DNA of 32,000 bases from Acaryochloris marina MBIC11017 (GTDB taxonomy: Bacteria > Cyanobacteriota > Cyanobacteriia > Thermosynechococcales > Thermosynechococcaceae). Of the stretch, positions 1-32,000 are shown piece by piece. The stretch is taken from assembly GCF_000018105.1 (NCBI RefSeq), contig NC_009925.1, forward strand, positions 1,560,001 through 1,592,000, given 5' to 3'. The notes beneath the pieces are model-generated. The model searched no databases and was not told where the DNA came from. It saw only the letters and a program-made list of their open reading frames with translations. Position numbers and translations under genes: made by a program. Positions within the stretch are counted from its first letter, which is position 1. The number at the start of each line of letters is the position of its first letter.

Positions 1-1158
1 CCTGGCATTCCCTCGCCCCAAATAGGCTTGGGCATTGTCTGGACTCAGACGAATCGCTTCGGAATAATCTGCGATCGCATCTTCGTAATTCCGCCGATTA
101 TACTTGGCATCTCCCCGACGAATAAAGGCTGTGGCGCTTTCTCCCGAGGTTTCAGAGGACGACATGCGCGTGGCAATCATATAGGTGATACCGGACAAAC
201 TGCCAAGGGTTAAGAATGCGATCGCTGTGCCGATCCAAATCTTCCGGGAGGCCCCTATCTGATTGAGCCAAGAAGACGGGCTTGGAGGATTATGGGTTAA
301 GTCAGCCAAAACCTGCTGAGCGGACTGATACCGTTGTGCCGGATCAAGTGAAAGCAACTGGGTCAGGATTGCTTGTAGTTCAGGGGTAGTCCGATCCACA
401 TGAGACTGCCAATTCTCGATCCAGGACTGACCTTGGGTTTGTGCTAGCTCTGAAGGAGAAATACCGCTTAGGAGGTGAAAGCAAGTAGCCCCAAGTCCAA
501 ACAAATCACTGACAGGGCTAGCCTGTCCTTGTAGTTGCTCAGGAGGCCGATAGCCCAGGGAGCGGCTGCTAGTAGGCCGTTGCGAAGTTTGATTTTCATT
601 AAGGAACTGAGCAATGCCAAAGTCAATCAGAATGTAGTGCCCCTGGGTATCTTGAAGAATATTTTCTGGCTTGAGATCTCGATGCACCACCCCTTGGTTA
701 TGCACCACCTGCAACACTGGCAATAAATCCGAGAGAAAATTGCGAACTTGAGGCTCAGTGAACGTCCCTTGCTGGAGCTGATCGAGTAGGGTTTTCCCTT
801 CAATCAACTGGTGCACCAGATAGAGATACTCCCCTTCTTGGAAATAGGCTAATAAGTCCGGGAGTTGGGAATGATGGCCCAAGGCTTGGAGCTGTTTAGC
901 TTCTTCTCGAAAAAGTTGAACGGCATTGGGACTAGCCCCAAATGTTTTCAGGGCTAACTGCTTAACAATGCATGGGGTATTGAGCTGATCAACATCCTCT
1001 GCCAGATAGGTCTTCCCCCAGCGTCCAGCTCCAAGGGGTTTGATGATGTTGTAGTGTTTGTGGAGAAATGGGGCGAGGGCCGTGCCACATTGCTGACAAT
1101 ACTTGTGAGTGTCAGGGTTTAGCGGTTTGGTACACTCAGGGTTCAGACAACATGTCAT
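1..1158 (-). CDS. Ser/Thr protein kinase with N-terminal zinc ribbon, one TM segment and C-terminal TPR repeats. The 3' end runs off the window, so it is absent from the ORF track.
   Basis: The reverse complement from ATG (1158-1156) reads MTCCLNPECTKPLNPDTHKYCQQCGT (CxxC..CxxC). It continues with GAGRWGKTYLAED, VVHRDLKPENIL (catalytic loop), IDFGIA, then a hydrophobic stretch IWIGTAIAFLTLGSLSGITYMIA and TPR-like AIADYSEAIRLSPDNAQAYLGRGNA. The frame stays open to position 1. It is a paralogue of 5948-7912. Confidence 0.85.
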   Translation of the reverse strand, partial: MTCCLNPECTKPLNPDTHKYCQQCGTALAPFLHKHYNIIKPLGAGRWGKTYLAEDVDQLNTPCIVKQLALKTFGASPNAVQLFREEAKQLQALGHHSQLPDLLAYFQEGEYLYLVHQLIEGKTLLDQLQQGTFTEPQVRNFLSDLLPVLQVVHNQGVVHRDLKPENILQDTQGHYILIDFGIAQFLNENQTSQRPTSSRSLGYRPPEQLQGQASPVSDLFGLGATCFHLLSGISPSELAQTQGQSWIENWQSHVDRTTPELQAILTQLLSLDPAQRYQSAQQVLADLTHNPPSPSSWLNQIGASRKIWIGTAIAFLTLGSLSGITYMIATRMSSSETSGESATAFIRRGDAKYNRRNYEDAIADYSEAIRLSPDNAQAYLGRGNAR

Positions 1159-1370
1159 AAAGCTGCAATCTTTCGGGCTTCACAGGCCACAAGCTGTTGT
1201 CAAAGCATACTTAGTATCGGATAAAGACCTGGCTGAGAGCAAACTCAATTCTTCAAGAAGTGAAAAATCCCAGCTCTCTCATCGGGCTTGTTGAAAGAGC
1301 TCAGTCCAGGGAGCAGTCAAACACAGAATACGGAGATATATCTCCGACGATACATCCATCATTGCGGTAG

Positions 1371-2240
1371 CATCAGAAGACAACAGCTTCTCCAGGAACC
1401 AAAGGAGACAAACCATTCACACTATCCATCATTACCGCCACCCATAACCGAGCAAAGATCCTCCGGTATAACGTTTTAGCCAGTCTGCTCCAGCAATCTA
1501 GGCTGGACTTTGAATGGATTGTTATCAACGATGGCAGAGATAAAGCCACCCGACACCTGATTCAATCCACCTCATTACCCTTTCCTCATCAATACCTAGA
1601 AATCGATCATCCCGTAGAAGAGTTTGGTCTCTGTATCGCTCGCAACCTAGGGATTGAAGCTGCTTCTAGCAACTATGTCTGCTATCTCGACGATGACAAT
1701 AGCTTTCGTCCGGCTTTTGTAGCAACCATCCTTAATTGGATTGAGCAGTATCCCCATAGTCGATTTATCTTGCCTCAGCAATGGCGTCGCAGAGATGTGA
1801 TCAAGGAAGGGAAAATGATCAAACAGGGCAAACCCTTTATATCTCCCAGTGCTGACACAACCCTTGATGATCTGGTCTGTCAGCAAGCCCTCTTTGACAG
1901 CAACGGCTTTGTCCATCGTCGACTCAATTCACTGGGCTGGAATCCCCAGTACAGAGTTTTCTGCGATTATGAATTCTTTCTTCAATGTTTAAGTCAATGC
2001 AATCCTACTCCAGGAGAAGACTTCCTGTTTAAATCTGAAGTCCTCATCAACTACATCCAAACCACAGATGGCATCATCGGACAATCAGGCTACGGGGACT
2101 GGGCCAGGGAGTTGCAACAGCTCTATGAAAACCGATTAGCTTATCCAGAGTTAAGCCAAGAGTGGGCAGACTGGATGCCCCCAGCCATCAAAAAATATCA
2201 GCAGAAATTTCAGGTGCCTATTCCAGCTTTTGAACTGTAA
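1371..2240 (+). CDS. Family 2 glycosyltransferase (GT-A fold) with no canonical start codon in frame. Possible pseudogene or non-canonical start.
   Basis: The frame is open from the TAG stop at 1368-1370. It reads KPFTLSIITATHNRAKILRYNVLASLLQQSRLDFEWIVINDG...NYVCYLDDDN (DxD) and continues into the listed ORF 1770-2240. Hand translation finds no ATG/GTG/TTG in frame between 1371 and TTG 1770, which lies downstream of the nucleotide-sugar-binding half. Confidence 0.6.
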   Translation, partial: HQKTTASPGTKGDKPFTLSIITATHNRAKILRYNVLASLLQQSRLDFEWIVINDGRDKATRHLIQSTSLPFPHQYLEIDHPVEEFGLCIARNLGIEAASSNYVCYLDDDNSFRPAFVATILNWIEQYPHSRFILPQQWRRRDVIKEGKMIKQGKPFISPSADTTLDDLVCQQALFDSNGFVHRRLNSLGWNPQYRVFCDYEFFLQCLSQCNPTPGEDFLFKSEVLINYIQTTDGIIGQSGYGDWARELQQLYENRLAYPELSQEWADWMPPAIKKYQQKFQVPIPAFEL

Positions 2241-2388
2241 TCATCATGTTGAGCCAAAAGCAAATAGTAGCCCGCCTCAAGCTCCAAACTAGACCAAACA
2301 AATTGATTTCCCAAGGCATGTATGAGTTTTCTATCCATTTAATTTAGTCAACACTTAAGGATGGAACTCATCTTAGTTACTTGCCCAA

Positions 2389-3756
2389 ATGCAGACTATT
2401 TCTAATGACATTACTTTAATGGAAACTTTTCTAGAGGCCATTGAGGCTGATGATGTAGGTATAGTCAGGCAATTTATTGTTGAGAATAAAGCAGAAGTCA
2501 ATACCTTATTGGATGAAAGCTCGATTCTTGGCCACGCAGCGCTTCATGGAAGCCTCATGACTGTTAAATTCTTGGTGGCAGCAGGAGCAGCAGTCAACCT
2601 TCCTTTTGAGAAGTACTACGATATTGCTCCCCCCCTTCTGGATGCAATTGAAGATGGGAATCTAGAAATTATCCGATTTTTAGTGGAGTCTGGAGCTGAC
2701 GTTAATGCTGTTCGAGGCGGGAGATGTGCGCTAGGCATTGCAGCGCATAGTGGATTGGAAGATATTTATGCATTTCTGCTACCGCTCACTCACCCTTCAT
2801 TGTTGAAGCAAGCGGAAGAATTACTGCCTGAAGGACATGACTTTAAACAGAAAAGAAACACCTTATCAAAGCAAGAGCAAGAACTCTTTGAAAGCGTCAG
2901 AAGAACAGATCTTAAAAACCTTGAGCAGCTCATCTTTCAAAAAGTCAATGTCAATATCATTGATGAGCGGGGCTACACGCCCTTAATGTATGCTCTTGAA
3001 AAGAGGAAGTACTCCTCTACGGAAATCCTCCTTAATGCTGGTGCAGATCCTAATTTTGTAGCTAGAACAATCATCCTTGCTGTTGGCTCGAATGATCCAG
3101 ACATCATCCAACTTTTGATTAAAGCTGGTGTAGATCTCAATATCCAATGTAATGGGATGAATGTCTTTACACCGATTGTGGACCTCCCTCACAAATATTG
3201 CAAAGAAATAATTGAGTTACTGTTGAAGGCAGGGGCAAATATCGACCAACGCGATGATTATGGCAATAGCCTCTTAATGCTTGCAACTTATAAAGGTAGA
3301 GAGGACATCATTCAAATTCTTATGAATAATGGAGCCTCAAAATACCATCTTAAGAATATTGAGTTATTGATGGCTGCAGAAAAGGGCAATCTCGATCAAG
3401 TGATTGATTTGCTCCATTCAGAATCCCAACTTGATATCAATGCTCAAGAATTCAGAGGTAGAAGTGTTTTAACCTGTGCTGTAATTGGCAAGCATACAGA
3501 AGTTGTAAAAACCCTGATTACGAATGGAGCAGATATCAATCAGATTGATAGCCAAGGCAGAACGCCATTAATGTGGGCTATCTCTACAGGGAATATGACG
3601 GTTATTGACTATATTATCCAAGCTGGAGCCGATATATCTATCGAATCAAAAGATGGAGAAACTACACTTGATGGTGTTAAATACAATTGTCCAGTTAAAC
3701 CAAATGATAGGAAGAAGTTGATTCAAGTCCTATCATTCAGAAATAACTACAAATAA
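2389..3756 (+). CDS. Ankyrin-repeat protein (about 10 ANK repeats in two blocks, no signal peptide)
   Basis: Repeated ANK signatures are present: GADVNA, GYTPLMYALE, LLNAGADPN, LLKAGANIDQRDDYGNSLLMLATYKGREDIIQILMNNGA, GRTPLMWAISTGNMTVIDYIIQAGADI. The coding sequence is AT-rich. Confidence 0.9.
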   Translation: MQTISNDITLMETFLEAIEADDVGIVRQFIVENKAEVNTLLDESSILGHAALHGSLMTVKFLVAAGAAVNLPFEKYYDIAPPLLDAIEDGNLEIIRFLVESGADVNAVRGGRCALGIAAHSGLEDIYAFLLPLTHPSLLKQAEELLPEGHDFKQKRNTLSKQEQELFESVRRTDLKNLEQLIFQKVNVNIIDERGYTPLMYALEKRKYSSTEILLNAGADPNFVARTIILAVGSNDPDIIQLLIKAGVDLNIQCNGMNVFTPIVDLPHKYCKEIIELLLKAGANIDQRDDYGNSLLMLATYKGREDIIQILMNNGASKYHLKNIELLMAAEKGNLDQVIDLLHSESQLDINAQEFRGRSVLTCAVIGKHTEVVKTLITNGADINQIDSQGRTPLMWAISTGNMTVIDYIIQAGADISIESKDGETTLDGVKYNCPVKPNDRKKLIQVLSFRNNYK

Positions 3757-3777
3757 ATATATTGACTAATTAGCTAT

Positions 3778-4458
3778 TTATAATGCAACAAAATCGACTC
3801 TCTCTAAATAACCCTTTGGGTCGCTAAGAGTGATTTTATCTCCCGGCTTATGCATTGCATAACCAACCCAACGTCTAAAGTTAATGCTAGGTTCAAATAT
3901 ATCTTGTTGACGAAATAACTGATCTACCCACTCTTCTGCCTTTATATCAATTCTGTCATCATGAATGTTTGACTCCCATTCAAGAATTTCATATCCTTCA
4001 TCTGTTTCAAATTTTTCTAGCAACTCTCCATTCTCATAGATGCGGTAACCCAAAGCTAAGATCGTATCGCTGACACCATAAAAGATAGTACGTGTTTTGA
4101 GGTCCATTGAGAGTAAATAAGCATCTTCTTCATTTAAACACAGACTATAAACTTTCTCCATTTCCTGCTTAAGTATTTCCTCATTAATTTGATTTGTCTC
4201 TTTGGTAGTCACAAAATCCAATCCACTGGGATCTCTAGCTATAACATTCGTCCAAGAATGTCCCTTAAAACGAAATACAAAAAAACATTGTTCAGTTAAT
4301 TCAATTTCTTGGCAAATTACATTTTTCTGCCAACAGTTTGCATGCCGTTTATTGCTTAAAGAATGAGAAACAGCCTCAACATGTTCCTTGACAAAAATAG
4401 TACTTCCGTTATATTCAAATGACCCTACACCTCGTTTACCTGAAAGTAATGAAGTCAT
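3778..4458 (-). CDS. Hypothetical protein (226 aa from ATG 4458; the ORF track starts at GTG 4491)
   Basis: This is a long open frame 34 nt downstream of the GNAT gene on the same strand. A purine-rich GAAGAAG precedes the ATG at 4458. I recognise no family motif. The sequence is acidic and rich in W/Y/F. Confidence 0.55.
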   Translation of the reverse strand: MTSLLSGKRGVGSFEYNGSTIFVKEHVEAVSHSLSNKRHANCWQKNVICQEIELTEQCFFVFRFKGHSWTNVIARDPSGLDFVTTKETNQINEEILKQEMEKVYSLCLNEEDAYLLSMDLKTRTIFYGVSDTILALGYRIYENGELLEKFETDEGYEILEWESNIHDDRIDIKAEEWVDQLFRQQDIFEPSINFRRWVGYAMHKPGDKITLSDPKGYLERVDFVAL

Positions 4459-4525
4459 TTTTTTCTTCTTCACATTTTGCCATAATGACACATTAACTAG
4501 TCTAGCTCTAGAAATAATTTTAGGC

Positions 4526-5062
4526 TCACAAGATAGATATTTTTGTTAAAAAATAGTAGGCACTATCATAAAATTTACCGTACCATTCCCAATTGCCCTC
4601 AACAATTTTCTCACGAATAAATCCTGCTTTTTCCAAAACACGATAGGACGGTATATTACGCAGTGTTACCCCTGCCTCAATCCGCTCAACATCTGTGTCA
4701 CGAAATAACCAGTCTCGTACCGCCAATAATACTTCCGTCGCATATCCCTGATTATGGTGCCTAAAGTCGAGAAAATATCCTATTCGACAAACCTTGTCCT
4801 CTAAATCAGAGTACTCGGCTTCAAAGCATACTTCAAACAGACCGATGGTTTGCCCTTGTTTTCGGATGACCCAGACGAGCTGGGTCGGTTCATGGTAGCT
4901 AGGCTCTAGCCATGCCTTAACATCATCAACACTTCTGGCAACGTATTGAAAGTCTTCGATGCTTTGTCTCTCTTTAGCAATAGTGTAAATGGCTTGCGTA
5001 TCAGCTAATGTCAGAGGTTCAAGGGTGAGTCTTTGGGTGCAAAGGGTTGTTGGAATCACCAT
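4526..5062 (-). CDS. GNAT family N-acetyltransferase (RimJ/RimL-like)
   Basis: It has the N-terminal RLTLEPLTLAD typical of the RimJ/L subgroup and the acetyl-CoA motif HNQGYATEVLLAVRDWLF. It also carries IEAGVTLRNIPSYRVLEKAGF. An AGGAGG Shine-Dalgarno lies 8 nt upstream of the ATG. Confidence 0.85.
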   Translation of the reverse strand: MVIPTTLCTQRLTLEPLTLADTQAIYTIAKERQSIEDFQYVARSVDDVKAWLEPSYHEPTQLVWVIRKQGQTIGLFEVCFEAEYSDLEDKVCRIGYFLDFRHHNQGYATEVLLAVRDWLFRDTDVERIEAGVTLRNIPSYRVLEKAGFIREKIVEGNWEWYGKFYDSAYYFLTKISIL

Positions 5063-5254
5063 ATATACACCTCCTATCTGTCACAACTACTGCACTTGAC
5101 ATGGGGTCACAGAACGTTACCCCACAACCCAAAATAGTCAATTTCGTTAGTTCCTATATCTATAATCTCGTGCACTCTCTAAAATTAATAAAGATGGATA
5201 GGCATAAAGATATAGACAAAACTAAAGTCAGCAACAGCAAGGAGCTAGGAACCT

Positions 5255-5797
5255 ATGACTGCTAAGGAAAAGTTGGGTGTCTTTTTAAATGCTTCTAAGA
5301 ACCAGCCAGAAGAAATACTGTCCTTTTTTGATGAACTAGAGCCTGTCAAATCTCAGTTCATGATATCAAGATGGAAAGGCGCTGAACTCCATACTAATCA
5401 TCCTCTTAATGGCTTTTTAGAAGCATCCAATTGGTATGGGAAAGAGTTTGTTAATGAGGACCAAGTCCATCCACTCTTATTTCAAGACAGTCAAGATAAT
5501 ATCTTCAAGGTGAAGCCATACTCACTGGTAATGAAGTCTGGCATTCGTTTGCCAATACTTAAACATAAGGCTTTGAATTCGACCGTTAGATTTCTGACTT
5601 CTTTACTCAAAACAGAGGCGAGTCAGGCAAGATTACGCATGATGGAATATCGGCAAAAAATCAGTGCAACGATGATTTATGACTCATTACCCATTCACGA
5701 TACCTTTAGAAAAGTAGATGATGATACGGTTTTGGGACTTATGGACTCCAAAGATATTCCAATCCCCTTCTTTTTTGTGCTTGAGAGAGAACATTAA
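5255..5797 (+). CDS. GXWXG plus DUF4334 domain protein
   Basis: RWKGAELHTNHPLNGFLEASNWYGKEF matches the GXWXG-type N-domain. LRMMEYRQKISATMIYDSLPIHDTFRKVDDDTVLGLMD matches the DUF4334 pattern as I remember it. An AAGGAG Shine-Dalgarno lies upstream. Confidence 0.7.
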   Translation: MTAKEKLGVFLNASKNQPEEILSFFDELEPVKSQFMISRWKGAELHTNHPLNGFLEASNWYGKEFVNEDQVHPLLFQDSQDNIFKVKPYSLVMKSGIRLPILKHKALNSTVRFLTSLLKTEASQARLRMMEYRQKISATMIYDSLPIHDTFRKVDDDTVLGLMDSKDIPIPFFFVLEREH

Positions 5798-5947
5798 TTC
5801 ATGCTCTTTTGAATATTTTGTTCGGAGTTTAATTCAGGCATTGAAATGCTAGCTGAGAAATTCCTATGTAGATTTACGCTCGCTGAATTCAGATATTATT
5901 CTCGATTGAGAAGCAAATTGGATCAAGGAAAATTTGCGCGTGATGTA

Positions 5948-7912
5948 TTAATTCCCAACTTGTTTAGCTTCAGAGGTTTGGAGCCGTCTCAACTCTCGCA
6001 AAGCATCTTTCCGGCGCTGATTGCCCTGGTTTTGATAGAGATCCGCAGCTTTTTGGAAGTCTGCTTTTGCTCCTTCAACATCGTTCTGGACCTCTTTGAC
6101 AAATCCGCGATTGAAATACGCAACTGCATAGTCCGGCTCTAAACGAATCGCTGTATTGTAGTCCTGAATCGCCTCTCGATAGTTTTTGCGATTATATTTA
6201 GCTAGGCCACGGCTGTTATAGGCATCCACAAGCTGGTCATCTAGCTCCAGAGCTTGATCAAAATCCGCTAACTCGCCTTTCCAATCTCCCAGTTTGCCTT
6301 TGGCATGGGCGCGGCCATTATAGGCCTTGGCATTCTTTCCATCCAGGCGAATTGCCTCATCAAAGTCTGTTAGAGCAGTGCGATACTGACCTAAGTCATA
6401 GTGAATGCGGCCTCGATTCCGTAAGGTATCTTCGCGCTTTGGATCAATGCGTAGGGCTTGATCGTAGTCGGAAAGCGCTCCCTGCAAATCTTTGAGGTTG
6501 TACTTGGAGACTCCCCGATTATGATAGACGTAGGCATATTGAGAATTGAGGCGAATCGCCTGATTGTAGTCTTCGACAGCGCCTTTATAGTCCTGCAGGG
6601 CATGTTTCGTGAGTCCCCGATTACCGAAAGCATTAGAATGTTGGTCGTCTAGTTTTAGAGCCTGGTCATAGTCAGCCAAGGCAGCCTGATAGTTCTGAAG
6701 ACCGTATTGAGCTAGCCCTCGCTCGTTAAAGGCATCGGCATTCTGGTCATCTAGGTCAATGGACTCGTCATAATCTGCGATCGCACCCTGATAATCCCCC
6801 GCTCGATACTTCTCATACCCACTTCGGAGCAGAGCTTCTGATCGGCTCATGGGCGATACGGATACGGTATTGTTGGCCTGTATCGCGACGTATCCAATCC
6901 CGAATACACCTATTAAACCGAGAGATGCGATCGCAGCCCACATTTTCCCAGACAGTTGGGGAATTTTCCCAGGCAACGTAGAGCGAGTGGGTAAGGTAAT
7001 TTTTGGCGGTGCCAACTCCGGTGTAACCCTCAAATCTTGCAGCACTTCATTGGCCGACTGATAGCGTTGAGCTGGTTCAATTTGCAACAGCTTATCGAGG
7101 ATTTTTTGGAGTTCAGGACTAAGGGATTGAGCAATATATTGCTGCCAGTCTTCGCTCCAGAGGTAATTGAACTCTAAAGACAGGTGATAGGGAGAGACAT
7201 GGCTAAGCAAGTGGAAACAGCTCGATCCTAAACCGTACAGATCACCCACAGGCGTCGCTCGTCCCCGCTGAATCTGCTCTGGAGAGGCATAGCCTGGAGA
7301 ACCGACAATAGTGCCAGCCCCGGCATGGGCCATTGCCGTTTGCTTCAGCAGTTTTGCCACGCCAAAATCAATCAGCACATGCTTGCCATCTCGCCGTTGC
7401 ATGATGTTGTCGGGCTTTAAGTCACGATGAATCACCCCTTCATCATGCAGACTTTGCAAGACAGGCAATACATCCAGTAGAACCTGGCGAATTTGTTGCT
7501 CACTAAAGGCTCCGTCCCGCTCTAGCAGTTCGATCAGATTGTGACCATCCACATACTGCTGAACGAGATATAAATTCTGACCTTCCTGAAAATAGGCCGT
7601 CAGTTTGGGAATCTGCGGATGATGCCCTAACTGCTTGAGCTGTCGGGCTTCGCTGGCAAACATCTCAATCGCTTTTTTCTGTTCCCAAGCTTCCGTTGCT
7701 TGGTAGGTCAGCTTCTTGACCACACAAGGCTCATTCAGCCGATCCAGATCTTCCGCGAGATAGGTATTACCAAAGCCGCCTCGACCGAGGGGCTTGATCA
7801 CCTTAAAGCGGTCCCGCAACAAATGAACGATGGGCGTGCCACATTGCTGACAAAACTTGTGGGAATCAGGATTAATTGGCTTTTTGCAGTCAGGATTTAG
7901 GCAACAAACCAT
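5948..7912 (-). CDS. Ser/Thr protein kinase with N-terminal zinc ribbon, TM segment and about 8-9 C-terminal TPR repeats
   Basis: MVCCLNPDCKKPINPDSHKFCQQCGT is followed by GRGGFGNTYLAED, VIHRDLKPDNIM, IDFGVAK and SPGYASPEQ. The TM segment is MWAAIASLGLIGVFGIGYVAI. After it come repeated 34-aa units of the form A..DY..AI.LD...A.A(F/Y).NRG. Confidence 0.92.
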   Translation of the reverse strand: MVCCLNPDCKKPINPDSHKFCQQCGTPIVHLLRDRFKVIKPLGRGGFGNTYLAEDLDRLNEPCVVKKLTYQATEAWEQKKAIEMFASEARQLKQLGHHPQIPKLTAYFQEGQNLYLVQQYVDGHNLIELLERDGAFSEQQIRQVLLDVLPVLQSLHDEGVIHRDLKPDNIMQRRDGKHVLIDFGVAKLLKQTAMAHAGAGTIVGSPGYASPEQIQRGRATPVGDLYGLGSSCFHLLSHVSPYHLSLEFNYLWSEDWQQYIAQSLSPELQKILDKLLQIEPAQRYQSANEVLQDLRVTPELAPPKITLPTRSTLPGKIPQLSGKMWAAIASLGLIGVFGIGYVAIQANNTVSVSPMSRSEALLRSGYEKYRAGDYQGAIADYDESIDLDDQNADAFNERGLAQYGLQNYQAALADYDQALKLDDQHSNAFGNRGLTKHALQDYKGAVEDYNQAIRLNSQYAYVYHNRGVSKYNLKDLQGALSDYDQALRIDPKREDTLRNRGRIHYDLGQYRTALTDFDEAIRLDGKNAKAYNGRAHAKGKLGDWKGELADFDQALELDDQLVDAYNSRGLAKYNRKNYREAIQDYNTAIRLEPDYAVAYFNRGFVKEVQNDVEGAKADFQKAADLYQNQGNQRRKDALRELRRLQTSEAKQVGN

Positions 7913-8028
7913 TTTTCTTCTCTGGGGCTAGAGTTTGCGAGTCTCAGGAGGAACACATTACTCTATCGTTAATTTAACGCTGCCCTATGCATTTTGCAGG
8001 ATTCAGACTCAAAAAATTGCAGTCTGTA

Positions 8029-9024
8029 TTAAGTCTGGGGAACGTAGTCATGGCTGACAAACCAATCGACGGCCTCTTGCAGCGCCTGACGGACTGGGGT
8101 TTGGGGCAGTCCCAATTCTTGAATCGCTTTGGCAGGGTTGTAAAACATCATTTGCTTGGCCATTTGTACCCCGGCTAAGGGCACAGAGGGAGTTTTGCCC
8201 ATCGCCGCCAAAACCACTTCATCGATCCAGGCCGTGGTCAGGGGAATCCATGCAGGAATCTCGCCTTTGGGAGCGGACAACCCCGTTAATTCAGCCAGCA
8301 CATCCAGCATTTCTTTTAGGGTCATATTCTGATTGCCCAGAATATAGCGCTCTCCTGTTTTTCCCTTTTCTAGGGCTAGCAAATGGCCAAGAACCACGTC
8401 TTGCACATGGATAAGGTTCAACCCCGTATTCAAATAAAAGGGCATCTGCCGCCGCAGAAATCGCAAAATCATATCGCCTGTGGGCGTGGGTTTAATATCC
8501 CAAGGGCCAATGGGAGTGCTGGGATTGACAATCACAATATCCTGGCCCATTTGGACGGCTTTGTGGGCTTCCTGCTCCGCCCAATATTTCGATTTTTTAT
8601 AGTCACCAATCAGTTTCTCCACTGGACTCTGATAGGTTTCATCAGCACTATTCCCGGCTTTCACGCCAATAGCTGCTACTGAGCTGGTGTAAACGGTGCG
8701 TTCAATCCCTGCGTCTCGGGCTGCTTGCAAAAGATTGCGTGTGCCTTCTACATTACTCTGCCAAAGCTGTTCGCGGTCCGCCCGCCAGAGGCTGTAATGA
8801 GCCGCGACATGAAAGAGTACCTGACACCCTTGTAATTTTTGACTCAAGTCATCATCTGTGAGCTGTCCAGTCACTTGCTCCACGTCTAACCCAGCGAGGT
8901 TCGTCAGATCGCTCTGGGGCCTGACTAGGGCTCGGACTTGATGACCTTCCGACAACAGTAAACGAACTAGATTGGCTCCGACAAATCCGGTTGAACCAGT
9001 TACAAAAACATTTAATTTGGCCAT
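8029..9024 (-). CDS. NAD-dependent epimerase/dehydratase, HpnA-like (hopanoid-associated sugar epimerase / dihydroflavonol-reductase family)
   Basis: It has the Rossmann motif VFVTGSTGFVGANLVRLLL and the catalytic YKKSK. PSTPIGPWDIKPTPTG and GERYILG are collinear with HpnA-type sequences as I remember them. Confidence 0.85.
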   Translation of the reverse strand: MAKLNVFVTGSTGFVGANLVRLLLSEGHQVRALVRPQSDLTNLAGLDVEQVTGQLTDDDLSQKLQGCQVLFHVAAHYSLWRADREQLWQSNVEGTRNLLQAARDAGIERTVYTSSVAAIGVKAGNSADETYQSPVEKLIGDYKKSKYWAEQEAHKAVQMGQDIVIVNPSTPIGPWDIKPTPTGDMILRFLRRQMPFYLNTGLNLIHVQDVVLGHLLALEKGKTGERYILGNQNMTLKEMLDVLAELTGLSAPKGEIPAWIPLTTAWIDEVVLAAMGKTPSVPLAGVQMAKQMMFYNPAKAIQELGLPQTPVRQALQEAVDWFVSHDYVPQT

Positions 9025-9166
9025 AACTCAGGCTCTTTGCCACTTTGGGTGGTCTAGTAGGGGTAAACAAGGTTAATGTTTTACCTTACAGGCATCGGCA
9101 AAGAAAACAATATTTCTGCAGATTTAACTTTCAAGGCAGGCACTTTATCGCACAGAGCTTGGCAAG

Positions 9167-9239
9167 CTTAAGATTCACAACCTTAGTTTCCTAAATACGG
9201 TGAGCGACTGGAGAATATCCCTGAAGTCAGCTTTATCAT
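9167..9239 (+). repeat. Dispersed short repeat, copy A (sub-repeat R1 9167-9206 plus sub-repeat R2 9208-9239), 35 nt upstream of the ATG at 9274
   Basis: R1 is cttaagattcacaaccttagtttcctaaatacggtgagcg. R2 is ctggagaatatccctgaagtcagctttatcat. Related copies are listed below. Confidence 0.65.
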
Positions 9240-9273
9240 GCTTTGTCCATATGATTAATAGCTAGGTAAATGG

Positions 9274-9675
9274 ATGACAAAAGATTCGGATGAATACGGC
9301 TACATTATCAACGAGCTTCTAGGCTCAAGGTTTGAGCGAAGTTTGGCAGCGAACTCTTTGAAATTGCACTTTGGCACACATAAAGCTGGCCCCCAAGGAA
9401 CACACTATATTTGGATTGATCCACCTTGGGAATTCTACGGCCCGAATGGGCTTATCGCCGATTCCAGCTACCCCGGTGATGATCGTTTTAAAGAATGGAG
9501 TGCACTGTTTGCTCCAATTAACGAAAGTGTTCTTGAGAGATGGACTGTTCCAGATGAAGGGGGAGCAGAATTTTACTTCTCCGATGGCTATCGATTAACC
9601 CTGGATGCAGGATACGAGGCCCGGGGCGATGATGACTGGTATGGCCATTGGTATGCTGCTGTAAGGAATACCTAA
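9274..9675 (+). CDS. Hypothetical protein (133 aa)
   Basis: The frame is open from an ATG and the protein is W/Y/D-rich with no recognised motif. The repeat R1+R2 precedes it. Confidence 0.55.
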   Translation: MTKDSDEYGYIINELLGSRFERSLAANSLKLHFGTHKAGPQGTHYIWIDPPWEFYGPNGLIADSSYPGDDRFKEWSALFAPINESVLERWTVPDEGGAEFYFSDGYRLTLDAGYEARGDDDWYGHWYAAVRNT

Positions 9676-9798
9676 CCCACTTTTGCTTAACAGATATTCT
9701 GTTAGTTCTCTATCCCTTCTAAACCCCAGACTTAGTGGCGAGTTGTAAGTATTCAGATTTTAGGTTGGGGAGAGCAATCTCGCGCAGGGCTTTGCAAC

Positions 9799-9838
9799 CC
9801 TAAGATTCTCAACCTCGGTTTTCTTAATATGGTGAGCG
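9799..9838 (+). repeat. Dispersed short repeat, copy B (R1 type)
   Basis: cctaagattctcaacctcggttttcttaatatggtgagcg is about 80 percent identical to 9167-9206 in the same orientation (hand alignment). Confidence 0.6.
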
Positions 9839-9981
9839 TTTGCAAGCTGAGTAGCGCACTGATGCTGAAAAAAAAATAGCTATGAGCGCTATCTTGCACA
9901 TCCATTCCAGTGCAGGGTTAGATAAAAGCATACCCGAAGGTCGCACTTTCAAAATAGCAGGGGCAAGATGCTCGGAGTTCA

Positions 9982-10437
9982 TTACTCTCGCTCAGAGATT
10001 ATAAGCTCTTCACCCACAATCTCAAGTCGGATACTAAGGGGTGGCTCGTGGCTGAAACTGATTATCTGCTCAACAAGCTCATCAGTCTCCTCTTTTGAAA
10101 GACCATATTCATTAAGGTAGTACATGTATCCTTCGAGGTCATCGTGAGTTAGTGGCTTGCCACCTATCAGACGCAAGTCATCATTACTAACAAGTGCTCT
10201 GGCATCAACAGGAGCATGGCCGATAAACGGAGACAACTCAACTAGTTCACTAAGGGTTGGAATGGTGGAGAATTTATCAGTGAACAAAGCTGCATGATAA
10301 GCATCACGGTTGAAATCAAGGAGACGGAACATTGAGATCTCACCGCTATCTTCTGGTATGGATGCATAGTAGCCGCCCCAGGCAATGTCTATATCTAGCA
10401 ACGTGCTTATCATCCTCCACTTCACTAAGCGGCGCAT
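9982..10437 (-). CDS. Hypothetical protein (151 aa; an alternative start is the ATG at 10413)
   Basis: AT-rich open frame with no recognised family. The C-terminal part is acidic. Confidence 0.5.
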   Translation of the reverse strand: MRRLVKWRMISTLLDIDIAWGGYYASIPEDSGEISMFRLLDFNRDAYHAALFTDKFSTIPTLSELVELSPFIGHAPVDARALVSNDDLRLIGGKPLTHDDLEGYMYYLNEYGLSKEETDELVEQIISFSHEPPLSIRLEIVGEELIISERE

Positions 10438-10467
10438 TAATCATAACAGTGATGTGGGGCCTAACAG

Positions 10468-10499
10468 CTGGATAATACCCCTGAAGCCAAGATTATCCA
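10468..10499 (+). repeat. Dispersed short repeat, copy C (R2 type)
   Basis: ctggataatacccctgaagccaagattatcca aligns with R2 at 9208-9239, about 26 of 33 positions by hand. Confidence 0.6.
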
Positions 10500-10543
10500 A
10501 TGTAGAATTAAATAACGCAATTATTTTGGATTCATCAGGTTTT

Positions 10544-10576
10544 TGGGAATAATTCCCCCAGAGCCAGAGTTATCAT
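10544..10576 (+). repeat. Dispersed short repeat, copy D (R2 type, more diverged), 49 nt upstream of the ATG at 10625
   Basis: tgggaataattcccccagagccagagttatcat aligns with R2: gaata..ccc..ga(a/g).c(c)ag..ttatcat. Confidence 0.45.
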
Positions 10577-10624
10577 CTGCCATCCGTATCAATAATAGTT
10601 AGCCCATCATAGACACCACCACTG

Positions 10625-11131
10625 ATGGCCACATTGCATGACATTATTCGACGTATACGGAATTGCCAGACTAACGAAACAGGTTGGCTCTACATCGCTG
10701 GCGCGTCAGTCGATCTCTCACTCACAACCGATGCTGAACTCGGCTGCCCCAACTTCGACGAAGAGATAGAATCGGCAGGTTTCGCGGAAGATAACCTACG
10801 CCCAACAATCGACATCAGCACTCTCACAGACTGTATCGAATGGGCTGATCGTCTTTCCGGCTCAAACGATGACAACGCAGTACTGGACATAATCCGTTAC
10901 TACATCCGATTCGACGCGTGGCCCGAAACACTCAATGCCCCTGGCCCACCGCCACCAGAAGCATCAATTCGTGACCTTGATCGCCAATTCGCCGATCAGC
11001 TCGGACCAGAAGATCAATCCAAACCGTGTCGCCATGACGACTGTGATCGCGGCACAGTAACACTCAGTGTATTCTGTCGTCGTCACCATTTTGAAAGCAT
11101 ACAGAATCGTCCATACCCATTCGACGACTGA
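10625..11131 (+). CDS. Hypothetical protein (168 aa) with a C-terminal Cys/His cluster
   Basis: GC-rich open frame (about 58 percent in a sampled line) next to AT-rich neighbours. The C-terminus reads CRHDDCDRGTVTLSVFCRRHHF (C-x4-C-x10-C-x2-HH), which could bind zinc. Confidence 0.6.
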   Translation: MATLHDIIRRIRNCQTNETGWLYIAGASVDLSLTTDAELGCPNFDEEIESAGFAEDNLRPTIDISTLTDCIEWADRLSGSNDDNAVLDIIRYYIRFDAWPETLNAPGPPPPEASIRDLDRQFADQLGPEDQSKPCRHDDCDRGTVTLSVFCRRHHFESIQNRPYPFDD

Positions 11132-11188
11132 CGCCGAAAAAATGGGTCTTTCATATTGGCTTCACCCAACGAAGACAAAAGCCATCAC

Positions 11189-11432
11189 TTAAGGCTCATA
11201 GACAAAAGAAGGGTTGGTAGGTTTCGGTGTGATCAGTCCATCTTCTTCATAGACCACCCGATCGGCGATATCCATAATCCGGGGGTCATGGGTGACCATG
11301 AGGACCGTGCAGCCTTCTTCCTTGGCTAATTTTCGCAGCAGTTCCATTATGGTGTGACCCCGCTGAGAGTCCAGGGCAGCCGTGGGTTCGTCTGCCAGAA
11401 TCAACTTGGGGCTTCCGGCTAACGCTCTTGCG
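11189..11432 (-). pseudogene. 3' fragment (last ~80 codons) of a DevA-type ABC transporter ATPase gene
   Basis: It reads ARALAGSPKLILADEPTAALDSQRGHTIMELLRKLAKEEGCTVLMVTHDPRIMDIADRVVY.EDGLITPKP, nearly identical to the C-terminus of 17252-18085. Homology stops abruptly at 11432, and Walker A, the Q-loop and the LSGGQ signature are absent. Confidence 0.88.
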
Positions 11433-11494
11433 CCTTTAATGCCAAACTCTCCAAGATAAAATGGAAATGGTAATCCCAAAGTGAGGTTAGACTC

Positions 11495-11767
11495 ATGGCC
11501 GTTCGCCAACGACGCCACAGTAAAGAAGAGTTAGCCAGACGTGGGCAAGAACTCTACGAGGCTGGCATTCGGCAGCAAGTCGAAGCAGAAAATGAGGGCA
11601 AAATCGTGGCGATCGATATTGAAACTGGAGAGTTTGAAGTGGATGAAACGCTCATGGGGGCAACCGATCGGCTTTTTGAACGTCAACCCGATGCTCAGCC
11701 TTGGACCCTTCGGATTGGACATAGTGCGGTCTATCATTTTGGAGCGAGGAGTCTGAAAAAAGATTAA
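11495..11767 (+). CDS. Small protein (90 aa), upstream partner of the retropepsin-like protease; antitoxin-like or adaptor-like, function unknown
   Basis: The N-terminus is basic (RQRRHSKEELARRGQELYEAGIRQQVEAE), followed by GKIVAIDIETGEFEVDE...PWTLRIGHSAVYHFG. Its TAA stop shares one nucleotide with the next ATG (TAATG at 11765-11769). Confidence 0.65.
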   Translation: MAVRQRRHSKEELARRGQELYEAGIRQQVEAENEGKIVAIDIETGEFEVDETLMGATDRLFERQPDAQPWTLRIGHSAVYHFGARSLKKD

Positions 11768-12135
11768 TGATTCATGGAGTTGTCAATTTTCGCTATGAAT
11801 TAACGCTTTCCCTCGCAGTTGGCAACTTGAATGGGCGACGAGAGTTCGTCAACACTGTCATTGATACCGGATTTGATGGATTCCTCTCTTTACCCTCTGA
11901 AATTATCATTCGTCTGGGATTACCTTGGAGAACCTCCAGCATAGCGACATTGGGTGATGGCAGCAAAACTCTGTTTGACTTTTACACTGGAACCGTCATC
12001 TGGGATGGTCAGTATCGCTCAATCGATATTGCTGAATCAGAGACGGAACCCCTGTTAGGATTGGCAATCCTTCGCGGATATCGATTGCAGGTCGATAATG
12101 TTGAGGGAGGTATCGTCACAATTGAAATGCTGTGA
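11767..12135 (+). CDS. Retropepsin-like clan AA aspartic protease, DTGF (AF_0612-type) family, single half-domain
   Basis: VIDTGFDGFLSLP contains the catalytic D-T-G plus the F that names the DTGF clade. The C-terminal LLGLAILRGY is typical of the dimerising half-protease. At 122 aa the size fits a homodimeric retropepsin. Confidence 0.8.
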   Translation: MIHGVVNFRYELTLSLAVGNLNGRREFVNTVIDTGFDGFLSLPSEIIIRLGLPWRTSSIATLGDGSKTLFDFYTGTVIWDGQYRSIDIAESETEPLLGLAILRGYRLQVDNVEGGIVTIEML

Positions 12136-12280
12136 TTGTGTGCAAATGCGATAAGAGGTTTAACCAGAGCTTACCGCTGGTGGCTTCAACACTCTGGTAT
12201 TAGCTTGAAGACGCTTGCCACGGCTGAAGTCCCAACCGTTATTTGTATATTGGCTCACCCAACGAAGACCAGATCCATCA

Positions 12281-12640
12281 CTAAGGTTCATGGACAAAAG
12301 AAGGATTGGCAGGTTTCGGTGTAATTAGTCCATCTTCTACATAGACCACCCGATCGGCGATATCGTCATGAGTCACCATTAGAACCGTGCAGCCTTCTTC
12401 CTTTGCTAATTTAGGCAGCGGTTCCATAATCGTAAGGTCCCGCTGAGAGTCCAGAGCGGCCGTGGGTTCATCTGCCAGAATCAGCTTGGGATTTCTGGCT
12501 AACGCTCTTGCGATCTCAACTCGCTGTTGCTGCCCACCCGATAGATTGCGGTGGGAACTCCAACATTTATTGGCGAGCCCAACTTGTTTCAGCAGTTTTA
12601 GGGAGTCTTGTCTCGCTACACGACTTTGGCTGCTCTTCAA
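12281..12640 (-). pseudogene. 3' fragment (about 115 codons) of a DevA-type ABC transporter ATPase gene, with an internal 12-nt deletion
   Basis: It reads LKLLKQVGLANK....LSGGQQQRVEIARALARNPKLILADEPTAALDSQRDLTIMEPLPKLAKEEGCTVLMVTHD----DIADRVVYVEDGLITPKPANPSFVHEP. Walker A is missing, and PRIM is deleted relative to the intact copy. Confidence 0.88.
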
Positions 12641-12667
12641 ATGGGTTGATTGATAAACCCATTTTTA
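12639..12667 (+). terminator. Hairpin with a short T-run; possible insulator or terminator upstream of the hli promoter
   Basis: aaatgggtt-gattgata-aacccattt forms a 9-bp stem and is followed by ttta. Confidence 0.35.
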
Positions 12668-12771
12668 TCACTAAGGCTGAAAAGTCCTTCCCACATGGGC
12701 TAGTGAGCCAAGTATTGGTGCTTGCTATCAAAAGACCTAGCAAGCATGGAGCAAAAAAGTGATTCACACAG

Positions 12772-12820
12772 TTGACAATATATTAAGTTATTGTTACATT
12801 TATTTACATAAGGTTACATC
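12772..12820 (+). promoter_or_regulatory. Promoter (TTGACA 12772-12777, -10-like TACATT 12795-12800) overlapped by three tandem HLR1 half-sites (12793-12820)
   Basis: GTTACATT-ta-TTTACATA-ag-GTTACATC fits the HLR1 unit (G/T)TTACA(T/A)(T/A) with 2-nt spacers (the last unit ends in C), three units in a row. Confidence 0.7.
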
Positions 12821-12847
12821 ACACATGATTTTACGGAGTCCAAGATT

Positions 12848-12991
12848 ATGAATTCATCCAACAACTTTTTTGGTTTCAATCCCTTTGCAGAAGCTTGGAG
12901 TGGTCGCCTAGCTATGGTCGGCATTTACATTGCCTTGATCATTGAACTCGTCACCGGCAAGGGTGTCCTACACTTCTGGGGATTGATGTAA
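12848..12991 (+). CDS. hli: High-light-inducible protein (HLIP / one-helix CAB-like protein), 47 aa; below the ORF-track size cut-off
   Basis: MNSSNNFFGFNPFAEAWSGRLAMVGIYIALIIELVTGKGVLHFWGLM carries the E-x-x-(N/S)GR-x-AM chlorophyll-binding helix motif of HLIPs. ACGGAGTC precedes the ATG, as in the second copy. Confidence 0.9.
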   Translation: MNSSNNFFGFNPFAEAWSGRLAMVGIYIALIIELVTGKGVLHFWGLM

Positions 12992-13115
12992 GTTCTGAAG
13001 TTGCAAAGCTTAGAACTCTCTTCCCGACTGCCGAAGGAAAACTTAAAGAGACGGAGATTTTTCCGTCCAAGCAGCCTCAACATTTCAGCCGTTCAAGCTT
13101 AATAAACTCTTCTTA

Positions 13116-13142
13116 AACCCAGCCAAAAAGGCTGGGTTTTTT
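13116..13142 (+). terminator. Rho-independent terminator of the first hli gene
   Basis: aacccagcc-aaaaa-ggctgggtt is followed by a T-run. Confidence 0.75.
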
Positions 13143-13219
13143 ATAGATGTTGCCGCTGCCAGTTGGAAGAGGGAAGAGCAGCAATTCACTGCCACCACCA
13201 TAGAAAGTTTGCGCTTTAG

Positions 13220-13248
13220 TTGACAAAACTTTACATAAAGTTTACGTT
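13220..13248 (+). promoter_or_regulatory. TTGACA (13220-13225) plus an HLR1-like pair with a 3-nt spacer (13230-13248)
   Basis: TTTACATA-aag-TTTACGTT. The second half-site has one mismatch and the period is 11 nt rather than 10. Confidence 0.5.
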
Positions 13249-13287
13249 AGTTCATATAAGTCATTTTCTATTACGGAGTCAAACACC

Positions 13288-13446
13288 ATGAGCATCAAAA
13301 ATCAGACTTGGGGTTTCAACAGCTTTGCAGAGACTTTCAGTGGCCGCTTAGCCATGTGGGGCTTTTTCGTTGCCTTGGTCACCGAGGCCTTAACCGGAAA
13401 AGGAATCCTTGGACAACTGACTGCATTTTTCTTCTTTGTTAACTAG
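13288..13446 (+). CDS. hli: High-light-inducible protein (HLIP), 52 aa; below the ORF-track size cut-off
   Basis: MSIKNQTWGFNSFAETFSGRLAMWGFFVALVTEALTGKGILGQLTAFFFFVN has the same E..SGRLAM helix motif. ACGGAGTC lies upstream. Confidence 0.85.
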   Translation: MSIKNQTWGFNSFAETFSGRLAMWGFFVALVTEALTGKGILGQLTAFFFFVN

Positions 13447-13494
13447 TAACGACTTGCGCCTAACTCATCATCCTGAATTACCTCTATCATTTGA

Positions 13495-13524
13495 CCCCAG
13501 TTGTGAACTGGGGTTATTTTTTTC
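13495..13524 (+). terminator. Rho-independent terminator of the second hli gene
   Basis: ccccagtt-gtga-aactgggg is followed by ttattttttt. Confidence 0.75.
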
Positions 13525-13549
13525 TCCATCTCTCCCATCCTTGAATCCT

Positions 13550-14168
13550 CCCCATGATGAAATCAAGCAACAGCGGACGGAACAACTCGACCAAGAGCCT
13601 ACAAAATGTCTGTTTCTCAGCTTCAGACAGACCTGAAGCTAGGTCAAACTGCCACCCGAAAAATGGTTGAGTCCAATTTACGATTGGTCGTCTCCGTCGC
13701 CAAGAAAGATAACAAAGCTCGAATTTCTCGTTCTGATTCAAGAAGGCACGATTGGCCTGCGACGAAGCGTAGAGAAATTCGACCCTACCAAAGGCTATCG
13801 ATTTTCTACCTATGCCTATTAGTGGATTCGACAAACCGTAACTCACGCAATTGCCGATTAAGAGCGAACCATTCGTTTGCCAATCCATATTAATGAAAAG
13901 TTAAGCAAGTTAAACGCCAGCTCTCCCTCAAGCTCCATCGTGACCCGACTATTGCGGAGTTAGCAGCGGCAATGGACCTTTCCCCGGAGAAAGTTGAAGC
14001 CTTCTGGAGTTATGATCGCCATTCGATTTCTTTGGATATACAGATTGGCGATCAGCCATGGGAGAGCGACTTAATGTGAGCCGAGAATGGGTGCGTCGGG
14101 TTGAGCGAGAAGCATTCCAACTGCTTCTGTCCCAGAAGGGGATCCTGCAAGAGTATATGGCGTCCTAA
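13550..14168 (+). pseudogene. Decayed sigma-70 family (group 2/3-like) sigma factor gene
   Basis: Three frames must be joined. The pieces are [16 protein letters not shown] (region 2.1), [63 protein letters not shown] (regions 2.2-2.4 with TAG and TAA in frame), HRDPTIAELAAAMDLSPEKVEAFWSYDRHSISLDIQIGDQ (region 3) and GERLNVSREWVRRVEREAFQLL (region 4.2). Region 1 and most of region 4.1 are missing. The start coordinate is approximate. Confidence 0.8.
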
Positions 14169-14201
14169 TCTAGAGCCCCTCAAACATCCTTCTATCTTTC
14201 C

Positions 14202-14238
14202 AGCTGCTCTTCTATGGAAGAGCAGCTTTTTTGTTTTA
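14202..14238 (+). terminator. Rho-independent terminator after the sigma pseudogene
   Basis: agctgctcttc-tatg-gaagagcagct forms an 11-bp perfect stem followed by tttttgtttt. Confidence 0.75.
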
Positions 14239-14252
14239 CATACATTTACAAA
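14235..14252 (+). promoter_or_regulatory. Orphan HLR1 box
   Basis: TTTACATA-ca-TTTACAAA is a perfect match to the HLR1 consensus. It overlaps the terminator T-run and precedes a ~200-bp AT-rich tract. Confidence 0.5.
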
Positions 14253-14467
14253 AATAATCGCCCCAAAAATTTCGTGACTTCATCACACGAATACTTAATC
14301 TATAATTTTTTGACTAAATAGACCTTAAATCTCTATAAAATCATTTTTTTATATCTTCAAGTGCTTATAGCTCTTTTTTAACGTTCAATCAATTGATTTA
14401 CGGTTTAAAGATCAAATATTTCTAAGTCAAATTTATATATCACAAAAAACTAAATATGTAAATCTAT

Positions 14468-14516
14468 TTGACACATCGTTACAAACTAGTTAATATAGTT
14501 TACATAACGTTACACA
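14468..14516 (+). promoter_or_regulatory. pgr5 promoter (TTGACA 14468-14473, 17-nt spacer, TAATAT 14491-14496) with an HLR1 box at 14499-14516
   Basis: TTTACATA-ac-GTTACACA lies immediately downstream of the -10 (the second unit ends in C-A). An extra half-site GTTACAAA is at 14478-14485. Confidence 0.65.
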
Positions 14517-14528
14517 AAGGAGTTCATC

Positions 14529-14726
14529 ATGTTTGCCCCTCTCGTCATCCTAGTCCGCAACATTGTTGGTCAGCCCAAATTTGTAAAGCTAAGAGGTAAA
14601 GCCATCGCTATGCACTCTAAAGCAATTACTAATGTCTGCAACCAAATGGGTATTGATCGGAGTCGCCGTCAAGGTTGGATTCGACTAGCTCGTGACAATG
14701 GCAAACGCCTTGGACTCCTAGCCTAA
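14529..14726 (+). CDS. pgr5: PGR5-like protein (cyclic electron flow around PSI; Ssr2016 homologue)
   Basis: MFAPLVILVRNIVGQPKFVKLRGKAIAMHSKAITNVCNQMGIDRSRRQGWIRLARDNGKRLGLLA is 65 aa and collinear with plant PGR5 and Synechocystis Ssr2016 as I remember them (MFAPIVILVR...RGKAIALHSQ...RQ.LIRLAK.NG..LG.LA). AAGGAG lies upstream. Confidence 0.85.
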   Translation: MFAPLVILVRNIVGQPKFVKLRGKAIAMHSKAITNVCNQMGIDRSRRQGWIRLARDNGKRLGLLA

Positions 14727-14945
14727 AGAGTCAGCGCAGTAGTGGGTGAATGTTATCCCCACCTCAAGATCTGAGCCTTGCTTTTCTTTACTTACATTTA
14801 GCTGTTCTGCAATCAAGTAATGCCCTTTCAAAACAGCTCAGTATTTCTTCACTGCTCGACAATTTGGTGATTGGACCTAGGTAGATTAAGGGCGTTTTTC
14901 ACCAAACGTTGAGCCACACACCACTTTTTAAACAAGGACCTTCTC

Positions 14946-16853
14946 ATGCCTGTTAATGACAAACCACGACGTCCTAATCCCTTTAGAACGATTTTACTGT
15001 TACTGCCCTTGGGCCTATTAGTTTTAAATCTAGTTTTGACCTTCGGTAACGGCCCACGAGTTTCCAAAGTGCCCTATAGCTTCTTCCTTGAGCAAGTCCA
15101 AGATGGAGAGGTAGCTCGGGTCTCCGTTGGCCAAGATATCATCCGCTATCAACTCAAAGGTATGGAGGGAAATGCAGGTCAGGTGCAAGAAACGACCCCT
15201 ATTTTTGACTTAGAGTTACCTAAGTTACTTGAAGCCAACGATGTCGAATTCGCCGCCACTCCTCCTGCTGGAAACCGCTGGTTCACCACTCTTTTGAGCT
15301 GGGTCATTCCCCCAGTGATCTTCGTGGCCATCTTCCAATTCTTTAGTCGCGGTGGCATCGGTGGTGGGGGTCCCCAAGGTGCCCTCTCCGTCACCAAAAA
15401 CAAAGCCAAAGTCTATGTCGAAGGCGATGACAACAAAGTCACCTTTGATGATGTTGCAGGTGTGGAAGAATCCAAAACCGAACTCGAAGAAATCGTAGAA
15501 TTCCTCAAGTCTCCCCAACGCTTTACCGAGATTGGTGCCAAGATTCCCAAAGGTGTTCTCTTAGTTGGACCTCCTGGAACCGGTAAAACCTTAATGGCCA
15601 AAGCCGTCGCGGGTGAAGCTGGTGTGCCCTTCTTCAGTATCTCTGGTTCAGAATTTGTCGAACTGTTTGTTGGTACCGGTGCAGCTCGGGTCCGTGACCT
15701 GTTTGAACAAGCTAAAAAGAAAGCCCCCTGCATCATCTTTATTGACGAACTTGATGCCATTGGTAAATCGAGAGCTGGTGGAAATGGCTTCGTCGGCGGT
15801 AACGACGAACGAGAGCAAACCCTCAACCAGCTCTTAACAGAAATGGATGGCTTTGGGGCTGGAGATGCCACCGTCATCGTCCTCGCTGCCACCAACCGTC
15901 CTGAAACTTTGGACCCTGCTCTATTACGTCCTGGTCGATTTGACCGCCAAGTCCTGGTAGACCGTCCTGACCTTACCGGTCGTCTGGCTATCTTGGAAAT
16001 CTATGCCAAGAAAGTCAAATTGGGTGAGAATGTTGACCTGAAAGCGATGGCAACTAGAACTCCTGGTTTTGCAGGTGCTGACTTAGCAAACCTCGTCAAT
16101 GAAGCCGCACTTCTAGCTGCTCGTCGAGGCAGTAAGGTAGTTGAGACTCAAGACTTTGCAGAAGCCATTGAGCGAGTGGTGGCTGGTCTAGAGAAGAAGA
16201 GCCGAGTGTTGAATGAGAAAGAGAAGAAGATTGTCGCTTATCACGAAGTCGGTCATGCTCTCGTCGGTGCCAAGATGTCTGGGACAGACCAAGTGGAGAA
16301 GATTTCCATTGTTCCCAGAGGTATGGCAGCTTTAGGTTACACCCTGCAAGTGCCCACAGAAGATCGGTTCTTGTTGAATGAGTCAGAACTCAAGGGTCAG
16401 ATTGCTACTCTCCTGGGTGGACGAGCTGCAGAAGAAGTTATCTTTGGCAGCATTACGACTGGAGCTTCTAATGACTTACAGCGAGCCACGGACTTAGCGG
16501 AGCAGATGGTGACGTCCTATGGCATGAGTGAGGTGTTAGGACCTCTAGCTTATGACAAGGGTCAGCAGAATAACTTCCTGGGTGGAGGGATGAATGCTCG
16601 CCGGGCTGTGAGTGATGAGACAGCCAAGGAAATTGATAAGGAAGTCAAGGGTATTGTCGAAACGGCTCACCAGGAAGCTCTGAGTATTCTTAAGGAGAAT
16701 AAGGAACTGCTGGAGACGATTTCGGAGCAGTTGCTGGAGAAGGAAGTCATCGAGGGCAATGGTCTTAGAGAAATGCTGGCTAAGGTTCATCCAGAGTTAG
16801 AGGGGCAGACTGAACAGCATGTGCAAGAGACTGAAAAGCCTCTAGCTGTCTAA
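14946..16853 (+). CDS. ftsH: ATP-dependent zinc metalloprotease FtsH
   Basis: It has two N-terminal TM segments, Walker [18 protein letters not shown], Walker [10 protein letters not shown] and the [23 protein letters not shown]. The zinc site is HEVGHAL. Confidence 0.97.
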
Positions 16854-16880
16854 TTCGTTGCAGTGATAATTCCTTTAGTT

Positions 16881-16907
16881 GCCCTCTGCTTTGCAGGGGG
16901 CTTTTTT
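16881..16907 (+). terminator. Rho-independent terminator of ftsH
   Basis: gccctctgc-tttg-cagggggc (stem with one mismatch) is followed by tttttt. Confidence 0.7.
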
Positions 16908-17251
16908 GTACACCTGTCCTCACTTCCATAATATTTCGACTTAGCAAAAACACCTGAACAGACGTCGGATATTATGGTCGCTATCCGCAATGAATTGATA
17001 GGTATTCGCAGTCAACCACTCATGAATGACGACGAATCAGCACTTAACTACTATGGTGACGCCTACAATAGGGGCGATTCTCGTTTGTTCGACTGGCACC
17101 TATACGCCTCCCAAAATCGTAGATAACGATGCAATGAATCAAAGTCTTGGAACCGAACAGCTTTGAAGTGGAGCATCAATTTCTACAACCCAGTTATCGC
17201 AAACGTTATCCTTTTCTCAATAGGATCACCAAACAAGGACTAAATCTAAAC

Positions 17252-18085
17252 TTAAGACTCGTGCACAAAAGAGGGATTGGCTGGCTTAGGTGTGATTAGT
17301 CCATCTTCTACATAGACGACCCGGTCGGCGATATCCATAATTCGGGGGTCATGGGTAACCATCAGAACCGTGCAGCCTTCTTCCTTGGCTAATTTACGCA
17401 GCAGTTCCATGATCGTATGGCCTCGCTGAGAGTCCAGGGCAGCTGTGGGTTCGTCCGCCAGGATTAACTTGGGGTTTCCGGCTAACGCTCTTGCGATCGC
17501 AACCCGTTGCTTTTGCCCCCCAGACAAATCCCGCGGCAGACTTCGGGTCTTATCCGCCAGTCCTACTTGCCGCAGCAGCTTGATCGATTGCTTCTTTGCC
17601 GCTCGACCCCGAATCCCCTTTAAATTCAGGGTCGCTTCAATATTCTCCGCTGCCGTTAGGGCAGGAAAGAGGTTAAAGCCCTGAAAAATAAAGCCAATAT
17701 TCTGCAAGCGAAACTTGGACAGTTTGTGGCGAGGAAGTCCCGTGATGCTTTGGCCGAGTAAGGAAACCTGTCCACTGGTGGGGGTCAAGATTCCCCCTAA
17801 GATGGATAGAAGCGTCGTTTTCCCAGACCCTGATGGCCCCATCAGTAATTCGACATCCCCAGTTTTAATTTCTAGATCAATGCCTTTCAAAACCTTGAAC
17901 TGCTGATCGCCCACTTGGAATGCCATTTCAATACCTTTGGCCTGAATGGCAGGCGTAGCCAGATCACCAGCAGTATCAGGAGTGGAGGTCATCAATGTCA
18001 TCGGTTGAGGTCGTTGGCGAAAAGCAAGTTGCATCAGGTGTATCTCTCTTGACAGGTTTCCCAGTTGAGTCAGTTTTGTTTCCAA
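17252..18085 (-). CDS. ABC transporter ATP-binding protein, DevA / MacB-type subfamily. The true start may be the ATG at 18001.
   Basis: It carries Walker A GPSGSGKTTLLS, the signature LSGGQKQRVAIARAL, Walker B LILADEPTAALD and the H-loop MVTHD. It starts 6 nt after the permease stop. Confidence 0.9.
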   Translation of the reverse strand: METKLTQLGNLSREIHLMQLAFRQRPQPMTLMTSTPDTAGDLATPAIQAKGIEMAFQVGDQQFKVLKGIDLEIKTGDVELLMGPSGSGKTTLLSILGGILTPTSGQVSLLGQSITGLPRHKLSKFRLQNIGFIFQGFNLFPALTAAENIEATLNLKGIRGRAAKKQSIKLLRQVGLADKTRSLPRDLSGGQKQRVAIARALAGNPKLILADEPTAALDSQRGHTIMELLRKLAKEEGCTVLMVTHDPRIMDIADRVVYVEDGLITPKPANPSFVHES

Positions 18086-18091
18086 ATGAGT

Positions 18092-19267
18092 TTACGACTT
18101 GAAGACGAGGGCTGGATCGAGTCGAGTTACTTTTTGAATGGCAAAGATCGCTGCTCCACTACACATGGCGACGGTGACGACGAAGACTCCGGCTGCCGTT
18201 GCTGGACTAATCAAGATCTGAATCGCTTGAGCCTGAATCGTCCAAGCACCTAAGCCTAAGCAAAGTCCCATACCCGGCAAATATCCCAACACCGCCATCC
18301 ACAGCGCCTGCTCTAAGATGACGCGATAGATATACCAATCAGACGATCCCATGGCCTTCATGGTGCCAAACTCTCGAAGATGGTCCGTGACGGAAGAATA
18401 GAGAATTTGGCCCACCACAACGGTTCCGACCACAATGCCCACCACTGCACCTAAACCCAAGATATAGCCAACCCCAGTACTCTGCTGCCAATAGGTTTGG
18501 GTTAATTCTGTGAGTTCAGCTTGCGTAAAGGCTTTGGTACCGGGTAATGCCTCTTCTAGGCGGTCTTTCAGAGCGGATAGGTTTTCACCGGATTTCGCTT
18601 TGACCAGAATATAGGTAATCCGGTTTTGATCCGTTAAATCAGGCGGGTCGGGTGGAGTCTCATTCGGTGTAGCGATGGGAGAATTCAGATAGGCCGTAGC
18701 GTTGGGTAAAGACGTAAAAATATAAGGACTCGCCACAATCGAGCGAGTGCCGGCCGTAATCCCTTTAATCTCTCCTTCATAGGAGCCAATTTCAGCCCGA
18801 TCACCTACTGCCGAGACATCCAGGAGTTTGAGATCGGCTTGATCCACAAAGATTTTATAGGGCTGCTGGATATCCTTCAGGGTTCCTTCCAGAAGCGTAC
18901 GTGGTCGAAACAAGGTATCTTCAGGGTCAAAGCCAATAATCCGAATGGGGGCAATCTGATTGGACTTATCCCGCCACACCGTGGATTGGGCAATTAGGGG
19001 TTCTGCCCGATCGACTCCTTCTACCTCTTTCGCTTCAGCCAGCTGTTTGTATTCCAAAGGTAGGGTTAAGGCCAAATGGCGTAGTTCTTCGGAAGTCACC
19101 CAGATATCTGCATCCGCATTTTCGATTAGGACGGTGGACGAACGGGTAAATCCGTTGAGGATGCCAATTTGAATGGTGACTAACCCAACGGAGAACATGA
19201 TGCCGGCTTGGGCAACAATAAAGCGAGGCAAGTCCTGGAATAAATTTTTGCGGGCGATAGAAACCAT
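18092..19267 (-). CDS. ABC exporter permease, DevC / FtsX-like family
   Basis: The N-terminus IARKNLFQDLPRFIVAQAGIMFSVGLVTIQIGILNGF is followed by a large periplasmic loop. The C-terminal FtsX-type block has three TM helices (LREFGTMKAMGSSDWYIYRVILEQALWMAVLGYLPG...). The DevC-DevA gene order is conserved. Confidence 0.85.
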   Translation of the reverse strand: MVSIARKNLFQDLPRFIVAQAGIMFSVGLVTIQIGILNGFTRSSTVLIENADADIWVTSEELRHLALTLPLEYKQLAEAKEVEGVDRAEPLIAQSTVWRDKSNQIAPIRIIGFDPEDTLFRPRTLLEGTLKDIQQPYKIFVDQADLKLLDVSAVGDRAEIGSYEGEIKGITAGTRSIVASPYIFTSLPNATAYLNSPIATPNETPPDPPDLTDQNRITYILVKAKSGENLSALKDRLEEALPGTKAFTQAELTELTQTYWQQSTGVGYILGLGAVVGIVVGTVVVGQILYSSVTDHLREFGTMKAMGSSDWYIYRVILEQALWMAVLGYLPGMGLCLGLGAWTIQAQAIQILISPATAAGVFVVTVAMCSGAAIFAIQKVTRLDPALVFKS

Positions 19268-19864
19268 TCGTTTACGTCGGGGGGAGATTTAGGGAGCAAT
19301 GGCTCACCAGTGGACTTAAATCATCTCAATTAGGTGGAAGCAAACTCTTTTTTCGCACCTAACAGTATAAGCATGATTACCTAAACCTACAGAACTTTGC
19401 TGAGAGTAATCTGAAAAGAAGCCGGGTTTACGCTGTAATTTTCATCTACTCATAGCCGAGCCACTGGGGTTTAACACCCATATGGGTGACTAAATCATTA
19501 ATTGACTTGACGGTATTGAGGTCCTCAACGGTTGATAGGGCAAGAGACCTAAATTTAAAATCAAGATTGAGTTGAACAGTATATTGTCTCAAGGTGTACA
19601 TTCCAGAATTAAAAGCATCACTTGGCATCTAATTCCCTTGAGGAGGTTGTTCTACGACGCTTGACATCGAATATTCTGCATAGGCGAGTTATACGTCAGT
19701 CTGTCGTATAACCATAGTTAGGCTTCGCCTCTCTAAAATCCCGTAGTTAGGCTATGCCGTGTGGATGTGACAGCCTCATATGGATTAAGCAAATTTTGGC
19801 TCCTCGAAGATCAAAAGTCACCTTTGTATAGAAATCAACTTGGCTTTTCTTGGAATTTTGCGTC

Positions 19865-20485
19865 ATGAAGACTTTGCGCTGGCTAATAGACTTGCACCCA
19901 GAGTTCCCAGCATCGGAGATAGTTGCAGAATATTTAAGACAACATAAGAAGATAGAACCCATCATCATCGATCGGGACGATGTAATGTTAGGTAGATGGC
20001 CAGATACTGAAGATTGGATTGTGGGCTACGGGACGATGTTTGCTATGACCCGCTTGCTCAGGCATCAACCTCTCAGTACAGCTATTTTTGACGATTATTT
20101 GGGTCTAAGATGCTCTAAATACTATTCTTACATCTATCCTTTTTTAGGGCGTGCTTTCCTATTTGCACCATTTGGGGCGCTACCTAATCTACCCCTTCAA
20201 AGGATGTTCGGAGATGATATTTTTGTCCGTTCCGATACCAATTACAAGCTTTTCCCAGCGGAGGTTTTAAAAACCCAAGAGCTTCCACATTGGGTAAAGA
20301 CCTACTCACATCATCAAAATGAGCTAGCTGTAGTCTCTGAAGTGGTTTCATTTGAGACTGAATACCGTTGCTTTTGCCGAAACGGCATATTCTTCTGCGG
20401 CAGCTCGTATCCAGACGAGCCATACTCTGAAGTGCCCCAGGAAATAAGATCCGTTGCAGAGAGTGTTGCACAAGCTTTGGAAGTA
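19865..20485 (+). pseudogene. ATP-grasp domain protein (DUF4343-like), 5' part, interrupted by an IS630 insertion
   Basis: The frame is open from ATG 19865 (MKTLRWLID...) and reads ...FVRSDTNYKLFPAEVL...VVSEVVSFETEYRCFCRNGIFFCGSSY. It ends in a stop (TAG 20486-20488) supplied by the first three bases of the IS. Confidence 0.7.
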
Positions 20486-21439
20486 TAGCAGTCGCCATAT
20501 TGAGAAGGACTTAAACTAGAGAAGTATTTTATTCCTTCTCCTGTGTGATGCCCAAAATTTATAGTTACGACCTACGTTGCAAAGTGATAGATGCGATTGA
20601 GCTAGATGGGATGCGCCCTTCTGAGGCTAGTGAGCTGTTCGATATCAGTCGTAACACCATTAACCAATGGCAACACCTCAAGGCGGAAACGGGTGATTTG
20701 CATCCCAAGCCAGTCCATCATCCTGGCCATAGCCATAAAATCACTGACTGGGACAAGTTTCGAGCGTTTGCCCACAAGCATCGTCATAAAACCCAAGCTC
20801 AGATGGCTCAACTATGGGATGGAGAGATTAGTGATCGAACCATCTCAAGAGCCCTCCAGAAAATCGGATTTACTCGAAAAAAAAACATATGGGTACCGAG
20901 AACGAGATGAGCACAAACGGGCAGAGTTCATCAAACGTCTAAGTACCGTAGATCCAGACGATATCGTCTATGCGGATGAGTCGGGCATGGATCATCGAGA
21001 CGAGTATGACTATGCTTATGGCCCCAAAGGTGAGCGGGTTTATGCTTTGAAGACTGGGCGTAGAAGCGGCCGAGTCAATATGATTGCGGCGTTGAGAGCC
21101 AAGCAATTAATGGCGCCGTTCACGATCGAAGGAGCTTGCAATCGCACCGTATTTGAAATTTGGCTGGAGCGTTGCTTGATACCTATGCTCAAACCTGGGC
21201 AGAAGCTGGTGATTGATAATGCCACTTTCCACAAGGGGGGACGAATACAGGAATTAGTGGAAAAAGCAGGATGTGAGGTTTGGTATTTACCGCCTTATTC
21301 CCCTGACTTGAATAAGATTGAGCGGTCTTGGTCATGGATTAAAAGTCGCATCCGTCACCAATTAGACCATTTTGGGTCTCTCAGAGAAGCAATGGAACAT
21401 GTCCTGCATCTGGCGTCCTGAATAGTATGGCGACTGCTA
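20486..21439 (+). mobile_element. IS630/Tc1-mariner family insertion sequence, ISY100-like size class (954 bp)
   Basis: The 14-bp terminal inverted repeats are perfect: TAGCAGTCGCCATA (20486-20499) and TATGGCGACTGCTA (21426-21439). TA target duplications flank the element at 20484-20485 and 21440-21441. Confidence 0.88.
20545..21421 (+). CDS. IS630-family transposase encoded in two frames that switch at an A9 run (20877-20885)
   Basis: Frame 1 holds the HTH part (MMPKIYSYDLRCKVIDAIELDGMRPSEASELFDISRNTINQW...KIGFTRKK). Frame 2 holds the DDE part (TYGYRERDE...VYADESGMD...VIDNATFHKG...LPPYSPDLNKIERSW). Confidence 0.8.
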
Positions 21440-21606
21440 TAACTGGTATGAACATGCTGACTATTGACATTGGGATACATGCTGGCGAACCTAAGCTTGT
21501 GGAAATTGGCGGGGTCAACAGCTGGGGGATTTATGGATCGAACGTGGCTGATTTTATTGCTGCTATGGAGGAAGAAGCCATAGACCGTTGGGAAGACTTT
21601 ATCTGA
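21440..21606 (+). pseudogene. ATP-grasp domain protein, 3' part
   Basis: After removing the IS and one TA, the frame continues ...AQALEV-TGMNMLTIDIGIHAGEPKLVEIGGVNSWGIYGSNVADFIAAMEEEAIDRWEDFI*. The LVEIGGVN segment resembles the Mg-binding strand of ATP-grasp folds. Confidence 0.7.
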
Positions 21607-21747
21607 GCACAGGCTACATAGTCCCCGCAGCCATTTCTTGGAGTCCTGCTGTCATTGCGGCAAGTTACGGCTCCGCGATTGCGTGAAGGCCATCCCCAAC
21701 GGGCGAAAGATTCTGAGATTGCGCATTTTCCGAAAATCCTGCCTCCT

Positions 21748-21891
21748 TCAATCGTAAATTACGTCTAGAATCCGGAACTGTACTTCCAGGTTTTCCTGGT
21801 TGGTTGTGGCCTTCTCGACCAACGTGGCATTGAGCTTTCCCTCGGAGAAAGGATAGGCTTCATGGGCATTGATGATAAAAACGTTCTTCAC
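21748..21891 (-). pseudogene. N-terminal remnant (~47 codons) of a flavodoxin-like-fold NAD(P)H:quinone oxidoreductase (MdaB/KefF-like)
   Basis: (V)[27 protein letters not shown] resembles the first beta-strand and loop of Flavodoxin_2 proteins (MdaB: NILIINGAKKFAHSNGQLNDTL). The frame stops after about 47 residues where about 190 are expected. Confidence 0.45.
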
Positions 21892-21950
21892 GGCAGAATT
21901 CTCTTTTAAGAATGTTTTTTGGGTTAAGAACAAGATGGCAGCTCCAGATC

Positions 21951-22649
21951 TTAAAAACGAGAGGCATTTTCCGCCTCAGACGTGGCTTCATCTCCTTTAC
22001 CGAAGAATGCAGGAAATGGTTTGGGAATAGTGACAGCCTTTTGGGTCGCGGGGCGAGCATCAATGCGATCAAACCAGTTTCTCAAGTTGTCCAACCCCTC
22101 TATTGAAACCTTGGCCCAGGGATAAGACCGTGCCCAGGGATACGTCGCAATATCCACAATGGTGAAGTTATCACCTAGCAAATAAGCTTTGCCTGCAAGT
22201 TGCTTATCTAGCACCTCTAACAAGCGTCGAGACTCGGTCACATAGCGATCGATAGCATAAGGATCCTCGTTACCCTTAGGAGCTGCGATGCGCTGAAAAT
22301 ACATCGCCTGGCCCATCATTGGTCCAACACCGGACATCTGGAACATCAGCCATTGCAGTGCTTCCGAGCGGGCCTTTTCGCCGATAGGAAGAAACGTCTG
22401 GTACTTTTCAGCCAAGTACCAAAGAATCGCTCCTGACTCAAAGACCACAAAATCATCATTACTACGATCGACAATAGTAGGAATACGACCATTGGGGTTG
22501 AGCCGCATATACCACTCAGACTTCTGCTCCTTTTTGCCAAAGTCGATATAGGTCAGTTCATACTCGACCTTGGCTTCTTCTAGAAAAATAATTGGTTTCC
22601 AGCCATTCATGGTGGAGGCTGTGTAGAGATGGATCTCGGGTGTAGGCAT
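21951..22649 (-). CDS. Glutathione S-transferase, Nu-class (YfcG/YghU-like)
   Basis: [55 protein letters not shown]...[16 protein letters not shown] is collinear with E. coli YfcG as I remember it. The C-terminal DIATYPWA matches too. Confidence 0.85.
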
Positions 22650-22803
22650 AGAAGGTACCTGGCTGGCGATAACTCAAACAGCATGCACAGCAGCAAACAG
22701 CCCAATAAATAATGGGATTCATGACATTTACTACTGACGTGACTTAACATAATCAGGTAATTAACTAGAGTCAACCAGTTTACTTTTAGTAACCATCTCT
22801 CCC

Positions 22804-23166
22804 ATGGGCACTTCTTTAGGAATCACTACCGATGCTCAAGGCCGTAAACATGTCTCAGAGCCCTGTCTAGAACCTTGCCCAATTGAACGAGGGATGAGAG
22901 TTTTGGGTGGGAAATGGAAGGGGTCGATTCTCTGGCACCTAAAAAATGGTCCGGTGCGCTTTAACGACTTAGCCCGGCAGTTGGGAGGAGCCAGTAAAAA
23001 AATGGTGGTGCAACGACTCCGAGAAATGGAGGAAGCAGGTTTGGTTAAGCGAAAGGTGGTGAGTGATCGCCCAATTGCCGTTACTTACGAAATCACCGAG
23101 TTTGGTCAGACTGCGTTGAGTTTTCTGGAAGAACTTAAAAATTGGGCAGAAAAGCACCAGATTTAA
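22804..23166 (+). CDS. HxlR family winged-helix transcriptional regulator
   Basis: CPIERGMRVLGGKWKGSILWHLKNGPVRFNDLARQLGGASKKMVVQRLREMEEAGLVKRKV..DRPIAVTYEITEFG is the canonical HxlR domain. It is divergent from the GST gene. Confidence 0.9.
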   Translation: MGTSLGITTDAQGRKHVSEPCLEPCPIERGMRVLGGKWKGSILWHLKNGPVRFNDLARQLGGASKKMVVQRLREMEEAGLVKRKVVSDRPIAVTYEITEFGQTALSFLEELKNWAEKHQI

Positions 23167-23822
23167 CTACCCTCATCGGGCGATGTGTCGGTTGAGTTGT
23201 CGCGATTTTCGAGAGTCACGATTGCTTGGACGATTAGCTTCTGACTCAAGGAACCCTGAAAGTCCGAATTCTTATGATCCCGCAGTGATTTCAACGCTGG
23301 TAAGTGTTGTGGCCCACCAATAATCTTTAAGGCATCTGTAATATTCTGGACGAGCGAGACAGCGATGCGGTCACCGACTGAGGAAGCACGATCTGTCGCT
23401 CGTTTTTCATCTTTCGTAACCTCGTGTATGAGTGCATCTACAAGAGCGTCCGCCGCATCTGGGTGCGATGGTTTACCTGCCGCACGTAAGCTGAATGCAG
23501 CCTTCTCCTGAGTCAGTAAGGAATCACTTTTAAGAGATTGTACATAAAATTCTAGGACGATACTTCGTTGTTCTCCAAGATTGGCCAAATTCAATGCACT
23601 AAATGCAAGATGTAAGTCCTGCTCATTCTGAGGTTCCTGCACCTTCGCAATCCATTGTTCCAACGATTTGCCGTTTAAATCTTGTGAGGCTACCTCGGGT
23701 TCAGGGCTGGCTACCAACGAAACGGGGCGACCTCCTTTTTGAGAATCTGGAGTTACCGAACAGCCCATGATCGAAAACACAGCTACCAAACTGCAGAGCA
23801 TCGAAGGGAGGCGGCTTTTCAT
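23163..23822 (-). CDS. Lipoprotein with a helical (HEAT-like) repeat region; the start is moved to ATG 23822
   Basis: MKSRLPSMLCSLVAVFSIMGCSV has a signal peptide and a lipobox (IMG-C). The ORF-track start at 23972 adds 50 non-signal residues. Its stop codon overlaps the hxlR stop codon by 3 nt within the shared sequence TTAA (23163-23166). Confidence 0.6.
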   Translation of the reverse strand: MKSRLPSMLCSLVAVFSIMGCSVTPDSQKGGRPVSLVASPEPEVASQDLNGKSLEQWIAKVQEPQNEQDLHLAFSALNLANLGEQRSIVLEFYVQSLKSDSLLTQEKAAFSLRAAGKPSHPDAADALVDALIHEVTKDEKRATDRASSVGDRIAVSLVQNITDALKIIGGPQHLPALKSLRDHKNSDFQGSLSQKLIVQAIVTLENRDNSTDTSPDEGS

Positions 23823-24061
23823 TGGGGAGTAATTTTCCGTTTGATAATAGTTAACTAATATTAAATAACAGTCTGGCGTGTAGATGCTTTGGCTATACAG
23901 GTCACTCAATAAGTGATTTGGTTTAAGCTTGACCGACCTTATAGAAAATCGCGGAAGGTTCTTCGGTTCCATTGTCGAAACTCTTAAGCACAGCCGTGTA
24001 GAGGTTCATTTCATACCTCTATCACCGTTACCCATCATGGAGAATCACCCCAGTAATAGCT

Positions 24062-24772
24062 ATGCCGAAAAAGTACATTGAGGTTGTTGGAGAAGGTTCC
24101 TACCAAGAATTCCCTGAAAAAGTCGTTCTTGATGTAGAGCTTTCAGTTAGAGCAGCTAAAGAGGAAAGTGCAGGCGAAGAAAATAGGCAACTTGCAAATA
24201 CTCTCGTTAATGAGCTGCTTGGAAGTGGCTTAACTCAAGAAGAAATTTATTTTGGCGGTCGAGAGTCTGTTGTTCCGTGGTGGAAGCGAAAAAAGGCTGG
24301 GCAAGAAACTCGGACGAAGATTACTATCATTTCTTCCAGGCGAGAACTTGTCTATAAAGCAACTGAGCAGATTAATCGCTACATAGAGAGCAAGCGAATT
24401 ACAGTCGAGATATCCGAGAGACAGCCTGTTTATGAAGCTCATGAGAGTGTTGATTTTGAGGCATTAGAAGCCGCCCTGAAAAATGCGAGGGAAAAAGCTG
24501 GACATCTAGCTCAATTGGCTTCTTGTGTTCTGGGAGAAGTCCTAGAAATTGAAGAGTGGAAAAGGAATACCCGTAGTTCCGGTAGCTATGGCGACCCAGA
24601 TTGGTGGGGTGATTCTGGCGCAATGATGGGTGCGGCAGGTTCTGCTGGTTTTGATGACGAGCCAGCCAGTTATCTAAAAGGCAACAATAGAACGGTATAT
24701 GTAAAACTGAGGGTTCGCTATGAAATCAAACCAGCAGTGTCATATAAGTCAATCTTCAATAGAGGTCGATGA
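24062..24772 (+). CDS. Hypothetical protein, possibly SIMPL/DUF541-like (no signal peptide)
   Basis: The overall pattern (IEVVGEGS...PEKVVLDVELSV...A..A...N....N.L...L...G, C-terminal NAREKAGHLAQLASCVLGEVLEIEE) resembles SIMPL-domain proteins. This is a weak call from memory. Confidence 0.4.
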   Translation: MPKKYIEVVGEGSYQEFPEKVVLDVELSVRAAKEESAGEENRQLANTLVNELLGSGLTQEEIYFGGRESVVPWWKRKKAGQETRTKITIISSRRELVYKATEQINRYIESKRITVEISERQPVYEAHESVDFEALEAALKNAREKAGHLAQLASCVLGEVLEIEEWKRNTRSSGSYGDPDWWGDSGAMMGAAGSAGFDDEPASYLKGNNRTVYVKLRVRYEIKPAVSYKSIFNRGR

Positions 24773-24819
24773 TGTTTAGAAGTGATTTTTGATTATTGAA
24801 TGGGCTTGCATTTAACCTA

Positions 24820-26029
24820 GTGTTCAGTCAAGAAAAGACTGACAGGTATATTTTCTAGAATGAAATGGACGCATTCTAGGAGAACGTCATGGGTAAACGG
24901 TACATCGTCACTCTGAGTGAGCCAGAGCAACAGTATCTCAAGAATTTCACGTTCACGGGAAAACGAGGTGCTCGGCAAATCAATCATGCCCGCATTCTTC
25001 TGAAAGCGGATACTAACCAAACTCATGGTGGTTGCTGTGATCGAGAAATTCATGAAGCGATAGGTGTCAGCATACGCACAATTGAGCGGGTGCGTATGCG
25101 ATTTGTGGAAGAAGGCCTTGAAGCTGCTATCAATCAACGTTCTGGGGCAGGTCGAAAGCGAAAAATACAAGGAGAACAAGAAGCTCATCTGATTGCCTTA
25201 CGCTGCAGTGAACCCCCCGTTGGTCATGCTCGCTGGACATTACGCTTACTCGCAGACCAGATGGTGGAATTAGGCTACATCGACCACCTCAGTCATGAGA
25301 GTGTCCGACAAACTCTAAAAAAAACGAGTTGCAGCCTTGGCGAAAGACCTGTTGGGTCATCCCCCCACAGCAGAATGCAGAATTTGTCTGGCGAATGGAG
25401 GAGCTCTTAACGGTTTATGAGCGTCCTTATGACTTGAGGAATCCTTTGATTTGTCTGGATGAAGCCACCAAGCAATTGGTTGAGGAAATCACTCTACCCA
25501 TCGCGGCTCAACGTGGTCAACCCGAACGTGTTGACTATGAGTATGAACGTAAGGGCACAGCCAATCTCTTTATGTTGTGTGAGCCAATAGTAGGCACGCG
25601 ATATGTGAAAGTAACTCAACGACGAACTGCCATTGACTATGCTCATCTACTCAAAGAATTAGTGGATGTGTTTTACCCTGAGGCCCACACCCTCACGCTG
25701 GTTCAAGACAATCTCAATATTCACTCCCCCTCCTCACTCTACAAAGCTTTTGAACCTGAAGAAGCCAGGAGACTTTTATCTCGGTTCGAATTTTTCTACA
25801 CCCCCAAGCATGGAAGCTGGCTCAATATGGCTGAGATTGAATTAAGTATCCTGTCTCGTCAATGTTTAGATCAACGCATTGCTGATTTTCCAACCTTACA
25901 AAAGCATGTGAGGGCTTGGAATGAGCACCGAAACCAAAAGGGAACATGGATTGACTGGCGGTTCACGACGCAAGATGCCAGGGTCAAATTACACAGACTT
26001 TACCCATCAATAAATCTTTGACGGAATAC
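24820..26029 (+). mobile_element. IS630-family insertion sequence (about 1210 bp) in an intergenic site
   Basis: The inverted repeats are imperfect: GTGTTCAGTCAAGA (24820-) and the reverse complement of TCTTTGACGGAATAC (-26029), with 10 of the first 12 positions matching. TA lies on both sides (24818-24819 and 26030-26031). Confidence 0.8.
24889..26021 (+). CDS. IS630-family transposase, OrfA/OrfB joined by a -1 frameshift at an A8 run (25317-25324)
   Basis: OrfA reads ...HESVRQTLKK. A -1 shift then gives NELQPWRKTCWVIPP...LDEATKQ...LVQDNLNIHS...HGSWLNMAEIELS, a DD(35)E-type layout. Confidence 0.85.
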
Positions 26030-26150
26030 TAGACCTACAAATGAATGCTCGACGAACAGACTACATTTTTATTAGGTCTTGACTCATTCCAGTAAGGCCA
26101 TTCGTTAAATTCAAACTGCCATTCAATATAATATTGAGACGTCTATCCTC

Positions 26151-26783
26151 ATGGAATCATTACTCACTTCACTGGACAAAATCATTGATATTTGGCAACA
26201 AGATAGAGAAGATTTGATAGAGCTTATACAAGCAGGTCTTAGTGTTCAAGATATTCAAGGATATATAGCTAATCTGCCGTTCCAATTACCTCAAGAAGTT
26301 TATCAACTCTATCATTGGCGAAATGGTATTCAGATTCCAGAATTCCACGATATTTCACTTGATTTTATCCCCGGCTTTTGGTTTTTACCATTGGCAGAGA
26401 CACTCAAGGGATATGAGCATGTAAGGGAATTCAAAAACAACTGCACTTTTTTACAAGACGAAGCCTACCATCGGCCATGGTTTCCTATCTTGAGCAGTGA
26501 TTTGGGATACTTTCTAGTTCTTGGTGACAAAAATATGTGTATCTCCTCTCCTGTATTCTTTTTAAGCTGGAATAGCGGAGATTTAATCTTTGAAGCGAGA
26601 TATCCTAGCTTAACTAGGATGATGACTGTAATTGCTGAGTGCTATGAATCCGGTGCTTACTACTTTGAGACAAAGGTGATGGATCAATTTGGCACTATTG
26701 TTGAATTTTTAGAAGAGGATCCACAAGAAGTTTCTAGAATTAGGGTCGTGCATCAAAGAAGTGTGGGTTTGTTAAACCGATAG
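26151..26783 (+). CDS. SMI1/KNR4 (SUKH-1) family protein; the last 12 codons and the stop lie inside the IS1 left end
   Basis: LPFQLPQEVYQLYHWRNG and WFPILSSDLGYFLVLG are typical SUKH-1 motifs. The IS1 inverted repeat begins at 26748, inside the ORF. Confidence 0.75.
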   Translation: MESLLTSLDKIIDIWQQDREDLIELIQAGLSVQDIQGYIANLPFQLPQEVYQLYHWRNGIQIPEFHDISLDFIPGFWFLPLAETLKGYEHVREFKNNCTFLQDEAYHRPWFPILSSDLGYFLVLGDKNMCISSPVFFLSWNSGDLIFEARYPSLTRMMTVIAECYESGAYYFETKVMDQFGTIVEFLEEDPQEVSRIRVVHQRSVGLLNR

Positions 26784-27642
26784 GGAGTCGAGTTGTTTTA
26801 TTTCCTCATGCAATGTCCTCTATGTGGTCATCCTAAAACCCACAAACATGGCAAGACCAGCAAAGGCAGTCAACGTTACCGTTGCCCCCACTGTCAACAG
26901 ACCTTTAGTGAGACCTTTGACACCCTGTGTTATCGCCGTCAGATCTCTCCTGAAACGATCCAGACCATCCTTCAAGCTCATGTTGAAGGGAGTAGTCTAC
27001 GAGGACTCTCTCGCATCACGGGTGTAGCGTATAACACTTGTGTGAGTGTGGTTCGTTCAGCGAGTCATAAATCCCAAATGATTCACAATGGGGAAGTTCA
27101 GGCCGTTGCGACCGACGTCATTAATGCAGATGAGTTGTGGTCCTTTGTCAAAAAAAGCAAAAGCACTGTGAGCCGAAGGAGTTGAGGGTAGGCGACTGCT
27201 GGATAGCATTGAGTCTTGCGAAAGAGAGTGGTCTCGTGCTCAGTGGCCGTATTGGCAAACATACCGACGAGCTAGCTCAAGAATTGATTGAAAATACTGA
27301 GGGCAAAACCGCCTGTCATCATTGGCAAACGGATGGTTGGGAAGGGTACGCACGACAATTACCCGATGAGGTCGTCCATGAAGTGAGTAAAGCCCTGACC
27401 CAACGCTTAGAGCGGACCAATGGCATCGTGCGTCAGCAGACCGGGCGTTGGCATCGACGACAGAATAAATTTGGCAAAGTCTGGCAACAGAGTGCGATGA
27501 CTTTAAGATTGGTGCTGAGCTATTTCAACTGGATTTGGTGCCACTCTCGATTCAAGAACACGGCTGCCCAACGAGCTGGATTGACGGAGCGTCCTTGGAG
27601 ATGGCAAGACTTAGCTTCCTATCCCACACTTTGTTGATGCAC
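26748..27642 (+). mobile_element. IS1-family insertion sequence (895 bp)
   Basis: Terminal inverted repeats are GTGCATCAAAGAAGTGTGGG (26748-26767) and the reverse complement of CCCACACTTTGTTGATGCAC (27623-27642), matching at 18 of 20 positions. I see no flanking direct duplication. Confidence 0.85.
26808..27637 (+). CDS. IS1-family transposase InsA/InsAB' (-1 frameshift at A AAA AAG, 27150-27157)
   Basis: InsA has the zinc finger MQCPLCGHPKTHKHGK...YRCPHCQQTF and an HTH. After DELWSFVKK, a -1 shift gives KQKHCEPKEL.VGDCWIALSL...WQTDGWEGY... (InsB part). Confidence 0.85.
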
Positions 27643-27739
27643 AATCGACGCGACTTGATGCTTCACAAAATTGATTAATAGTTTGTGCTTAGCAGTAGAT
27701 GTTAATTTTGCTCATTTATGTGGGTTCGCCTTCTCCTCA

Positions 27740-28624
27740 CTAGCGCTCCCAAGGCGGCACTGGCTGGAACCGTTCCAGTAAAAAATCAATCATGGCATAA
27801 ACTTTCGGAGCAATAATCCGGCGACTGGGGTACAGCAACCAGATAGAAACATCTACCATCAGTAGGAAGTCTGGCAATACCTCAACCAACAGCCCAGACT
27901 TCAAACTTTCACTGGCATTCCAGACAGACTTGATGCCAATTCCCAATCCCTGCTCCAGCATTTTACGCAGAGCTTCCCCATCGTTGACCATAAACGAGTG
28001 GGGAACGCTTATAGCCTGTCCGTTTTTAAACTTCCATTTCGTTACTTCAGCCAGACTGACACATTGATGGTTCACCAGATCATCAGGCGTTGCAGGCGTA
28101 CCATGCTGCTCAAGATAGGTGGGAGAAGCAACCAGAATCCGCCGATCAGCGGCTAGCTTTCGCAACATCAGACTGCTATCGGCCAAGGGGGCATTGCGGA
28201 TAATTAGGTCATAGGCCCCTTCCACCACATCCAAGACTTCATCCGATAGGCGTAAGTCCAAGCTGACCCGAGGATGGCGGGCGTGAAATTCAGCCAAGGC
28301 AGGAATGATATACATCCGGCCAAAAGAGCCAGGCATGGTAATTCGCAGAACCCCTTCCGCCTCGGCCCCCTGGCCCTTGACGGCACTCAACCCCGTCTCT
28401 AGGGTTTCAATCATCTGCTGGGCATAGGGCAAAAATGCCTCACCATCCGTGGTCAAAGAAACAGCTCGGGTCGTGCGATTGAATAGACGAAAACCCAACG
28501 TTTCTTCGAGCTTCACCAGGCGGGCACTGGCACTGGCAGGAGATAGGGAAAGATCCTGCGCCGCCGCCGAGACCCCGCTGCGGGCAGCAATCCTGAGAAA
28601 TAAACGGAGAGATAATATATCCAT
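27740..28624 (-). CDS. LysR family transcriptional regulator
   Basis: The N-terminal HTH reads LSLRLFLRIAARSGVSAAAQDLSLSPASASARLVKLEETLGFRLFNRTTR. The C-terminal part is a substrate-binding domain. It is divergent from the 28732 operon. Confidence 0.92.
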   Translation of the reverse strand: MDILSLRLFLRIAARSGVSAAAQDLSLSPASASARLVKLEETLGFRLFNRTTRAVSLTTDGEAFLPYAQQMIETLETGLSAVKGQGAEAEGVLRITMPGSFGRMYIIPALAEFHARHPRVSLDLRLSDEVLDVVEGAYDLIIRNAPLADSSLMLRKLAADRRILVASPTYLEQHGTPATPDDLVNHQCVSLAEVTKWKFKNGQAISVPHSFMVNDGEALRKMLEQGLGIGIKSVWNASESLKSGLLVEVLPDFLLMVDVSIWLLYPSRRIIAPKVYAMIDFLLERFQPVPPWER

Positions 28625-28686
28625 TTATCAAAAATATCCGAATTATTATTTCGCTAAAAGCCTGTTTATCTTTCTAATTTAAATAA

Positions 28687-28701
28687 TTATCATGCGGATA
28701 A
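28687..28701. promoter_or_regulatory. Candidate LysR box (dyad TTATC-N5-GATAA, containing T-N11-A)
   Basis: ttatcatgcggataa lies in the 107-bp divergent intergenic region, 31 nt upstream of ATG 28732. Confidence 0.4.
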
Positions 28702-28731
28702 CGGTCTAATGATTCGATAGGAGGCGAAATA

Positions 28732-29742
28732 ATGAAAGCCATTGGGTACAAGGATGCGGGGTCAGCAGCAGATGCCCTGATCGAATTTGAAACAGCAACG
28801 CCCCAACCAGGTCCAAAAGACTTACTCGTGGAGGTCCGGGGTGTTTCAGTAAATCCAGTGGATGTCAAACTGAGGGCCAGTGCTCAACCCGATGGTGAAC
28901 CTCGCATTTTGGGGTTTGATGCTGCTGGGGTCGTACAGGAAGTAGGTTCAGCCGTGACTCGGTTTCGTCCTGGTGACGAAGTGTTCTATGCCGGCGACAT
29001 TACTCGCCCCGGAACCAATGCTCCGTTTCAGGTCGTCGATGAACGAATTGTGGGTCGCAAACCCTCCTCCCTGGGGTTTACAGAAGCTGCTGGCATCCCC
29101 CTGACCAGTATTACAGCCTGGGAAATGCTATTTGATAGCTTTGGGCTTAAAGAAGGGGAAGGCAGCGGGGAAGCGCTCCTCGTAATCGGCGGTGCAGGGG
29201 GAGTGGGTTCGATTCTGATTCAGCTTGCCAAGAAACTCACAGGGCTGACTGTAGTTGCCACGGCATCTCGCGAGGATACCCATGCTTGGGTCAAGAAAAT
29301 GGGAGCCGATTATGTGGTTAATCACCGTAACCCCCTAGACGAAGAACTGAAGTTCTTGGGCATTACCCCCCGATATGTAGCAGCCCTAACCCACACGGAC
29401 AAGCATTTTGCTGCCATCCGAGAGTTGATTAAGCCCCGGGGACATATGGCGCTGATTGATGATCCAGGCGCTCTGGATGTGGCTTCCCTGAAAACCAAGG
29501 CGATTTCTTTGAGCTGGGAATTTATGTTTACCCGATCGATGTTTCAAACCGAGGATATTGACGTCCAGCATCAGTTGCTGAATCGAGTTTCAGAGCTACT
29601 CGACAATGGCACGCTGATCTCGACGGTCAATCATCATGGTGGCAGTCTCAATATTGAAAATCTGCGTGCTGCTCATGAATTCCAAGAAAGCGGCAAGGCC
29701 ATTGGCAAGACCGTGTTGGATGGGCTTGCGGCAGCTGGTTAA
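28732..29742 (+). CDS. Zinc-type alcohol dehydrogenase / quinone oxidoreductase family protein (MDR superfamily)
   Basis: [19 protein letters not shown] and the Rossmann motif [18 protein letters not shown] are present. An AGGAGG Shine-Dalgarno lies upstream. Confidence 0.9.
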
Positions 29743-29857
29743 ACCTTATTCCGTTTGCTAAGGAGGGATATCTAGTCCACTGGGGTTGATCGTGACCTCC
29801 TGTCAGCCTTGATTTCGTATAGGGATTGTATTGTTTCACACGCTTGGAGAAATCAAA

Positions 29858-30730
29858 ATGCTCAACATCAGGAACATCAAAACAGTTCTCATCCTGGCGC
29901 TGGCCTTCTTCATTACCGTCCTGGGTAACACGATGGTTTCATCCCAAAGTCTTGCTCCGAAACCGAAAGCTACCGCTGAGATCCTCCTAATGTCTGATGT
30001 TCAGTGGGGACCACTCAACCCCGCCCGTGGCGACAAAAGCCCAAAGGCGGGTCAGCTTTGGGGCGATCGTACTGGCTCAGGACCGTCCGGATTTCTCGTG
30101 GAGTTTGTGGACGGCTTCTCGTCGCCCCCTCATATCCACAATGTCACCTATAAGGGCATGGTCATTCAGGGCCTCCTTCATAATGATGATCCGGATGCGA
30201 ATAAAATGTGGTTGCCAGCAGGGTCTTTCTGGACCCAACCCGCCGGAGAAGTCCACGTTACCGCTGCCGACGATAGTAATAACCTGGCGTATATAGAGAT
30301 TGAGGAAGGCCCCTATCTGGTCCGCCCACCGGAAGCGGCGTTTGACAATGGTGAACGGCCAGTTAACGTCGACAAATCGAATCTAGTCTGGCTAAACGCA
30401 TCGAATATCACCTGGGTCGATCAGCCTGAAATGCTGGCCGGAGCCAAGATGGCCTTTCTCTGGGGTAACCCCCAGGATGGCCAGTTAAACGGCACCTTAA
30501 TTAAACTGCCCACTGGATTTACGGGAGAAATACAAAGCCAATCCTCGACCTTCCGTGCAGTTGTGATTCAGGGGCAACCCAGCCTCCATTCGGGTCAGAC
30601 CAGCGCCCTAGAGCCAGGCAGCTATTTTGGCTCGCAAGGAGAGACGGTGCATAAAGTCTCCTGCGAAGCCAAAGAGGAGTGCGTTATCTACGTGCGCGCT
30701 CAGGGCAAATATAACGTCGTTTCGTCGTAG
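29858..30730 (+). CDS. Secreted cupin-like protein (DUF4437-like); the start is moved to ATG 29858
   Basis: The signal peptide is [33 protein letters not shown], and GGAGA lies 7 nt upstream. Two cupin-like halves are visible (GF.SPPHIH...V.QG; F.G...[12 protein letters not shown]). Confidence 0.6.
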
Positions 30731-30935
30731 TCCAAGCAGTAATCGTACCAGTTTTACCCAGACAACCATCAGTCATATTCCTATCGATTCACGACAAGCC
30801 TGAAGCCGTGGAGCGGTTACCCATGCCTCCACGAAGGTTTTGGGGCCGATGGCCGGAAGGAATCGCAGGTGCGATCGCAAATCTTACACACCCAAACAAA
30901 CCATCCCAATTCATCACTCAATAAGGAAATAGCAA

Positions 30936-31772
30936 ATGAGCTACACCACGTTCAACGTTGAAATCAAAAACGCCATCGCTTGGGTCACCTTCGACTACCC
31001 ACCTGTTAATATTCAGGGCCTGCCAATGCTGGCCGACCTCAATATGCTGGCCCAAAGGCTGGAAACGGATCGCACCATCAAAGTTGTCGTATTTCAATCC
31101 GCCCATCCCGAGATTTTCGTGGCCCATGCCGACACGAATTTCCTCAAAGACATGTCTGCGATCGCAGTCTCTCGCGACGAAGTCAAACTCCTGGATTTGC
31201 AGGTGGTGCTAGAGCGGATTAGCAAGCTGCCCCAGGCCACCATCGCCAAGATCGAAGGCTTTGCCCGCGGCGGTGGTCATGAATTTGCCCTAGCCTGCGA
31301 TATGCGATTTGCCGCCCGAGGGAAAGCCAAATTCATGCAGATGGAAGTTGCCATGGGCATTCTTCCGTGTGGCGGAGGCGCATCGCGGATGGCCCGTCAG
31401 ATCGGGTTAGGGCGAGCTCTGGAAATTATTTTAGGTGCAAAAGACTTTGATGCCGACCAGGCCGAAGCCTATGGCACCATCAACAAAGCCTTCGATCCAG
31501 AAGAGATTGGCCCATTTGTGGAAGCCTTGGCGAACCGGATCGCCCTTTGGCCCGCTGAATCGATCAACGCCTGCAAACAAAGCGTCTACGCCTCCATCGA
31601 CAAACCCATTGATGAAGCCCTGCAGGAAGAAGCCTATTGGCTGTATCAGGCCACGAGCCAGACCCCGGCCTTAAAGCGCTTTACCTGGGCAGATGAGAAC
31701 GGGGCCCAGTTCGATATGAACAACCAACACAATTGGCAAGAAATGGTCATTAGTGTGCAGGAGATCCAATAA
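30936..31772 (+). CDS. Enoyl-CoA hydratase/isomerase (crotonase) family protein
   Basis: The crotonase fold signature is ATIAKIEGFARGGGHEFALACDMRFAA...MQMEVAMGILPCGGGASRMAR. Confidence 0.9.
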   Translation: MSYTTFNVEIKNAIAWVTFDYPPVNIQGLPMLADLNMLAQRLETDRTIKVVVFQSAHPEIFVAHADTNFLKDMSAIAVSRDEVKLLDLQVVLERISKLPQATIAKIEGFARGGGHEFALACDMRFAARGKAKFMQMEVAMGILPCGGGASRMARQIGLGRALEIILGAKDFDADQAEAYGTINKAFDPEEIGPFVEALANRIALWPAESINACKQSVYASIDKPIDEALQEEAYWLYQATSQTPALKRFTWADENGAQFDMNNQHNWQEMVISVQEIQ

Positions 31773-32000
31773 TGAACACAGAATGCAAGACCCTCAAGCC
31801 TGTGGAAGATACCGGGTTTCAACCCATTAATCGGGCCTACAACACCGTATTCCGTCCCAATCGATTAAGCCTCGGCCTCGTGGTGCCGATCGAGACCTAT
31901 GCAAAGGGACCCGTGCCCACCCTGGAACGTCATCTTGAACGGGTTCAGCTAGCCGAAGCCCTCGGGTTTGCAGCGGTGTGGTTACGGGATGTGCCCTTCA
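31772..32000 (+). CDS. LLM-class flavin-dependent oxidoreductase (luciferase-like), N-terminal part; runs off the window
   Basis: The ATG overlaps the preceding stop (TAATG). RLSLGLVVPIE...LERHLERVQLAEALGFAAVWLRDVPF is typical of LLM N-termini. Confidence 0.7.
   Translation, partial: MNTECKTLKPVEDTGFQPINRAYNTVFRPNRLSLGLVVPIETYAKGPVPTLERHLERVQLAEALGFAAVWLRDVPF

Follow-up and report, generated by a model that had tools for sequence, protein, structure and literature searches.

What do two small overlapping genes do when one encodes a retropepsin-like protease and the other a protein that has no annotation? The question is raised by AM1_1590 and AM1_1591 of Acaryochloris marina MBIC11017, hereafter ORF1 and ORF2, which lie on the same strand (+) of the window, the whole stretch of 32,000 nucleotides analyzed here (contig NC_009925.1, positions 1,560,001 to 1,592,000). 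ORF1 (11495-11767, +) starts with ATG and encodes an unannotated protein of 90 amino acid residues with a DUF5678-like fold, the proposed partner of the protease as antidote, inhibitor or adaptor. ORF2 (11767-12135, +) also starts with ATG and encodes a single-lobe clan AA retropepsin-like aspartic protease of 122 residues. The stop/start overlap (11764-11769, +) contains the sequence TAATG at 11765-11769, where base 11767 (A) is both the end of the TAA stop codon of ORF1 and the start of the ORF2 ATG; the two genes thus overlap by one base, an arrangement that points to translational coupling. The earlier note on this DNA had described a tight bicistron joined by TAATG, and both the ORFs and the overlap are exactly as first described. 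Across the family, 110 of the 116 intact pairs show a stop/start overlap, which is ATGA in 100 pairs and TAATG in 10. Adjacent, co-directional and overlapping genes, with a -10-like element upstream of ORF1 only, correspond to the gene layout of type II toxin-antitoxin (TA) systems.

Both proteins have thousands of homologues, and dN/dS values of 0.09 (ORF1) and 0.12 (ORF2) indicate purifying selection on both genes; they are therefore not chance ORFs and, judged by dN/dS, both are functional genes. A literature search returned no report on the pair, in agreement with the earlier note, which knew of no experimentally shown function for bacterial free-standing retropepsins or their small upstream partners.

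The conserved 5' leader (11445-11494, +) shows a -10-like TAAAAT (11457-11462) and a Shine-Dalgarno sequence GAGG (11483-11486), and homology between loci at the DNA level begins at about 11435-11450. Among 79 unique upstream sequences, 62 have the motif TANAAT at 29-40 nt before the ATG; over the whole scan from -55 to -21 the count rises to 64, compared with 2 of 79 for a control stretch. We saw no conserved -35 element upstream of ORF1, which explains why a generic sigma-70 scan is blank at the leader, and no conserved palindromic operator is evident there. Downstream of ORF2, a short 3' tail (12136-12170, +) is partly conserved: many relatives carry TGATTGTATGCAGAGGCGATCGGTGAGGYACGGTCTAACAA at this position, the copy in the window is diverged and shortened, and no terminator was found in it.

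ORF2 contains the motifs VIDTGFDGF and LLGLAILRGY and, within a single lobe of 122 residues, the series of motifs expected of clan AA: the hydrophobic pair V-I, the catalytic D33-T34-G35-F36 (11863-11874, +) and P95-L-L-G98 (12049-12060, +). Three profiles had been named beforehand as a check on this protein. The NCBIfam model TIGR03698 (clan_AA_DTGF) was matched with an E-value of 2.3e-14 and 53.6 bits, slightly under its curated cut-off of 57.35, and PF13650 and PF13975 were not matched, nor was any other Pfam model at E<=1. All 27 diverse ORF2 relatives match TIGR03698 (E<=0.01, best 3.9e-23), 12 of these 27 match PF13650 or PF13975 weakly (best 3.9e-4 and 7e-4), and eggNOG places AM1_1591 in COG5550. 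The assignment of ORF2 to the DTGF-type single-lobe clan AA aspartic proteases, made from the letters of the DNA, is upheld by the TIGR03698 match and the motifs.

Sequence and profile searches of ORF2 against PDB gave nothing significant. The best profile match was weak (E=0.16, over DTG and LLGMSLL) and corresponds to the Rickettsia retropepsin APRc, or ApRick (PDB 5C9B and 5C9D; DTGA group, TIGR02281/COG3577), which is the nearest sequence relative with a solved structure. APRc is a bacterial single-lobe retropepsin active as a dimer; it is anchored to the membrane by an N-terminal transmembrane part and undergoes autoprocessing. In contrast, ORF2 is predicted to be a bare soluble catalytic domain of 122 residues and, to our knowledge, APRc has no small coupled upstream partner. 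With the prototype of TIGR03698/COG5550, AF_0612 of Archaeoglobus fulgidus, ORF2 shares the length of about 120 residues, the DTGF motif and the single lobe. This family is defined by sequence and has no member with known function; its definition does not include an upstream partner, and we found no description of one. Prokaryotic retropepsins are of interest as possible relatives of the retroviral proteases. The free-standing ones of bacteria and archaea have stood in catalogues for more than 15 years with no function. The one review found states that little is known (PMC2642776).

The AlphaFold2 model of ORF2, computed from a 31-sequence alignment at 75-90% identity, has a pLDDT of 39.7 and is unusable, the order of secondary structure elements being compatible with the retropepsin fold; when the ORF2 family was aligned to HIV-1 protease with hhalign, the probability was an uninformative 7%. 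These values, together with the TIGR03698 score under the trusted cut-off and the missing Pfam match, would suit a catalytically dead or non-proteolytic protein of retropepsin fold, for example a peptide-binding module, in a pair whose function is unrelated to proteolysis. However, D-T-G is invariant in two ORF2 alignments, one of them with 27 sequences whose identity to the window protein is only 32-77%, DTG[F/Y] is retained in 112 of 117 unique pairs, and the family also keeps the PLxG motif and both terminal strands (MIxGxV at the N-terminus, GGxVxIexL at the C-terminus). That the catalytic motif is so conserved, under a dN/dS of 0.12, argues for catalysis by ORF2, and a dead protease seems very improbable to us.

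The AlphaFold2 model of ORF1 (pLDDT 77.8) shows a long N-terminal helix (residues 10-33) followed by a beta-beta-alpha-beta-beta arrangement, which agrees with the basic helical N-terminus and small beta-rich domain described previously. Its top fold match, obtained with Foldseek in BFVD, was a Pandoravirus DUF5678 protein (E=0.019, probability 1.0), with a TM-score of 0.57-0.61 and an rmsd of 2.6 Å over 73 columns. Furthermore, one two-domain relative of ORF1, P0247, passes the Pfam model of DUF5678 (PF18929) with 23.5 bits against a threshold of 23.2, in a match that spans the beta-hairpin and helix region. ORF1 of the window shows no Pfam domain at E<=1, DUF5678 included, and no NCBIfam domain, and 39 of 40 relatives likewise do not match PF18929. 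On the basis of the weak fold match and of the one relative in 40 that enters the Pfam family, ORF1 is probably a distant relative of DUF5678, and not a member of the Pfam family, because the fold is similar and the gathering threshold is missed. DUF5678 itself has no known function, and among close relatives of ORF1 there is none whose function is known. In PDB, sequence, profile and Foldseek searches with ORF1 gave nothing significant (all Foldseek E>2); a beta-grasp (ubiquitin-like) interpretation of its beta-beta-alpha-beta-beta core was dropped because no such fold was returned.

At 50% identity, the homologues of ORF1 group into about 2,100 clusters; they come from Cyanobacteria and from MAGs of Binatia, deltaproteobacteria and planctomycetes. 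ORF1 domains also occur as two or three tandem repeats followed by one protease; no fusion to a DTG domain was found among the longer ORF1 homologues. Searches in Pfam, NCBIfam and PDB sequences and by fold revealed no DNA-binding fold of the RHH, HTH, AbrB or Phd type in ORF1; the lack of a recognizable domain does not exclude DNA binding by this protein.

The association between the two genes was studied from both sides. An ORF2 homologue follows ORF1 in 89 of 99 cyanobacterial copies of ORF1 and in 63 of 77 distant metagenomic ones. When the search was seeded with ORF2, a gene of 90-107 codons was found directly upstream in 42 of 42 assessable intact copies, which are not independent since only five distinct ORF2 proteins stand behind them, and the small upstream gene was present in all five intact ORF2 copies examined on Nostocales plasmids. 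The earlier note had staked its proposal on this synteny, and ORF1 homologues are indeed almost always directly upstream of DTGF proteases. Pairwise identities of ORF1 and ORF2 are correlated (r=0.85), and ORF1 is the more conserved protein in 91% of the pairwise comparisons. The pairing is obligate and the partners are co-evolving. ORF1 was never found with another type of toxin: the ORFs downstream of solo ORF1 copies are ORF2 remnants or unrelated genes, and alternative toxin partners were rejected on these grounds. A specific, coupled and co-evolving partner gives a handle on the function of this retropepsin subfamily, and a cassette of about 700 bp can be cloned.

In three respects the pair is unlike a textbook type II TA system. 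Type II antitoxins mostly carry a DNA-binding domain (RHH, HTH, AbrB or Phd-type), the toxin is usually more conserved than the antitoxin, and partner swapping is common among antitoxin domains; ORF1, in contrast, has no recognizable DNA-binding domain, evolves more slowly than ORF2 and was not seen to swap partners. The same three observations favor a non-toxic two-subunit unit in which ORF1 would be the functional core, an adaptor or a substrate, and ORF2 its dedicated protease, either processing ORF1 or being recruited by it to specific substrates. The two or three tandem ORF1 domains per single protease also suit such a unit, whose layout would recall a split version of the eukaryotic Ddi1, with its UBL and retropepsin, or a protease that requires a cofactor, with a niche role in stress or regulation instead of one in addiction or defence. 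In Ddi1/Rngo proteins a small alpha/beta (ubiquitin-like) domain is combined with a dimeric retropepsin. The likeness is a conceptual analogy with no homology shown: ORF1 and ORF2 are separate polypeptides, and the ORF1 model has no significant ubiquitin-like similarity in PDB, which counts against the comparison. We regard a non-toxic unit as rather unlikely, in view also of the genomic distribution of the pair. Were it correct, this would still be a new obligate protease-partner pair and the first context for DUF5678-like proteins.

Hundreds of bacterial genomes contain the pair, and the DNA of different loci is homologous only over about 700 bp, which include the pair's own -10-like element. 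No third conserved gene was found near it: 125 flanking proteins matched 204 Pfam families, none of them more than three times, and a conserved third partner was accordingly rejected. Some genomes have several copies, paralogous pairs form tandem arrays, and copies are located on conjugative or mobilizable plasmids, including those of Nostocales. The search of plasmids recovered only ABC-transporter noise at the DNA level and distant pairs at the protein level. At the syntenic site in other Acaryochloris genomes, the module is absent from two and degenerate in a third. Clusters of ORF1 and ORF2 proteins at 90% identity span Acaryochloris, Chamaesiphon and Phormidesmis, while among named members those of the neighboring housekeeping proteins contain Acaryochloris only. 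The closest copies differ by dS values of 0.3-1.2, so their high protein identity reflects strong constraint and not very recent transfer; recent horizontal transfer as the cause of the 93% protein identity is weakened by these values. The cassette is context-independent and self-contained, and its distribution is mobile, patchy and multicopy, like that of TA systems. Multiple, patchy and context-free copies, tandem arrays and plasmid location are typical of selfish or defence modules, and both they and the empty site in closely related Acaryochloris genomes speak against a non-toxic unit.

Individual copies lie in or near genes of defence type. One is inside a BREX-1 pglZ/pglX locus and another adjoins a DUF1156 gene and a Uma2 endonuclease; type I R-M HsdS fusions, PIN/DUF104 pairs, UPF0175/DUF3368 pairs, Mrr, DpdF, mad3/8, Cas6 and AbiA are neighbors of others. 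These are individual examples; the majority of flanking genes are ordinary housekeeping genes. Neither ORF1 nor ORF2 matches a defence family of PADLOC-DB v2 (E<=1), and no match to the module was found in phage records or IMG/VR contigs, by which a phage origin was rejected. The copies in or near BREX-1, DUF1156 with Uma2, HsdS, Mrr, DpdF, mad, Cas6 and AbiA, a protease as effector and the small size and mobility of the module would fit a strict anti-phage abortive infection system, in which ORF1 would act as a sensor or decoy and a phage factor that removes or modifies it would release the protease. This proposal overlaps the toxin-antidote reading considered below, the selected function being defence and not addiction. 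We judge it improbable, as most neighbors are unrelated to defence, the module is absent from PADLOC and the searched phage and viral contigs contain nothing of it, so that nothing points to an arms race. The housekeeping neighborhood and the unmatched PADLOC models are also what a non-toxic unit would show.

Decay of the pair was counted in interior modules. Of the primary copies, 15 of 65 in cyanobacteria and 11 of 36 in metagenomes retain an intact ORF1 while ORF2 is broken or missing, and four secondary copies do the same. Thirty copies of this kind are set against none of the reverse: no intact ORF2 lacking an intact ORF1 was seen among the sampled loci, about a quarter of which have a broken ORF2 beside an intact ORF1. 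Ascertainment accounts for part of this asymmetry, since ORF1 was the route to most loci. ORF1 is tolerated alone and is not the dangerous partner. The same asymmetry would arise with ORF1 as a functional core and ORF2 as a dispensable accessory: in a non-toxic unit, ORF2 would be useless without ORF1 and would be expected never to occur alone, as observed. The frequent loss of ORF2 suggests, against that explanation, that this gene is costly or dispensable.

Our preferred reading, which we hold tentatively and at a little less than half of our confidence, is that the region is an autonomous, horizontally mobile two-gene toxin-antidote module serving addiction and/or abortive-infection defence. 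The evidence that fits a TA or protease-inhibitor pair is circumstantial: the order and coupling of the genes, the many patchily distributed copies and the asymmetry of decay. Like type II TA systems, the module consists of two small genes in the same direction, the first of which encodes the benign partner; it has a stop/start overlap and its own promoter, many patchy copies, some of them on plasmids or in tandem arrays, and a second gene that decays while the first is kept. On the other side, the toxin-antidote reading faces the lack of a PADLOC match, the mostly housekeeping neighbors, the ascertainment share in the decay asymmetry, the unusable fold model of ORF2 and dS values that speak for constraint and not for very recent transfer.

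Under the toxin-antidote reading, one transcript would start at the -10-type promoter, ORF1 would be translated first and the translation of ORF2 would be coupled to it by the overlapping stop and start codons; from coupled translation, ORF2 would therefore never be made without ORF1. The putative effector, the retropepsin-type protease ORF2, would be active as a homodimer, for which the conserved terminal strands MIxGxV (N-terminal) and GGxVxIexL (C-terminal) are the probable interface. We infer that ORF1 binds ORF2 and inactivates it, either because the dimer cannot form or because the cleft is covered. If ORF1 were lost or titrated, be it by loss of the module, by stress or by phage infection, the freed ORF2 dimers would cleave host or phage proteins, so that growth stops.

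It is possible, and in our estimate somewhat doubtful, that the pair represents, as its first member, a new and widespread toxin-antidote or abortive-infection class with a retropepsin effector restrained by a DUF5678-like partner. The literature searched contained no TA toxin of retropepsin fold; we know of none, nor have we met this protease fold among known TA or defence effectors. Should the toxin-antidote or defence reading be correct, it would provide the first physiological role for the single-lobe retropepsins of COG5550/TIGR03698 and for the DUF5678 fold, and an aspartic protease would join the effectors of a field in which nucleases, kinases, NADases and pore formers predominate. Hundreds of cyanobacterial annotations as hypothetical protein or clan AA aspartic protease, including those of bloom-forming Microcystis, would then be explained as well.

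Finally, the flanks of the cassette were analyzed. The earlier note had described a discrete insert of 814 bp: a discrete, context-independent cassette is indeed present, but the DNA common to other genomes is narrower than 11433-12246: it covers about 11445-12152 and in some loci extends to about 12170. The interval 11433-12246 is flanked by two direct, diverged copies of an ABC ATPase 3' end. Direct repeat A (11153-11432, -) corresponds to part of the 3' end of a MacB/LolD-type ABC ATPase gene; it breaks off at the start of the cassette region and is 86% identical to the intact gene at 17226-17495. Direct repeat B (12247-12512) continues into a decayed pseudogene of an ABC ATPase, whose Walker A region is degenerate; together they span 12247-12800 (-). 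Both derive from the 3' end of the intact resident ABC ATPase gene (17252-18085, -), which explains the flanks of the module. This resident gene lies outside the module and is adjoined by an FtsX/MacB permease gene (18092-19267).

The two genes lie on the forward strand of the Acaryochloris marina MBIC11017 chromosome, ORF1 at 11495-11767 (90 amino acid residues) and ORF2 at 11767-12135 (122 residues). According to exact-sequence look-up, ORF1 is AM1_1590 (ABW26614.1 / WP_012162138.1), annotated as a hypothetical protein, and ORF2 is AM1_1591 (ABW26615.1), annotated as a clan AA aspartic protease and assigned by eggNOG to COG5550. One base is common to both genes at the junction TAATG, which bears out the tight bicistron described in the earlier note. 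No second copy of either gene was found within the 32,000-nt window, and the G+C content of the module is 46.6%, versus 46.5% for the window.

ORF2 matches the NCBIfam model TIGR03698 (clan_AA_DTGF) with an E-value of 2.3e-14 and 53.6 bits, below the curated cut-off of 57.35 bits, and the same model is matched by all 27 diverse ORF2 relatives analyzed (32-77% identical to the window protein, best E-value 3.9e-23). The Pfam search with the window protein gave no match, so that PF13650 and PF13975, also suggested for ORF2, were not recovered with it; 12 of the 27 relatives match one or other of them weakly. Little is known of the TIGR03698 / COG5550 family beyond its name (PMC2642776). The best solved relative of the ORF2 family profile is the Rickettsia retropepsin ApRick, a weak match (E=0.16) whose alignment spans the DTG and LLGMSLL motifs. 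In the alignment of the 27 relatives every sequence has D33-T34-G35, L96, G98 and, at the N-terminal end, G4 and V6, and nearly every sequence has P95 and G115; DTG[F/Y] is retained in 112 of 117 unique pairs. The AlphaFold2 model of ORF2 (pLDDT 39.7) was unusable because its input alignment was too shallow, and the retropepsin fold is therefore assigned from sequence only. The TIGR03698 match and the conservation of DTG, L96 and G98 agree with the proposed DTGF-type, single-lobe clan AA protease, and ORF2 is predicted to be a single-lobe aspartic protease of retropepsin type. A non-catalytic ORF2 is very improbable, because DTG is invariant.

Searches of ORF1 against Pfam, NCBIfam, PADLOC and PHROGs gave no match, while a full HMMER scan delimited a family of 2,148 clusters (50% identity) at E<=1e-3 and 517 at E<=1e-10. 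Its AlphaFold2 model (pLDDT 77.8) shows a helix at residues 10-33, a beta-beta-alpha-beta-beta core and a disordered tail, in accordance with the helical N-terminus and small beta-rich domain noticed earlier. No similar structure was found in the PDB; the top BFVD match is a Pandoravirus DUF5678 protein (E=0.019, probability 1.0, TM 0.57-0.61). Independently of this fold match, one two-domain ORF1 relative (P0247) exceeds the Pfam threshold for DUF5678 in its hairpin and helix region. ORF1 is thus probably an unannotated family distantly related to DUF5678. In some family members the domain occurs two or three times in tandem, and no ORF1-ORF2 fusion was found among the longer ORF1 homologues. 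At locus L169, outside the window (3001-4945 in its own coordinates), the gene for a 259-residue protein, built of three ORF1-type domains in tandem, overlaps by 4 nt with that of a single 130-residue DTGF protease downstream, and a second canonical pair (99 and 134 residues) adjoins them.

The pairing of ORF1 and ORF2 is obligate and probably ancient. An ORF1-seeded scan in which each GTDB species was represented by one genome gave 529 relatives, the best 80 of which are all cyanobacterial, and a second scan, of metagenomes, whose seed came from a distant subgroup (identity to the window protein about 45-55%), added 80 loci, with relatives named from Binatia, Deltaproteobacteria and Gemmataceae MAGs. 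An ORF2 homologue follows ORF1 in 89 of 99 copies in cyanobacterial genomes (71 full length, 18 short or disrupted) and in 63 of 77 copies at the distant metagenomic loci (55 full length, eight short or disrupted). Look-ups seeded with five different ORF2 proteins gave 45 places, which are for that reason not independent of one another, and a gene of 90-107 codons lies directly upstream of ORF2 at all 42 that were assessable; the synteny of ORF1 homologues with DTGF proteases thus holds from both sides. By tblastn, distant pairs were also found on Nostocales plasmids, including pCC7120alpha; identity to the window proteins is 34-41% for ORF2 and 34-47% for ORF1, and the annotated records show a 4-nt overlap. 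Of 116 intact pairs, 100 have ATGA at the junction and 10 have TAATG. Pairwise identities of ORF1 and ORF2 are correlated (r=0.85), ORF1 being the more conserved in 91% of comparisons, and median dN/dS values of 0.09 for ORF1 and 0.12 for ORF2 indicate purifying selection on both.

Decay was counted in modules away from contig ends. Both genes are intact in 50 cyanobacterial and 25 metagenomic primary copies, ORF1 is intact with ORF2 fragmentary or absent in 15 and 11, and an intact ORF2 without an intact ORF1 occurs in none; this asymmetry is only suggestive, because the primary sets were found through ORF1. The corresponding numbers for secondary copies, which were not selected by the search, are nine, four and zero, with four further lone ORF1 fragments (a fifth lies at a contig end) and one lone ORF2 fragment. 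The ORF2-seeded places, with their constant upstream gene, point the same way. The lesions include deletions of the DTG region, truncations, replacements by other genes and a few frameshifts. Since ORF1 survives without ORF2, the opposite roles, a toxic ORF1 and a protease that counteracts it, are unlikely. A non-toxic unit, in which ORF1 would be the functional core (adaptor or substrate) and ORF2 its dedicated protease, is equally compatible with the decay asymmetry; we hold it possible, if rather doubtful.

Our tentative reading, given slightly less than an even chance, is a toxin-antidote or defence module, with the protease as its presumed dangerous or costly component and ORF1 as the antidote. 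The benign gene would come first, coupling would ensure that ORF1 is made whenever ORF2 is made, and ORF1 would be tolerated alone, ORF2 apparently not; the reading fits because of these features and because the module occurs in several copies, patchily, on plasmids and independently of context. In contrast to textbook type II toxin-antitoxin (TA) systems, ORF1 has no DNA-binding domain recognisable in domain, sequence or fold searches, evolves more slowly than ORF2 and was never found with another toxin type among the loci examined, three features with which the non-toxic unit is equally compatible. A strictly anti-phage role is improbable; it overlaps the toxin-antidote or defence reading, and the likelihoods given here are not mutually exclusive. 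We know of no TA-like two-gene module with such an effector fold, and what is new here is a candidate one, with a putative retropepsin-type effector and an uncharacterised partner. Literature searches for the pair, its locus tags, DUF5678, TIGR03698, and retropepsins in connection with antitoxins or phage defence found nothing relevant, the sole nearby report being a retropepsin-domain protein associated with type III CRISPR loci of Sulfolobales (PMC3973734).

The module forms a self-contained, mobile unit. Different loci resemble one another in DNA only over about 11445-12152, with a partly conserved 3' tail reaching about 12170. Among 79 unique upstream sequences, TANAAT is found 29-40 nt 5' of the ATG in 62 and over -55 to -21 in 64, compared with two in a control stretch; the window shows it as the -10-like TAAAAT at 11457-11462, with GAGG at 11483-11486 upstream of ORF1. 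No conserved third gene was found, as 125 flanking proteins match 204 Pfam families, each at most three times. Several loci show tandem paralogous pairs, and several genomes have two loci. At 90% identity, the protein clusters to which ORF1 and ORF2 belong take in Chamaesiphon, Phormidesmis and other cyanobacteria; in the clusters of their neighbours FtsH and epimerase, every named member is from Acaryochloris. Between the closest module copies dS is 0.3-1.2, so that strong constraint accounts for the high protein identity at least as much as recent transfer does. Searches of phage records and viral contigs yielded no copy. A 3' tail motif, TGATTGTATGCAGAGGCGATCGGTGAGGYACGGTCTAACAA, lies 0-45 nt past the ORF2 stop in L008, L009, L010, L011, L014, L033, L069 and other comparison loci; it forms no terminator hairpin, and the window (12133-12170) has a shorter, diverged version of it.

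Most neighbours of the module are ordinary genes, and the defence or TA neighbours are raw examples without a baseline. On plasmid pNSMS101 of Nostoc sp. MS1 (L167, 2226-2863) the pair is flanked by pglZ and a truncated pglX of BREX-1 and adjoins an IS630 transposase; other copies adjoin PIN/DUF104, UPF0175/DUF3368 or candidate HsdS genes, and Mrr and, elsewhere, DpdF, mad3/8, Cas6 or AbiA are found. In three metagenomic loci (L098, L111 and L114) the ORF after ORF1 begins with the conserved ORF2 N-terminus MITGTVAN and continues as candidate HsdS (type I restriction specificity) sequence, which suggests that recombination replaced ORF2. In L190, L191 and L196 a Barstar-domain gene and one or two genes of 122-123 codons lie directly downstream of one pair, and may form a small cluster of toxin/immunity-type genes. 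In L202-L210, one contig population from public sequencing runs, the module lies between an upstream ABC_tran ATPase gene and a downstream ABC-3 permease gene; this second, independent association with ABC transporter genes may be coincidence.

In the Acaryochloris genomes CP071717 ('Moss Beach') and CP064923, about 1.3 kb separates epimerase/kinase genes from the ABC ATPase / MacB-permease operon that comes next. The same two blocks (to 9245 and from 16964) are 7.7 kb apart in MBIC11017, and the strain-specific stretch between them (9245-16964) contains, besides the module, an FtsH gene, two small hli-type genes, fragments of sigma-factor genes, two ABC-ATPase fragments and hypothetical genes, one of them DUF7716. 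The module is flanked at 11153-11432 and 12247-12512 by direct copies of a MacB/LolD-type ABC ATPase gene's 3' end, the latter running on into a decayed pseudogene, and a third copy (17220-17524) lies in the intact gene at 17252-18085; the three are 79-86% identical. The 814-bp insert proposed at 11433-12246 is therefore the interval between recombination-derived, diverged repeats rather than a transposon with target duplication; the DNA shared between loci (about 11445-12152) is narrower. The flanks could possibly derive from Campbell-type integration of a circle carrying a homologous segment, or from serial duplication. Acaryochloris sp. CCMEE 5410 (L200, about 2500-2850) has a degenerate module, 94% identical to the window in DNA, with a frameshift in ORF1 and a stop codon and deletion of the DTG region in ORF2; several copies of the ABC ATPase 3' end surround it, which suggests repeated recombination or duplication involving this segment.

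Within the strain-specific stretch, sigma-70 region 2 motifs are divided between two reading frames at 13606-13893, apparently a group 2 sigma factor pseudogene with a frameshift. The small genes at 12831-12991 and 13271-13446 (47 and 52 residues) resemble high-light-inducible, chlorophyll a/b-binding-like proteins and lie within a direct repeat of 440 bp whose copies are 71-81% identical. The FtsH gene at 14946-16853 belongs to the same 90%-identity cluster as ABW26342.1 ('FtsH4') of the same genome, and is therefore a recent paralogue.
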